Shown here piece by piece: positions 1 through 55,049 of a stretch of DNA of 55,049 bases. The stretch is from Candidatus Woesebacteria bacterium GW2011_GWB1_33_38 (lineage in GTDB: Bacteria; Patescibacteriota; Microgenomatia; UBA8517), in assembly GCA_000990005.1 (NCBI GenBank), contig LBPF01000006.1:99615-154663 (forward strand). Reading direction: 5' to 3'. The notes beneath the pieces were generated by a model that was given only the letters and a program-made list of their open reading frames with translations, did not search any database and was not told the origin of the DNA. How positions within the stretch are numbered: position 1 is the first letter of the stretch; the number at the start of each line of letters is the position of its first letter. The translations under genes were made by a program, and so were the position numbers.

Positions 1-76
1 AAAATGATGTCGTGGAGTAAATGTGTCATATAGATATATTAAATCTGTAGCTATCAATTTGCAAGATGGAAACGAT

Positions 77-99
77 ACAACAAGGTGTCACCTTGTTGT
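77..99. repeat. REP-like palindrome copy 1
   Basis: ACAACAAGGTG-T-CACCTTGTTGT, perfect 11-bp arms, abuts RAYT stop codon. Confidence 0.9.
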
Positions 100-746
100 T
101 ACAAAAGTATCTCATATTGTGGCATGTCTTGCTTATATTTTTCAACAAACTGCTTATAAGAGGTTATTTTGTGATATTTAATGTATGAACTTTTGTTAAA
201 TTCTCGAAATATGATGTTTTTATCTAACCAGATTGTATTTGTTAACTTTAAGTAATCTGAATATGATGAATGGAAATTAATTAACTTCTTACCATCAACT
301 ATTCCAGATGAGTCAGCTATCGGATTTAAATGAATGTACTTAGAAACATATAAAAGATGCTCTTTATCAATTACGTTTGTAGCTTTATATGCACTTTGGA
401 AAAGTTTTCCAACGCGTTTATATTTTTTATTAAAATACATTGAATATCTGGTAAATAATGACTGGGTGAATTTTTTAATCGAATTTTTATCAATCTGCTT
501 AATAAGTAAGTGAAAATGATTAGGCATTAAACAAAATGCTAAAAGTTTAATTTCAGTATAATATTTGCCCCTAAGATCTCTGTACCGTAAGGTGTCACCT
601 TGTGGTGAAAGATACTCTTTAATGTATGACAAAAATACATTGTAGTCTTGTTCGTCTTGAAAGATAATCCTCTTTTCCACGCCTCTGTTGAATATGTGGT
701 AAATAGAGTTAGATAGATAAAATTTTATAAGGTTTCTAGAGGGCAT
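99..746 (-). CDS. REP-associated tyrosine transposase (RAYT, Y1 HUH family)
   Basis: YHIFNRG N-terminal motif, CLMPNHFHLL HUH motif, LFQ..YK and YIHLNP catalytic Tyr motif; flanked by palindromes; no tnpB. Confidence 0.9.
   Translation of the reverse strand: MPSRNLIKFYLSNSIYHIFNRGVEKRIIFQDEQDYNVFLSYIKEYLSPQGDTLRYRDLRGKYYTEIKLLAFCLMPNHFHLLIKQIDKNSIKKFTQSLFTRYSMYFNKKYKRVGKLFQSAYKATNVIDKEHLLYVSKYIHLNPIADSSGIVDGKKLINFHSSYSDYLKLTNTIWLDKNIIFREFNKSSYIKYHKITSYKQFVEKYKQDMPQYEILL
584..606. repeat. REP-like palindrome copy 2 (inside RAYT gene)
   Basis: ACCGTAAGGTG-T-CACCTTGTGGT; same AAGGTGTCACCTT core, two G-T pairs. Confidence 0.8.
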
Positions 747-762
747 GAATAAATAATATCAC

Positions 763-789
763 AAACAACAAGGTGTCACCTTGTTGTTT
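763..789. repeat. REP-like palindrome copy 3
   Basis: AAACAACAAGGTG-T-CACCTTGTTGTTT just upstream of RAYT start. Confidence 0.9.
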
Positions 790-838
790 TGTAATCCCAA
801 ATTTGCAATATGGAAAAATGATATTAAAATAAGATTTA

Positions 839-1030
839 ATGAACGAACAGGAATTAAGAAAGCGAGCTGACAACATAACAGCTGAGGGTATTTTAAGAAT
901 TAGTGAAAAGACGGGCAAAAGTATAGATGAAATAATTAGAGAACAGATCAAAAAGTTTAAGGATCGTGGTCAAATGGAAGAACATATCGAACGTTTAGAA
1001 AAACCTTTAAAAAATGATTCTGATTCTTAA
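839..1030 (+). CDS. small hypothetical protein
   Basis: 63-aa charged ORF filling the gap between RAYT and gyrB. Confidence 0.55.
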   Translation: MNEQELRKRADNITAEGILRISEKTGKSIDEIIREQIKKFKDRGQMEEHIERLEKPLKNDSDS

Positions 1031-1031
1031 A

Positions 1032-3492
<2,461 letters not shown>

Positions 3493-3522
3493 ATTATTAT
3501 CTAACTATGATATCATGAATTA

Positions 3523-5238
3523 ATGCCTAATACTGCCCCTACTGGTAATAATCTTGCAGATATTCTTTCATCTATGGGAGTTTTGACCAAAGAAATTTCA
3601 GAACAAGTTAAGATGGCTGAAGTTCAATATGGAACCAGACAGGAAGATATCATTAAAAAACAAAACTTAGTATCCAATGAAAATTTGGTTAAAGCTAAAG
3701 CCATATTGTTTAATATTCCATATCTGGATATTTCAAGTTCACCAAATTCTCCCGAGGCTATGTCAATTTTATCGCAGGAGGTAGCAGTTAAGTTTAAAGT
3801 CTTTCCTGTTTCAGTTGATAAACAATTAAAAATTTTAACTTTAGCTATGGCCGACCCTATGGATCTTTCTGCTATAGAATTTGTAGAAGGAAAAACAAAT
3901 TTAAGAGTTAAACCTGTTGCTTCAGAAGAAGAAAAGATTTTGGACAATATCACAACTAGATACGCCACCTCTCTTTCGCAGGAAGTTACTGAGGCATTAA
4001 AAGATGTTGCACCTGACAGAAAAGTTACACCTGCAGTAAATTATAAGATTGGTTTCATTAGAGAAGAAAAGATAGCAGAAATAGTCAGCCATATTTTGGA
4101 ATTTGCTGTAAAATCTCGTTCATCAGATATTCATATCGAACCTCAAGAAAAATCAACAAGAGTTAGATACAGAATAGACGGTATTTTGCAAGAAAAGTTG
4201 ACTATCCCTAGAGAACTTCATGACTCATTAACTTCCAGAATTAAAATTCTTTGTGGCATGAAAATTGATGAAAAAAGAATTCCACAAGATGGAAGATTTA
4301 ATTTTAAGGCCAATAATGAAGATACTGATCTTCGTGTTAGTTCTCTTCCTACTTCTTGGGGTGAGAAAATTGTTATGAGGTTACTTAAAAAAACAGGTGG
4401 TGTACCCGATTTACCTGAATTAGGACTTCGAGGTATAGCCATTAAAAATCTTCAGGATGCAATTCTAAGGCCCCACGGAATTATCTTAATTTGTGGACCT
4501 ACAGGTTCTGGAAAAACAACTACACTTTATTCAATTATTTCTCGTGTCAATACTCCTAAGGTTAATATTGTGACATTAGAGGACCCAATTGAATATAAGA
4601 TGGCAGGTGTTAATCAGGTTCAAATTAATCCAAATGTCGGTTTAACTTTTGCTTCAGGACTTAAATCATTTTTGAGACAGGACCCCAATATAATTCTTGT
4701 AGGGGAAATTAGAGACCAAGAAACAGCAGACTTAGCTGTTCAGGCGTCGTTAACAGGTCATTTGGTTTTTTCAACTCTTCATACTAATGATTCATCAGGT
4801 GCTTTACCGAGACTTCTAGATATGGGTGCAGAACCCTATCTACTTGCTTCATCAATGACGGCGATTATGGCTCAGCGCGTAACTAGAAAAATCCACGAAG
4901 ATTGTAAAGAAAGTTATTTACCTGACCCTAAAATAATTGTAGATATGAAGGAAATATTGGGACCACTTTGGCCCCAATCACTTCAAGATGTTAAACTTTA
5001 CAAAGGTAAGGGTTGTCAAGAATGTGGTAATTCTGGATATTACGGTAGAATAGGCATTTTTGAGGTCTTGCCAGTTAGTGATGGAATAAGTAAACTAATA
5101 TTAGAGCGTTCCCCTGCGTCGGCTATCGAGAAAAAAGCTAAAGAAGAAGGAATGGTGACATTAAAGCAAGATGGTTACTTAAAGGTTTTAGATGGGTTGA
5201 CAACGATTGAGGAAATCTTAAGGGTTGCTCAAGAATAA
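3523..5238 (+). CDS. pilB: type IV pilus assembly ATPase PilB/GspE
   Basis: SDIHIEP, GPTGSGKTTT, LRQDPN, TGHLVFSTLH; N-terminal T2SSE_N region. Confidence 0.95.
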   Translation: MPNTAPTGNNLADILSSMGVLTKEISEQVKMAEVQYGTRQEDIIKKQNLVSNENLVKAKAILFNIPYLDISSSPNSPEAMSILSQEVAVKFKVFPVSVDKQLKILTLAMADPMDLSAIEFVEGKTNLRVKPVASEEEKILDNITTRYATSLSQEVTEALKDVAPDRKVTPAVNYKIGFIREEKIAEIVSHILEFAVKSRSSDIHIEPQEKSTRVRYRIDGILQEKLTIPRELHDSLTSRIKILCGMKIDEKRIPQDGRFNFKANNEDTDLRVSSLPTSWGEKIVMRLLKKTGGVPDLPELGLRGIAIKNLQDAILRPHGIILICGPTGSGKTTTLYSIISRVNTPKVNIVTLEDPIEYKMAGVNQVQINPNVGLTFASGLKSFLRQDPNIILVGEIRDQETADLAVQASLTGHLVFSTLHTNDSSGALPRLLDMGAEPYLLASSMTAIMAQRVTRKIHEDCKESYLPDPKIIVDMKEILGPLWPQSLQDVKLYKGKGCQECGNSGYYGRIGIFEVLPVSDGISKLILERSPASAIEKKAKEEGMVTLKQDGYLKVLDGLTTIEEILRVAQE

Positions 5239-5249
5239 GCAAAAATATC

Positions 5250-6314
5250 ATGATTGATGTAAATAATTTATTACAACAAACGATTGAATTGAATGCGTCT
5301 GACCTTCATTTAATTGTTGGTTCTCCCCCTACTATTAGAATTGAAGGAGAATTAAAAGTTCTAGCTAACTCTGGTATCCTTACCCCTGAGAATATTTTGG
5401 AAGGTTTAAAACAAACATTAACAGGTGAACAGTTTGAACGACTAAATGTTAATAAAGAAATCGATTTCTCATTATCTTTTTCTGAAAAAGCTAGGTTTAG
5501 GGTTAACGCTTATACCCAAAAAGGGTCTTTAGCTGTAGCATTTAGAAGTATCCCCTTAATAATTCCAGAAATTGAAAATTTAGGACTTCCAAAAATTGTT
5601 CATAATTTTACTAATTTAAGACAAGGTTTAGTTTTAGTAACAGGACCGACAGGACATGGGAAATCAACAACATTGGCAGCAATTTTAAATGAAATAAATA
5701 AAACTAGATCGTGTCACATCGTTACAATTGAAGATCCTATTGAATTCTTATTTAAACCGATAAGATCAATTATCTCACAACGTGAGATGCGAAGTGATAC
5801 CCATTCTTGGCAGGTTGCACTTCGGTCGGTTTTGCGTGAGGATCCTGACGTTGTTTTGATTGGTGAGATGAGGGATTTTGAAACAATTGCTTCAGCTATA
5901 ACCATTGCTGAGACTGGACATTTGGTTTTTGCTACACTTCACACAAATTCTGCGGCACAAACCGTTGATCGTATTGTTGATGTTTTTCCCGAAGAACAAC
6001 AATCTCAAGTCAGACTTCAATTATCGTCAGTTTTAGAAGCAGTATTTTCTCAAAGACTTGTTTCAGCAATTCCTAAAGGTAGAGTTGTTGCACACGAAAT
6101 TATGTTAGGTACAACAGCGATTAAAACTGCAATTCGAGAAGGCAAAACACATCAAATTGATTCCATAATTCAAACTTCTCTTGAAGTGGGGATGTTCACA
6201 CTAGAACATTCATTAGCTTCACTAGTAAAAACTAATAAAATTAGTCTGGAAATTGCTCAGAGTTGGTCAGTTAGACCAGAAGAATTAAATAGGCTAATTA
6301 GAGGATCAATATAA
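5250..6314 (+). CDS. pilT: type IV pilus retraction ATPase
   Basis: ASDLHL, GPTGHGKSTT, LREDPD, AIREGK motif. Confidence 0.95.
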   Translation: MIDVNNLLQQTIELNASDLHLIVGSPPTIRIEGELKVLANSGILTPENILEGLKQTLTGEQFERLNVNKEIDFSLSFSEKARFRVNAYTQKGSLAVAFRSIPLIIPEIENLGLPKIVHNFTNLRQGLVLVTGPTGHGKSTTLAAILNEINKTRSCHIVTIEDPIEFLFKPIRSIISQREMRSDTHSWQVALRSVLREDPDVVLIGEMRDFETIASAITIAETGHLVFATLHTNSAAQTVDRIVDVFPEEQQSQVRLQLSSVLEAVFSQRLVSAIPKGRVVAHEIMLGTTAIKTAIREGKTHQIDSIIQTSLEVGMFTLEHSLASLVKTNKISLEIAQSWSVRPEELNRLIRGSI

Positions 6315-6326
6315 TGATTTTATAAA

Positions 6327-7532
6327 ATGAAGAGATTCAATTTTAAAGCTAAAGATAAAAATGGCAAAGTTGTTACAGGTGAAGTTGAGGCAGGAAATGA
6401 GAGTCAAGCTGCAAGGTTGGTAAGAGGCAAGGGTCTTTTGGTTTTATCAATCAAAAAAACTATTGAAAATCCAATCAACTTAATTAAAAAGTTTAAAGAT
6501 AGGATAACAACAAACGATGTTTCTACCTTTACAAGACAGTTTGCCACAATGGTTGCGGCAGGACTTCCAATTACTGAGTCTTTAATTATTCTCAAAAGTC
6601 AATCAAAAAGTTCAATGGGAAAAGTTGTTTCTCAAATTTTAGCTGATGTGGAGGGAGGAGAATCAATGTCCAAGGCTTTTTTGAAACACCCCACTGTTTT
6701 CTCCCCTACATATATTGCTCTTGTAAAATCAGGAGAAGCTGGCGGTGTTTTAGACACTGTACTTGTGAGATTGGCTGATTCACTCGAAAAACAGCAGGAA
6801 TTTAAAGGAAAAGTAAAAGGTGCTTTGATTTATCCAACCATTATTATCATTGGAATGGTAATTGTTGCTTTTATCATGATGATCTTTGTCATTCCTCGTT
6901 TAACCTCACTTTATTCAGAATTTAATGCTGAATTACCACTTCCCACAAGAATATTGATAGGAATATCAGATGCAGTTATCAAATACTGGCCTATTACCCT
7001 ATCTCTTGTTGCTGGGGGTTTGTACACATTTCAAGCTTACAGAAAAACAAAAGCAGGAAGAATTAAAACGGATGAAATAGCTTTTAAAATCCCAATTATT
7101 GGAGAACTTTCAAAGGAAGTTATTTTAACGGAATTAACAAGCACTCTATCATTAATGGTAGGTGCGGGTGTCTCAATTTTGGAAGGATTAAATATTACAT
7201 CAGAGGTTGTAAGTAATGTTGTAATTGGAAACGCCTTAAAAGATGTTAGTCACCAAGTTGAAAGAGGTTTTCCTGTTTCATTTGCTTTTGCAAAACACCC
7301 TGACGCTTTCCCTTTTATACTTTCTCAAATGGTCGCAGTTGGAGAAGAGACAGGAAAAATGGAGGAAGTTCTCTCAAAAGTAAGTCATGTTTTTGAAGTT
7401 GAATCTGATCAAAAAGTAAAAAGTTTGACCGCAGCAGTAGAACCAATTGTCATGGTAATTTTAGGTCTTGGGGTTGGTTTCTTGGTTATTGCAATCATAT
7501 TGCCGATATACAACTTGACTAGTCAATTTTAA
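6327..7532 (+). CDS. pilC: type IV pilus platform protein PilC/GspF
   Basis: two T2SSF repeats (GEAGG, VGEETG), three TM segments, operon context. Confidence 0.95.
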   Translation: MKRFNFKAKDKNGKVVTGEVEAGNESQAARLVRGKGLLVLSIKKTIENPINLIKKFKDRITTNDVSTFTRQFATMVAAGLPITESLIILKSQSKSSMGKVVSQILADVEGGESMSKAFLKHPTVFSPTYIALVKSGEAGGVLDTVLVRLADSLEKQQEFKGKVKGALIYPTIIIIGMVIVAFIMMIFVIPRLTSLYSEFNAELPLPTRILIGISDAVIKYWPITLSLVAGGLYTFQAYRKTKAGRIKTDEIAFKIPIIGELSKEVILTELTSTLSLMVGAGVSILEGLNITSEVVSNVVIGNALKDVSHQVERGFPVSFAFAKHPDAFPFILSQMVAVGEETGKMEEVLSKVSHVFEVESDQKVKSLTAAVEPIVMVILGLGVGFLVIAIILPIYNLTSQF

Positions 7533-7568
7533 TGGTTCATATTTAACATAGACGGGAGGTGAATTAAT

Positions 7569-8180
7569 ATAATAAAAACGCTACGTGATAAAACTTTAAA
7601 AAATATAAAAGCTTTTACACTTGTTGAACTTTTGATAGTCATAGGACTCTTAGGAGCAATTGCCTTAATTGTTATTGCTGCTATTAATCCTATAGAACAA
7701 GCCAACCGTGCAAGAGATACAAGGTTTAAAGCAGATGCTGGACAACTTATTTCAGCAATTGATAGATATTTTGCAGCCAATAATGAATTTCCTTGGATGA
7801 CAGAGACCTCCTCATTAACTGCAGATTCTGCATTAACATTTGTCAGTGCAGCCACTAGCAGTATTGGCCTTTGTCTTGCTGGTGCTAATTGCCCAGGTGA
7901 TGGTTATCTTATTTCCACAAATGAACTCAAAACCGAGTTTAGGAATAGAGATTTTATAGACGCTACTACGGCAATGGAAAAGATATGGGTAGGTAAGGCT
8001 GCTGGAGCTTCTGCTTCAGTTTATGCCTGTTATGTACCACTTTCAAAGTCAGAAAGAGCTAAATCTGAAAATTTAGTCAATTTGACCTTTGATTCGACGA
8101 CGGGCGCACCTACTACATGTACTGCACCTACAGGAACATGGACAGACGTAAATTCATGTTATGTATGTTTACCTCAATAA
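7569..8180 (+). CDS. probable major type IV pilin (non-canonical start)
   Basis: in-frame KA|FTLVELLIVIGLL at 7608-7652 upstream of the ORF-track start; strong GGAGGTG SD at 7555-7561; no in-frame ATG/GTG/TTG, so ATA 7569 inferred. Confidence 0.8.
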   Translation: MIKTLRDKTLKNIKAFTLVELLIVIGLLGAIALIVIAAINPIEQANRARDTRFKADAGQLISAIDRYFAANNEFPWMTETSSLTADSALTFVSAATSSIGLCLAGANCPGDGYLISTNELKTEFRNRDFIDATTAMEKIWVGKAAGASASVYACYVPLSKSERAKSENLVNLTFDSTTGAPTTCTAPTGTWTDVNSCYVCLPQ

Positions 8181-8189
8181 TGTAAGTAT

Positions 8190-8870
8190 ATGGAATTGTT
8201 CCTACTTACATTATTAGGGTTGGTTTTAGGATCTTTTATAAGTGCAATTACTTATAGAATTCCAAGAGGTTTGGGATTTATAAAAGGTAGGTCTTTTTGT
8301 GATAATTGTAAAAAGAGCCTCAGTTGGTTTGACAATATACCCTTGTTTTCTTTTTTGTGGTATAGGGGAAATTCTCGTTGTTGTAATCAAAAGATCTCAA
8401 TTCGTTATCCACTAATCGAAATCGCATCGGTTTTGGGTATTATTTTTTTATATCCTAATTTTGTTTTAATTCTTTTATTTTTATTAACTTTTAGTATTTT
8501 AATTATTGATATTGAGCATCAAATTATTCCAGATGAGTTGAGTTGGTTAGTTTTGTTTTTTAGTTTACTATCTCCTATCTCCTATCCCCTATTCTCTAGT
8601 CTCTTTGCTGGTTTTTTCTCATCTTTATTACTTTTAACTTTATATCTTATAACTCGTGGCAAAGGTATGGGCTTGGGAGATGTTAAGCTGTCTATAGCTC
8701 TGGGTATGTGGCTGGGTGTAGAGAAAAGTATGACTTGGCTAATGACAGCCTTTATAATAGGTGGAATTGTTGCGGGAGTATTGCTATTATTAAAAAGGGC
8801 AAATTTAAAAACTAAAATTGCTTTTGGTCCATTTTTAATTATTGCCTTTTGGATAGTTTTATTAATATGA
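8190..8870 (+). CDS. pilD: prepilin peptidase (A24)
   Basis: GSF...YRIP, RSFCDNC zinc motif, DIEHQIIPD, GMGLGDVK, AFGPFL. Confidence 0.95.
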   Translation: MELFLLTLLGLVLGSFISAITYRIPRGLGFIKGRSFCDNCKKSLSWFDNIPLFSFLWYRGNSRCCNQKISIRYPLIEIASVLGIIFLYPNFVLILLFLLTFSILIIDIEHQIIPDELSWLVLFFSLLSPISYPLFSSLFAGFFSSLLLLTLYLITRGKGMGLGDVKLSIALGMWLGVEKSMTWLMTAFIIGGIVAGVLLLLKRANLKTKIAFGPFLIIAFWIVLLI

Positions 8871-9442
8871 AAAAAGGTATGACCTTGACTGAAATTTTAA
8901 TAGTTGTCTCAATTATTGCTTTTTTGTTTGTACTTGTTACTGCATATCTTCGCACTCAGGTATTTAAAGGTAATGATGCAAAAAGGAAGTCTGATTTAAA
9001 TAGACTAAGTATTGCTTTGGAAGAATATGAAAAAGATAATAATTGTTATCCGCCCTCAAATCTTATTACGTGTGACCCTGGAACAAATCTTCAACCTTAT
9101 TTAAATAAAATTCCATGCGATCCAACAACTGAAGAATCGTATTCATACGAAGTAGATATTTCTAATCCTACCTGCCCAAAATGGTATAGAATATATTCAA
9201 AATTAGAAAATGAAGAAGATTCTGATTATATTGCCAATATTGGGCCAAGTTCTGAATATAGTTACTACCAAGGAAGTCCAAATGCTCCTGAGGTAGTTTC
9301 TAGTAGTGGGTCGACTGTTGAATATTTTGGCTGTTTTAGTGGTGTTTGTTCATCAATCTCAGGCCCAATTTGTGAACCAAATTATCAAATATCAAACTGT
9401 AATGGCCAATGCTCTTTGCTTATTAATGAGTGTGTTAATTAA
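8867..9442 (+). CDS. type IV prepilin-like protein
   Basis: KKG|MTLTEIL leader, DAKRKSDL; Cys-rich C-terminus. Confidence 0.9.
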   Translation: MKKGMTLTEILIVVSIIAFLFVLVTAYLRTQVFKGNDAKRKSDLNRLSIALEEYEKDNNCYPPSNLITCDPGTNLQPYLNKIPCDPTTEESYSYEVDISNPTCPKWYRIYSKLENEEDSDYIANIGPSSEYSYYQGSPNAPEVVSSSGSTVEYFGCFSGVCSSISGPICEPNYQISNCNGQCSLLINECVN

Positions 9443-9445
9443 GTA

Positions 9446-9937
9446 ATGAAATTCTTTACAAAAATTGAATTAAAAGGTATTTTAATAATTTTTATCATTT
9501 TGTTTGGGTTGACGGGAATCAATATTAGCGCTTCTCTCAGAAAGGGCAGAGATGCTACTCGTAAAAATGATTTAGCAGTAATGCAAAAGGCAATTGATAC
9601 TTTTTACCAAAAATATAGAGAGTTCCCTAAATCAACTGCTGACGGCAGAATTATTGGTTGTTTTAATGAAGATCCTGTATTAGATAGAGATACAGGGTTT
9701 GCTTTAAATACAGTTCCTTGTGATTGGGGAATTTCGACTTTTGAGAACATTAAAATAATGACCAGAGATCCAAAATCTGTAGACGGATTTAGTTATCTTT
9801 ATATTTCTGATGGAAAAGAATATGAACTGTATGTATCTCTTGAGGGTAAAAATGAACCCGAGTACTCTGAACTTATTAAAGTAAAAAACTTGCAATGTGG
9901 TAATAAAATATGCAATTATGGTAGATGGAGCGATTAA
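9446..9937 (+). CDS. type IV prepilin-like protein (degenerate leader)
   Basis: FTKIE + hydrophobic helix, RDATRKNDL. Confidence 0.75.
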   Translation: MKFFTKIELKGILIIFIILFGLTGINISASLRKGRDATRKNDLAVMQKAIDTFYQKYREFPKSTADGRIIGCFNEDPVLDRDTGFALNTVPCDWGISTFENIKIMTRDPKSVDGFSYLYISDGKEYELYVSLEGKNEPEYSELIKVKNLQCGNKICNYGRWSD

Positions 9938-9941
9938 AATA

Positions 9942-10388
9942 ATGAAGAATGGTTTTACTTTAGTTGAACTTCTTGTGGTAATGGCAATTATTGGAGTTTT
10001 GGTTGCCTTAGGTGCTTCAAATTTTAGAACTGCGCAAATGAGGGGGAGAGATACTCAGAGGAAATCTGACTTGAAGCAAATAAGCCACTCCCTTGAACTT
10101 TATTATGCCGATTACGGTCATTACCCTGCCACAAATTTAGTTACTGCTGGTAGCGAATTTACTGATGGTAAAACTACTTATTTTAAATCAGTTCCCGATG
10201 ACCCATCCATAAATCAAAATTATGTCTATAGACTTGTACCATCTGCTCCTACTCAGAAATATCAACTTTTTGCCAAATTGGAAAATAGTCAAGATCAAGA
10301 TTTAGTTACAGGTTTAACTCAATCATGTGGTGCTGGAGCAACTTGTAACTTTGCAATCACTAGTGCAAACACCAATGCTAGTGAATAG
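9942..10388 (+). CDS. type IV prepilin (GspG-like)
   Basis: KNG|FTLVELL, RDTQRKSDL. Confidence 0.9.
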   Translation: MKNGFTLVELLVVMAIIGVLVALGASNFRTAQMRGRDTQRKSDLKQISHSLELYYADYGHYPATNLVTAGSEFTDGKTTYFKSVPDDPSINQNYVYRLVPSAPTQKYQLFAKLENSQDQDLVTGLTQSCGAGATCNFAITSANTNASE

Positions 10389-10414
10389 TGATATGATATA
10401 AAGTGATAAGTAAA

Positions 10415-10837
10415 ATGAAAATACGAAAAGGGTTTACATTGATTGAGTTACTAGTAGTAGTTTCTTTAATTGGAATTTTGGCAACTTTGGTTATTGCCAA
10501 TATGAATTCTGCAAGAGAAAGGGCAAGAGATGCGCAGAGAAAGTCAGATCTTCGAAACATTCAAACAGCGCTTCGACTTTATTATAACGACGAAGGAAAT
10601 TATCCACTTAAAGCCGTCGTTGATGCTGTTTGGGGTACAACTTGGACAGGTACGGGAGGATCAGTTTATATGAATTTATTGCCTATTGACCCCCTCTCCC
10701 CTGCCCAGGATTATGTTTACACTTATATTGATTTTGACAACTATATTTTAAAAGCCTGTCTGGAAAATAAGAGCGATGACAAGGGAGTGGTGGATGGTAC
10801 TTGTCCAAGTGGATACAAATATGAAGTCAAACCATAA
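10415..10837 (+). CDS. type IV prepilin (GspG-like)
   Basis: RKG|FTLIELL, RDAQRKSDL. Confidence 0.9.
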   Translation: MKIRKGFTLIELLVVVSLIGILATLVIANMNSARERARDAQRKSDLRNIQTALRLYYNDEGNYPLKAVVDAVWGTTWTGTGGSVYMNLLPIDPLSPAQDYVYTYIDFDNYILKACLENKSDDKGVVDGTCPSGYKYEVKP

Positions 10838-10877
10838 TAAAATTAATAATTAAGAATTAATAGTTAAAAATTAAAAA

Positions 10878-11351
10878 ATGAACAAGAAATCATCAAATCT
10901 TAACATTAGGCTTTTAGCTATTAACTCTGGTTTTACCCTCATTGAAATGTTGGTTGTTATTTCTTTAATAGGGATTTTAGCCGCTCTTGCTCTTGTATCT
11001 TTTACAGCATCTCAGAAACAAGCCCGTGATGTTACTCGAAAGTCAGATTTAAAACAGTATCAAACTTCATTAGAAAATTATGCAAATAAAAATAATGGAA
11101 ATTATCCAATTTCTGCATCTACTCCCCTTTCCTCAGGGGCAGTATGTACAGCATTGGCAATAGGTACTTGTCCTGCTGATCCAAAAGACATTTCTCCACT
11201 TCAATATCGCTATATTAGCGATGGTCTTAAATATGTTATATGGGGAGGTCTTGAGAATAAAACACCGACAGTTTATTGGGTAGTTTGTTCAACTGGGAAA
11301 ATTGGAGAAAAGACAGGATCAGCACCTAGTTCATCAACATGCCCAATATGA
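10878..11351 (+). CDS. type IV prepilin
   Basis: NSG|FTLIEML, RDVTRKSDL. Confidence 0.9.
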   Translation: MNKKSSNLNIRLLAINSGFTLIEMLVVISLIGILAALALVSFTASQKQARDVTRKSDLKQYQTSLENYANKNNGNYPISASTPLSSGAVCTALAIGTCPADPKDISPLQYRYISDGLKYVIWGGLENKTPTVYWVVCSTGKIGEKTGSAPSSSTCPI

Positions 11352-11734
11352 TAAAAAAAGCCTTTACATTAATTGAACTATTAGTTGTTATATCAATAAT
11401 TGGAATTTTAGTGGCAGTTTCTATTTTTGGACTTTCAGGTGCAAGAGAAGCAAGTCGTGATGCAAAGAGAAAATCTGACTTAGAAACTATAAGGTCAGGT
11501 CTTGAGCTTTACAGAGCTGATTGTGGAACATATCCCATTGGTTCATCACTCCCCTCTTCACTTATTGGTACAAAAGTAACAGGAAATGTCTGTTTGACCA
11601 GTGATACATATATCACAAGTGTTCCTGTTGATCCATCAACACAATTAGCCTATATATATTCCGGCAGTGCTACTGGTTATCAAATTACTGCAACTCTAGA
11701 ACAAAGTGGTGCCTATATAGTTACTAATCCATGA
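11348..11734 (+). CDS. type IV prepilin
   Basis: KKA|FTLIELL, RDAKRKSDL. Confidence 0.9.
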   Translation: MIKKAFTLIELLVVISIIGILVAVSIFGLSGAREASRDAKRKSDLETIRSGLELYRADCGTYPIGSSLPSSLIGTKVTGNVCLTSDTYITSVPVDPSTQLAYIYSGSATGYQITATLEQSGAYIVTNP

Positions 11735-12189
11735 AGAATAAATCTGCCTACACTTTAATAGAACTTCTTGTGGGAATATCAATAATGTCAATTATTTTTT
11801 CTGTTGGTTTTGCAAGTTATAGAGATTTTTCCAGAAGACAAGCATTAACTGGTGTTACAAAAAGCATTATTTCAGATTTAAGATTATTGCAACAAAAGGC
11901 ATTATCTGGAGAAAAGCCCGATTTATGTACCGTTCTTTCGGGATATCAAATAGATATAACTTCTACAACAACTTACAATCTTCAGGCAGTTTGTTCAACT
12001 AATATTACTATAAAAACAATTGATTTGGCCGTAGATGAGGTAACTATTTCTTCTAGCTTTGACCCTATTAAATTTAAAGTTTTAGGTCAGGGAACTAATT
12101 TAACCACAGATGCAGTAATTACAATAACTAATTCTAAGATTGGTAACAGTTCAGTGATAAATGTTGGAATTGGAGGAGATATCCGTTGA
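11731..12189 (+). CDS. minor pilin (FimT/GspH-like)
   Basis: KSA|YTLIELL. Confidence 0.85.
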   Translation: MKNKSAYTLIELLVGISIMSIIFSVGFASYRDFSRRQALTGVTKSIISDLRLLQQKALSGEKPDLCTVLSGYQIDITSTTTYNLQAVCSTNITIKTIDLAVDEVTISSSFDPIKFKVLGQGTNLTTDAVITITNSKIGNSSVINVGIGGDIR

Positions 12190-12647
12190 AAGATTCAATT
12201 AAGAACTGTAAAGGTCAATCGTTATTTGAAGTTATTTTGGCCCTTTTTATTATAAGTATGATAATTGTTGCAGTTGTCATACTTTCTACAAAATCTATTT
12301 CAAATTCACTTTCTTCACGCAATAAGACACTGGCTAGTAAATATACACAGGAGTTAGTTGAGTGGTTAAGGAAACAAAAAGAAATTGATTATGGAGCGTT
12401 TAAAAATCATATAATAAGCAGTAACATTTATTGTTATAAGGATGTTTTAGACTGGTCCAATTCTGGAGCTTGCACTTCAGGAGAAACAATAGGCACAACT
12501 ATTTTTAGAAGAGAGGCGCAATTTTTAACAGAAACTGTCGCTGGTAAATCACTTATAACAGCCAATGTGGTTACGTTTTGGGATGATTCAAGAGGAATTC
12601 ATGAAGCAAAAACTGTTACATATTTTACGGATACAAGAGATCAATGA
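12186..12647 (+). CDS. minor pilin (PilV-like)
   Basis: KG|QSLFEVIL. Confidence 0.85.
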   Translation: MKDSIKNCKGQSLFEVILALFIISMIIVAVVILSTKSISNSLSSRNKTLASKYTQELVEWLRKQKEIDYGAFKNHIISSNIYCYKDVLDWSNSGACTSGETIGTTIFRREAQFLTETVAGKSLITANVVTFWDDSRGIHEAKTVTYFTDTRDQ

Positions 12648-13132
12648 AAAGAAAAATTAACTCAGGTTTTAGTCTGGTGGAAATTTTAGTAGTTATAACT
12701 ATTTTTGCAGTTATTGGAATTCTTTCAACAAGATCAGTTTTTTTAACGCTTAGGGGTGCAAAGAAAAGTGATTCATTGATTAGAGTTAGAGAAAATGTAA
12801 ATAACGCATTCTCAGTAATAGAAAGACAAATTAGAAATGCTGAAAAAATAGATTGTCCGTCTACAGATACAACACTTTCCTACATATCACTAGAAGGAGT
12901 TAGTACAAGCTTTTCTTGTACAATTGGTGCCAATGGTTATATTGCTTCAGGTTCTGCCAAATTAACCTCAGATGATATTTCGATAACCTCTTGTTCCTTT
13001 GCTTGTTCTCAAGCAACTCAAAATGTGCCACCAATTGTAACTATTTCGATAGTTGCAGAAGATAATACATCAACCTCAGTTGAAAAAGGTACTGTAACTA
13101 CAGAAACGCAAATCACGGCTAGAAATTATTAA
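12644..13132 (+). CDS. minor pilin (PilW-like)
   Basis: SG|FSLVEIL. Confidence 0.85.
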   Translation: MKRKINSGFSLVEILVVITIFAVIGILSTRSVFLTLRGAKKSDSLIRVRENVNNAFSVIERQIRNAEKIDCPSTDTTLSYISLEGVSTSFSCTIGANGYIASGSAKLTSDDISITSCSFACSQATQNVPPIVTISIVAEDNTSTSVEKGTVTTETQITARNY

Positions 13133-13139
13133 ATTCTAA

Positions 13140-13239
13140 GGAGCGACTTCTGTCCATTTGGTGCGTTTAAACATCAGATTTGGAGGAAAAAGAAGAATTT
13201 GATCGGGTGCAAATTCAAAAATTTCAGAAGGGTTTATAA
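13140..13239. repeat. 100-bp direct repeat, left copy
   Basis: identical to 17666-17765; minus strand encodes INPSEIFEFAPDQILLFPPNLMFKRTKWTEVAP followed by TAG (13136-13138). Confidence 0.95.
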
Positions 13240-13252
13240 TGATAATTAAATA

Positions 13253-14884
13253 ATGTACAGTGAATCATCGTATAAAATAGAAATTGGTATGACTAAACCT
13301 TGGAAATTTCAAAAAAGAGATTATATTACTAATACCACACTACCTCACCTATTTGAAACACAAGTACTGCTTTATCCACGCTCCACAGCAGTAGTATTTA
13401 AAGGTAAACGTCTTACATATAATGAATTAAACATAAAAGCTAATCAGTTAGCTAGGTATCTTGTAACATTAGGAGTAGGACTAGAAAAAACAGTTATTGT
13501 CTCGTTGGATAGATCATATGAAGTTTATATCGCTTTAATGGCTGTTCAAAAAGCAGGTGGCGTTTATGTACCCATTGAACCCTTAAATCCTGAAAGTCGA
13601 TTAAAATTCTTGGTGGAAGATTGTAAACCAATTGTAATACTTACACAGAGTACAATGAAAAACAAGTTTAAAAATTGTAAACAAGAAGTTTTTTGTCTTG
13701 ATACCGATTGGTCCAAAATTGAGGATAAAAATGAACAAAATCTCAATGTAGATATAGGTGAAGACAACTTGTCTGATCTTATTTATACATCGGGTTCTAC
13801 GGGATTACCAAAAGGGGTACAAAGTACTCATAAAAACAGAATTAATGCGCTTAATGCGTGGAAAGAAATTTATAAACTTACCCACGAAGATATACTATTC
13901 CAAACAACAAGTTTAGGTTTTGATGTATTTACAGCCGATTATACAAGATCCCTTTGTTTAGGGGCCACAATGGTTCCATCTGAGGAAAATTTTACAATGA
14001 CTCAAAATGCCTCTATAGATAGAATGTATGAACTTTTAATTGAAGAAAAAGTAACTTTTGCCGAATTCAATGTTACAACTATTAGGAAATTATTTAGTTT
14101 TGTCAAAGCAAACAACAAACCTTTGGATTTTTTAAGAATTATTGTAGTAGGAGCAGATGCATGGTACTTAACAGAAGACAAAGAGTTATGCGAATATTGT
14201 CATGATAAAACAAAAGTCATTAATTCATATGGCATGACTGAGGAAGCGGTTGATAGCACCTATTTTGACAGATCAATGCTTAAAAATCCAAACGATCCAA
14301 TTTTAAATAACAAGAGTCTTATTGGAATTCCGTTTCCAAACACAAAAATTTATCTACTTAACGACAAATTACAATCAGTAAAAGAAGGTGAAATTGGCAC
14401 AATGTATTTTGGTGGCCCGAATACCGCTCGTGGTTATCTTAATCGTCTTGAATTAACACAACAAAGATTTATAAAAAATCCTTTTGTAAAAAATAATAAT
14501 GAAAAAATTTATAACTCAGGAGACTTGGCTCGTGTAATAGAAGACGGTGTTTTGGAATTTTTAGGACGAGTTGATTTTCAAGTAGAAATAAATTCAAAAC
14601 GTGTAGAAGTAAACGAGGTTGAGGCCGCTATTCATGAACATCCTTTGGTAAGAGAAGTTTTAGTTAGTGGACTTAAAAATACGAGTAAAGATACGGTATT
14701 GGTAGCCTACATTTCCTGCCATAAAAATAAAAAAATTGATACTGGCGAATTACGCTCTTTTTTAACTGAAAAATTACCCAGTTATATGATTCCCACTATT
14801 ATCAAGGTTTTGGATACTTTTCCTTTAAATGCCAATGGAAAAGTAGATAGAAAGATGTTACCAATACCTGATGAAATAGTATGA
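13253..14884 (+). CDS. stand-alone NRPS-type amino acid adenylation domain
   Basis: LTYNELN, YTSGSTGLPKG, FDVF, NSYGMTE, ARGYLN, SGDL, LPSYMIP, NGKVDR; ends without a carrier domain. Confidence 0.93.
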   Translation: MYSESSYKIEIGMTKPWKFQKRDYITNTTLPHLFETQVLLYPRSTAVVFKGKRLTYNELNIKANQLARYLVTLGVGLEKTVIVSLDRSYEVYIALMAVQKAGGVYVPIEPLNPESRLKFLVEDCKPIVILTQSTMKNKFKNCKQEVFCLDTDWSKIEDKNEQNLNVDIGEDNLSDLIYTSGSTGLPKGVQSTHKNRINALNAWKEIYKLTHEDILFQTTSLGFDVFTADYTRSLCLGATMVPSEENFTMTQNASIDRMYELLIEEKVTFAEFNVTTIRKLFSFVKANNKPLDFLRIIVVGADAWYLTEDKELCEYCHDKTKVINSYGMTEEAVDSTYFDRSMLKNPNDPILNNKSLIGIPFPNTKIYLLNDKLQSVKEGEIGTMYFGGPNTARGYLNRLELTQQRFIKNPFVKNNNEKIYNSGDLARVIEDGVLEFLGRVDFQVEINSKRVEVNEVEAAIHEHPLVREVLVSGLKNTSKDTVLVAYISCHKNKKIDTGELRSFLTEKLPSYMIPTIIKVLDTFPLNANGKVDRKMLPIPDEIV

Positions 14885-16326
14885 GTCAATTAAAATATCA
14901 TTCTCAATATATTGAGAGTCGAAACCGAATAATAGAAAATACAAGAATTAAAAGAACAGATTACCGAGAAATTCTTAATAATCATCTTCAAGTTATCTAT
15001 GGATACAAATTATTACAACCTAGTGATATTAACTCACTCTCGGGTGTTAACTTTCTTCTATCTAGTTCAAGAGGTGGCAGTAGTATTACTGTAGACATAC
15101 TCAAACAACAAGCTCAAAGCGTGTCCAGTGTTGGTAAAAGGATATTATTCTTACCTGGGGAACAAAGACCATACTTTGAATTAGCAAAATTAACTCCACC
15201 ATTTAAAAAAATATTATCTGATCGATTGGATAAAAGTTTTATAAATAAGGAACAAGTAGGATATTTTTTGTCTGAACTAACATCTGAGATAGGATATCCC
15301 GTCTCTCAAACAACCGACTTAAAAGGATTTGCAATTGCAATTTATGGTCGCCTATTGCTTCAATGGCCTAATATTAACTTTGGTGATCCAGATAACGCTA
15401 TACGGACGATCGAACTGGCTATCGAGAAAGTTAGTTGTGTGATCGATAATACATTGATATATAAAGACGAAGTTGTATCTCGGGAAAAATTAATGAACTA
15501 TATTAAACTTTATTTTTCGAAGATAGATTTAAGATTTTATGACAGTATAAATTCAAAAATTGATACATCGAGCACTGTAAGTTTTTCTCAATATGGTTTT
15601 TTTATTGAAGAGCCACCTTTTATTATACCTTCTCCTTGGCATTTTGCTTCGATTAACGATCTTTCTACAGGAATATTAATACTTAAAGACCCATCGGATG
15701 CTTGGAGAATTCCTTTTTGGAAATGGATATTTAATCGGATTCCACTTTCATACACACATCTTACCCGTAATGTATATGAATCCATCAACGGACTTTGTGA
15801 GGGATGGAATTTTCCATATGGCTATATTACTACTCGATCGCCTCAACCTATTCAAATAAAAGGATATACTTCGATTGAATTACCTTGGACAAGTTGGTAT
15901 GTTAATTATTCAACTTCGGACAAAGTATGGAAACTTCTTTTAAGTCATCAAGAAGTGTACTTAGAAAAGATCGTGGTACAACAATGGATAGATGCACATC
16001 AATCTATTATTAACCAAGTAGGAAATGATTTAAATTACTTTCGGTTATCTAGTAATAAGTATGAAGATAAAATTGGATTTGAATGGCTGAGATCTGAACC
16101 TATTGAAGCAATTTCGCAATTATGCAATATATTTGAATTTGAATTAACTTCTACTTTGCTTAAAGCCGCCCAACAGATTGCCATACACCAGGTACAAGTA
16201 ACACCTGGAACAAATGGTGAATCAAACAGATGGGAAAAGGCACCTAACCGTAATATGATTGCATTGTATGCGAATGATCCTGTAGTTGTTGATTTATCAA
16301 AAAAACTAGGTTACTCTACTAAGTGA
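14881..16326 (+). CDS. sulfotransferase-like P-loop protein
   Basis: FLLSSSRGGSS (5'-PSB-like), LILKDP and THLTRNVYESING (3'-PB-like) motifs. Confidence 0.6.
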   Translation: MSQLKYHSQYIESRNRIIENTRIKRTDYREILNNHLQVIYGYKLLQPSDINSLSGVNFLLSSSRGGSSITVDILKQQAQSVSSVGKRILFLPGEQRPYFELAKLTPPFKKILSDRLDKSFINKEQVGYFLSELTSEIGYPVSQTTDLKGFAIAIYGRLLLQWPNINFGDPDNAIRTIELAIEKVSCVIDNTLIYKDEVVSREKLMNYIKLYFSKIDLRFYDSINSKIDTSSTVSFSQYGFFIEEPPFIIPSPWHFASINDLSTGILILKDPSDAWRIPFWKWIFNRIPLSYTHLTRNVYESINGLCEGWNFPYGYITTRSPQPIQIKGYTSIELPWTSWYVNYSTSDKVWKLLLSHQEVYLEKIVVQQWIDAHQSIINQVGNDLNYFRLSSNKYEDKIGFEWLRSEPIEAISQLCNIFEFELTSTLLKAAQQIAIHQVQVTPGTNGESNRWEKAPNRNMIALYANDPVVVDLSKKLGYSTK

Positions 16327-16332
16327 TTATAT

Positions 16333-17157
16333 ATGCAAAAATCTATTTTTCTTCAAAATGAAGGACACACCTTGAAGGAAGTTGTAATGTGCTCTCCTGC
16401 CAAAGAATATTTTCTTGTTGATAAACAAGCGCAACATAATATCACTGAATTAGCAAATAGAGAAAAAGCCATAAACCAGCACAATCATCTAGTCAAATTA
16501 ATTGAAAAATTTGGTGCAAAGGTATTATTAATCAACGAATTAGTAAAGCATCCAAACTCTGTGTTCACTCAAGATACTGCAGTATCAACCCCCTATGGCT
16601 ATATAAGATTAAACATGGGTTTATTAAGTAGGGTTGGTGAAGACGTATGGATGAGTCAATATTTAAACAAGAGAAACATTCCTCAAATTGGTTCGATTGT
16701 CAATTCTGGAACAGTAGAAGGGGGTGATGTAATTCTTGGAGGTAACATTGCTTTTGTGGGTATTTCTACCAGAACAAACGAAAATGGTGCCTTTCAAATG
16801 AGATATCTACTCGAAAAAGAAGGATATGTGGTACGGATTTCAAAAATTCCTTCACCCTTTTTACATATTGGTGGAGCCATGAGCATAATTAATGAAGATA
16901 CAATACTTTGTGTAAACAAAGTCTTCCCAAGTGATTTTTTTGCCGGTTTTCAAACAATAATGATTCCAAACGACGGTTTTATAAGTGGTAATGTTATTAC
17001 TCTTGGAAAGAAACATTTGATTGCCAATAAAAACAATTTAAACGCAATCCAAAAACTTAAAAAGGCTAATTTTACTGTCTGGGAATGTAATTTATCTGAA
17101 TTTACAAAAGGTACAGGAGGTCCAAGTTGTTTAATTATGCCATTGAAAAGAAAATAA
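16333..17157 (+). CDS. amidinotransferase / arginine deiminase / DDAH (pentein) family protein
   Basis: PNSVFTQD, EGGDV, LH, EFTKGTGGPSCL with catalytic Cys. Confidence 0.88.
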   Translation: MQKSIFLQNEGHTLKEVVMCSPAKEYFLVDKQAQHNITELANREKAINQHNHLVKLIEKFGAKVLLINELVKHPNSVFTQDTAVSTPYGYIRLNMGLLSRVGEDVWMSQYLNKRNIPQIGSIVNSGTVEGGDVILGGNIAFVGISTRTNENGAFQMRYLLEKEGYVVRISKIPSPFLHIGGAMSIINEDTILCVNKVFPSDFFAGFQTIMIPNDGFISGNVITLGKKHLIANKNNLNAIQKLKKANFTVWECNLSEFTKGTGGPSCLIMPLKRK

Positions 17158-17161
17158 GGTA

Positions 17162-17665
17162 TTATTTTAGATAAATACACCTTCCTGTAAAAACTCTTTG
17201 GAATTCTTTGAAGGTTATTTTTAAATTATTTTTATACTTGCCTATATTCCGAGGATCATGAAGCATTAAATCTGAGTTATTTATTCCCACAATGACGCAA
17301 AGATGACCTGTAGATGATAGTAGTTTATTTTTAGGGATATATATTCCTTTTATAGAAAGATTATTTACTTTGGGTACTATGAGTGAAACTATAACAGGAT
17401 TATTTTGTTTGACACTTTCAATTATTTGTAAAAAACTTTGTTCTCCCGCGCGATAAGCGTGAAGACCAAATTTATTTAAAATTGAAATTAGGCTATCGTG
17501 TTTCCACCCAATATTGTCAATATAATTATCTGAATTTTTATATTTATATGCTAATTTATTAACTTTCAGGAAAACATTTGTTTTATAGGCAACCAACATC
17601 GCAATACAGGCGATTCCACAATTATTAGGTTGAGCCTCTATGTAAGGTACATTTAAAATGGTCAT
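17162..17665 (-). CDS. C39-like papain-fold peptidase
   Basis: LNVPYIEAQPNNCGIAC, GHLCVIVG, HDP; ATG overlaps upstream TGA (ATGA). Confidence 0.85.
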   Translation of the reverse strand: MTILNVPYIEAQPNNCGIACIAMLVAYKTNVFLKVNKLAYKYKNSDNYIDNIGWKHDSLISILNKFGLHAYRAGEQSFLQIIESVKQNNPVIVSLIVPKVNNLSIKGIYIPKNKLLSSTGHLCVIVGINNSDLMLHDPRNIGKYKNNLKITFKEFQRVFTGRCIYLK

Positions 17666-19571
17666 GGAGCGACTTCTGTCCATTTGGTGCGTTTAAACAT
17701 CAGATTTGGAGGAAAAAGAAGAATTTGATCGGGTGCAAATTCAAAAATTTCAGAAGGGTTTATAACGACCCCCTACCGTTAAAGGCGATCGTACCAGATG
17801 TATTAAAAGTTCCATCTGTTAAATACATTCCTTCAATATTAGTTACGTTGGGATTGATAGTAATATTACCAGATACAAAAGCTACAAAAAAACCCACACC
17901 ATTATCAAGTGTAATATTACCGTCAATATTCAAATTTCCGTCTATAAAGTAGATTACTTTTCTGTTACCAAAATTAGTTGTGTTGAGAGTGGCGGTGGGA
18001 TTTGAAATTATATTCCATTCATAACCATCATATGTATCTCCATTCCCTACTACTGCATCTGGTATTAGGGCTTCAAAATAGGCATAATCAAAAATCCTTG
18101 GTTGGGAGGTTAATGTATTTGCATTCCATGAAAGAGAGGATATGCCGCCACTTACGGTATCTAAAGAAGTCCCATATACAGGAACTCCTGGAAAACCACC
18201 AGCTCCATCAGCTATAAATACATTATCACTTGGAACTTCTGAAATTATATCTTCTTCTGTGGTTACATCCCCATCCACTACCTGCCACCATGGAGAGTTT
18301 GATGGTATAGAGTCATTTACTGTTAAAATAGATGTATCATAACATAGGTCAACTACACCACCTACCCTTGCATAAGCTGTTATCGTTGTTACTTGTTGCG
18401 AATTAACATTATTAGCAATAGTTGCTGTAGTTGTATAAGTTGGGCCTGAATTATCAGGAGTTGTAACTGTTGCCGCATTTGTGTTGCTTGATGTAAACCT
18501 GACAGATTCAACACTGCCATTTACAGGAGTAACTGTAGCAGTAAAAGTAACAGGACTTGCCCCCTCTGTGCGAATAAGATTGGATGGAGACAGACTAAGA
18601 GTACAAGATGGAGTATTGCTAGTAACATTAACAACGGTAGGATTTGTTGCGGTGCAACTTAAAACATTATCAAGATAGACATTTGAGCTAGCATTGGTAG
18701 TTCCCACACTAACAGGAGAAACACTTGTTCGATATGGATAACTATTTGTTTCAGAAGCAGGACTAACACTTGCTATACCTGTTGGGCTGGTGTTAAAAGT
18801 AACCTTGACATCTGTTGGGCTTGATAACCAAACATTAGTTGAAACAACTTCAGAGGTCAATAGTTGAGAGGGGCCTCCAATTCCAAAATTCATTGTGTTT
18901 GGGGATATTTCACAGGAAGAAATATCCTGTTTTATATTACTGCTTTTTGTACAACTTCCGGCTATATTCCAAACTTTAAAATAATAAACTGTGCCAGTAG
19001 CAAATAAATTTTTATTAACGATAAGTGGTGATGTGACATTAAGATCACTTACACACCCCACAGTTGAAAAGGCACATTTGGTATCTACATTTCCTTTGTT
19101 TTTGCCAAAGGCAATATCATTTCTATTACCACCCACACCACCATTGAAATTAATTGTTACCTTGTTTGCATTTGGCACTCCCCATTGAATTGATGTTATT
19201 GACGGCGTTGTTGTGGTACACCCCCCCGGCGGTGGCGTCCCCCCACCAATAATATTGCAATCAACAACTGAAGCGGTACAAAAGCATTTACCATTGTTTT
19301 TAACACAACTATCGTTACTTGAGCATATTCCCCATAAGGAAAGACAAGATTTGGTTTCGTTGTCCCAAACACATCGAACCTTTGTATCTATATAATCATA
19401 TATAACTTCACCACATTCACCTGTTTCAGGATTAGGATCAAAATCACAACGATAGATGTCAATTCTTACATATTCGGAACAGCTCTGGGAAAAGATACTT
19501 TTGGGGAAGACGCTGTTTATTATCAATAATATGAAGAAAAATATAAAAATACAAGCATATTTTATTTGCAT
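17662..19571 (-). CDS. large secreted Cys-rich / Ig-like surface protein, frameshifted near the 3' end
   Basis: signal peptide, Cys-rich N-terminus, Ser/Thr-rich beta repeats (FTSSNTNAATV); ORF stops at 17760 but a C-terminal peptide ending WTEVAP continues in another frame. Confidence 0.7.
17666..17765. repeat. 100-bp direct repeat, right copy
   Basis: identical to 13140-13239; same C-terminal peptide followed by TGA (17662-17664). Confidence 0.95.
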
Positions 19572-19631
19572 AATTTCATATTACACAATAAACTATATGC
19601 AAGCAACAAAAAATTAATATTGGAGATTGTT

Positions 19632-21086
19632 TTAGTGTGAAGATAAATAGCTAATCAATATTTTAAATCTCAAATCCAGAGTGTCTACTTGAGGATTCTG
19701 AAGTTGAGCTAACAAATCTTGCGCTTTGAACCATTCACCTGAACCATAGTATTTAATTTGCTTTCTTAGCCCATCTGTTTTAGTATTTATTGAAAAAGTT
19801 GATATTGCAGTTTCCGAAAATGATTGCCCCATAGGCATTAGAGCGTTCACATCATATCTTTCTCCTAATTCTTTTGATAGATCTACCTCATATCCAGACC
19901 CTTCCATTATAGACTTATTATCGGCTGAGAATAATATATCTAAAGTTTTACCGCCATCGTAGAAATATCTCATTGTAAAAAATGCTAAATCCATTTTTTC
20001 TGATCCGTCAGTGATCTCAACAATTTGATATTCTGTTAAATAGCCGTGAGGTATCGGAAGAATATCAACCTGATATTTGTCAATTCTTCCTAATATAATT
20101 TTATCCATTCTTACATTTTCACCTGCTATCATATCTTTTTGGCCATGGTCTTTAATCCAGCCTTCATAGGTTGTTTCTCCAACAGTTACATCATGTCTTT
20201 CCTGCCATTTTCCCCCTTCTGAAAATCTATAAATATTTGAATTTGTAGATTGATCAACTATGTACCAAACACCTGCAGTTTGTACTGTATTCCACTTTGC
20301 AGGGAGTTTGTCCATAATCTCTTGCGGGATGGCAGGATATTCTGGGGTGGGGGTTTCAATATGTGTGATATTTGCACTTACCTTAAACCCGCCGGGCATA
20401 CCGCTTTGTATATCTACATAGAAAGGATTATATCCATCCCACCCCTGAATAAGAGAAGTGTCTGATAGAAGTGGTGAAAATAATACACGACCAGTAGTAT
20501 TTGGAATTGGATAAGCTAAAACTGGTCTTTCAGTTTTTACAACTTGAAACTCTTCTGTAGGAAATCCATCTTCGTTATAAAGCCACACAATATTCTTTTT
20601 GGAACTATCTTCGGGCAAAGGAACTGTAACGGCAACTAACCTCTCCCATGTTGTCTTGTTGTCTAAATCGGTTTTTTCAGTATAAAGAGCAACACTTTGG
20701 ATGAGGATTTCGTCATCAAGCATAATAGCTACACCATTTCGTAGTTCTTCGTCTGATAATTCATACATAGCAAATCTAGATGTGGTATTGGTTGTGGTAA
20801 TTTGAAATACATCAGTGCCATTATCACCATATTTAGCTTTGGGTCTATCTTCTGGTAAAGAGTCTATTACCTTCGCTTTTTCTATCGGATTAGTTATTTC
20901 AGTCAAGACACCGTGGGCGGTAATAACTTCAATCGGTGGGACAATTTCAGTTGTTGGAGTTGGTTCAGAGGTTTGATCAACAGGAATCCAACCATTATTA
21001 CATGCCCATGCACTAAATGCTAGTGATGTAGCAGTAACCCCTCGAATTACCCATTTTGTTGCTCTGGCCAATTTTTCGTTGTCCAT
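19632..21086 (-). CDS. hypothetical exported protein / possible lipoprotein
   Basis: long ORF, hydrophobic stretch ending AWA-C, PTPT linkers; start uncertain. Confidence 0.6.
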   Translation of the reverse strand: MDNEKLARATKWVIRGVTATSLAFSAWACNNGWIPVDQTSEPTPTTEIVPPIEVITAHGVLTEITNPIEKAKVIDSLPEDRPKAKYGDNGTDVFQITTTNTTSRFAMYELSDEELRNGVAIMLDDEILIQSVALYTEKTDLDNKTTWERLVAVTVPLPEDSSKKNIVWLYNEDGFPTEEFQVVKTERPVLAYPIPNTTGRVLFSPLLSDTSLIQGWDGYNPFYVDIQSGMPGGFKVSANITHIETPTPEYPAIPQEIMDKLPAKWNTVQTAGVWYIVDQSTNSNIYRFSEGGKWQERHDVTVGETTYEGWIKDHGQKDMIAGENVRMDKIILGRIDKYQVDILPIPHGYLTEYQIVEITDGSEKMDLAFFTMRYFYDGGKTLDILFSADNKSIMEGSGYEVDLSKELGERYDVNALMPMGQSFSETAISTFSINTKTDGLRKQIKYYGSGEWFKAQDLLAQLQNPQVDTLDLRFKILISYLSSH

Positions 21087-21227
21087 ATTCTTAGTTACTT
21101 TATCTTCCAGTATTCCCTCCAAACCGACCTGCCACAAGCGCGAATTTAAAATATCCTTTATCATATTGGCAGTATTTTACCATAAATTATATGCTTATAT
21201 AATAACCTATAATATTCTATTTATCTT

Positions 21228-21509
21228 CATTTGTCAAATATTTGTAAACCTTCTTCTAAAGCCGTGGCAATCAACTTTTCCAAATTCGAATAATTACCCT
21301 TTTCCAGCCCATTTTGGGAATATCCAACCAAACGATTTTTTGTGGATTTGCTTAATTAACTCTGGAGTTATACTTAAATTTCTTTTACCAGCTAAATTAT
21401 CTATAAAATGTAGTCCTTTTGTTATACCTTCTATTTCTAATTTAATTGATTTGTTTCGGGGAATAATTCCAAATTTAGTGTCTTTGTATGATGTTGCTCC
21501 AAATATCAT
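21228..21509 (-). pseudogene. Fic-family toxin remnant with internal deletion
   Basis: ITPELIKQIHK..FGWIFPKWAGK N-half joined out of frame to GNYSNLEKLIATALEE C-tail; HPFxxxNGR core missing. Confidence 0.7.
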
Positions 21510-21682
21510 TAATTATTCAAGAAAAGTGATGAAACAAACTTTCTATTCACTCTTTCACCTTCCAGTTTAGTAGTTCTTACAATAATTTCAGGCATAATTG
21601 ATCTAAAAAAACTAAAGAATTGTTTATCTGTTGTTTTTTTTTGTAAATATTTAGTGTAATTGTTCTTAAATGTTTTAGTCAT
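21509..21682 (-). CDS. Fic antitoxin-like small protein (57 aa, not in ORF track)
   Basis: MTKTFKNN...IIVRTTKLEGERV..; (S/T)xxxEG inhibitory motif; TAATG overlap with the fic start. Confidence 0.7.
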   Translation of the reverse strand: MTKTFKNNYTKYLQKKTTDKQFFSFFRSIMPEIIVRTTKLEGERVNRKFVSSLFLNN

Positions 21683-21700
21683 GTCTAAATTATATCACAC

Positions 21701-21729
21701 AAAAAAACCTTCTTTGTGAGGAGGTTTTT
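21701..21729. terminator. intrinsic terminator after HEPN gene
   Basis: AAAAACCTTCTT-TGTG-AGGAGGTTTTT hairpin with A/T tails. Confidence 0.7.
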
Positions 21730-22102
21730 AAGTTTTTAACTTAAGTTTTTTATTATACAAGTTTTTTAAAACCTTTCCAATTTGTTTTTTTAGTGCTGGG
21801 ATGTCAGTCAACACTGTATCCCAAATAACATTAACATCTATGTCAAAATAATCATGAATTAATTTATTTCTCATACCTATTACAAATTTCCAAGAAACTT
21901 CGGGAAACAATTCCCTTATTGTTTGTGGAATTTTGTTTCCTGCTTCTCCTATAATTTCTATATTCCTCTCTACTGCATCAACCAACATGTGATTTTTGAT
22001 AAATTGATCTCTTGTTGTATTTTTTGTGTATTTCAGGATTTGAAGACAAGAAGTTTTAATATCAATTAAGTACAGTTTATAATCTTTTCTGTCGTTAGAC
22101 AT
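21728..22102 (-). CDS. HEPN-domain toxin (DUF86/HepT-like)
   Basis: [13 protein letters not shown] and [10 protein letters not shown] (Rx4H) motifs. Confidence 0.92.
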
Positions 22103-22400
22103 AAATTACTGATTTAAGAATATCATCTTTAATATAAGATTTTAGGCTATTTTTTGTTACTAAATCCACTTTTCTGCCTAATTTATCAGACAATTCATTT
22201 TCCATTCTAACCAGACTAAAATAACCCAAATTGCTTTTTTTGGATAGGTCTATTAATATATCTATGTCACTTTTTGGAGAAAAATCATTAAAAACAAATG
22301 AGCCAAAGATACCAATTTTTGAAACACCATAATTCTTGACTAAGTTAGCCTTATACATACTAATTATTTTTTTTGCTTCGTCCAAACTATTTACTTTCAT
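22095..22400 (-). CDS. minimal nucleotidyltransferase antitoxin (MntA-like)
   Basis: IGIFGS...[15 protein letters not shown]; overlaps HEPN gene. Confidence 0.92.
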
Positions 22401-22479
22401 GCTGATATTATACCATCCCTTAAAAGAAAAAACTTCCAGAAATTAGCATACAGAGACAAATTTGTGTTATATTTAATGT

Positions 22480-23316
22480 ATGTATAAGAATCGTAATAAT
22501 CGGGCTGGCCAGGCTGTTTTAATTGTTCTTCTTTCACTTTCTGTTGTCTTGGTAGTTGTAATGTATATTCTCTCCCGTTCAATTACTGATATATCACTTT
22601 CTACTAAAGACGATGATTCACTTCGTGCTTTTTCTGCGGCTGAGGCTGGGATAGAAAAAGCCTTAGTAGTAGGATCAAGTAGTGATTCTGATTTTGAAGG
22701 GGCAAGTTTTACCGCCGATGTCTCTAGTTTTGGAAATTCTAAGTTAGTTGTTTACCCTTTTAACTTAAAATCAGGAGAAATAGCAACCTTTTGGTTTACA
22801 AGGCCTTCAGAAACACCATTCACGGGAAATCAGATACAACTTTGTTGGGGTGATGCTGGAACTGGTGTGTCAAGTTCCACAACCCCTGCTATTGAATTTA
22901 GTATTTATTATGGCCCTGTTACTAATCTGCAAATTGCTAGAGCTACTTTTGACCCATATATTTATAGACCTCAAGGGGATTTCTTAAATAATTTTGCTTC
23001 TGCTCAAAATGCCACTTGTACAATAGGAAATGAGGTTTTTCAATTTAATCAAACTTTTAATCTTAACACTCTTGGAGCTAGTTCTAATCTTCAATTTGCT
23101 ACCGTAAAAATGCTTTACAATACAGCTGTTGGTCATAAAGTTGGATTAAATGTCAATTTTGGTGGTAACTCAAATCTACCTACCCAGGGATCTGTGATTG
23201 ATTCAACGGGTAAATATGGAGATTCCAATAGAAGAATAAGTGTTTACCAACTACATCCAGTGATTCCTCCGATTTTTACAAACGCTCTTTATAGTGGTAC
23301 TGGTATTGTTAAATAA
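22480..23316 (+). CDS. PilX-like minor pilin
   Basis: AG|QAVLIVLL leader lacking Glu5, AFSAAEAGIE motif. Confidence 0.85.
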   Translation: MYKNRNNRAGQAVLIVLLSLSVVLVVVMYILSRSITDISLSTKDDDSLRAFSAAEAGIEKALVVGSSSDSDFEGASFTADVSSFGNSKLVVYPFNLKSGEIATFWFTRPSETPFTGNQIQLCWGDAGTGVSSSTTPAIEFSIYYGPVTNLQIARATFDPYIYRPQGDFLNNFASAQNATCTIGNEVFQFNQTFNLNTLGASSNLQFATVKMLYNTAVGHKVGLNVNFGGNSNLPTQGSVIDSTGKYGDSNRRISVYQLHPVIPPIFTNALYSGTGIVK

Positions 23317-23346
23317 TTTTGGGTACACTAAATATATACTGCTCAT

Positions 23347-24354
23347 ATGGTTGGAATAGATATAGGTTCGAAAAGTATTAAAATAATAGAGGCTACTAAG
23401 TCTTCTAATTCTTGGCAACTTAAGACTTCCGGTGCTATTGGATTTACAGGTAATTCTCCTGAGAAAATGATTAATGAAGATGAGTTCATCAAGGCGGGTG
23501 AATTGCTTAAGAAAATGGTAAATCAAATCAAGATAACCTCAAAAGACGTTAATGTAGGTTTACCTGAAAGGCTTGTTTTTTCAAGAGTTATTAAGTTTCC
23601 AGCATTAACTGATGAAGAAATAGTATCGGCGATTAAATGGGAAGCCGAACAATATATACCCATTCCATTGACTGAAGCTGTTGTCCAACATTTAGTTTTG
23701 GAGAAAAAAGAAGGGTCAGGTGAAGTATTAGTTTTACTTGTAGCTGCTCCAAAAACAGTGGTTGAAAAATATATAAAAATAGTAAGACTTGCGGGTTTAA
23801 ACCCTATCTCAGCTGAAACTGAACTCGTTGCACTTTCAAGAAGTCTTGCTCCCCCGAAAGGTACATCAATAATTTTGGATTTGGGTGCAAATTCTACTAA
23901 CATGGCAATTGTCAAAGACACAAAAGTTTTTTTCACACGTTCTATTCCAGTTGCGGGTGAAGCTTTTACAAGAGCCGTGGCTCAAGGCATTGGGGTTAGT
24001 CCCGAACAGGCTGAAGAATATAAAAAAACTTATGGTCTTTCTTCAAGTCAACTTGAAGGAAAAGTTAAAAATGCGCTCGACCCTGTTATGCGTATGGTAG
24101 TTGATGAAGTTAAAAAAGCTATTCATTTTTATCAAACAGAAGGCCAGATCGATATGCCTACCTCAGTCGTTGTTACAGGTGGAGCTTCATTCATGCCAGA
24201 AATTCAAACATATTTAGCAGACCTTTTAGGTTTGGAAACAATAATAGGAGATCCTTTTACAAGGTTTCATTTGGATGCTGAAACGCTTAAAAGCTTGATA
24301 CAATATACATCCTACTATGGGGTAGCTACAGGTCTTGCAATAAGGGAGGAGTAG
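23347..24354 (+). CDS. pilM: type IV pilus assembly protein PilM
   Basis: GIDIGS, ILDLGA, VTGG actin-like motifs, EAEQYIP. Confidence 0.93.
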   Translation: MVGIDIGSKSIKIIEATKSSNSWQLKTSGAIGFTGNSPEKMINEDEFIKAGELLKKMVNQIKITSKDVNVGLPERLVFSRVIKFPALTDEEIVSAIKWEAEQYIPIPLTEAVVQHLVLEKKEGSGEVLVLLVAAPKTVVEKYIKIVRLAGLNPISAETELVALSRSLAPPKGTSIILDLGANSTNMAIVKDTKVFFTRSIPVAGEAFTRAVAQGIGVSPEQAEEYKKTYGLSSSQLEGKVKNALDPVMRMVVDEVKKAIHFYQTEGQIDMPTSVVVTGGASFMPEIQTYLADLLGLETIIGDPFTRFHLDAETLKSLIQYTSYYGVATGLAIREE

Positions 24355-24360
24355 ATTGGT

Positions 24361-24897
24361 ATGGATAAAAAAATAAATTTAATACCTGAAGATTTAGCAG
24401 TTCCTGCCTCCGTAGTTAAGTTAACAAAGATTATTAATAAATTATCTATTGTGATGTCTGTTGTTTTAATAGTCGCAGTTTTAGGAATTGTTTCTTTGCT
24501 TTTTTATTTCCTGACCAATCTTAAAAGGGCTGAAGCTTCAAATTCTTTATTAAAAGATGAAGTAACTACTTTAGAAAAAGTAGAACAACAGCTTGTATTA
24601 ACAAAGGATAAAATATCTAAAATAAATCAAGTTAAATTATTTGATTCTTCTGATTTAAATTTAGATAATTTTAAAATATTACAAAATATTATCCCAGAGT
24701 TTCCTGATTTGATATTAGGTGAAGTGCAAATTAGTTCAAAAGGTATTGAGATTTTAATTTCAGGCAAGGATACCGTCTCATTCATAACCTTTTTACGACG
24801 AATCAAAGAGTTTGATGCATTTCCAAACGTGGCAATTTCATCCTTTTCATTAAATCCTAAAAGTGGAATATCTCTTAACTTAATTTATGGAATATAA
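24361..24897 (+). CDS. pilN: PilN-like protein
   Basis: INLIP PilM-binding motif, TM helix, coiled coil. Confidence 0.8.
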   Translation: MDKKINLIPEDLAVPASVVKLTKIINKLSIVMSVVLIVAVLGIVSLLFYFLTNLKRAEASNSLLKDEVTTLEKVEQQLVLTKDKISKINQVKLFDSSDLNLDNFKILQNIIPEFPDLILGEVQISSKGIEILISGKDTVSFITFLRRIKEFDAFPNVAISSFSLNPKSGISLNLIYGI

Positions 24898-25564
24898 TAA
24901 TACTAACAGTAAAATTAAATATCTAAGTAAACCAATTATTATTTTAACTGCCGTTGTCTCCATGTTAACTTTTAGTATTTTTTTTGGTATAAATCAGGTA
25001 AATGATGTAAACCAAAAAGTTAATTCTGCAAATGTTTCGAATAACCAGCTTGTTCAAAAAATAGATGTTTTAAAAGATGTCCAAGAAGTCATTTCAGACG
25101 GGGTAAGCTTTGCTGAAATTGCACTACCAAGTAAAGGGGTAATACTTTTTGGTATGAGTCAAGTTAAAAATAAGGCAGATTCATTAGGTTTAACAATTCA
25201 AAATTTAAAAGTGTCAAGTGCGACAGGTGAAACTAATGGGATTGAAAAGGTTTCTATCTCTTTTGATATTAGTGGTGATAATTCAAACCTATTTTTATTT
25301 TTAGATTCATTTGAAAAAACACTTCCGCTTGCCAAGGTAAATAAGATGTCGTTAATCGGTCAAGATGAAAATTATTTAGCAACAGTTACGCTAGATTTTT
25401 ATTCTGCTAGTCCGTTGAAGAAAATTCCTTCGCTAACAGGTCAGATAAACGGATTGACAAATGAGGAAATGATGATTTTACAGGAATTATCTGAATATGA
25501 AGTTCCCGAGTTTGGAATACCCACTGTTAATGAATTCCCTGCTAGAGAAGATATATTTAACTAA
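24887..25564 (+). CDS. pilO: PilO-like protein
   Basis: TM + coiled coil + ALP, position after pilN. Confidence 0.7.
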   Translation: MEYNNTNSKIKYLSKPIIILTAVVSMLTFSIFFGINQVNDVNQKVNSANVSNNQLVQKIDVLKDVQEVISDGVSFAEIALPSKGVILFGMSQVKNKADSLGLTIQNLKVSSATGETNGIEKVSISFDISGDNSNLFLFLDSFEKTLPLAKVNKMSLIGQDENYLATVTLDFYSASPLKKIPSLTGQINGLTNEEMMILQELSEYEVPEFGIPTVNEFPAREDIFN

Positions 25565-25811
25565 CAAGGTCAGTATTCTTGCTAGGATTAACTAAAAGAA
25601 TTATTTTTTTCTTTTCTAAAGTTGCCTTAATTCTAAGTATGTTCCTAATAGCTTTAATAATTTTTCCTTGTTTTCCAATAATCATTCCCCCGTCTTCATC
25701 TTTTGTTTTAACAGTTAATGTTACTAGAGATCCATTATCTTCTTCTAAAATCTCAAACTTAACATCTTTACCAAGGATATTTTTAATTATAAATTCAAGT
25801 AAATCTTTCAT
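25557..25811 (-). CDS. khpA: KH-domain RNA-binding protein
   Basis: IIGKQGKIIKAIR; follows rpsP. Confidence 0.88.
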   Translation of the reverse strand: MKDLLEFIIKNILGKDVKFEILEEDNGSLVTLTVKTKDEDGGMIIGKQGKIIKAIRNILRIKATLEKKKIILLVNPSKNTDLVS

Positions 25812-25812
25812 A

Positions 25813-26040
25813 TCATTTATTTTTAAGAATTTTTCTAACACCTTCAGTTAAAATTGCACCCTTTTTAGTCCATGACTCAAACTTTTTTTTATCAATATCT
25901 AACTTTTTGAGCTTCGGGTTATAAGTTCCTAAGACTTCCAAATTTTTGCCATCAACTTTGGATCTGGTTGTTCCAGCAATTATTCTATAAAAGGCATTAT
26001 TTTTTGTCCCCATTCTTGCGAGTTTTATTGATACTGACAT
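25813..26040 (-). CDS. rpsP: 30S ribosomal protein S16
   Basis: IKLARMG...FYRII...LGTYNP...GA. Confidence 0.95.
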   Translation of the reverse strand: MSVSIKLARMGTKNNAFYRIIAGTTRSKVDGKNLEVLGTYNPKLKKLDIDKKKFESWTKKGAILTEGVRKILKNK

Positions 26041-26048
26041 AGTTCATT

Positions 26049-26711
26049 CTATTTTACCATGCTTTTAAGTGCACTGGTAGCCGCATTTTGTTCAGCTTCA
26101 GATTTACTTTTCCCCGTTCCCTGTGCTTGCTGTTTACCATCTATTACCACTTCAATCCTAAAAATTTTATTATGATCTGGTCCGACATCAGAAAGTACCT
26201 GATATTTAGGAGCTTGGAGTCCTTTGGCCTGAACAATTTCCTGAAGTAGACTTTTTGGGTCTTTTAAAGATGAACTTGCCTTGGTTTCTGCGTCAATTAA
26301 AATATTTTCAATTATGAATTTTTCCGCTGCTTCAAGTCCCTGATCTAAAAATAAACTTCCAATTATTGCCTCCACAGTATCTGCAAGAAGTGATGGATTA
26401 TTCCTTCCCCCTCCATCTTCTTCGCCTTTGGAAAGAAATATTTTTTCCCCAACCCCTATTTTAATGGCTAAATTTGCCAAATTTTTAGTATTTACAAGAT
26501 TTGCTCTTAGAGACGTTAGGTATCCTTCTTCTTTGTCAGGATACATATTATAAATTTCTTTTGAAACAACAAATTCTAAAATGGCGTCGCCTAAAAATTC
26601 TAGGCGTTCATTTGTGCCTCTTATCCCTATGTTTTCATTAACCCACGATCTATGGGTTAATGCTTGTTCAAATAAATTATTATTTTTGTATTGTTTTTGT
26701 AAGTTCATCAT
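26049..26711 (-). CDS. rnc: ribonuclease III
   Basis: ALTHRS, NERLEFLGDA, dsRBD DPKSLLQE...AEQNAA. Confidence 0.97.
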   Translation of the reverse strand: MMNLQKQYKNNNLFEQALTHRSWVNENIGIRGTNERLEFLGDAILEFVVSKEIYNMYPDKEEGYLTSLRANLVNTKNLANLAIKIGVGEKIFLSKGEEDGGGRNNPSLLADTVEAIIGSLFLDQGLEAAEKFIIENILIDAETKASSSLKDPKSLLQEIVQAKGLQAPKYQVLSDVGPDHNKIFRIEVVIDGKQQAQGTGKSKSEAEQNAATSALKSMVK

Positions 26712-27048
26712 ATACCGTTCCTAAAACTCCATTAACAAATGATCCTGAGGATTCACTCCCGAATTCTTTTGCAAGTTCTACCGCTTCGTCAATAATCACT
26801 TTTGGTGGTGTGTCTTTATTTTTAAGCTCATAAATTGCCAAATGAAGAATAGCTAGGTCGATTTTATTTATTTTATCAATCGGCCAAGTTGGTGCTGAAT
26901 CAACAATTATTTTATTTAGTTTTTTTACCTGTTTTAAAATGTTTTTAACAAGCTCTGGTAAATTTTTCTGATGCGTGAAGCTTTCAGCAAACAAAACTTT
27001 GATAGCTATCCTTCGTTTTAAATGTCTGGGGTCAGTCGCAGTCTTCAT
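26680..27048 (-). CDS. nusB: transcription antitermination factor NusB
   Basis: IDLAIL, VIIDEAVELAKEF, FVNGVL. Confidence 0.93.
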   Translation of the reverse strand: MKTATDPRHLKRRIAIKVLFAESFTHQKNLPELVKNILKQVKKLNKIIVDSAPTWPIDKINKIDLAILHLAIYELKNKDTPPKVIIDEAVELAKEFGSESSGSFVNGVLGTVYDELTKTIQK

Positions 27049-27051
27049 AAC

Positions 27052-27231
27052 TTATTTACCACGCAGTGGCAAGCTTCGCTTATAAGATCCACAGTGTGGA
27101 CATGATTTGTGTGGTTCTTTTAATTTTCCGCAACTTTGACATTTTGAAATAGCAGATACAGAAGCTTTAAAGGTACTTCTTCTTTGCGCAGTCCTTCCAT
27201 GACTGTGTTTTTTCTTTGGTAATGGGGCCAT
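27052..27231 (-). CDS. rpmF: 50S ribosomal protein L32 (not in ORF track)
   Basis: hand translation MAPLPKKKHSHGRTAQRR...CQSCG...PHKSCPHCGSY. Confidence 0.93.
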   Translation of the reverse strand: MAPLPKKKHSHGRTAQRRSTFKASVSAISKCQSCGKLKEPHKSCPHCGSYKRSLPLRGK

Positions 27232-27239
27232 ATTTTCAA

Positions 27240-29159
27240 TTATACATTGTTCACTGCTTCTGTTGCAAGCTTAATTAATTTGGTGTCTGACCAATCGGCA
27301 ATTTTTAAATTTCCAAAACCACTTTGTTTTATTCCCAAAACATCTCCAGCTCCACGAAGTTTAAAATCTAGTTCTGCCAGTTCAAAACCTGAAGAAGTTT
27401 TTGTTAAGGTCGTTAATCGATGAATTGCTTTTCCGGATTCGTTTTCGGTAAACAATAAACAATATGATTCTTTATCTCCCCTACCAACACGACCCCGAAG
27501 TTGATGCAGTTGTGCGAGTCCAAACCTATCTGCCCCCTCAATTAACATAATTGTTGCATTGGGAACATCAATTCCAACCTCTACAACAGGAGTTGAAACT
27601 AAAATATCAATCTTTTGATTTTTAAAATCGCTTAAAATTTGGTTTTTTTCTTTTTCTTTTAGTTTTCCATGTAACAGCCCCAACTTTAAACTTTTAAATT
27701 TTAACTTTAAACTCCCGAATTCTTTTTTAACAGACCTAACATTTTTTAATGTTTCTGTGTCTGATTCTTCAACTAAGGGACAAATAATAAAGCACTGTGA
27801 ACCGTGTTGTATCATTTGTTCACTGATCCATTCATATGCCTTCTCACGCTTTTCGTTTGGAACAAGCCATGTTTTAATTTTAGGCCTGTTTTCAGGAATC
27901 TCATCTAAGATTGATAAATCCATATCTGAAAATAAAGTTTGTGCTATGGTTCTTGGTATTGGAGTTGCGGTCATTGTCAGCCTATTTGGATTTTTGTTTT
28001 TTAAGAAATCAATTTGTTTAACACCAAACTTATGCTGTTCATCAATTATTGCTAAGCCAACGTTTGTAAATTCCTTAATCTTATTAATTAAAGCATGAGT
28101 ACCAATATAGATATCGGTTTTACCTAATTCTTTTTTAACACTTGATCCTGTTATTAAAGCGATTCTAATAGTTAACTTTTCGAATAACTTTTTATAGGTT
28201 TCATAATGCTGATTAGCTAAAATTTGAGTCGGAGCAAGTAAAATTGTTTGGTAACCATTCAAAAATGTTACAAATGAAGCAATAACGGCAACTACCGTTT
28301 TTCCACTTCCTACGTCTCCCTGTAGAAGTCTATTCATTGGAGTATCTTTCCTTAGCTCCTTAAAAATTTCAGTAACTACTTTCTTCTGCGAGGAAGTTAA
28401 TTTAAAAGGAAGGCTTTCAATAAATTCATTTACAGGTTTATTGTCAATTTCTAATTTAATGCTTTTCTTTTTTAATAATTTATTCTTTCTTTCTTTTGCT
28501 GAGATCAAGAGATTGTAAAACTCATTAAAAGCTAATCTTTTTTTGGCCTCTTCTGCTTCCTCTGAGTCACGAGGAAAGTGGATCTTGTGGATTGCATCAT
28601 CAAAATCCAAAAGTCCATGTTTATCTTTTAAAAATTCAAATATCTCTATCCTATCAAGAGCATATTTAATTCTTGCCTTAAGCCATTTATTTGTAAGCCC
28701 TGCTGTTTGTGGATAAACACCAATAATTTTCCCTGTATGAACGGATTCGTGTTCATAGTCCATCTTTTCATACTGAGGTGAAAAGAAAGCAATCTTTCGA
28801 TTAAACCAAGACGCTTTTCCAGAAATTATTACTTTAGTTCCTGGGATGAGCATTCTTGCCAGGTAAAATTGATTAAACCAAATTATATTAATTCTTCCAG
28901 TGTCATCTTCAAGTGTTCCCATCTGCATTAATTTGCCGGACTTTGTAGGCTGATTTTTGATTGAAGTAATTTCCCCAAAAACCGAAATTAATTCGTCAGG
29001 TTTAATATCTTTTATCTTAGTAAACTTACTAAAATCTAGATATCTATTAGGAATATGATGAAGCAAGTCTGAGATTGTTATAATCTCAAGTCTTTTAAGT
29101 TTTTTTTCAAAACTAGGACCGACAAAGGGAAGTGTGGAAACTGAATCAGTAAGATTCAT
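27240..29159 (-). CDS. recG: ATP-dependent DNA helicase RecG
   Basis: RLLQGDVGSGKT, DEQH, MTATPIPRT, QLHQLRGRVGRG. Confidence 0.96.
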   Translation of the reverse strand: MNLTDSVSTLPFVGPSFEKKLKRLEIITISDLLHHIPNRYLDFSKFTKIKDIKPDELISVFGEITSIKNQPTKSGKLMQMGTLEDDTGRINIIWFNQFYLARMLIPGTKVIISGKASWFNRKIAFFSPQYEKMDYEHESVHTGKIIGVYPQTAGLTNKWLKARIKYALDRIEIFEFLKDKHGLLDFDDAIHKIHFPRDSEEAEEAKKRLAFNEFYNLLISAKERKNKLLKKKSIKLEIDNKPVNEFIESLPFKLTSSQKKVVTEIFKELRKDTPMNRLLQGDVGSGKTVVAVIASFVTFLNGYQTILLAPTQILANQHYETYKKLFEKLTIRIALITGSSVKKELGKTDIYIGTHALINKIKEFTNVGLAIIDEQHKFGVKQIDFLKNKNPNRLTMTATPIPRTIAQTLFSDMDLSILDEIPENRPKIKTWLVPNEKREKAYEWISEQMIQHGSQCFIICPLVEESDTETLKNVRSVKKEFGSLKLKFKSLKLGLLHGKLKEKEKNQILSDFKNQKIDILVSTPVVEVGIDVPNATIMLIEGADRFGLAQLHQLRGRVGRGDKESYCLLFTENESGKAIHRLTTLTKTSSGFELAELDFKLRGAGDVLGIKQSGFGNLKIADWSDTKLIKLATEAVNNV

Positions 29160-29162
29160 AAA

Positions 29163-29264
29163 TTATAAAAAAGCAATGAACGGTAATATTGACCCGGCTA
29201 AAAGTGCAAGGCCAGCTAATATTGCCAAAATTGTAAATATTTTTCTTTGTTTTCTGGTGATCAT
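29163..29264 (-). CDS. 33-aa single-pass membrane peptide (not in ORF track)
   Basis: MITRKQRKIFTILAILAGLALLAGSILPFIAFL; ATGA overlap with tyrS stop, fills tyrS-recG gap. Confidence 0.65.
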   Translation of the reverse strand: MITRKQRKIFTILAILAGLALLAGSILPFIAFL

Positions 29265-30415
29265 ATTAGTGTACCAAATATCTTTTTACCGATTTTAACT
29301 TTGTCCCCTTTTTTTATTTTGTAATTTAAATCCGTTACAACATCTCCATTAATTTTTATTGCACCTTGTTGAATTAATCTTTTGGCATCAGATAACGATT
29401 TTAAGCTCGTGTAAGGTGCAATTGTTTCACTAAGTGATTTAAAAAGTTTAATCTCCAAACTAAATTCCGGCTCTTTCTTTGAAAAAGTTTTATCAAATTT
29501 ATTTGCAGATTTTAAAGCTATTTTTTCACCCCAGAGAAGTTTAACTACTTCATAAGCCAATTTCTTTTTCCACAACATGGGATCATTTTTAATTTTTGAT
29601 TCAACTCCAGTTAAATCAATTTCTGTCAAAAGTTCAAAACTGAGATAGATTACTTCGTCCGGAAAAGACATAATTCCTGCATAAAAATCTTCAGGTTTTG
29701 AGTCTAAGAAAAGTGCGTTACCTGTTGTTTTTCCGACTTTTTTACCTTCGCTGTCGATTAAAAGTTTTGTAGTCAATACATGTTTTTCTTTATTTTTAAA
29801 AACTTTGATCAAAGTTCTTCCTATCATCATATTAAAAAGTTGGTCATTACCTCCTATCTCGAGATCAACATCCATAACAACCGAATCGTATCCTTGGGCT
29901 ATCGGATAAAGAAGTTCGTGAAGGAAAATTGGCTCTTTCTTTTTAAGTCTTTCTTGAAACATATCTCTCTCAATGAGTTGTTGATATGTAACTTTGGAAG
30001 TAATCTCAATTAAATCTTTAAAAGAAATTTTGTCAGACCATTTGGAGTTAAATATGATTTTAACAGGATTGGTTCCTGTGGTTTCAAGAAGCATTGCAAT
30101 TTGTTTTTTCCAGGCCCTTGCATTTTTTAGAACTTCTTCCCTAGTTAATTGCTTCCTTGTTGCTAGTTTGTCAGTCGGGTCTCCGATCATGCCCGTAAAA
30201 TCTCCAACTAAGAAGATTACTTCATGACCCAGTTTTTGGAATTGTCTTAATTTCATTAGGCCAACAAAATTACCCAAATGGAGTGATGGTGCAGAGGGAT
30301 CAAATCCTTGATAAAGTTTAATTTTTCGCTTGGCCATCAATTGCGCCAAGCCTTTTTTATCAGGTAAAACCTGTTGCACTCCCCTGGTTAAAATTTCATC
30401 TATTGTTAAGTTCAT
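29261..30415 (-). CDS. tyrS: tyrosine--tRNA ligase
   Basis: GFDPSAPSLHLGN, QGYD, GGNDQ, KVGKT (KMSKS variant), S4 domain. Confidence 0.96.
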   Translation of the reverse strand: MNLTIDEILTRGVQQVLPDKKGLAQLMAKRKIKLYQGFDPSAPSLHLGNFVGLMKLRQFQKLGHEVIFLVGDFTGMIGDPTDKLATRKQLTREEVLKNARAWKKQIAMLLETTGTNPVKIIFNSKWSDKISFKDLIEITSKVTYQQLIERDMFQERLKKKEPIFLHELLYPIAQGYDSVVMDVDLEIGGNDQLFNMMIGRTLIKVFKNKEKHVLTTKLLIDSEGKKVGKTTGNALFLDSKPEDFYAGIMSFPDEVIYLSFELLTEIDLTGVESKIKNDPMLWKKKLAYEVVKLLWGEKIALKSANKFDKTFSKKEPEFSLEIKLFKSLSETIAPYTSLKSLSDAKRLIQQGAIKINGDVVTDLNYKIKKGDKVKIGKKIFGTLI

Positions 30416-30472
30416 GTTCGTTTAAGTATATAACTATAAAACCGCTTTATCTAGGATATGTTAAAATAAATT

Positions 30473-31006
30473 ATGAAAATTATAGATTTATCACAGTCTA
30501 TTTTTGATGGAATGGATGTTTATCCTGGGGATCCAGAAGTTCATATTCAACAAATTCATAATTTGGACAAAGAGGGTTGGAGGCTTAGATACTTACAACT
30601 ATCATCGCACATAGGAACTCATGCAGACGCTTTTGCGCATATGGATGAGAACGGTACAACTATCGATAATATCCCACTCGAGAAATATATTGGTAAAACT
30701 TTACTAGTTAAGATAGATGATGAATTTCCCAAAAATGTAGGTTTAGCTTTCAAAGAAGATAAATTAGATTTAAGTTTGTTTGGAAAATTAAAAGAAGCAG
30801 AACCATTATTTGTTGTAGTCGGAAATACTGCTGAGTTTGATGTTGAACTAGAAAGAAAATTATTGCAATCAGGAATACTAACAATTACAGATTTAGTAAA
30901 CATGGATGAATTGCCCCAGGGTAAAGAATTCATGTTTTATGGTGTTCCACTTAAAATTAAAGATGGAGATGGTTCCCCTATTAGAGCTTTTGCAATCTTA
31001 GATTAA
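30473..31006 (+). CDS. cyclase family (kynurenine formamidase-like) protein
   Basis: YPGDP, HIGTHADAFAH, DGSPIRA. Confidence 0.88.
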   Translation: MKIIDLSQSIFDGMDVYPGDPEVHIQQIHNLDKEGWRLRYLQLSSHIGTHADAFAHMDENGTTIDNIPLEKYIGKTLLVKIDDEFPKNVGLAFKEDKLDLSLFGKLKEAEPLFVVVGNTAEFDVELERKLLQSGILTITDLVNMDELPQGKEFMFYGVPLKIKDGDGSPIRAFAILD

Positions 31007-31060
31007 CTTAAAGAGTTGGATAATTGTCAAATTTTTTAGTTATTTGTAGTAACATTAAGT

Positions 31061-31480
31061 ATGCCCAGTTTAAAAAAAGAGATTTATTTAATTTATAAAA
31101 AAGTAAGAACAATTAAGAGTCCCGCTATAAAACAAAAAGTGATTTTTAATAGATATGGTTGGATTCATTTATCATTTGACAGTAGAGGTCACAGAAGATC
31201 CTCAAGGGATAGAAGGCTTAGATTCAACCTATTTAGATATTCGCATGAGGTGGTTAGAAATTCAAAACACATTATTAAAGAAACTGAAGGGACAATAAAA
31301 TCAAAACGAGGTAAAGAAAGGTCTGTAAAATACTATGAAATTGCAAGTATATGTAACGACGGAAAAAATCATATAACGGTTATCATTAGAAAAATAGAAG
31401 ACGGAAACTATCACTTTTGGAGTATACGAAGAACTAGTACTAAAACCAAAAAAGCCCTCAAAGAAGAGGGACTTTTTTAG
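31061..31480 (+). CDS. basic BECR-fold (barnase/RelE/colicin-like) RNase-like protein, paralog A
   Basis: FN..G..HL, R..R..L, VIIRKI..GNYHFWS; aligns by eye to 50338-50751. Confidence 0.6.
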   Translation: MPSLKKEIYLIYKKVRTIKSPAIKQKVIFNRYGWIHLSFDSRGHRRSSRDRRLRFNLFRYSHEVVRNSKHIIKETEGTIKSKRGKERSVKYYEIASICNDGKNHITVIIRKIEDGNYHFWSIRRTSTKTKKALKEEGLF

Positions 31481-31540
31481 TGTGCCTGCTTTTCCAGCGT
31501 AGAATTCTTAGCTAGTTACGGGAATTACCCTACAAGCACA
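31448..31540 (-). ncRNA. putative ~90-nt structured small RNA convergent on RNase-like gene A
   Basis: own promoter and terminator; P1 UGUGCUUGU/GCAGGCACA, P2 GGG/CCC, P3 CUAGC/GCUGG; G-U pairs only work on minus strand. Confidence 0.7.
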
Positions 31541-31545
31541 TCTAT

Positions 31546-31574
31546 ATAGTATTAAAATAATACCTCTTTGTCAA
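31546..31574 (-). promoter_or_regulatory. sigma70 promoter of sRNA A
   Basis: TTGACA-17 nt-TACTAT. Confidence 0.8.
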
Positions 31575-31639
31575 ATTTTGTATCAGTCAACTACATCTTT
31601 TTATGTAAAAGTAATTTAATATATGTTAATATAGTTCAT

Positions 31640-34174
31640 ATGTGGAGGGAGAGAAGAAGAAAACTAATTGGACTTCAAAAATCTAGAAATATTGCAAAGT
31701 TTGCCAAATTTGGTTTTCTGGGAATAGTTTTATTGTTTGTTTCACTGATTTTAATACTCCCCCTTCTTGCTTTTACACTTCCCTCCCCCGACAAAGTTGT
31801 TAGACGTGAAGGATTTTCAACTAAAATTTTAGATAGAAATGGTAAACCTCTATATGATATTTTTGAAAATGAACGAAGAACTCCAATTAAAATTAGCGAT
31901 GTACCACTTTATTTAAAACAGGCAACAATTGCAATTGAAGATAAAAATTTTTACAATCACCAAGGCTTTGATATTTTAGGTACAATTAGAGGCTTATCAA
32001 GAGTTTTCACCCGAGGTTATGCCCAAGGCGGTTCAACTTTAACTCAACAATTGGTTAAAAATGTTTTACTCACCTCAGAAAGATCGGTGTGGAGAAAAGT
32101 TAAAGAGTTTATTTTGGCGGTTCAGATTGAAAGGAAATACACAAAAGATGAGATTTTACAAATGTATTTAAATGAAGCTCCTTATGGCGGAAATGCCCGA
32201 GGTGTTGAAACTGCCTCTGAAATTTATTTTGGTAAATCTTCCAAAGATTTAAATTTATTAGAGTCTGCAATTTTATCGGGTCTTCCTCAATCTCCATCGA
32301 GATATTCGCCATATTCATCTACACCCAAGGCCTATATTGATAGAACCACCGATGTTTTGCGTAGAATGAAAGAGGACGGGTTTATAACTAAGGATCAAGA
32401 ACAAGCGGCACTTTCTGAACTCGCTGATGTAAAGTTTCAAACTAAAGGATCTTCATTTAAAGCACCTCATTTTGTCCAGTATGTTCAAAAAATTCTTGAA
32501 GATAGGTATGGAGAAAAAGTAGTTGAACAAGGAGGACTAAAAGTTACAACAACCTTAGATTTGGAGCTACAAGAAAAGGCACAAATCATAGTAGCTGATG
32601 AAATTACCAAGGTTGAAAAACAAAGGATTACAAATGGTGGTGCTATCGTAGTGGATCCACAAACTGGTGAGATATTGTCAATGGTTGGAAGTAAAAGATT
32701 TGACGACCCTGATTATGACGGACAAGTTAATGTAACAGTTGCCCTCCGTCAACCTGGATCATCTTTTAAACCGTTTACTTATGTGACTGCTTTTAAAGAA
32801 GGTTACACTCCATCAACTATGATTATGGATGTTCAAACAACTTTTCCTGGAGGAGAAGGGCAACCTGATTATAATCCTGTAAATTATGACGGAAAATATA
32901 GAGGCCCAGTACAACTAAGGTATGCATTGGGAAATTCATTAAATATCCCCGCTGTTAAATTAATTGCTCTAGTTGGCATTAAAGATGTGTTAGAAACTGC
33001 CTACAGTATGGGGTTAAATTCCCTACCTCCAACAAGTGAGACACTAAGAAGAGTTGGCCTTTCATTAACTTTAGGTGGCGGTGAAGTTAGGCTTTTGGAA
33101 TTAACTACAAGTTATTCAGCTTTCTTTAATGGTGGATATAAATTAGATCCGATTTCAATATTAAAAGTTGAAGATAGTAATGGAAAAGTTTTAGAGGAAC
33201 ATAAACAAAAGAAGGGTAAACAAGTTATAACTTCCGAACAAGCTTTTTTAATTAGTAACATACTTTCAGACAACAACGCAAGAAGCGAGGTTTTTGGAAC
33301 AAATTCATTACTTAATGTTCCTGGTCGTCAAACGGCAGTCAAAACTGGTACAACAAACGACAAACGTGATAATTGGACAGTTGGAGGAACTCCTCAGAGA
33401 GCCGTTGGGGTCTGGGTTGGGAACAACGATAATTCACCCATGTTGAATGTTGCCTCGGGTGTTTCTGGGGCGTCTCCAATTTGGAGGAAAGTTTTAATGG
33501 AATCTCTATCGGGATTTGATCCTGTAGGTTTTGAATCGCCAAGTGGAATTCAGACTGTCGAGGTTGATAGTTTTTCAGGTAAACTTGCCCATGATGGTTT
33601 TACATCACGATCTGAGTTTTTTGACAAAAGTAGTTTACCTACCGGGGATGATATACATGTCAAATTAAAAATTTGTAAAAATGAGGAGAAACTGGCAACT
33701 CCTGCTGATGTCGCTGGTAATAATTATGATGAGAAAGAATATTATAAAATTGTGGAAGAAGATCCTGTTTCCACTGATGGTAAAAACAGATGGCAGGAAG
33801 CAATATTAAATTGGATCAATGGAGCTGGAGATGATAGATATAGACCTCCATCTGAATTTTGCGGAACTGCAAATCCCTTAAGTGTCGAGTGGGCTAATCC
33901 AATTGACAGAGTAACTGTTTCTAATACTTTTCCAGTTAAAATAAAGGCAACATCTACTTCTGGTATTTCCTTAATTGAGATATATGCAGATGGAGTCAAG
34001 GTAAGGTCTTTTGACAGCCTGCCGTATGAAGGTGAAATTAGTCTAAGTGATGGTGTACATAAACTACAGGTTAAAGGAAGAGATAAAGATAATCATGAAA
34101 CTGAACATACAATTACAGTTGGGGTAAATGTTCCTTGGGATTCTAATTTATCTACACCCTCCCCTACACCTTGA
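31640..34174 (+). CDS. class A penicillin-binding protein (PBP1A family) with C-terminal Ig-like domain
   Basis: EDKNFY, GGSTLTQQLVKN, SSFK, SLN, KTGT; start placed at MWRERR. Confidence 0.95.
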   Translation: MWRERRRKLIGLQKSRNIAKFAKFGFLGIVLLFVSLILILPLLAFTLPSPDKVVRREGFSTKILDRNGKPLYDIFENERRTPIKISDVPLYLKQATIAIEDKNFYNHQGFDILGTIRGLSRVFTRGYAQGGSTLTQQLVKNVLLTSERSVWRKVKEFILAVQIERKYTKDEILQMYLNEAPYGGNARGVETASEIYFGKSSKDLNLLESAILSGLPQSPSRYSPYSSTPKAYIDRTTDVLRRMKEDGFITKDQEQAALSELADVKFQTKGSSFKAPHFVQYVQKILEDRYGEKVVEQGGLKVTTTLDLELQEKAQIIVADEITKVEKQRITNGGAIVVDPQTGEILSMVGSKRFDDPDYDGQVNVTVALRQPGSSFKPFTYVTAFKEGYTPSTMIMDVQTTFPGGEGQPDYNPVNYDGKYRGPVQLRYALGNSLNIPAVKLIALVGIKDVLETAYSMGLNSLPPTSETLRRVGLSLTLGGGEVRLLELTTSYSAFFNGGYKLDPISILKVEDSNGKVLEEHKQKKGKQVITSEQAFLISNILSDNNARSEVFGTNSLLNVPGRQTAVKTGTTNDKRDNWTVGGTPQRAVGVWVGNNDNSPMLNVASGVSGASPIWRKVLMESLSGFDPVGFESPSGIQTVEVDSFSGKLAHDGFTSRSEFFDKSSLPTGDDIHVKLKICKNEEKLATPADVAGNNYDEKEYYKIVEEDPVSTDGKNRWQEAILNWINGAGDDRYRPPSEFCGTANPLSVEWANPIDRVTVSNTFPVKIKATSTSGISLIEIYADGVKVRSFDSLPYEGEISLSDGVHKLQVKGRDKDNHETEHTITVGVNVPWDSNLSTPSPTP

Positions 34175-36128
34175 TAGTTATTCCAAATTTTGATTTAAGG
34201 GAAGACAGGATTTTACTTCTTGTCTCTTCAACTTCTCTGTCTGTTAAGGTTTTATTTTTATCCTGATATTCAATATTAAAGGTAAAACTATTTTGATAAA
34301 TATCAACGAGTTCAACCTTTGTGACTAGTGGCTGGTGATCTGTGATTTGTGAGATTACATCACCCACATAAGTTTTTTCTGGAATAACTAGAGTTAAATC
34401 TTCTACCTGTGGTGGATATTTGGCAATTTCTTGGTATTTTCTATTTACCATTTTACTCGTCATAAGTTTAGTCATATCGAATGAATAGTAGAATAATCCA
34501 TTTTCTAAATTTCCATACTCCCCGATGTTTTCCCTATCCGAATAAATTTCCAATCTTTGATTAGCTAAATAACTTTTACCGTCTTCAAGTTTCTCTGAAT
34601 AATCAATTGATAATTCATCTAGAAGTGTTTTAATAATACCTTTATTTTTTCTGAAATCGTAGATTGTTATTTTATTTCCATTTTTAATAACTCCAGATAA
34701 AGTTAATTTTTCTTCTGGTAAGTCATTTTTACGAGCTGAATATACATTTGCCATTTCAAATAAATGTATATAACCTTTTTGTTGTGGGTTATCCTTAATA
34801 TTTTGTATGAGAGAATCTTTTAAATTATCTCTTAAATATTCCGAGTCAGACCCAAGAGGATTCTTAAGTTTTAATTGACCTTTTTCAACTAGTGATGAAT
34901 TGTAAATTTCAAATCCACCTACGGATCTTAATATTTGTTTTACATTTGATTCAAATTTAAAATCGTTTGTAGGTTGTGGTTTGGGTAATTGACCATCCAT
35001 AAGAATACAAGGTAAATTATGATATCCATAAATTCTGGCAACCTCCTCAACTATATCTTCAGAAATGTTAATATCATTTGCTCGCCATGAAGGTACGGTG
35101 AACAACAAGGTGTCACCTTGTTGCGTAACTTTAAAACCTAGACTGGTCATGTAGTTTGTTATGTCTTTTATGTTAATTTCAATACCGATTTTTTTATCCA
35201 TATCTTTTTTTGATGTTTTTACAAACTTTTCTTTATATGGTATTGGATATAGATCAAGTATTTCCTTTTCTGCAATGCCTCCTGATATTTTTTCAATCAT
35301 TTCTATAGCAGATAAGATTGCCGGTTTTACATTTTCACTATCTAATCCTTTTTCAAAAAGAATTGCAGCTTCTGAACGCTGGCCAAGAGTCATTGAAGTC
35401 TTTCTAATTTTGTGTTGATTATAATTTTGAACAAATAATAATACATTTTTTGTAGCAGAATCAATTGCACTATTTTTACCCCCCATTATTCCACAAAGAT
35501 CAACTATTCTTTTTCCACCATCCTCTATTACAATATCTCCCCCATCTAGTTTAAAAGTTTTGTCATCTAGAGTAGTTATCATCTCTCCTTTTTTTGATTC
35601 CCTTAATATCATTTTGTGACCGCTTAATTTATCGTAATCAAAAGTATGAACTGGTTGTCCTAATTCATGCATAATGTAATTACTGACATCCACAATATTA
35701 TTAATTGGCCTAACACCAACTTTTAAAAGCATATTTTTAATTTCATCTGGAGAATCTTTTACTTTGACATTTTTAATTAATATTGCAGTAAATCTTGGAC
35801 ACAAACTTTTATCTACCACAACATCTAAATATTTAACTCTGTTAGTGAATAAATAGTGATTTGTGACTGGTGATTTGTGAGAAACTAATTTTGCTGAAAT
35901 TCCAAATCTGGGTAAAATTGCATTTGCTTCCCTGGCTATACCTAAAACTCCTGCACAATCAACTCTATTAGTAGTTATTTCAATTGAATAAACACTGTCT
36001 TTATCTTCAGTTTCTCTAATTCGTTCAATAGAAGGACCACAAAGAGATAAGTATTTAGCCAATTCTTTTGGTTTTGCGTTTGTATCTAAATATTTTTTTA
36101 ACCACGAATGTGGAATTAATAAATCCAT
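34164..36128 (-). CDS. pheT: phenylalanine--tRNA ligase beta subunit (lacking OB domain)
   Basis: EITTNRVD, INNIVDVSNY, PSWRANDI..SEDIVEEVARIYGY, FDX-ACB tail. Confidence 0.95.
   Translation of the reverse strand: MDLLIPHSWLKKYLDTNAKPKELAKYLSLCGPSIERIRETEDKDSVYSIEITTNRVDCAGVLGIAREANAILPRFGISAKLVSHKSPVTNHYLFTNRVKYLDVVVDKSLCPRFTAILIKNVKVKDSPDEIKNMLLKVGVRPINNIVDVSNYIMHELGQPVHTFDYDKLSGHKMILRESKKGEMITTLDDKTFKLDGGDIVIEDGGKRIVDLCGIMGGKNSAIDSATKNVLLFVQNYNQHKIRKTSMTLGQRSEAAILFEKGLDSENVKPAILSAIEMIEKISGGIAEKEILDLYPIPYKEKFVKTSKKDMDKKIGIEINIKDITNYMTSLGFKVTQQGDTLLFTVPSWRANDINISEDIVEEVARIYGYHNLPCILMDGQLPKPQPTNDFKFESNVKQILRSVGGFEIYNSSLVEKGQLKLKNPLGSDSEYLRDNLKDSLIQNIKDNPQQKGYIHLFEMANVYSARKNDLPEEKLTLSGVIKNGNKITIYDFRKNKGIIKTLLDELSIDYSEKLEDGKSYLANQRLEIYSDRENIGEYGNLENGLFYYSFDMTKLMTSKMVNRKYQEIAKYPPQVEDLTLVIPEKTYVGDVISQITDHQPLVTKVELVDIYQNSFTFNIEYQDKNKTLTDREVEETRSKILSSLKSKFGITIKV
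35101..35123. repeat. REP-like palindrome copy 4, inside pheT
   Basis: AACAACAAGGTGTCACCTTGTTG, identical to the RAYT-flanking copies; encodes QQGDTLL. Confidence 0.88.
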
Positions 36129-36135
36129 GTTTTTA

Positions 36136-37923
36136 TTATAATTGTGACAAAACTCTTAAATCTGAACTATATAAAAGTCTTATATCAGGAACAGAAAGGC
36201 CAGATTTCATCATAGCAACTCTTTCAACTCCCCAGCCAAAAGCAAAACCAGAATATTCGTTAGGATCAATTTTACAATTTTTTAAAACATTTGGGTGAAC
36301 CATCCCAGCGCCACCAATTTCTAACCAACCTTCTTTACATAGCTTACAACCCTGCGCGTCACAAACATTGCAAGAGATGTCTACCTCAAATGATGGCTCT
36401 GTAAATTGAAAATGATAAGGCCTTAATCTAATTTCTCTCTTTGGACCGAAAAAACTCTTGGCAAAGTAATCAATTGTTCCACGAAGATTAGTTATGGAAA
36501 TATTTTTATCAACTACTAATCCTTCAAATTGGTGAAACATAGACAAATGACTAACATCACTTTGTCTCCTATAACATTTAGCAATATTTATCATTCTGAT
36601 AGGCGGAGTATTTGAAAGCATCTCTCTAATCTGTCCACTTGAAGTGTGGGGTGTTAAAAGCATTGGACCGTATTTTTTCGAATTAGGTGAATCTACGAAA
36701 AATGTTTCCCAGTCATCCCTGGCTGGGTGATTTTCAGGGAAGTTTAAAGCTCCAAAGGCAAAATAATCCCATTCAACTTCAGGGTACCTTACTCGACTAA
36801 AACCAATTTTTTCAAAAACTGATGATATTTCATCAATTGCTTTTGTAACCATATGTAGATGGCCAAGTTTTGTTTTTTTAGCTGGCATTGTAGGGTCAAA
36901 CCAGACTCGGGCTAGATTAGATAAATTATTTTTCTTGTTTGTAATTAATACTTCTAAAGTATTTTTAACTTCATTTAAAGTAATACCAAATTGTCTTTTG
37001 TTTTCAGTTGAAATTTTTGCAATTTCTTTTGATATAGAAGTAAATTTTCCGCTTCTGCCAAATAAATCAATTCTTATTTGTTCCAGTTCCTCAAAAGTTG
37101 TCACTTCCGATATTTGTGCAATAGCTTGATTTTTAAGATTGATCAAATCCTCACGAGATGTCGAAGAAACTGTATTATTTTTAGTTTTAGTATCTACTGC
37201 AATTTCAGATATATCTTTTGTGATTTTGTAATACACATATACAAACTCACCCTCGTTTAATATTTCAACTGAATCAAATTCTCCAACTTCAACAGTATTT
37301 TTAAGTTGAGTTCCTCCATCAGGGATTGGTGCAAAACCACCAATCCACATAATTCTTAATGGTTTATTGGTTGGTAAATGTTCAGGAACCCAGGGTGATC
37401 TTTTTTTCAATTCGTCAAGGGAAACAAATTCGGTAAAAACAGGCAAAGACTTTTTAATCAACTCGTTTGCCTTATTAAGTATTATGTTTGCAGAAATTTC
37501 TTCAATATTTCCTTTATATTTAATATATGCCTTTTTACCATGTTCTCCTTTAACAGGAATAAGTTCTGGAAATAGCATTTTAACGGCTTCGTGTAAAACA
37601 TGACCAGCTGAATGAACTCTCATGTTGTGATATCTTTTATTCCAATCGATAGTACATTCAACTGTTTCGCCAGTTGAAAATTTACCATTAATTTCTCCAA
37701 TGTGTTTTAATTCAGATCCTTTAAGTAAAACCTGCTGTACGTCAAGCCTGCCTTTTTTGCCTTCAATAAAACCTTGGTCTGATGGTTGTCCACCTCCGAA
37801 TGGATAAAAAATAGTTTGATCCAAAGTTACAACCGTTAAGTTGTTTTCAGTTTTCAAGTCGATAATTTTGGCTTTGCACGACCTTTTATAGGAATCTGTT
37901 AAATATATGGGGTTTGTATTCAT
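36136..37923 (-). CDS. pheS: AlaX-like editing domain fused to phenylalanine--tRNA ligase alpha subunit
   Basis: N-term TIFYPFGGGQPSDQG, HSAGH, DGGTQ; C-term HPARD, FHQFEGL, FQFTEPS, GFAFGWGVER. Confidence 0.92.
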   Translation of the reverse strand: MNTNPIYLTDSYKRSCKAKIIDLKTENNLTVVTLDQTIFYPFGGGQPSDQGFIEGKKGRLDVQQVLLKGSELKHIGEINGKFSTGETVECTIDWNKRYHNMRVHSAGHVLHEAVKMLFPELIPVKGEHGKKAYIKYKGNIEEISANIILNKANELIKKSLPVFTEFVSLDELKKRSPWVPEHLPTNKPLRIMWIGGFAPIPDGGTQLKNTVEVGEFDSVEILNEGEFVYVYYKITKDISEIAVDTKTKNNTVSSTSREDLINLKNQAIAQISEVTTFEELEQIRIDLFGRSGKFTSISKEIAKISTENKRQFGITLNEVKNTLEVLITNKKNNLSNLARVWFDPTMPAKKTKLGHLHMVTKAIDEISSVFEKIGFSRVRYPEVEWDYFAFGALNFPENHPARDDWETFFVDSPNSKKYGPMLLTPHTSSGQIREMLSNTPPIRMINIAKCYRRQSDVSHLSMFHQFEGLVVDKNISITNLRGTIDYFAKSFFGPKREIRLRPYHFQFTEPSFEVDISCNVCDAQGCKLCKEGWLEIGGAGMVHPNVLKNCKIDPNEYSGFAFGWGVERVAMMKSGLSVPDIRLLYSSDLRVLSQL

Positions 37924-38060
37924 AATTTAATATTATTTTACATTACTAAAGTGTTTAATGCACGATGGACATGAATCACGATGTTCATGTAAGTTTCCTA
38001 GGGCTTCATGTGTTTGATTAGACTGAGATCGAGACTCACTCGGTGTTATTATAAGACCCC

Positions 38061-38109
38061 AAAAAACCTCCTTTTTAGGAGGTTTGATAAACGCAAGCTT
38101 CAAACCTCC
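38061..38109 (-). terminator. attenuator terminator/antiterminator of pheST
   Basis: terminator AAACCTCCT-AAAA-AGGAGGTTTTTT; upstream GGAGGTTTGA can alternatively pair with TCAAACCTCC. Confidence 0.85.
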
Positions 38110-38110
38110 G

Positions 38111-38152
38111 TTAGGAAGTAAAGAAGAATGCAAATGTATTTACTGATTTCAT
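38111..38152 (-). CDS. pheM: Phe-rich leader peptide (PheM-like) MKSVNTFAFFFTS
   Basis: 13 codons, 4 Phe in 5 positions, directly before antiterminator and upstream of pheS. Confidence 0.85.
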   Translation of the reverse strand: MKSVNTFAFFFTS

Positions 38153-38177
38153 GCTAAATTGTATTATAATATATAAA

Positions 38178-38492
38178 ATGCTTCTTGCAACTGCCAAATC
38201 CAAAAATAATATTTTAATCCGTTTAACGGACGAAAGATTTAAACATATTATTTATTCACATAAAGAAATTTCCCTACCTGATTTCAAATTAATAGCCTCA
38301 ACTATTGAAAACCCTGTTGCAATATTTGAAGGCAATTCTGACGAATTATTGGCAACTTCCAAATTTGATAAAAATAGATGGATTGTGGTAGTATATAAAG
38401 AATTAAAGTCTGATGGGTTTGTTATTACTGCCTATATAACGACAGACTTTAAATGGTTATTAAAAAGAAAAATTATATGGACCAACAAATAA
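38178..38492 (+). CDS. BECR/RelE-like putative toxin
   Basis: IRLTDERFKHI...HKEI, VVVYKE...GFVITAY; coupled to DUF2283 gene. Confidence 0.7.
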   Translation: MLLATAKSKNNILIRLTDERFKHIIYSHKEISLPDFKLIASTIENPVAIFEGNSDELLATSKFDKNRWIVVVYKELKSDGFVITAYITTDFKWLLKRKIIWTNK

Positions 38493-38719
38493 TAAATTCT
38501 GCTAAATTGGCAGTGAACGATTTAATGAAATTATCTCTATTGGGTGATTCGCGTTTATGGGTTGATTTTGATAGAGAAGCAGATGTTTTATATGTTAATT
38601 TTGGTCAACCACAAAAAGCTGATGATTCAATTCTTGGAGATGACAACATTATAAGAAGAAAAAGAAATGGTAAAATTGTAAGTCTTACTGTGCTTAATGC
38701 AAGTCAGTATTCAATATAA
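38477..38719 (+). CDS. DUF2283-family putative antitoxin
   Basis: DFDREADVLYVNF...GKIVSLTVLNAS. Confidence 0.75.
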   Translation: MDQQIINSAKLAVNDLMKLSLLGDSRLWVDFDREADVLYVNFGQPQKADDSILGDDNIIRRKRNGKIVSLTVLNASQYSI

Positions 38720-39064
38720 TTATTTACTCTTGAAGCTAGCAACTATTTTTTCAAAAACACTAGGATTTTTGGAAGCGATATCGGATAATATTTTCCTATC
38801 TAATTCAATCTTTTCTTTTTTTAGATTGGCAATTAATTTGGAATAAGAAGTACCCAATTGTTTTGCTGCTGCAGAAAGTCTGACAATCCAAATTGATCTT
38901 AAATCTCTTTTTCTTAATTTTCTTCCTATGTATGCATATTGACCTGCATGCATTACAGCTTCTTTTGCTTGCTTAAATCTTCTACGTCTTGCAGAATGAT
39001 AACCTTTTGCAAGTTTTAGAACTTTCCTGTGTTTAATTGCAGCCTTTGACTTTACTCTTGTCAT
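38720..39064 (-). CDS. rplT: 50S ribosomal protein L20
   Basis: MTRVK, LAKGY, RKRDLRSIWIVR, LDRKILSDIA. Confidence 0.97.
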   Translation of the reverse strand: MTRVKSKAAIKHRKVLKLAKGYHSARRRRFKQAKEAVMHAGQYAYIGRKLRKRDLRSIWIVRLSAAAKQLGTSYSKLIANLKKEKIELDRKILSDIASKNPSVFEKIVASFKSK

Positions 39065-39270
39065 TTTAATTTTGTACCTAAGTATTTTCTAAGTTTTTTA
39101 GCAAATACTTCTTTAACTAGAACCATTTTTGAAAGTTTTCGAAGTCTTTTTTTACTTTTTCCTGCATTCAAATGTCTTTTAAATGCCTGTCGACGCAAGA
39201 GCTTTCCATTTTTAGTAACTCTAATTCTATTAGTTACTAATTGTTTGATCTTTATTTTTTTGTTTGCCAT
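39061..39270 (-). CDS. rpmI: 50S ribosomal protein L35
   Basis: RIRVTKNGK...RHL; between infC and rplT. Confidence 0.9.
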   Translation of the reverse strand: MANKKIKIKQLVTNRIRVTKNGKLLRRQAFKRHLNAGKSKKRLRKLSKMVLVKEVFAKKLRKYLGTKLK

Positions 39271-39790
39271 ATATGTTTGTGGGCGAAATGATCATTATCA
39301 AGTTTCTGCCTAAAAACTTAGGTTTCATGTCGATATTGATTCCCTCTCCCAAATCTTTCAAAATTCTGTCCATTATATCATAACCAAAGGTTTTTGACCC
39401 TAGTTGTTTTAATTTAAAATAAACTACTAGTTTTACTTTATCTTTATCGGTCAAAAACTCATCAATTCTTTTAAGTCTTGTTTGGTAATCCCCCTCTCCA
39501 ATAAATGGGGTAAACCTAATTTCTTTTAAGTCAGAGGGTTTTGCTTTTTTATTTGCTTCCTTCTGCTTTTTCTCTTCTTGATATTTAAATTTGCCAAACT
39601 CAATAATTTTGGCGACAGGCGGTTCTGCCTTTGATGCTATTTCAATTAAATCCTGATTTGACTCTTTTGCTAATTTAATTGCTTCATCCTTACTTATTAC
39701 TCCAATTTGAACACCTTTGGAATCCAAAACCCGCAAAGTTGTAGCGGGAATTCTTTCATTTATGCGCCAATAATTATTGGTAGTTTTCAA
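39230..39790 (-). CDS. infC: translation initiation factor IF-3 (TTG start)
   Basis: INERI, PPVAKI, KEIRF, DKVK. Confidence 0.95.
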   Translation of the reverse strand: MKTTNNYWRINERIPATTLRVLDSKGVQIGVISKDEAIKLAKESNQDLIEIASKAEPPVAKIIEFGKFKYQEEKKQKEANKKAKPSDLKEIRFTPFIGEGDYQTRLKRIDEFLTDKDKVKLVVYFKLKQLGSKTFGYDIMDRILKDLGEGINIDMKPKFLGRNLIMIISPTNIYGKQKNKDQTISN

Positions 39791-41030
39791 TTTCAGATTT
39801 TATTATATCAATAAATTTGGATAATTGCATCGTGGAATTTTTACCTGTTCTGTTTCTTATAGAAATTTCATTATTTTCAATTTCTTTATCACCTACAATA
39901 ATCATATATGGTACTTTTTCTTTCTGAGCATCTCTAATTTTGGCACCTAGCGTTTCATTTCGCGTGTCTAACTCAACCCTAACTTTTTCATCCGTTAGCT
40001 CTTTGAATATTTTCTCTGAGTAATCTAAATGCTTTTCAGAAATTGGCAATATTTTAACTTGAACAGGAGAAAGCCAAGTTGGAAATGAGCCTTTATATTT
40101 TTCGATTAAAAAAGCGATTATTCGTTCAATTGCCCCAATTGAAGATCTGTGAACGACAACTGCTTCAGTTTTACCACCATCTTCATTTATGAATTCTAAT
40201 TTAAATCTTTTAGGCATTACAAAATCATATTGAACTGTAAAGGCGGTGTCCTCTTTTCCATTAGCGTTTACCATTTGAATATCGATCTTAGGACCATAAA
40301 AAGCTGCTTCACCTTCCGCCTCTTTGTACTTTGACTTTCCTTCAATCAAAACCGATCTTAATATTTCTTCAGCTTCATCCCATGATTTATCATCCTTAAA
40401 ATATTTTTTTTCATCTTTTCTATCCCCTAAAGAAAGTCTGTAACTATAATCCTTGTCTTTTATAAGCCCTAAAACTTTATTGCAGTAATCAATCAATTCC
40501 AAGGCATTTTTTATTTCGCTTTTAGCCTGTTCTTTGGTGCAGATTATGTGGGCATCAGCTAAACAAAAACTTCTGACTCGCTGTAGGCCCATCAGCTCTC
40601 CCGATTTTTCAAATCTATATAACTTTGCAAGTTCAGCGTATCTAATCGGTAAATCTCGGTATGATCTTGGTTTATCTAAAAATAGCTCAAAATGGTGTGG
40701 GCAAGTCATTGGACGAAGCATAAATTCTTCATCCTCAATAATAATCGGAGCATACATACTATCTTTATAATATGGGTAATGTCCTGATTTCTTATATAAG
40801 TCTAATTTTGCAATGTCTGGAGTATAAACATGTTGATATCCTCGTTTTATTTCCTCGTCAACAATAAACCTCTCGAGAGTTCTCCTGATTGCCGCCCCTT
40901 TTGGGGTCCATAGTGGAAGTCCTTTTCCAACAGTGTCTGAAAAGGTAAAAAGATCAAGTTCACGGCCGAGCTTTTTGTGGTCCCACTCTTTTTCAACTGA
41001 TTCTTTTGTATTCGATAATTTTAATTTCAT
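39774..41030 (-). CDS. thrS: threonine--tRNA ligase, catalytic + anticodon domains only
   Basis: starts at DHKKLGRELDLF; RPMTCPHH, AFYGPKID, HRS..G.IER. Confidence 0.96.
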   Translation of the reverse strand: MKLKLSNTKESVEKEWDHKKLGRELDLFTFSDTVGKGLPLWTPKGAAIRRTLERFIVDEEIKRGYQHVYTPDIAKLDLYKKSGHYPYYKDSMYAPIIIEDEEFMLRPMTCPHHFELFLDKPRSYRDLPIRYAELAKLYRFEKSGELMGLQRVRSFCLADAHIICTKEQAKSEIKNALELIDYCNKVLGLIKDKDYSYRLSLGDRKDEKKYFKDDKSWDEAEEILRSVLIEGKSKYKEAEGEAAFYGPKIDIQMVNANGKEDTAFTVQYDFVMPKRFKLEFINEDGGKTEAVVVHRSSIGAIERIIAFLIEKYKGSFPTWLSPVQVKILPISEKHLDYSEKIFKELTDEKVRVELDTRNETLGAKIRDAQKEKVPYMIIVGDKEIENNEISIRNRTGKNSTMQLSKFIDIIKSEIENYQ

Positions 41031-41092
41031 ATAGATATATTACTACATAAATTTGCATTTTGCAGAGAGAGAGAGAGTAATATTGGATTATT

Positions 41093-41296
41093 ATGACAAA
41101 TGAGACAAATGTTCATCCAGCTGAGCCAATATTAAATGATCAAGGTTTGAAAGTTGGTGTAGTAACACGATATGCTGGTGGGTCTATAGAAAGTTTAGCC
41201 CTTAATAATGTTAAAGCTGGAGACGTAGTTACAATGCCAAATGGCAAAAAAGTTACGTTACAAAGTCTTGGTCCGGAATCGGATGTTATTGTTTGA
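41093..41296 (+). CDS. small hypothetical protein
   Basis: 67-aa ATG ORF filling thrS-typA gap. Confidence 0.55.
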   Translation: MTNETNVHPAEPILNDQGLKVGVVTRYAGGSIESLALNNVKAGDVVTMPNGKKVTLQSLGPESDVIV

Positions 41297-41302
41297 TTAG
41301 TT

Positions 41303-43135
41303 TCATTTAATCCCCATCGATTTTTTGCGCCTTGCTTCAACTTCATCTAAAATAACTTTTCTGATCCTAATGGATCGTGGAGTTACTTCAACAAGTTCGC
41401 TGTCGTCAATATACTCTAAGGCATCATCCAAAACCATTACCCTTGGTGTATTAAAATGTTCTGCTGAGCCATCACCTTTACTTCTCATGTTACTTAGTTG
41501 TTTTTCTTTACAAACATTAACTATCATGTCCCCTGCTCTTGAGTTTTGGCCAACAACTTGGCCTTTATAGACTTTAATTGCAGGGCCTACAAAAAGCTGT
41601 CCTTGACCTTGAACATTTGTAAGTCCATATAACCTTGTTTCTCCCGTTTCAAAAGCAACCATTGACCCTCTATCTCTTTCTCTTTCAAAACCATCATCAG
41701 GTAAATAGTCAAAAAAGGCAGTATTAATTATTCCCATGCCTTTAGTGTCAGTTATCAGTTCACCTCTGAAACCTATAAGCTCTTTAGTGGAGACAGTAAA
41801 TTCCAAGGATACGATTCCTTCTTCATTTTTATACATATCATCCATCTTGCCATGTCTAATCCCCATGTGTTGTATAACAACACCTGAAAATTCTTCTGGT
41901 ACGTCCACGTAGACCTTTTCAAATGGAGTGTAAGTCTTACCATCAATTATTTTATTAATAACATGAGGTCTGGAAACAGAAAATTCATAACCCTCTCTCC
42001 TCATTCTTTCAATGAGGATTGCTAAATGTAGTTCTCCTCTACCAGACACTGTCCAAGTTCCGTCACTATTGTCTTCAACTTTTAAGGCAACGTCTGTCTC
42101 AAGTTCTTTATATAGTCTTTCTCTAATTTGACTACTGGTTTTAAAATCTCCCTCACGCCCTCCAAATGGAGAGTCGTTAACCAGAAAGACCATCTTAACA
42201 GTTGGTTCTTCAATTGATATTAAGGGAAGAGCTACAGGATTTTCTAAACTGGCAAGTGTTTCTCCAATGGTTACTTCTGGAATACCTGTAACAGAAACAA
42301 TATCACCCGCAAAAGCTTCTTTTTCGTCCTGTTTGGTTAGACCTTTGAAAGTAGTAATTGAAGTTAATTTTGCTCTTTTTTGTACACCTTCTCTATTAAT
42401 ATGTGTAACATCTTCAATTAATGAAATTTTTCCATTTTTAATTTTTCCTATGGCAATTCTACCTTTGTAATTATCTTTACCAATGTTACTGACAAGCATC
42501 TGAAGTGGTTTTTCTGGGTCTCCAGATGGAGCTGGAATATATTTGATAATTTCTTCAAAAATAGGGGTAATATCTTTCATTTTGGTAGGGTCTGGTTCAT
42601 AACCTGCTACTCCGTCTCGTCCGCTGGCGTAGATTGTGGGAAAAAAAGCCGTAGATTCATCAGCACCTAATTCAACAAATAAATCAAAAGTCTTTCCCTG
42701 AACCCATTCAGAACGGGCCCCCTTTTTGTCAATTTTATTTACAACAACAATAATTTTAAGGCCCATTTTAAGAGCATGTTTTAAAACAAATCTGGTTTGC
42801 GGCATTGGACCTTCTTTGGCATCAACCAAAAGCAATGCACCATCTGCCATAGAAAGAACACGTTCAACTTCTCCGCCAAAGTCTGCATGTCCTGGAGTGT
42901 CAATGATATTTATTTTGGTATCCCCATACATTACTGAAGCATTTTTAGAAAAAATTGTAATTCCGCGTTCTCGTTCAAGTTCATTTGAGTCCAAAATAGC
43001 TTCTTGTCCTGCGTCACCCTTCCCCATTTCAGTATGTGATTGACGCAAAAGTGCATCCACTAAAGTGGTTTTTCCATGATCAACATGGGCAATAATAGCA
43101 ACGTTTCGCACACTATGTGATGCAGTCCTATTCAT
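41303..43135 (-). CDS. typA: translational GTPase TypA/BipA
   Basis: AHVDHGKTT, ERGITI, GRGELHL, EVTPRSIRIRK. Confidence 0.97.
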   Translation of the reverse strand: MNRTASHSVRNVAIIAHVDHGKTTLVDALLRQSHTEMGKGDAGQEAILDSNELERERGITIFSKNASVMYGDTKINIIDTPGHADFGGEVERVLSMADGALLLVDAKEGPMPQTRFVLKHALKMGLKIIVVVNKIDKKGARSEWVQGKTFDLFVELGADESTAFFPTIYASGRDGVAGYEPDPTKMKDITPIFEEIIKYIPAPSGDPEKPLQMLVSNIGKDNYKGRIAIGKIKNGKISLIEDVTHINREGVQKRAKLTSITTFKGLTKQDEKEAFAGDIVSVTGIPEVTIGETLASLENPVALPLISIEEPTVKMVFLVNDSPFGGREGDFKTSSQIRERLYKELETDVALKVEDNSDGTWTVSGRGELHLAILIERMRREGYEFSVSRPHVINKIIDGKTYTPFEKVYVDVPEEFSGVVIQHMGIRHGKMDDMYKNEEGIVSLEFTVSTKELIGFRGELITDTKGMGIINTAFFDYLPDDGFERERDRGSMVAFETGETRLYGLTNVQGQGQLFVGPAIKVYKGQVVGQNSRAGDMIVNVCKEKQLSNMRSKGDGSAEHFNTPRVMVLDDALEYIDDSELVEVTPRSIRIRKVILDEVEARRKKSMGIK

Positions 43136-43151
43136 ATTTTTAGCAAAAAAT

Positions 43152-43175
43152 AAAAGCCGTTATTTACGGCTTTTT
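43152..43175 (-). terminator. intrinsic terminator (probably of the tRNA-Val/Ala transcript before element insertion)
   Basis: AAAAGCCGT-AAATA-ACGGCTTTT followed by T-run on minus strand. Confidence 0.65.
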
Positions 43176-43556
43176 AGCCTATAATTTATTATATCACAAG
43201 TGCCCTTATACAAAAAGGCTCGAACTTATTTCAGAAACAATTTCTAAAATCTATGCATAGTTTAACAGATTTTAAAAGCATTCTCCAAGAAAAGGGGTTA
43301 AAGGGGAAATGAATTGGAGAAGGCTCGGGTCTTCCGCTCAGCTCCGCTTCGCGGAGCTTCGCAAACACTGCATGGTCGGACTTCTCGCTCACCCCACTGC
43401 GGTGGGGTTCGCTAACCCAATTGAAAGGTAAAGGGGTTATTTATAATCAGGTACTTTGCAGTACCTGACGGTAGTTAACGGTATACAGGAAGAAGGTCGG
43501 TGAACACCGTTAACTGGCCGTAAATACGGCCTTTTGTCCGTGTTACCGTCCGCTGG

Positions 43557-44952
43557 TTTAACCGTTGCAAAGATTATTGTTATGTCTAAAACTTAATGTT
43601 TTTTGTGTTGAGTTAAATTAAAATTTATGGTTATTGGATTAGTTTTTGAAGTGTTAATTTTTTATTGGAAGGTGTAATTTTAGTGTGGTTTAAAGTTTTG
43701 ACAAAATAATACTAGCCTAAATTTATTAAGCTTCTTGTCCAAAAAAATTATGTTTTTAACTGTTTTTTAAACTTTAAATCACCTCCAATAATCTAAGTGT
43801 CTGTAATGAATGACAGTTGTTGAAAGTCAAAGAAAAGTGTGTATCTAACTTTTCTGAGGAATTCTGTGAAGTTTTTATATTTAGGTTTGATTAAGTAGAC
43901 CAAGAGGTATGCAATTAAGGCACAATAGATTTGAGATTTAACAGCATTGTGGGTAGTTCCAAAGAATTTTTTAAGTTTAAGGTTTTGTTTGATGAACTTA
44001 AAAAATAATTCTATATCCCATCTTCTTTTATATAAATCACGAATGTCATTTGCTCTTAAATCAAATCTATTTGTGGCTATGATTATTCCTTCTTTATGTC
44101 CTTCTTCTTTCTTAAACCTAATTACTCTAACAATATCTTGCATTACCCTAGATTTTCTTACTCTCTCAGGTCTACCAAGTTTTCCAGTTTCATCTGAAAT
44201 TACATTACTAGGTTTAATATGTTTTTGTTTAAACCAAGAAAATCTATTTGTTTTATGCATCCTAGCTACAAAGAAAGCTTTTGTTTTTATAATTTTTGTG
44301 TAAAGTCCGTAGTCATTAAAACCTCTATCAAAAATGTAAGTTAACCCCTTTTTATATTCAAATTCTTTTCCATGTGTAGTGTCTCCTTTTTTCCAATCTG
44401 AAATTATTATTTGATCAGGTAGTTGCCAAAAAGGATCATATTCAACTCCAATTTTAATAGCACCACGATTACCATCCATCTTCCAAAGTGAAAATAGATT
44501 TTTGGCAACAACTGAAGTTGTAGTGTCAATTACTCTTATTTTAGAATATGGAACTCTTTTCCTTACTTTTTCTAAAATGTGCCTGTATGCCTCTTCAAAT
44601 ATACCTGAATTTCTTTTTGAATTAACTCTTGAGAGTGAACTTTTGTTTATACCATCAAATGAAAACTTTCCTGTAGCCTCAACCATTGATGAAATATCAG
44701 AAAGCGATTTAGATTGTGCCAAGTTGGCAGATACCAATATTCCAAGCTGATCTTTAGTTGTTAACTTCTTACTCCATTTATCACTTCCATATCTTTCAAC
44801 AACCAAACCTAAACTTCCTTCAATCTCTCTTGTCAAGGTCTTGAAAAGACAACCACAAGATGTATCATTAATTAAAATGGGCAGTTACCTCCTTTGGTAC
44901 TGTCCATTTTTTATCTTTTGAATCTAAATGTCAAATCTTTGCAACGGTTAAA
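43557..44952 (-). mobile_element. IS4-family insertion sequence
   Basis: perfect inverted ends TTTAACCGTTGCAAAGATT (43557-43575) / AATCTTTGCAACGGTTAAA (44934-44952), including possible TTAA target duplication. Confidence 0.92.
43793..44836 (-). CDS. IS4-family DDE transposase
   Basis: VIDTT, FDRGF, YKRRWDIELFFKFIKQ (YREK); true start may be further upstream (ATT 44878). Confidence 0.95.
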   Translation of the reverse strand: MTREIEGSLGLVVERYGSDKWSKKLTTKDQLGILVSANLAQSKSLSDISSMVEATGKFSFDGINKSSLSRVNSKRNSGIFEEAYRHILEKVRKRVPYSKIRVIDTTTSVVAKNLFSLWKMDGNRGAIKIGVEYDPFWQLPDQIIISDWKKGDTTHGKEFEYKKGLTYIFDRGFNDYGLYTKIIKTKAFFVARMHKTNRFSWFKQKHIKPSNVISDETGKLGRPERVRKSRVMQDIVRVIRFKKEEGHKEGIIIATNRFDLRANDIRDLYKRRWDIELFFKFIKQNLKLKKFFGTTHNAVKSQIYCALIAYLLVYLIKPKYKNFTEFLRKVRYTLFFDFQQLSFITDT

Positions 44953-44992
44953 GCGCCGAGCGCCGACCAAGCGTTTATCCCATCTCCACGGA
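44953..44992. repeat. 40-bp inverted repeat, left copy
   Basis: reverse complement of 46384-46423 with 1 mismatch. Confidence 0.92.
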
Positions 44993-45078
44993 TTAAAACA
45001 CTACTCTACTCGGAAACTAAATTGATATTATTTGATATCTTGATACGGATTATTTACGGGCGTATAAATGATATTGCC

Positions 45079-46448
45079 ATGAGCAATATTGTAAATAATC
45101 CTAGTCTTCAAAAATTTTTCCTGTATGCAAGAAAATCAACTGATATTGAGGATATGCAAGTACAATCAATTGAGGGTCAACTTGATGAACTTCGTTTGCT
45201 TGCCAAACGGGAAAATATAACTATTGTTGAAGAATTAGTTGAAAAACAGTCTGCCAAAGTTCCAGGACGTCCAATCTTTAACAAAATGCTTGAGATGATT
45301 GAAGAAGGCCGTGCAAATGGCATTATCTCGTGGCATCCAGATCGTTTGGCAAGAAACTCAGTAGATGGAGGAAGAATAATTTATTTAGTAGACACAGAAA
45401 AAATATCTGCCCTCAAGTTCAATACCTTTTGGTTTGAACCCACTCCTCAAGGGAAGTTCATGTTGTCAATTTCATTTTCGCAGTCTAAATATTATGTAGA
45501 TTCACTTTCTGAAAACACTCGTCGTGGGTTAAGGCAAAAAGCTAGAAATGGTAATTTTCCGGGAGTTGCACCTCGTGGATATTTAAATGATACTAGAAAT
45601 AGAACACAAAGAAAATACTTTCTAACTCTTTTTATTTTGGTTTGTTTAAATGGAGTGGTGAAGTATATGAGGGCAGACACACTCCAATTATTTCAAAGGC
45701 ACTTTTTGATAAAGTACAAGAAGTCCTTGCTTCACGTAACCATCAATGGATTAATGCTAACGTCCAGAGAGTCCCCAAGCCTTATGTAGGACTTCTAAAG
45801 TGTGGTGAGTGTGGAATGGCAATTACAGCTGAAGTACAGCCAAAGTATTATAAAGAAACTAATCGTCGTGTTGAGTATACCTATTATCATTGTACTAAAA
45901 AATCTAAAATTGTTGGTTGTACACAGTCTCACTATGTCAGTGAAACAAATCTCCATTCCCAACTCACCACACTCATCAAAAAGTACACCTTGAAAAAGAC
46001 TTGGGTTAATCAGATGCTATTAAAATTAAAAATTGAAGAATCTGACATAGCCAAGTCTTGCCTTGATGTTATTAGTATCAAGAGAAAGGATTTAGAACAA
46101 ATAGACATTAAATTAAAATTATTGTTAGATAGTTATTTAGACCAGATTATAGACAAAGATGATTTTCAAAATAAAAAGTTTGAATTAATGTCTAAGCGTA
46201 AGACGCTAGAAGAACAAATCCTTTCTCTTAAAAAGAATCAAGGCAATTGGATTGAACCTTTCAAAAACTGGATAATTGAAGCTACTGGAGTAGATCAAAT
46301 AATATCAACACAAGATAAACAACAAATAAAGGTACTCGCCTCAAAAATCTTCGGCTCGAACCTCTTCCTAGAAAACAAAACAGTCCATGGAGATGGGATA
46401 AACGCTTGGTCGGCGCTCGGCGCCGACCCGACAGGTCGGTCTTGGGTG
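45079..46448 (+). pseudogene. large serine recombinase, frameshifted by an internal deletion near 45610
   Basis: LYARKS catalytic Ser, GRPIF, DRLARN, APRGY; second frame resumes ILSNSFY.G....GRHTPIIS, CGECG zinc ribbon, coiled coil. Confidence 0.85.
46384..46423. repeat. 40-bp inverted repeat, right copy (in recombinase 3' end)
   Basis: TCCATGGAGATGGGATAAACGCTTGGTCGGCGCTCGGCGC. Confidence 0.92.
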
Positions 46449-46517
46449 GACCTATGGAGAATCGAACTCCAGTCCTCTGACTGCCAGCCAGATGTCCTAC
46501 CATTGAACGACAGGCCC
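46447..46517 (-). tRNA. tRNA-Ala(GGC)
   Basis: cloverleaf, acceptor GGGCCUG/UAGGUCC with G3-U70, anticodon loop CU-GGC-AG, GUUCGA T-loop. Confidence 0.93.
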
Positions 46518-46528
46518 GTTAAATTGTG

Positions 46529-46601
46529 TGGACCCTACAGGCTTCGAACCTGTTACCTTACCCACGTCAAGGGTACGCTCTACCAATTGAGCTAAGAGTC
46601 C
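46529..46601 (-). tRNA. tRNA-Val(GAC)
   Basis: cloverleaf, acceptor GGACUCU/AGGGUCC, anticodon stem UACCC/GGGUA with loop UU-GAC-GU. Confidence 0.93.
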
Positions 46602-47275
46602 ATTTCCGATATTATATTACAAAACTTATGGCATAGAAACAGCAATCTTCTTTGAATAGCAATTTCTGTAAACCTAATTACACATACTCCATGGTAACTC
46701 TGATAAGTCTTTGTTTTGGCAATTCTTTTATCTTTTACAAAACTAAATTCACCCTCGTTAATATTTAATTCTTTTGACCAATATTTAATTGCGGATAGCT
46801 CATTTTGATCAGATCTCAGATGAAGTTGGCATCTGCCAAGTTTTGCATTCGGATAGAGTTTTTTAATTGCATTTATAAAAAACTTTAAAACTAATGGATT
46901 AGCATTGCCAATGCTTGTTTCATTTAACTTAGAACCTTCACCTAAATATAAAAAAGATAGTGCTAATTCTAAAACTGATTTATCATCTGCGTTAATTTTC
47001 TCTAAAACCAAATCGGCTTCATTTTTTGCGGTTTTTATTCGATTTGCTTTTTGAGAATGGTGCCAAAGTAATGCTTTCTTGCGAGCGCCATCCATTTTTA
47101 TTGATGCTTCTTTGTATATTTTATCTTTTTGACGTTTACTTAATTGTATTTTTCTAAACCAACAACTAAGTGTCGATTTAGGTATTCTATAGGCTTTATT
47201 GATCACTCCAATAGAAGTACCCTCTTTTCTTAATTTAATAGCTTGATCTTTTAATTTGAACCATCGAGATATCAT
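46592..47275 (-). CDS. HTH + LAGLIDADG-like domain protein
   Basis: N-terminal HTH (IPKSTLSCW), LYLGEGSK helix, IGNANP, YWSKEL. Confidence 0.6.
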   Translation of the reverse strand: MISRWFKLKDQAIKLRKEGTSIGVINKAYRIPKSTLSCWFRKIQLSKRQKDKIYKEASIKMDGARKKALLWHHSQKANRIKTAKNEADLVLEKINADDKSVLELALSFLYLGEGSKLNETSIGNANPLVLKFFINAIKKLYPNAKLGRCQLHLRSDQNELSAIKYWSKELNINEGEFSFVKDKRIAKTKTYQSYHGVCVIRFTEIAIQRRLLFLCHKFCNIISEMDS

Positions 47276-47320
47276 CTATTTATGATATGCTCTATGGAGG
47301 TAATTATCAATGGAATATCA

Positions 47321-47962
47321 TTATCCAGCTGATCTTTGCGAGTAAGATTCACCTGACAGAAGAAATCCTGCTCCCTTTTTCTTGTATTGACTCCAAAAAT
47401 TTTTCTTTTGAGCTCTGGTATTTGAACCCTGAAGCCAAGTAACTGCACTATCTATTTTTTTTCTAAACGAAACTATTAAAGATATGATATCTTCATAAAA
47501 ATGAATTTGATATTCACTTGCAGAAACAGGATTTTGCATCACTGCATTTTTAACCGTTTCTCCTAAATTTTGGGCCGAAGCGACCATTTTGTTAGCCTCA
47601 GACATAATAGCTTGAAGTCTAAATCTCATTTCCTGAAGTTTCTGCGATGTTGATTCTTTTTCTTCATTAAATAATCTTCTTTCAAAAAATATTTGTTCAT
47701 CAAACTTTTGTTTTTGTTCTTCCCTTCCAGTTACAACATCTTCAATATCAACAGGTTTTCCCTGATTTAAATTTCCAGATCTTTTTTCCTGGAGTTGTTT
47801 TTGTTGGCCTAAAAGTTGTCTAAAAAATTCATCACTGGTTGCTTTTGCTTCATTTTTTATAGTATCGACAGTTTGAGAACCAATAGAATTAATAGTCTCA
47901 AGAATGTTTTTGTTCTCGATAAATTTATTTTTCTTTGACTTTTGGTTGTTCGTTACCTTCAT
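47321..47962 (-). CDS. conserved hypothetical coiled-coil protein (DUF5660-like)
   Basis: long ORF; C-terminal FW...KKKGAGFLLSGE...RSAG. Confidence 0.55.
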   Translation of the reverse strand: MKVTNNQKSKKNKFIENKNILETINSIGSQTVDTIKNEAKATSDEFFRQLLGQQKQLQEKRSGNLNQGKPVDIEDVVTGREEQKQKFDEQIFFERRLFNEEKESTSQKLQEMRFRLQAIMSEANKMVASAQNLGETVKNAVMQNPVSASEYQIHFYEDIISLIVSFRKKIDSAVTWLQGSNTRAQKKNFWSQYKKKGAGFLLSGESYSQRSAG

Positions 47963-47971
47963 GCGCCAATT

Positions 47972-48754
47972 TTACACCTTCTTTGTTAATTTTTCCAATG
48001 CTTTCCTTCTCATGACTACTCTTTGAAGCATTTTCTTTTGCTCATCATCTACTTTTGAGATGTCTGATCCTGTAGTTTTTACAAATTCTTCCACTTCTTT
48101 TTCAGAAACGTCAATTTTTTCACTATTGGCAACTTCATTTAAAATAAGTTCAAGTGCAATCGCGTCTTGAGACTGTTTTTGATATTCATCACGAAGTGTT
48201 TCAACTGTTTTTCCAACAGATCGAAGATAACCTTCAAGTTGTAATCCTAATTTTTCAATTCTGGCTAGTAATTGGGAAAGTCTCTCATTAACTTCTTCAT
48301 CAACCAGAAGTTTTGGAATTTCTAACTTAACAACTTTAGGTAATTCCTTAATTAATTCATCAGTTGTTGTCGATTTCAAATTTTGCTTATAGTCGGCAAG
48401 AATTACTTTAGGTAGTTCGCAAGTTACTGCTTTAATATCCCAATCAGAACCTTGGCCTATTTTTAAAGCCTCAAATTTAGGATAAATTGCAGGAGTAAAC
48501 TTATGTTCCTTGACACTTTCTGAAAAAGCAGTAGGTAACAAATGACTTAAGATGTGTTCATTTAATTTATCAACAGAGATTGATGATTCCACTTTATTTA
48601 ATGGAGCCATGCCTTTTCTAAAACCAGGTAAGGTTATGTCTTTGGCCATTTCAGAGACTACAATAGTTTTTGTCTGGGCTATTAAATCAGCGGGGATTGT
48701 ATAAACAATCTCAACATTTCCTGCTTCCTTCTTTTCAAATTTTGATGTTATCAT
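47972..48754 (-). CDS. tig: trigger factor lacking the PPIase domain
   Basis: LPGFRKGMAP ribosome-binding motif; C-terminal domain; 260 aa. Confidence 0.9.
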   Translation of the reverse strand: MITSKFEKKEAGNVEIVYTIPADLIAQTKTIVVSEMAKDITLPGFRKGMAPLNKVESSISVDKLNEHILSHLLPTAFSESVKEHKFTPAIYPKFEALKIGQGSDWDIKAVTCELPKVILADYKQNLKSTTTDELIKELPKVVKLEIPKLLVDEEVNERLSQLLARIEKLGLQLEGYLRSVGKTVETLRDEYQKQSQDAIALELILNEVANSEKIDVSEKEVEEFVKTTGSDISKVDDEQKKMLQRVVMRRKALEKLTKKV

Positions 48755-48927
48755 GCTCCTTTGTGTTGATTAATTCTAAATTGGGGCGAGTTTATCACAA
48801 CTGATTTCTGTGGTCCACTGGTATCTCTTGCAACAAAACTGTTTTTGTTCTTTGACTTATCAAATATGGAAAACTTGATTCCCGTAGGCAAAGGATTAAT
48901 CTTTTTCTCCACTTGTATCTTTTTCAT
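48751..48927 (-). CDS. 58-aa hypothetical protein (not in ORF track)
   Basis: MKKIQVEKK...FRINQHKGA; ATGA overlap with tig. Confidence 0.55.
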   Translation of the reverse strand: MKKIQVEKKINPLPTGIKFSIFDKSKNKNSFVARDTSGPQKSVVINSPQFRINQHKGA

Positions 48928-49030
48928 AATATCTATAGTATAATACTTTTTAGTGCCGTCCGTAAGGTTAGATTATATTTAGTCCCCAAGGTTAGGCCCC
49001 AAGGAATCGAGGTGATAAATTAATTAAAAT

Positions 49031-49282
49031 ATGAAAAAATTATTTATAGGAAATCTTTCGTGGGAAACTACAGGAGATGATTTGAGAGCTTTTTTTGCAA
49101 CTTTTGGTACCGTTATTGATGCTGTCGTTATTATGGACAGAATGACTAATAGGTCAAGAGGATTCGGTTTCGTTGAAATGGAAACTGAAGAAATGGCTCA
49201 AAAAGCATTAGAAGCAAACGGAAAAGAAGTTAAAGGTAGAGCAATGAATGTAAACATGGCTAAACCTCAAGAAAACCGTTAA
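49031..49282 (+). CDS. RRM (RNP-1) RNA-binding protein
   Basis: LFIGNL (RNP2), RGFGFVEM (RNP1). Confidence 0.95.
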   Translation: MKKLFIGNLSWETTGDDLRAFFATFGTVIDAVVIMDRMTNRSRGFGFVEMETEEMAQKALEANGKEVKGRAMNVNMAKPQENR

Positions 49283-50247
49283 GTTCTCTTGTGTTTTTCA
49301 AAAAACTGAAAAGTTTTTAGAATTACATCACTCCAAAGCGGGTTCATATTATGATCAGCGCCGGAGTGATTGTGGTTTGTAAAGTCTTTGTTTAGTTCCT
49401 TCATTTGTCCAACAAATCTATTTCTCCACTCAACAGGAATTGCATCATCATTGGTACCATAGTGGTATTCAATCGGAGCATTAATTTTATCTAAATAATT
49501 TGTTAACGAATATTTTTCTACGTCATAATCAGACTCAAACTTTGATAGTTCTTTTCGAATAAATTTACCATGATCTTCAGATTCGTTAGTATAGAAAAGC
49601 ACAGAATAAGGAAAATTTTCAGTGACAGGAGCCCAAAGTACTGTTGGGTAATTAGCTCCAGTAATTTCAAGGACAGTTAATGCAACTTGACCTCCATTAC
49701 TGTGTGTCCAGATAAAAATATTCTTTTGATCCCAATCTGGGAAATTTTTTTTGTTTATAGATTTTAATAATGTTAAAGTAGTTGTGTACGTTTGAAATCT
49801 GGCCTCAAAAATATTTGATGACTCGATGTCTGAGCCTCCATATCCTAAAAAGTCAGGTGCAACTGTAATGTATCCATTTTTAGAAAAATATTCTCCCACT
49901 CTTTTTGTTCCTGTTCCTGTTGTGTAAATACTTTGATCAACATAGCCTCTGAGTAAAACAACTACAGGAAATGGACCATTTCCCTCAGGCATGTTAATTA
50001 AGCCAGTTACTTTTTTGCCATTAGCTTTAAAGCTAAATATATTTTTATCGATCGTAATTTTTGAAGGTTCAAAGTTTGTTTTTGACAAATTTTCAATTGT
50101 ATATTTTTCCAAAGGTTTGGGTTTGTTCCAGGCTGGCAACATTTGTTCTTTATTTAAATAATTCTTGTATATATCACTTCCCCACCAGCCAAGAGAAAAC
50201 AAGATTAAAGAAGTTAGAATATAGACTATTGATTTTTTAGTTACCAT
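49279..50247 (-). CDS. membrane-anchored alpha/beta hydrolase (S9-like)
   Basis: GPFPVVVLL, APDFLGYG, HSNGG nucleophile, ADH. Confidence 0.85.
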   Translation of the reverse strand: MVTKKSIVYILTSLILFSLGWWGSDIYKNYLNKEQMLPAWNKPKPLEKYTIENLSKTNFEPSKITIDKNIFSFKANGKKVTGLINMPEGNGPFPVVVLLRGYVDQSIYTTGTGTKRVGEYFSKNGYITVAPDFLGYGGSDIESSNIFEARFQTYTTTLTLLKSINKKNFPDWDQKNIFIWTHSNGGQVALTVLEITGANYPTVLWAPVTENFPYSVLFYTNESEDHGKFIRKELSKFESDYDVEKYSLTNYLDKINAPIEYHYGTNDDAIPVEWRNRFVGQMKELNKDFTNHNHSGADHNMNPLWSDVILKTFQFFEKHKRT

Positions 50248-50257
50248 GCCATATAAT
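50229..50257 (+). promoter_or_regulatory. sigma70 promoter of sRNA B
   Basis: TTGATT-17 nt-TATAAT. Confidence 0.75.
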
Positions 50258-50260
50258 GTA

Positions 50261-50339
50261 TTTACCTGTTAATCGAAAGGTTTATTCGGCTAAATTGTAA
50301 GCCGAAGGCAGGTAAAAACCTCTTATCAAAGAGGTTTTT
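50261..50339 (+). ncRNA. putative ~80-nt structured small RNA convergent on RNase-like gene B
   Basis: P1 UUUACCUGUU/GGCAGGUAAA, P2 AAUC-GAAA-GGUU, P3 UUCGGCU/AGCCGAA, terminator AAAAACCUCUU/AAGAGGUUUUU; G-U pairs favour plus strand. Confidence 0.72.
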
Positions 50340-50751
50340 AAGTTTTAGATAGTTTTTTTCGTGAATTAACTATCCCAAACCTATTTTTTCTCCATGAAGG
50401 AATTACGCTCCAAAAATGTTTATTTCCATTTCCTATTTGTCTAACTATTACTTTTATTTTTTTACCTTTGACAACACCTTCAAAGGCCCAAAATTTATAT
50501 TTAACTTTGTCTTGGATATAAAAATCTTCCTCTTGAGCTATTGGCATTAGTTTTAATAAGGTGATGGCTCTGGGGAGTAATTTTATACGTGTTTGAACTT
50601 CTTTTAAGTTTCTACCGCTTCGAGAACCCTTATAAAACAAGTGGTTGATACCTTTAGAATTTAGAAATATTTTTTCCTTACGAAATGTAGGTGAATATAC
50701 GTACTTATTTTTTTTGAAAAAATCTTTAGCAGCCCCTTTTAATAAATGCAT
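50338..50751 (-). CDS. basic BECR-fold RNase-like protein, paralog B
   Basis: LNSKGINHL, RIKLL, VIVRQIGNGNKHFWS; aligns by eye to 31061-31480. Confidence 0.6.
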   Translation of the reverse strand: MHLLKGAAKDFFKKNKYVYSPTFRKEKIFLNSKGINHLFYKGSRSGRNLKEVQTRIKLLPRAITLLKLMPIAQEEDFYIQDKVKYKFWAFEGVVKGKKIKVIVRQIGNGNKHFWSVIPSWRKNRFGIVNSRKKLSKT

Positions 50752-50773
50752 AATTTATTGTACAATTATTTTA

Positions 50774-51397
50774 ATGAAAAAACTAAACATCCCTTTCATC
50801 AAAAATCGGGGATCTGAATGTGGGCAGGCGTGTGTTGCAATGATGATTAAATATTTTAAACCTAATTTTGAACCTGATTTCGATGAGTTTAATAAAATAA
50901 TTCATCATAAAAATGGAATGGCAACTTTTCCTCCACAGAATGCGATTCTTCTTGACCATTATGGGATAAAGACAATGTCGTATTCTTCAGATAGTATTAT
51001 GACTTCTTCTGAAGATTTTGATCAATTTAGAAGATGGTTTGGTAAAGATTTTGATTATGAGATGAAATCTGTTGATTTACCAAGTTTTGACTGGATGGTT
51101 AAAGAATTTAGATCTAAAAAATTGTTTATACAAAAAGAAACTACGTTTGAAGAATTAATTGATTTATTTGAACAAGGCTTTTTAGTTTGCATTCCTATTA
51201 ATTGGAATATTTTAAATGATAAATCTGGATCATATGATGGACATTTTGTAATATTAACAGAAGTTAATAATAATAAAATTTTGATTCATGACCCAAATAC
51301 TGGTCCTTTTGTCGAATATGATTCCGATTTACTTAAAAAATCTTGGGAATTACCTCCAGTTGCTGATGACTTTTTTGTTGCTTTTGGTTTAAAATAA
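50774..51397 (+). CDS. C39-like papain-fold peptidase
   Basis: LNIPF...ECGQACVAM, GHFVIL, HDP. Confidence 0.85.
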   Translation: MKKLNIPFIKNRGSECGQACVAMMIKYFKPNFEPDFDEFNKIIHHKNGMATFPPQNAILLDHYGIKTMSYSSDSIMTSSEDFDQFRRWFGKDFDYEMKSVDLPSFDWMVKEFRSKKLFIQKETTFEELIDLFEQGFLVCIPINWNILNDKSGSYDGHFVILTEVNNNKILIHDPNTGPFVEYDSDLLKKSWELPPVADDFFVAFGLK

Positions 51398-51401
51398 ATC
51401 T

Positions 51402-51887
51402 ATGCAGACACTTATACTTCCTGGATATCATCCCACGAATAAAACTTGGGTTGATGAGACGGCTAATAATTTAAAATTTGATGGAATTATTAGACCTTTT
51501 TATTGGATGCATTGGACTGATGAAACAAAGAAGTTTAATGCAACAGAGAAAGTTATACTAATTGCAAAACACGTAAAGGATGAAAAATTAAATATTATTG
51601 CCAAATCAATTGGGACGTTAGTTTGTGCAATGACCACTAATTTAATTCCAGACCAAATAAATAAAATTATCTTTTGTGGTATTCCAGTTAACGATATAAG
51701 GGAAGATGAAATAAATATTATCAAAAAATGTATTTTAGATTTTGGTGAGAAAGTTTTAGTGATTCAAAATATGGATGATCCCCATGGCTCATTTGAACAA
51801 GTAAAAAGTTTTGGTAATGTAAAAATGAAAGTAGCCTCAAATCATGATTATCCTTATTTTGAAGAGTTTAATGAATTTTTGATATAA
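51402..51887 (+). CDS. small alpha/beta hydrolase
   Basis: ILPG, IIAKSIG nucleophile elbow, DPHG, HDY. Confidence 0.75.
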   Translation: MQTLILPGYHPTNKTWVDETANNLKFDGIIRPFYWMHWTDETKKFNATEKVILIAKHVKDEKLNIIAKSIGTLVCAMTTNLIPDQINKIIFCGIPVNDIREDEINIIKKCILDFGEKVLVIQNMDDPHGSFEQVKSFGNVKMKVASNHDYPYFEEFNEFLI

Positions 51888-51896
51888 AAAGACATA

Positions 51897-51925
51897 TTGA
51901 CTTCGGTTAGGCTTCGGCATATATT
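51897..51925 (+). promoter_or_regulatory. dinB promoter with TTCGG-N6-TTCGG direct-repeat operator (putative LexA box)
   Basis: TTGACT-17-TATATT with the repeat at 51902-51917 filling the spacer. Confidence 0.65.
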
Positions 51926-51936
51926 TTATTCAGAAC

Positions 51937-53166
51937 ATGGAATTTAATGGAAATTTACCAAACATAATTTATTTAGACATCAATTCTTGCTTTGCAACAA
52001 TTGAACAACAGGCAAATCCCCATTTAAGGGATAAACCTGTAGTGGTTGCAGCTTATACTACAAATTCTGGTTGTATTTTAGCTGCATCTGTAACTGCTAA
52101 AAAGTTAGGTATTAAAACTGGTATGAGAGTAATGGATGCTAAAAAGATTTACCCCAAAGTAATAGTTTTACTACCTGACCCAGCAAAATACAGGTTTGTT
52201 CATAAAGCGATCCTACGGATCGTAAAAAGATATTCAAGTGATGTTAGTCCTAAGTCAATTGATGAGTTTGTTTTTAAACTTCCCTTAGGGGTAGATCCTA
52301 TTAACGTCTCTAAAGAGATAAAAGAAAAAATTAAACAAGAAGTTGGTGAATATATTACAGTGTCTATTGGAATTTCTACTAATAAATACTTAGCAAAAGT
52401 AGCTAGTAATTTAGTCAAACCTAATGGATTATCAGAGATTAATACAAATAATTTTCTAGATATTTTTTCCAGACTTAAGTTGACCAATTTGACTGGAATC
52501 AAAAAGGGGAATTCGGTAAGACTTAAAATATTTGGTATAAATACAGTTTTACAATTTTACAACTCTCCTATTTGGAAATTAAAACTTGTCTTTGGAGCCT
52601 TGCCTGCCGGCAGGCAGGGTATTGGAGGATTTTATTGGTATCAGAGGTTGCATGGATATGAAGTTGACCTGCCTGCCGGCAGGCAGGCAGCTTTAAATCA
52701 AAAAATGATTGGAAATTCATATGCTCCTCCACCAAACATGGCAAATGAGGCTCCATCTATTATTTCAAAACTATGTGAAAAAACCGGCTTTAGGTTAAGA
52801 AACCACAACTTAAAAGCTTCTGGGGTTCATCTTTCTCTTCAGGACAGGGATGGAAACTTTTGGCATATGGGGAGAAAACTGAAAAAGGATATATTTTCAA
52901 ATTGTGATATCCAAAAAGAAATTAATAATCTTTTTAAAATAAGTCCTATCAAGGAAAATTTTAGAAATATTTCCATTTCAACTTTTGGCTTTAATAAACT
53001 TAACAATTTGCAACTAGAGATCTTTGAGGATAGTCAAAAAAGAAAAAATTTAATTACAGCAATTGATGACATAAATAAAAAATGGGGACTCTATACAATT
53101 CATTCAGGGTCTACTAATATGGATTCTAAAGTTGTTCAAGACCGGATATCATTTGGCCAGATCTAA
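51937..53166 (+). CDS. dinB: Y-family DNA polymerase IV
   Basis: YLDINSCFATIEQ, SIDE, SIGIS.NKYLAKVAS. Confidence 0.93.
   Translation: MEFNGNLPNIIYLDINSCFATIEQQANPHLRDKPVVVAAYTTNSGCILAASVTAKKLGIKTGMRVMDAKKIYPKVIVLLPDPAKYRFVHKAILRIVKRYSSDVSPKSIDEFVFKLPLGVDPINVSKEIKEKIKQEVGEYITVSIGISTNKYLAKVASNLVKPNGLSEINTNNFLDIFSRLKLTNLTGIKKGNSVRLKIFGINTVLQFYNSPIWKLKLVFGALPAGRQGIGGFYWYQRLHGYEVDLPAGRQAALNQKMIGNSYAPPPNMANEAPSIISKLCEKTGFRLRNHNLKASGVHLSLQDRDGNFWHMGRKLKKDIFSNCDIQKEINNLFKISPIKENFRNISISTFGFNKLNNLQLEIFEDSQKRKNLITAIDDINKKWGLYTIHSGSTNMDSKVVQDRISFGQI
52599..52687. repeat. two GC-rich palindromes (C)CTGCCTGCCGGCAGGCAGG in-frame in dinB
   Basis: 52601-52616 and 52668-52687; both encode LPAGRQ. Confidence 0.9.
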
Positions 53167-53623
53167 TATTGTTTTTGTCTGAAAAACCAGCGTTAACTTC
53201 TAATACATAATCAATTGTAGAAGGTGAAACATATTTTTCAAGCTCAGAATCAGATTTTCCAATTTCAGGTTGTACATTTTTTTCAATTCCAACAATTTTA
53301 TTATAATTGATCCAAATAATGTCCAATGCTATTTTAGTGTCTTTCATCCAGAATATTGGTTTAGAATCTTTGCTAAAGACAAAAACCATCCCACTATTTT
53401 CATCTAATCTATCTCTACCTGAAAGTCCTTTTGCTCTTTCATCTGCAGATTTAGCTACTTCAACATCAATTTCAAGGTTCTCTATCTTAACAGTTTTTAA
53501 ACTAACTTTAGGCGTAGGACTGGGAAGATTAAAAAAATAATTAAGTTTTCCTTGACCAAGTAAGCCAACCAAAGTAATAAAAGTTGCAACGACAATTAAA
53601 GGAAGAAAAATTTGCTTAAACAT
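53126..53623 (-). CDS. DUF192 family protein
   Basis: GLSGR...GMVFVF...FWMKDT...LDIIWI...VLEVNAG. Confidence 0.88.
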   Translation of the reverse strand: MFKQIFLPLIVVATFITLVGLLGQGKLNYFFNLPSPTPKVSLKTVKIENLEIDVEVAKSADERAKGLSGRDRLDENSGMVFVFSKDSKPIFWMKDTKIALDIIWINYNKIVGIEKNVQPEIGKSDSELEKYVSPSTIDYVLEVNAGFSDKNNIRSGQMISGLEQL

Positions 53624-53626
53624 TTA

Positions 53627-53863
53627 TTATTCGAGTTCCGCTTCAATATCGACAAGTTCCATATCGAGGTTATCAAGATTAGTTGTATCTAAATCATCTT
53701 CGATTTCCACAACTTCATCTGACTTCGATGTTTCTTCAACCTTAGTAATTTCTTTTTCAAATTTTGCTGGTGAAACTAATGTATTAGTTGAAAAAAGATA
53801 GGCAACACCAGCCAAAACTAAAACTAAAATGGCAAGTAGTGCAATCACAATCTTATTCTTCAT
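53627..53863 (-). CDS. small membrane-anchored acidic protein
   Basis: N-terminal TM, acidic tail. Confidence 0.65.
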   Translation of the reverse strand: MKNKIVIALLAILVLVLAGVAYLFSTNTLVSPAKFEKEITKVEETSKSDEVVEIEDDLDTTNLDNLDMELVDIEAELE

Positions 53864-54404
53864 TGTCTGTGTCTCCTACTCTAAGTCCTTTTATATCTCC
53901 AATTGTTTGGACTAAAAGTTTGTGTGTATCTTTTATAAATGTAATTACTGTTTTTAAAGATTCTCTTACATTCTTAAATGAAGTTTTGGGATCATCTGAT
54001 TCAAGCATAGTTTCTAGATTTGTCTTTAGATTTGCAAGTTCGGTTTTGGCTTTAACAATTGTTGCCTTTGCTTCAGAAACAGTTTTTTCTACTTCAGTTG
54101 TATTAATCTCTTCATTTTTATCTTTAATTATCTTAATTCTTGCTTCAATTCTGGTAATTAGTTTTTCAAGTCTTTCAATAGTTGCTTCAAGTCTAACTAT
54201 CATCTTGCCAAAATAATTTCTAATTCTTTCTCTTCTAACAGCAGTTAATCGTTGACGAATTTCTGCCTGTTTTACGGCAATTTGTTCACGTATTTCTATT
54301 CTTTTTTCTTCCCGTCTACTAAATGGAGTTGATGTTTGTGCAAACACTGAAGGGACAACTGTAAGTGAACAAAGTACAAAAAAAGTTAAAAGCTTAAGTT
54401 GCAT
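53853..54404 (-). CDS. secreted coiled-coil hypothetical protein
   Basis: signal peptide VFA-Q, heptad pattern. Confidence 0.7.
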   Translation of the reverse strand: MQLKLLTFFVLCSLTVVPSVFAQTSTPFSRREEKRIEIREQIAVKQAEIRQRLTAVRRERIRNYFGKMIVRLEATIERLEKLITRIEARIKIIKDKNEEINTTEVEKTVSEAKATIVKAKTELANLKTNLETMLESDDPKTSFKNVRESLKTVITFIKDTHKLLVQTIGDIKGLRVGDTDNEE

Positions 54405-54413
54405 GATTTAATA

Positions 54414-54530
54414 TTAGTTTAATATCTTAAAAACTGCAAGTACGGTAAAAAATACAACAATTGGAATGAATAAAAGAAAAACTCCCAATGTTCCCCTATC
54501 ACTTTTCTTGAAGGTATGAATAACATCCAT
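54414..54530 (-). CDS. 38-aa membrane peptide (not in ORF track)
   Basis: MDVIHTFKKSDRGTLGVFLLFIPIVVFFTVLAVFKILN. Confidence 0.5.
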   Translation of the reverse strand: MDVIHTFKKSDRGTLGVFLLFIPIVVFFTVLAVFKILN

Positions 54531-54622
54531 ATATTATATTAATCATAACATATATTTATTAAGGACTATCTATCTCAATTGTCGTATTTTGATTATTTTT
54601 GATCATTATAATATAATCCCCC

Positions 54623-54901
54623 ATGTCAGATCCTGAGCATAATTATCAAACAGAATATTTTCAACGAGAAGAAAAGGAACTTTTACCATTTCTGAGAGAC
54701 AGAGGCCTTACAAAAGGTATTTCAGATCCTTCGCAGGCTGAATCATACAGCAAGAATTTCAATAATGCTTTAAATGAATACTCTGTATGGGTTAATGCTA
54801 GGGGTAGGAAACAGACCATTTTTCAAGCACTCCACAACCTATTAACACTTAAAATTAGGCGAGACGCTCATGAGAAAGGCTACAATTCTACTTTGAGATG
54901 A
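54623..54901 (+). CDS. hypothetical protein
   Basis: 92-aa ATG ORF preceded by TATAAT. Confidence 0.55.
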   Translation: MSDPEHNYQTEYFQREEKELLPFLRDRGLTKGISDPSQAESYSKNFNNALNEYSVWVNARGRKQTIFQALHNLLTLKIRRDAHEKGYNSTLR

Positions 54902-55049
54902 TTGTGCACACGAAACATACCGAAAAGTTCGAACTCATTTCAATAACATCTCGGAAAGCTCCGGCTCGGCCTGATGGCCTCGCCTCCGCTTATTTTTTCT
55001 AACTACGCGATTTTTGCTCGGGCTTCCAGCCCGACCAGAGACACTTAAA

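Follow-up and report, generated by a model that had tools for sequence, protein, structure and literature searches.

In a 55,049-nucleotide stretch of the genome of Candidatus Woesebacteria bacterium GW2011_GWB1_33_38 (contig LBPF01000006.1, positions 99,615 to 154,663; hereafter the window), the interval between typA and the genes for tRNA-Ala(GGC) and tRNA-Val(gac) holds a short coding tail, a G+C-rich non-coding region, an insertion sequence and a broken serine-recombinase gene that runs into the tRNA genes in antisense (Table 1). To define the extent of this DNA, we compared it with the empty site at locus L009 of the same-genus genome G001, in which the flank, ...CACAAGTG, lies directly on the tRNA-Ala end and the junction reads ...tatattatatcacaagtg/gacctggcggg..., that is, ...atcacaagtg/gacctgg.... 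GTG, present once in this empty site, stands at each end of the insert in the window. These letters therefore identify 43200-46447 as the inserted DNA, a single insertion of 3,248 nt with a GTG core common to its two ends. The G001 junction falls between the typA terminator hairpin and tRNA-Ala; without the insertion, ~25 nt separate the hairpin from the end of tRNA-Ala, and an equivalent hairpin adjoins tRNA-Ala in G001. An earlier note on this DNA had placed an element with these boundaries at the tRNA-Ala 3' end, put the terminator right behind tRNA-Ala in the empty site and predicted the letters of the attB junction, all of which G001 bears out.

Table 1. Features of the insertion and its surroundings (positions in the window; a dot marks features listed without strand)
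Feature	Position	Strand	Description or basis
typA	41303-43135	-	TypA domains found
Terminator-like hairpin	43152-43175	.	Behind typA; host DNA left of the insertion; sequence reading
GTG core, left junction (attL)	43200-43202	+	Sequence and G001 comparison
Outer tail exon, P' arm of attP	43200-43247	+	Encodes VPLYKKARTYFRNNF and a stop; frame compatible with the recombinase
Non-coding arm, G+C-rich, hairpin-rich	43248-43556	+	Cut off by the insertion sequence at 43556
IS4-like insertion sequence	43557-44952	-	19-nt perfect terminal inverted repeats; 1,396 nt
Transposase ORF	43793-44836	-	DDE_Tnp_1 2e-19, DUF4372
Left arm remnant, P arm of spare inverted attP	44953-44992	.	Inverted repeat search; inner 40 nt left
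Recombinase pseudogene, 5' part	45079-45606	+	Resolvase catalytic domain and start of recombinase domain
Recombinase pseudogene, 3' part, other frame	45606-46448	+	End of recombinase domain, zinc ribbon, coiled-coil region, repeat-encoded C-terminal stretch
Right arm, P arm of attP	46384-46447	.	Encodes ...HGDGINAWSALGADPTGRSW; abuts tRNA; repeat covers 46384-46423
GTG core, right junction (attR)	46446-46448	+	Complement of tRNA positions 72-74 (C-A-C)
tRNA-Ala(GGC), target, intact	46445-46517	-	ARAGORN; Rfam tRNA 54 bits
tRNA-Val(gac)	46528-46601	-	tRNA gene prediction

The recombinase gene is split over two frames, 45079-45789 and 45642-46595, the second of which (...PTGRSWVDLWRIELQ...) takes in the right-hand GTG as a codon and continues antisense through both tRNAs. 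Translation of 43200-43250 gives VPLYKKARTYFRNNF, a stop codon and N. Both the frame into antisense tRNA-Ala and the GTG-started tail at the far end, as claimed beforehand, were thus confirmed. Against an intact allele (P0009), the 5' part of the gene is 100% identical over residues 1-176 and the 3' part 98.5% identical over residues 226-554; residues 177-225 are absent from the window copy through a ~148-nt deletion with frameshift. Because other assemblies carry the intact allele, this deletion could be an assembly variant. Judged by its sequence, the window copy is dead and its own enzyme could not move the element; at most, a paralogue whose arms are 98% identical could mobilize it in trans.

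Pfam profiles detect the resolvase catalytic domain on 45079-45789 (PF00239, 2e-22) and the zinc ribbon on the 3' part (PF13408, 1.4e-07). Of the recombinase domain PF07508, the window copy retains a match to positions 76-102 of the 102 in the profile, and its 18.8 bits fall short of the 21.1 cut-off. Precomputed Pfam assignments place this domain in the paralogue and in homologues, so the family assignment stands and the window copy is a pseudogene. R14, K15 and S16, including the serine nucleophile, are invariant in 46 aligned family members, an alignment that excludes one locus (L147) with a stop codon within the gene. In the model of a relative, long helices (347-427) follow the strands of the zinc ribbon as an inserted coiled coil, and the best solved relative is the C-terminal domain of the A118 integrase (4KIS/6DNW; E 1.2e-5). 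Intact members have 500-555 aa, rather than the ~190 aa with a C-terminal helix-turn-helix of small serine invertases (Hin/Gin), and serine-recombinase domains alone were detected, with no tyrosine recombinase fold. We found no candidate for a directionality-factor gene among the ORFs of the window element.

The IS4-like element, present in one copy in the genome, lacks a target duplication, from which we infer an adjacent deletion. With its insertion and this deletion, the left arm lost its outer 22 nt, and the inner tail exon and most of the non-coding cargo disappeared. The non-coding arm is repeated elsewhere in the genome: 43326-43556 matches C5 at 88% over 238 nt, a copy that extends ~0.8 kb past the break at 43556, and C13 at 94% over 99 nt. 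The arm folds as RNA with z = -4.0, and its depth in metagenome contigs is ~tenfold that of its neighbors. An Rfam scan of 42900-46800 and six paralogous loci returned only tRNAs and one sub-threshold chance match, so the structured arm belongs to no known RNA family. The earlier estimate of ~1.85 kb without the insertion sequence is arithmetically right (3,248 - 1,396 = 1,852 nt), but the description as a minimal element fails, since this copy is a wreck.

A 40-nt inverted repeat of 98% identity (44953-44992 and 46384-46423) brackets the window recombinase. In a paralogous element of the same genome (C13a), the corresponding arms are perfect over 62 nt and the inner tail reads HVFDLARKYYTVQNN before its stop codon; its arm is 98.3% identical over 60 nt to the right arm of the window, reaching 46447, and by comparison with it the left arm of the window lacks its outer 22 nt and inner tail exon. 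Intact relatives carry a second, inverted attP just upstream of the recombinase gene, so that long inverted repeats (54-175 nt, near perfect) bracket the gene, which could lie in either orientation. This spare site and its long repeats, absent from the earlier note, are the most unusual feature. Where the arms of relatives meet the tRNA 3' end, their last letters are TGGTG or TGGAG. We rejected a reading of the 40-nt repeat as a transposon end or a simple Hin-like switch, since one of its arms forms the attR junction and, in relatives, the second arm makes up half of a complete attP.

To place these features in a family context, we surveyed paralogues, genome loci and metagenome contigs. Each of the four complete paralogues terminates within the 3' end of a convergently oriented tRNA gene (Pro, Gln, Glu and Ser). 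Intact paralogues lie at C4:7,785-10,905 and C13:18,283-20,166. The element at tRNA-Ser (C4) runs, in order, tRNA-Ser, arm (100 nt, 99%), recombinase gene, arm, tail exon (...ALYKKIRTQFQTQ and a stop), radical-SAM cargo, inverted tail exon and host gene. Intact relatives combine a ~1.7-kb recombinase module with 1.6-5 kb or more of cargo, homologues number at least 7,925, and genomes under 1 Mb hold several copies. Flanking repeats of 54-136 nt and 95.6-100% identity are present at 18 of 25 genome loci, and 19 of the 25 end at a convergent tRNA. Among metagenome loci with the ORF end on the contig (n = 64), 52 read into a tRNA (26 tRNA species), six close with the tail motif and six end otherwise; of 47 loci that could be tested for flanking repeats, 39 have them, with a median length of 113 nt and a median identity of 99.1%. 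The family targets the 3' ends of many different tRNAs. It is very large, is housed in ultra-small bacteria and is apparently undescribed; our literature searches turned up no description of it.

Both forms of the gene end, tRNA-encoded and tail-encoded, occur in public data. When we flipped the gene in silico, an in-frame tail resulted in 11 of 15 cases, and three of the other four are frameshifted genes. L147 is a flipped copy, with the order tRNA-Val(+), arm, recombinase gene (+), arm and ELYNSARTFF before a stop codon; this sole flipped copy with tRNA context has an in-frame stop. Comparison of the L147 flanks with all collected loci did not find one locus in both orientations, and none of eight short contigs was circular by terminal overlap. 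Palindromic contigs (L128, L107 and L108) are more likely assembly paths through inverted repeats than real double structures. A genome-contig search with a tail-bearing homologue (P0027) returned earlier loci and one distant match, its own contig not being among them; a metagenome search with the protein P0110 returned six tail-bearing loci, with a best match of 90% and without its own contig.

Joints between the element ends were sought in metagenome assemblies. An empty site also appears in runs X1 and X7, where contigs from diverged relatives connect 43106/7 with 46442/6. Neither the exact attP nor the exact attB of this strain is present in the Logan contigs of four metagenome runs, in which rare forms are invisible. 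A joint of 46438 to 43200 in runs X5 and X7 differs from the window by 7 letters and hence derives from a relative. A circle and an inner inverted attP would be expected to give this joint the same appearance.

The earlier note had predicted that homologues would end in Y..(A/V)RT.F, and this motif is present both in homologues and in paralogous elements of the same genome. The consensus of the tail is [LIV]Y..ARTYF..N[FCY] followed by a stop codon, with 12-16 residues and ~15 codons. Among the best 120 of at least 7,925 homologues, the motif [LIV]Y..ARTYF.. and a stop forms the C-terminus of eight, and most other C-termini are G[IFLV]EP-type peptides, which correspond to the antisense T-arm. 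In equivalent junctions of relatives, the tail adjoins the recombinase in frame in 55 of 61 cases (41 unique sequences), a recurrence that exceeds chance, and in every case of this set the tail frame reaches a stop within 10 codons. At the 12 outer junctions that we examined, the first tail codon is preceded by a GTG at a distance of 3-5 nt in 9 cases. The proposal that integration exchanges the recombinase C-terminus thus extends to the family, in which attP lies in the 3' end of the gene and the last ~15 codons are swapped. Sequence comparison supports the split-gene idea across the family, and the tail is probably translated and functionally relevant.

The tail exon could alternatively serve as nothing more than the P' half of attP, DNA that imitates the tRNA T-arm and is recognized by the zinc ribbon; its frame and stop would then be incidental, the peptide would lack a function and nothing would be switched. 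The tail exon holds a TCGAAC motif resembling the tRNA T-arm. This DNA word makes up the conserved core of the tail. A motif like it begins 17-18 nt outward on the P' side, compared with 13-14 nt for the tRNA arm, a fixed offset of +4 in 35 of 39 pairs. Together with the 3-nt core, this shift indicates short att sites with P- and B-type half-sites, and the tail overlaps a DNA site (TCGAAC) that has to be conserved in its own right. Furthermore, 52 of the 64 assembled metagenome copies are tail-less, and the AlphaFold2 model of a tail-bearing relative (mean pLDDT 75.7) leaves the tail without confident placement, with pLDDT of 42-52 over the last ~30 residues (490-518), so that a role for the tail gets no structural backing. 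By contrast, an incidental frame fits poorly with the 55 of 61 in-frame junctions and their invariably close stops. Most of the variation falls on third codon positions (Thr as ACT/ACC/ACA/ACG, Ala as GCT/GCA/GCG, Arg as CGA/CGG/CGT), and some synonymous variants break TCGAAC yet preserve the peptide. Entropy at codon positions 1, 2 and 3 of ARTYF is 0.22, 0.31 and 0.80, values biased because the input sequences were chosen by peptide motif. Conservation extends beyond the DNA word, to the [LIV]Y pair at a distance of four residues upstream and to N[FCY] ahead of the stop. We therefore consider a half-site with nothing switched quite unlikely.

Under a second alternative, nothing would be mobile but the recombinase cassette of ~1.7 kb between the repeats, hopping like an insertion sequence from one tRNA end to another, and 43200-43556 would be older DNA of no relation to it or another element. 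Recombinase cores that share at least 96% identity do lie at different tRNAs (Arg(cct)/Arg(ccg)/Tyr; Val(gac)/Leu(tag)), genomes hold several copies, and no outer tail copy was found in 26 of 39 relatives within 1.2-5.7 kb of sequence. However, the outer inverted copy is present 1.6-5.5 kb away in 13 of 39 loci by DNA and 10 of 39 by peptide motif, and the empty site lacks all of 43200-46447 as one piece, with the left boundary exactly at the tail exon. A serine recombinase acting on two inverted sites yields inversion, not excision, which also speaks against a hopping cassette, and we regard this alternative as very improbable.

These results make it likely that 43200-46447 is a decayed, tRNA-Ala-targeting serine-recombinase element from a family that has attP within the 3' end of its recombinase gene and carries a spare inverted attP. 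In the mechanism that we propose, the large serine recombinase would insert the element at the junction of acceptor stem, discriminator and CCA of tRNA-Ala(GGC), with GTG as core. The attP of the family lies within the last part of the gene, the P arm encoding the conserved ...W.AL...P.GR.. stretch and the P' arm the [LIV]Y..ARTYF..N[FCY] tail with its stop codon. Because attP is inside the gene end, integration would detach the tail exon, which would come to lie at the opposite end of the element (here 43200-47), and the gene would then read into antisense tRNA and acquire an arbitrary tail. With the spare attP, the gene could point either into the tRNA or into a tail exon. Flipping or excision would presumably be catalyzed by the recombinase.

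The exchangeable tail might further be a built-in directionality device that replaces a separate directionality factor, a proposal that we make tentatively and regard as rather doubtful. If so, the enzyme with the ARTYF tail, from a free circle or a flipped gene, would carry out integration of attP into a tRNA, and the tRNA-encoded tail would free the enzyme for excision or flipping. Through the spare inverted attP, an integrated element would be able to flip its gene and regain the integration-competent form. Since a complete attP stays in the chromosome, such an element could attack more tRNA genes without leaving.

Large serine integrases (Listeria A118/LI, Bxb1, phiC31, SPbeta SprA) integrate by attP x attB recombination, and excision requires a directionality factor. 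The family described here shares their catalytic domain, recombinase domain and zinc ribbon with long helical insertion, and their short att sites, with a common core of only 3 nt. Unlike them, it has its attP in the gene's own 3' end, targets many tRNA 3' ends instead of one site and retains a complete inverted second attP beside the gene, and its small elements show no evident directionality-factor gene. Hin/Gin/Cin invertases and Rci shufflons have the recombinase gene inside or beside an inverted-repeat segment whose inversion swaps the C-terminal coding end of a gene. Our elements likewise have inverted repeats around the recombinase gene and an exchanged C-terminal coding end. However, Hin/Gin/Cin are small serine invertases with an enhancer, Rci is a tyrosine enzyme, and the end switched is that of another gene (tail fibre, pilin), whereas in our elements the end switched would be that of the large serine recombinase itself and one partner site is a tRNA junction. 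In the integration-dependent immunity of mycobacteriophages BPs and Brujita, attP lies in a coding sequence and the integrated and free C-termini differ, as they do here. There the split gene is a repressor, the enzyme is a tyrosine integrase and there is no inverted spare site; here the recombinase's own gene is split, the enzyme is a serine recombinase and an inverted spare site is present.

SSV1-type integrases target a tRNA gene. Our family resembles them in having a recombination site within the integrase gene that integration splits, and differs in being a serine recombinase of bacteria, in limiting the exchange to the last ~15 codons and in possessing a spare attP that permits an unsplit arrangement. 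The 'suicidal' SSV1-type integrases, as outlined in a 2021 review, are tyrosine recombinases of archaea whose recombination site lies within the integrase gene, the gene being partitioned at integration, and recombinases disrupting the gene that encodes them are given there as found only in archaea (PMC8371274). Like the LI integrase, whose ZD motif is described in one account as shifted 5 bp between attP and attB (PMC3783163), the present family has its outer motif ~4 bp nearer the center in the host-type arm; it differs in carrying ~65 residues past the alignable part.

With the attachment site inside the enzyme's own gene, every DNA state encodes a different enzyme. Serine integrases are prized for their simplicity and for working in one direction, and a central question about them is how they run in reverse. 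That the family recognizes something shared by most tRNAs makes it interesting for work on how targets are chosen and how that choice might be re-aimed. To this the window contributes a clean empty-site comparison and an example of element decay. The family may account for part of the mobility and rearrangement in CPR genomes and, if the tail is indeed a directionality device, these elements would be drivers of spread and genome rearrangement in CPR bacteria.

The typA/bipA gene stays next to the tRNA-Ala/tRNA-Val pair in two same-genus genomes among 40 relatives, which we searched with the TypA N-terminus as query. In one of them (G001) the gap between typA and the tRNA is ~80 nt and reads ...tatattatatcacaagtg followed directly by gacctggcggg..., so that the left flank seen in the window is fused straight to the tRNA end through one GTG. 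This is the attB that the earlier note had predicted, and 43200-46447 (3,248 nt) is therefore one insertion, integrated at the tRNA 3' end with attP inside the end of its own gene. Positions 43106/7 are also joined to 46442/6 in public contigs of two metagenome runs (X1 and X7), from diverged relatives (~8% different). The other genome, G002, carries ~300 nt at the equivalent place, with a small GIY-YIG-like ORF at the tRNA-Ala site (locus L008, 1104-1480); right at the tRNA end it reads ...aggtcggtg, similar to the window arm end ...aggtcggtcttgggtg, which may be the scar of an earlier element.

Layout of the inserted element and its flanks (window positions)
Feature	Position	Strand	Remark
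typA/bipA	41303-43135	-	
Terminator-like hairpin	43152-43175		beside typA/bipA
Tail stretch	from 43200		GTG at 43200 first; translates as VPLYKKARTYFRNNF, then stop
Non-coding stretch	ends 43556		G+C-rich, hairpin-rich
IS4-like insertion sequence	43557-44952		19-nt perfect terminal repeats
DDE_Tnp_1 transposase	43793-44836		of the IS4-like insertion sequence
Serine-recombinase gene	45079-45789 and 45642-46595		two reading frames
tRNA-Ala(ggc)	46445-46517	-	
tRNA-Val(gac)	46528-46601	-	

As previously claimed, and confirmed here, the second recombinase frame runs through ...PTGRSW-V (GTG at 46446-46448) into the antisense of both tRNA genes. Absent from that account was a 40-nt, 98% inverted repeat that brackets the gene (44953-44992 and 46384-46423). 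Pfam finds the resolvase domain and zinc ribbon; the recombinase domain is matched only at profile positions 76-102, with a score under the cut-off. An intact public allele, P0009 (554 aa, from a cluster of 19 sequences, with an identical read-through tail), aligns by residues 1-176 to 45079-45606 at 100% identity and by residues 226-554 to 45606-46592, in the other frame, at 98.5%; the window recombinase is therefore without 49 codons and one base. The IS4-like element occurs once in a search of the genome, and the window flanks at its ends show no target duplication. DNA to its left runs on for ~0.8 kb on contig C5 of the same genome, a stretch absent from the window, and DNA to its right begins 22 nt inside a repeat arm whose length in a paralogue is 62 nt. 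The simplest reading of these sequences is an IS-associated deletion. The window copy is a dead, decayed element.

The C5 continuation (L001 ~1000-1935, minus strand, extending window 43326-43556) is G+C-rich, hairpin-rich and non-coding, contains recurring GTTAAC-containing words and has no match in an Rfam scan; candidate roles for it within the element family are an RNA, an origin or a protein-binding array. Summed contig depth over 43255-43405 is about tenfold that of neighbouring DNA in four metagenome runs (X1: 471 vs 44), so this part of the arm is common to many elements in the community. Next to the tRNA genes, the window holds a 227-aa ORF (46592-47275, minus strand; 0 matches in a Pfam scan of this ORF), and paralogue locus L003 a 232-aa ORF, also adjoining tRNA genes (711-1409, minus strand). 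By eye, both open with a helix-turn-helix-like segment and share an L(Y)xxEG(S/T)K stretch, and they may form a homing-endonuclease-like family.

The genome contains six resolvase-domain copies, and a further, partial one came from a protein search. All four complete paralogues terminate in a convergent tRNA (Pro, Gln, Glu, Ser), within its 3' end; in three of them the arms are long (62 nt at 100%, 100 nt at 99%, 61 nt at 79%). The full design is present on contig C4: tRNA-Ser, arm, recombinase, arm, a tail stretch that begins with ...ALYKKIRTQFQTQ and a stop, a radical-SAM gene, an inverted copy of that tail stretch and a host gene. The first tail stretch is in frame with the arm, and its start resembles window 43200-43240 in DNA and peptide. 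This inner junction of arm and tail is the reverse complement of the product of joining the two outer ends, and so forms a whole attP kept in reserve in inverted orientation. The recombinase has two alternative C-termini.

Among the cargo genes beside the paralogue recombinase modules (L003 3742-4959, L004 3769-4761), one encodes a Schlafen/AlbA_2-domain protein (E 1.7e-15) and another a radical-SAM protein (E 3.2e-08). A shared tail exon plus arm (93% identity over 186 nt) lies at L001 1853-1935, on C5, and L002 1840-2009, on C13, in opposite orientation relative to neighbours. One copy adjoins tRNA-Gly/His, the other the C13a recombinase; the two may bound a single element of at least 20 kb or mark a rearrangement. 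At L002 3720-3798 (C13 20219-20297) the tRNA-Pro 5' half (~21 nt) is duplicated 25 nt past the gene, which may be the scar of another insertion.

For the intact paralogue we count at least 7,925 homologues, whose source names are Microgenomates, Daviesbacteria and similar groups. The ARTYF-like ending that the earlier note proposed to look for, here [YF]..[AI]RT[YQHF]F... before the stop, closes 8 of the best 120 of these; the other C-termini among the 120 are mostly G[IFLV]EP-type peptides, the coding product of an antisense T-arm. Among 25 genome loci, the gene ends at a convergent tRNA in 19 and has flanking repeats (54-136 nt, 95.6-100% identity) in 18. Reading in silico from the gene through the arm and on into the reverse complement of the DNA beyond the other arm gave an in-frame tail at 11 of 15 genome loci (for example PLYEKARTYFIQNF and PIYKLARTYFTTNF, each with a stop), and three of the remaining four have frameshifted genes. 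We also collected 78 metagenome loci, with the ORF end on the contig in 64: 52 run into a tRNA (26 tRNA species), 6 truly terminate in the tail and 6 are other cases. Repeats surround the gene at 39 of 47 testable loci (medians 113 nt and 99.1% identity), and a tail stretch was found at 55 of 61 junctions. These in-frame tails, junctions and homologue endings support the split-gene reading for the family. Tail variation falls mostly at third codon positions (ARTYF codon entropy 0.22/0.31/0.80 at positions 1/2/3), which points to selection on the peptide, though the sequences were chosen through that peptide motif.

Recombinase cores at least 96% identical occur at different tRNAs, such as Arg(cct), Arg(ccg) and Tyr(gta). 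The arm end at the tRNA is TGGTG, or TGGAG in seven loci that are all Gly or Cys tRNAs, in each case the complement of tRNA positions 72-76; GTG precedes the tail at 9 of 12 outer junctions. Counted outward, a TCGAAC-like word begins at 17-18 nt in the tail arm and at 13-14 nt in the tRNA arm, an offset of +4 in 35 of 39 pairs. This resembles the LI integrase, for which PMC3783163 places the zinc-domain motif 5 bp further inward in attB than in attP. A DNA search places an outer tail copy at a distance of 1.6-5.5 kb in 13 of 39 loci, and the peptide motif does so in 10; the sequenced stretches of the other 26 and 29, respectively, yielded none.

At metagenome locus L147 the order is tRNA-Val(+), arm, recombinase(+), arm, ELYNSARTFF and stop, then another pair of repeats that encloses cargo. 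The arrangement mirrors that of most loci, and the gene has one in-frame stop. L098 has tail stretches at both sides and no tRNA, the pattern that an excised circle or a two-element junction would give. Assembled contigs from the window's own samples (X5 and X7) join 46438 to 43200 with seven other letters, a junction of attP type from a close relative, where a circle and an inner spare site look alike. No locus among those collected was found in both orientations.

We infer that the recombinase forms the junctions through exchange between attP and attB at the C72-A73-C74 core, that its gene flips between the arms, and that the tail is translated when the element is free or the gene flipped. 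That the tail sets reaction direction is speculative and, in our view, rather improbable. When a tail-bearing relative was modelled with AlphaFold, confidence held to about residue 480 and was lost past it (tail pLDDT 42-52). The element's enzyme belongs to the large serine recombinases, its closest solved structure being the A118 integrase C-terminal domain (E 1.2e-5). Our literature searches turned up no account of this family, and the word 'tRNA' does not occur in the search listing for PMC10083194, a large survey of serine recombinases. Self-disrupting recombinases are described as exclusive to archaea in a review of archaeal recombinases (PMC8371274).

Three metagenome contigs (L128, L107 and L108) contain perfect inverted duplications of at least 1.8 kb around the recombinase or cargo. 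Most likely the assembler's path ran through the inverted repeats of the element in these contigs, a warning for binning and assembly at such loci.

Follow-up and report, generated by a model that had tools for sequence, protein, structure and literature searches.

A folded RNA convergent to a small basic protein gene in Patescibacteria: a possible type III-like toxin-antitoxin module

To our knowledge, Patescibacteria (candidate phyla radiation), with their tiny genomes, have almost no described regulatory or defence RNAs. Among known protein-RNA pairs, type I toxin-antitoxin systems combine toxins that are mostly small hydrophobic peptides with an antitoxin RNA that acts by base pairing, and convergent type I pairs with a shared terminator are known, such as par/Fst of pAD1.

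As classic type III loci are presented in PMC5086642, a tandem repeat array, a terminator and the toxin gene follow one another in a single operon; the array is processed by the toxin, and its RNAs fold as pseudoknots. In AvcID, as described in PMC10511110, the type III antitoxin is a small RNA whose binding inhibits an enzyme other than ToxN. The locus described here also joins a protein gene to a non-coding RNA, in a different layout. It lies in Candidatus Woesebacteria bacterium GW2011_GWB1_33_38 (GCA_000990005.1); the window, i.e. the whole stretch of DNA analysed, is 55,049 nt long (LBPF01000006.1, positions 99,615-154,663, forward strand), and coordinates below refer to it.

Layout of the locus and structure of the RNA

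The copy of the pair studied most closely, copy B, lies between a hydrolase gene (49279-50247, minus strand), whose start is directly beside the small RNA, and a gene for a C39-like peptidase (50777-51397, plus strand; Pfam Peptidase_C39). A sequence-only reading of this DNA had proposed a promoter, a three-way junction and a terminator, and all three are present. The promoter (50229-50257, plus strand) is of sigma-70 type, with TTGATT (50229-50234), a 17-nt spacer and TATAAT (50252-50257); it agrees with the consensus at 10 of 12 positions, is the top promoter-like site within 50100-50900, and overlaps the opposite-strand hydrolase gene inside its first codons. The RNA core that follows (50261-50316, plus strand; 56 nt) is a three-way junction in which a closing helix P1 (9-10 pairs) encloses P2, 4 bp long and capped by a GAAA loop, and P3, with 7 bp and a stem that is conserved in sequence. 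This core is recognized by R1, a covariance model of the small RNA, at 54.9 bits (E 3e-12). A bidirectional intrinsic terminator (50313-50340, both strands), with a 12-pair stem, a T-rich tail, and an A-run before and a T-run after it that can be read directly from the sequence, is common to the RNA and to the gene for the 137-aa protein (50338-50751, minus strand). Because its last three bases (50338-50340) form the stop codon of that ORF, RNA and coding region overlap by 3 nt, and the overlap is indeed as negligible as had been proposed.

The core folds at -19.6 kcal/mol (z -3.83; 1 of 200 shuffles equally good). The opposite strand of the structure also folds well (z -4.03 to -5.74), although P2 does not form there, so a fold computed from a single sequence cannot exclude chance. 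This doubt is removed by the comparison of many loci. In the alignment of related loci (A2), whose windows were chosen by requiring six terminal pairs and two hairpins, a choice that favours pairing in P1, base pairs are kept in 97.9% of 1332 cells, against 30-48% in slid controls, and a nested three-way junction consensus accounts for that 97.9%. Compensatory changes affecting both sides occur in 16 of the 21 pairs (181 cells), and the covariation score was reached by none of 500 shuffles. There are 128 G-U cells, and pairing drops to 89.0% when the alignment is read on the gene strand; the G-U pairs therefore fix the RNA to the strand opposite the protein gene. The stem of P3 is conserved in sequence across the RNA family while P1 and P2 vary freely, the P3 loop measures 4-13 nt, and no variable "guide-like" segment of useful length is present. 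Left out of A2 were L011, L015, L021 and L068 (structure mis-picked), L044 (over-extended) and L070 (RNA identical to that of L067); the structure finder gave nothing in L017, L053, L054 or the contig-cut L025 and L035. Except for the two cut by a contig end, R1 detected the RNA in every one of these loci.

Signals for transcription accompany the structure in relatives. A promoter-like site agreeing with the consensus at 9 or more of 12 positions lies within 55 nt upstream of 68 of 79 RNA matches, compared with 140 of 2000 random windows, the -10 box ends 1-6 nt before the start of the RNA model in 74 of the 79, and a U-run follows the structure. Words from the window were nearly absent from three metatranscriptome runs.

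Rfam 15 found only two tRNAs, and no family for the small RNA, in the whole window at gathering thresholds. For 50200-50400 at E <= 10 the best match reached 23 bits, against cutoffs of at least 47, and the matches rest on the terminator; a search of ten related loci at E <= 0.01 gave nothing beyond RNase P RNA and a tRNA, both located elsewhere. Hammerhead and other ribozymes were rejected by eye, since the junction strands measure 0-3 nt and lack the conserved cores, and there is no Rfam ribozyme match.

The protein family and its predicted fold

The copy B protein (137 aa) is rich in lysine and arginine and is predicted to be globular, of alpha+beta type. Its family comprises 1515 clusters at 50% identity in public data, and its members are solo proteins of 89-220 aa. 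P21, H37, R47, V101, G109, F113 and S115 are invariant, and K111, H112 (at least 90%) and W114 nearly so.

The window holds a paralogous pair, copy A, with a 139-aa protein (31061-31480, plus strand) and a convergent RNA (31481-31540, minus strand) that forms a diverged three-way junction (R1 19.6 bits, E 0.028). Its promoter on the minus strand, TTGACA (31569-31574) and TACTAT (31546-31551), again agrees at 10 of 12 positions, its terminator (about 31449-31480, minus strand) lies inside the end of the coding region, and its fold is better on the minus strand (-20.0 kcal/mol) than on the plus strand (-11.7 kcal/mol). Homology between the two proteins, noticed in the sequence-only reading, is real but weak: BLASTP aligned only 18 residues (61% identity, E 3e-6), and a six-frame HMMER search gave 28-29% identity over about 112-116 residues (E 3e-5 to 5e-5). 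The RNAs of the three copies in this genome are mutually diverged, with R1 scores of 54.9 bits for B and 19.6 bits for A, and no match for C.

Only one Pfam family, LPD3 (PF18798), gave repeated full-length matches to the proteins, and nearly all of these fall under the Pfam cutoff. PMC5512222 defines LPD3 as a domain of unknown function in giant polyvalent proteins and does not place it with the "potentially enzymatic" LPDs. Copy A scores 23.7 bits (E 5.6e-5), below the 27-bit curated cutoff, and copy B has no LPD3 match at E <= 1. At E <= 0.01 LPD3 was found in 22 of 76 representatives, one of them above the curated cutoff; matches were also present in 11 of 24 alignment members, and precomputed PF18798 assignments in 11 of 104 listed homologs. 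The copy B protein is thus a distant relative of LPD3 and not a member by the Pfam rule. In phages and plasmids LPD3 is embedded in giant polyvalent proteins, whereas the proteins here stand alone and are paired with an RNA.

The AlphaFold model of copy B (pLDDT 87.9) consists of N-terminal helices and a four-stranded antiparallel sheet, with helices predicted at 2-14, 32-39, 49-57 and 59-68 and strands at 74-80, 83-94, 97-106 and 111-118. This is the topology set out for BECR proteins in section 19 of PMC5512222, and the predicted model also shows the BECR residue pattern of a His in a helix and His/Ser on strand 4: H37 falls in helix 32-39, and H112 and S115 on the fourth strand (111-118). 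The same configuration is given for BECR RNases in that section and in bioRxiv 10.64898/2026.08.28.747851. The best structural match is CdiA-CT of Kp342 (6cp9_A; Z 5.5, rmsd 3.8, 96 aligned residues), which may reflect a common arrangement only, followed by BrnT (Z 4.7) and then RelE, MqsR, colicin D, ParE, colicin E5, RegB and YoeB. Most top matches are BECR/RelE-type toxins, yet all have Z < 8. No ToxN-like chain is among the 50 structural matches listed, an absence that does not exclude a ToxN fold.

Foldseek against the PDB gave no match at E <= 0.001, a PDB sequence-profile search no meaningful one (one at E 4.2), and the Pfam BECR/PBECR models matched none of the 76 representatives at E <= 0.01; NCBIfam, PADLOC and PHROGs returned nothing useful for the three paralogs. 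The label "PBECR" in the Atlas is an automatic cluster name. The predicted fold and the arrangement of His37, His112 and Ser115 fit BECR (RelE/colicin-like) RNases, but with modest structural scores. The earlier term RNase-like draws its support only from this predicted fold and residue pattern. The subfamily of copy C is without the second histidine (H112), so the catalytic reading may not hold for every member.

Linkage of the RNA to the protein gene

R1 was searched in 78 loci of other genomes that encode a relative of the protein. In 76 of them it finds the RNA just downstream of the gene, on the opposite strand every time, and the two loci without it (L025, L035) end at a contig edge 10 and 29 nt after the stop codon; no intact protein gene without the RNA was found among the assessable loci. 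Copy B and 75 of the 76 related loci have one RNA unit each, the exception (L076) having a second R1 match at the far end of the locus. In more distant subfamilies of the protein, the corresponding position is occupied by RNA variants particular to each. In most loci a hairpin (30-45 nt) separates gene and RNA; WWE3-like loci lack such a hairpin, and there the end of the RNA lies -4 to +4 nt from the stop codon.

Eighteen of 151 sampled genomes of the phylum carry the protein, among them none of the three other genomes of the window's family, and both RNA and protein were detected at the search thresholds in 11 of the 151, adjacent and convergent in all 11. Up to three diverged copies of the module occur in one 0.85-Mb genome. 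One genome, G044, has two tandem RNA units and no protein gene. The R1 match in G132 is likely a false positive, located inside a 583-aa ORF on a high-GC contig. The module has so far been found almost only in Patescibacteria, as judged from the sequences searched.

Among the 76 loci with the RNA, the ORF is intact in 64, cut by a contig edge in two, and broken or truncated in ten, with in-frame stops that include TAA and TAG. The protein gene is thus broken beside an intact RNA in 10 of 74 assessable loci, and these ten RNAs score 42-73 bits with R1; in G146, likewise, a degraded gene lies beside an intact RNA and promoter. The ten broken genes could simply represent recent decay of the whole module.

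The neighbourhood of the pair varies. In 127 neighbouring proteins of related loci the largest similarity cluster has two members, which shows, as far as protein similarity can tell, that no conserved protein partner lies beside the module. By Pfam, the neighbours are housekeeping genes mixed with mobile or defence genes, including some integrases, a transposase and restriction-modification genes. In two genomes of the same genus (G151, G152), the hydrolase directly adjoins the homolog of a 161-aa gene, with neither RNA nor protein gene between. The segment of about 1.15 kb that holds the small RNA, the 137-aa gene and the C39-like peptidase gene (50248-51401) is absent between the same flanking genes there, and the module is apparently gained or lost as a unit. 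None of nine orthologous hydrolase loci in relatives carries the RNA (search with filters off), and in other genomes the position of the RNA after the LPD3-like gene does not depend on which gene comes next. Since same-genus relatives have the hydrolase but lack both RNA and protein gene, an origin of the RNA as the hydrolase's 5' UTR is refuted as far as the comparison goes; such an origin had been named beforehand as one of the findings that would overturn the pair.

Two of the three proposals of the sequence-only reading, that the RNA is real and that it forms a two-component unit with the protein gene, are supported by the covarying helices and by the presence of the RNA, always convergent, in 76 of the 78 loci. 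The loci show that the RNA-protein gene pair behaves as a self-contained two-gene module with obligate linkage.

A toxin-antitoxin reading, its alternatives and known systems

We read the module as a type III-like toxin-antitoxin pair in which a folded RNA would neutralize an RNase, an explanation that we hold at about an even chance. One gene would give a small basic protein with the predicted BECR-type (RelE/colicin-like), metal-independent RNase fold, and the second a convergent small RNA (about 56-95 nt) that has a strong promoter and a terminator to itself and folds into a three-way junction. The abundant folded RNA would keep the RNase inactive by direct binding, with the junction and the conserved sequence of the P3 stem as the probable contacts; if RNA synthesis stopped or the RNA were degraded, the RNase would be freed. 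RNase activity and toxicity are predictions of this reading, and direct binding is inferred only from linkage and co-divergence of the partners. The patchy spread, the multiple copies and the retention of the RNA without the protein are more in keeping with a selfish or addictive module than with a housekeeping role.

Linkage and co-divergence would be expected just as well if RNA and protein formed a working ribonucleoprotein, the RNA being the RNase's substrate, cofactor, specificity subunit or activator, e.g. as part of a defence effector or of an enzyme that processes RNA and has an RNA dedicated to it. In favour are the strongly basic character of the protein, the conserved sequence of P3, which suggests a specific binding site, and the 64 of 74 assessable loci in which both parts are intact. 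We nevertheless consider such a particle unlikely, given its patchy distribution (18 of 151 genomes, none of the three others of the window's family, and two same-genus hydrolase loci without the module), up to three diverged copies in a 0.85-Mb genome, retention of the RNA where the protein is broken or absent, and a P3 loop of only 4-13 nt with no guide-like variable segment.

The RNA could also act in type I-like fashion on the mRNA of the protein, via the shared terminator, a 3' overlap or transcriptional collision, lowering mRNA stability or read-through, in which case its fold would serve RNA stability and termination only. The genes are convergent with a bidirectional terminator in common, and the terminator of the copy A RNA lies inside the last codons of its gene. 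In WWE3-like loci, where a separate hairpin is lacking and the RNA ends so close to the stop codon, the end of the mRNA has to pass across the RNA gene, and the 3' UTR may run antisense through the whole of it, so that antisense effects are possible. Against this, the coding overlap is 3 nt in copy B, and a hairpin keeps the two apart in most loci. The cognate RNA paired better than non-cognate ones with the mRNA 5' region in 29 of 56 cases (p 0.38) and with the coding region in 26 of 56 (p 0.85), i.e. no cognate-specific complementarity was found in either. Compensatory changes and kept G-U pairs are not needed for antisense function, the stem of P3 is conserved while P1 and P2 vary freely, and G044 keeps two RNA units with no target gene. 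Antisense action is accordingly quite improbable in our view, and the earlier suggestion that the RNA acts through its fold and not through pairing is supported by the covarying helices and the lack of cognate complementarity.

A role at the DNA level, as the end or recombination site of a small mobile cassette, or mere hitch-hiking of an independent small RNA with the gene, seems very remote. The module is inserted between conserved genes, and integrases, a transposase and restriction-modification genes are among its neighbours; but G-U pairs are tolerated on one strand only, the structure is preceded at a constant 1-6 nt by a consensus promoter and followed by a U-run, and an informal look revealed no inverted second copy beyond the gene, as cassette ends need. 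A 5' UTR of the hydrolase gene or a chance fold can be practically dismissed, for although the structure lies directly upstream of the hydrolase start and its minus strand folds well, P2 is absent on that strand, the nine orthologous hydrolase loci are without the RNA, the hydrolase start abuts the next gene in two same-genus genomes, and elsewhere the RNA follows the LPD3-like gene regardless of what lies beyond.

For Patescibacteria the module supplies a small RNA family that is well supported, easy to test and tied to a protein partner of its own; at about 0.6 kb the pair is small enough for tests in E. coli. Were the RNA the antidote of a BECR RNase, type III biology would be widened to a new toxin fold, RNA architecture and gene layout; the occurrence of a very common toxin fold without a protein immunity gene would be explained, and a first function would be assigned to LPD3 in the polyvalent proteins of phages and plasmids. 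In a bolder version of the toxin-antitoxin reading, the 56-nt RNA, with a closing helix and two arms, would inhibit by mimicking the natural structured substrate of the RNase, e.g. a tRNA-like one. The top structural neighbours of the copy B model are tRNases. No description of the pair was found in the openly accessible literature searched, bioRxiv supplements aside.

Like type I systems (par/Fst, TxpA/RatA), the module has convergent genes, terminators that are shared or overlap, and a small RNA transcribed from a strong promoter of its own. The protein differs in being a basic, predicted soluble chain of 137 aa, and the overlap is minimal, consisting in copy B of the terminator and 3 nt of coding sequence, with no extra complementarity. 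Neither cognate-specific RNA-mRNA pairing nor a small hydrophobic toxin was found, and a 3' UTR overlap is possible in the loci without a hairpin.

The likeness to BECR toxins (RelE, BrnT, MqsR, colicin D/E5, the CdiA-CT tRNases) lies in the predicted helix or helices with a four-stranded antiparallel sheet, in the invariant His in a helix with His/Ser on strand 4, and in the top of the structural list, which is theirs; Z values to the copy B model do not exceed 5.5, and there is no sequence-profile link. Those toxins are neutralized by proteins, whereas the module here has no conserved protein neighbour.

With type III systems (ToxIN, CptIN, TenpIN, AvcID) the module shares a protein effector with a dedicated non-coding RNA, the lack of a protein antitoxin, and partners that co-diverge; the effector is an endoribonuclease in the classic families, and an excess of the RNA is expected for the module here. 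It differs in that its RNA is downstream, convergent and under its own promoter, while PMC5086642 describes an RNA upstream in the same operon. There is a single unit (a tandem pair only in G044) instead of a tandem array, a consensus that reads as a nested three-way junction where the classic RNAs are pseudoknots, and a predicted BECR-like fold where the classic toxin is ToxN. We tentatively suggest, with somewhat less than even confidence, that the module represents a new type III-like family, the first with a BECR/RelE-type toxin and the first with a single convergent three-way-junction RNA as antidote, occurring almost only in Patescibacteria.

An RNA gene beside copy B and its relatives

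The copy B gene (50338-50751, minus strand) encodes a protein of 137 aa and is separated by a 90-nt spacer from an alpha/beta hydrolase gene (49279-50247, minus strand). The RNA features occupy the plus strand of this spacer and its left edge. They comprise a promoter-like site, TTGATT-17-TATAAT (50229-50257), which matches at 10 of 12 positions and is the best in the region; a 56-nt core (50261-50316) predicted to fold as a three-way junction (-19.6 kcal/mol, z -3.83), with a closing helix P1 of 9-10 bp and two arms, P2 (4 bp, GAAA loop) and P3 (7 bp); and a hairpin of 12 pairs between an A-run and a T-run (50313-50340), whose last three bases are the stop codon of the 137-aa ORF. The sequence-only reading had described promoter, junction and terminator accurately, and the coding-region overlap is as negligible as it held, the stretch common to the two genes being the terminator and 3 nt of coding sequence. 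Folding of this single sequence is weak proof, as the complementary strand also scores well (P2 does not form there), and a comparison across relatives was therefore used.

The DNA 3' of the stop codon was read at 78 loci encoding a relative, taken from species-representative genomes. Nearly all share one arrangement on the opposite strand from the gene: a TTGACA/TATAAT-like promoter leads into a three-way junction, after which comes a hairpin terminator or, in other loci, a U-run immediately behind P1. In a MAFFT alignment of 67 distinct RNA sequences, with the consensus structure written from the alignment, standard pairs make up 97.9% of 1332 cells, falling to 30-48% once the 3' partners are slid by 1-3 columns. 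Both sides have changed in 16 of 21 pairs (181 cells), and the covariation score was reached by none of 500 shuffles. P1 and P2 covary freely while the P3 stem is kept in sequence; the windows were picked by a script requiring six terminal pairs and two hairpins, which favours P1 but not covariation in P2 or P3. Eleven loci fell outside the alignment: five were mis-picked or over-extended, one was a duplicate and five gave no script find (two of them cut by contig ends). Homologs lacking the RNA would have spoken against the sequence-only reading, but a covariance model built from the alignment (R1) matches all but two of the 78 loci (76), and with the gene oriented plus every match is on the minus strand; the two missed end 10 and 29 nt past the stop codon.

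Strand and transcription signals agree with this orientation. The alignment contains 128 G-U cells (P3 columns 33-52, for example, are G-U in 45 sequences), and reading it on the gene strand lowers pairing from 97.9% to 89.0%. A promoter matching at least 9 of 12 positions lies at most 55 nt upstream of 68 of 79 R1 hits; among random windows drawn from these loci, 140 of 2000 had such a match. In 74 of the 79 hits the model start comes 1-6 nt after the end of the -10 box, and 72 have five or more consecutive T in the 60 nt that follow. Given this strand bias, promoter position and T-runs, the RNA is predicted to be a small, separate transcript that starts at about the first base of P1. About 35-45 nt ahead of the RNA start, a DnaA-box-like 9-mer (TTATCCACA or its complement, at most one mismatch) abuts the -35 box at 27 of 75 loci (e.g. 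L042, L061, L072 and L079), compared with 116 matches in 3000 random windows; it is absent at copy B. Whole-genome counts in four of these genomes gave 9-38 exact copies each, compared with 1-5 copies of a reversed control, so it is a motif dispersed through the genome and not specific to the module of RNA and LPD3-like gene.

The gene is a single open frame over the protein profile in 64 of the 76 loci that bear the RNA, is cut by a contig edge in 2 and is broken in 10, by a single in-frame stop (four loci: TGA, TAA, TGA, TAG), internal deletion (two), N-terminal truncation (three) or frameshift (one). All ten broken loci keep an RNA scoring 42-73 bits; genome G146 likewise has a degraded gene with RNA and promoter intact. 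Wherever the sequence continues past the gene, no intact gene was found without the RNA. Such an asymmetry is as expected of a toxin with an indispensable antidote, but is not proof, since the loci were found via the protein.

Protein family and distribution

A search with copy B in a word-indexed protein collection gives 104 relatives at E ≤ 0.001; those with names come from WWE3 and Peregrinibacteria, and for 11 of the 104 a match to LPD3 (PF18798) had been precomputed. A 24-member profile matches 1515 clusters at 50% identity, 975 of them at E ≤ 1e-10, and the best 150 of the 1515 are all solo proteins of 89-220 aa. P21, H37, R47, V101, G109, F113 and S115 are invariant in the family, and K111, H112 and W114 nearly so. 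LPD3 matches 22 of 76 representatives, one above the cutoff, and has no assigned function in the available part of the polyvalent-protein paper (PMC5512222); the Pfam PBECR models match none of the 76. The ESM Atlas cluster of copy B bears the automatic name "putative PBECR3 domain-containing".

An AlphaFold model of copy B (24-sequence alignment, mean pLDDT 87.9) consists of helices followed by a four-stranded antiparallel sheet. Foldseek gave no match at E ≤ 0.001. An exhaustive structural search was headed by a CdiA-CT tRNase (6cp9, Z 5.5), a Salmonella TA-complex chain (Z 5.2), another CdiA-CT (Z 4.9) and BrnT (Z 4.7), then RelE, MqsR, colicin D, ParE, colicin E5, RegB and YoeB. Because all Z scores lie below the tool's safe level, the apparent resemblance of the model to BECR RNases is a lead. 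The common BECR active site, as given in section 19 of PMC5512222, is a His in a helix and a Ser/Thr on strand 4, and in colicin-like members, according to an excerpt of bioRxiv 10.64898/2026.08.28.747851, the last strand bears a second His. The model matches this pattern, with H37 placed in helix 32-39 and strand 111-118 containing both H112 and S115.

The window's genome (845 kb, 97% complete) encodes three diverged paralogs. R1 scores 54.9 bits at copy B and 19.6 bits at copy A (gene 31061-31480; RNA 31481-31540, minus strand). Copy C, of 127 aa, lies on contig 10 (L006:1480-1863, plus strand) with a convergent multi-helix RNA (L006:1860-1928, minus strand) that R1 does not match; two small ORFs just upstream read, from their sequence, as a HicB + HicA operon.

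In 151 genomes evenly spread over the phylum, the protein occurs in 18 (E ≤ 0.001), the RNA in 13 and both in 11, adjacent and convergent in every case. The seven protein-only genomes carry more distant proteins: G033, G063 and G116 give weak R1 matches at the expected place and strand with filters off, and in G035, G149, G105 and G103, as judged by eye on folds, a promoter-like site precedes a multi-helix structure with a closing terminal helix. The copy C type of RNA recurs in another genome beside a 51%-identical protein, with three compensatory pairs in P2. Of the two RNA-only genomes, G132 is probably a false hit (within a long ORF on a high-GC contig). G044 has two tandem RNA units with one promoter and one terminator (L088:1432-1545, plus strand), a Fic-domain gene upstream and a convergent 138-aa membrane protein gene downstream; at E ≤ 0.001 the protein has no relative anywhere in this genome. 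The module also occurs on records labelled as non-Patescibacteria: a 4.74-Mb Chitinophagaceae chromosome (L075, RNA 53.2 bits), a Nitrospira contig (L044, 69.6 bits) and a Woesearchaeota contig (L035, contig-cut, gene alone); these could reflect horizontal transfer or mis-binning.

Genomic neighbourhood

Of 21 genomes searched, among them that of the window, 20 have a hydrolase ortholog. In two same-genus genomes the hydrolase start abuts a homolog of the window's 161-aa gene (51402-51887); relative to them the window has an additional stretch of about 1.15 kb, in which lie the RNA, the 137-aa gene and a C39-like peptidase gene (206 aa, 50777-51397, plus strand; Peptidase_C39 E 4.4e-9). The latter is divergent from the 137-aa gene, the two starts lying 25 nt apart. 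It is not a general module partner: Peptidase_C39 has no match among 127 proteins flanking the module elsewhere, whose largest similarity cluster has two members. Neighbours there range from GyrB, RuvB, ClpP and tRNA synthetases to integrases, a transposase, HsdM, Fic and NYN. An RNase P RNA adjoins one module (L064:3171-3494, minus strand), and a 5S-rRNA-like sequence was read just beyond the RNA in L054.

Further along the window, two copies of the palindromic GC-rich motif CCTGCCGGCAGGCAGG (52599-52618 and 52668-52687; none expected by chance) lie in frame within a DinB/Pol IV-like ORF (51937-53166), each adding a "PAGRQ" stretch that a same-genus ortholog lacks.

Possible mode of action

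A BECR-type RNase normally requires an immunity partner, and the RNA is the only conserved partner of the protein gene. For this reason, and because the RNA probably does not work chiefly by antisense action, we favour a type III-like mechanism, to which we give about an even chance: the folded RNA would bind the putative RNase directly and inhibit it, and its own strong promoter would supply it in excess. That the two instead form a working ribonucleoprotein is conceivable but rather doubtful. Antisense or transcriptional-interference control of the protein gene by the RNA is somewhat less probable still, because the overlap is small in copy B, a hairpin separates the two in most loci, the RNA fold is maintained by selection, and duplexes of an RNA with its cognate mRNA do not surpass those with non-cognate mRNAs in either the 5' region (29/56, p 0.38) or the coding region (26/56, p 0.85). 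A DNA-level or hitch-hiking element appears very improbable. The proposal that the structure is a leader of the hydrolase gene, or a chance fold, can be practically discarded, as R1 matches none of nine hydrolase ortholog loci from other genomes, even with filters off, and the module is absent next to the hydrolase in the two same-genus genomes.

The type III-like module favoured here is not a member of ToxIN/CptIN/TenpIN. In the available text of PMC5086642 those systems have an operon layout, a repeat array and pseudoknotted RNAs, whereas the module, when tested, had neither of the first two and its RNA has no predicted pseudoknot. Non-canonical pairs in which an RNA inhibits an enzyme do exist, as an excerpt on AvcID (PMC10511110) describes.
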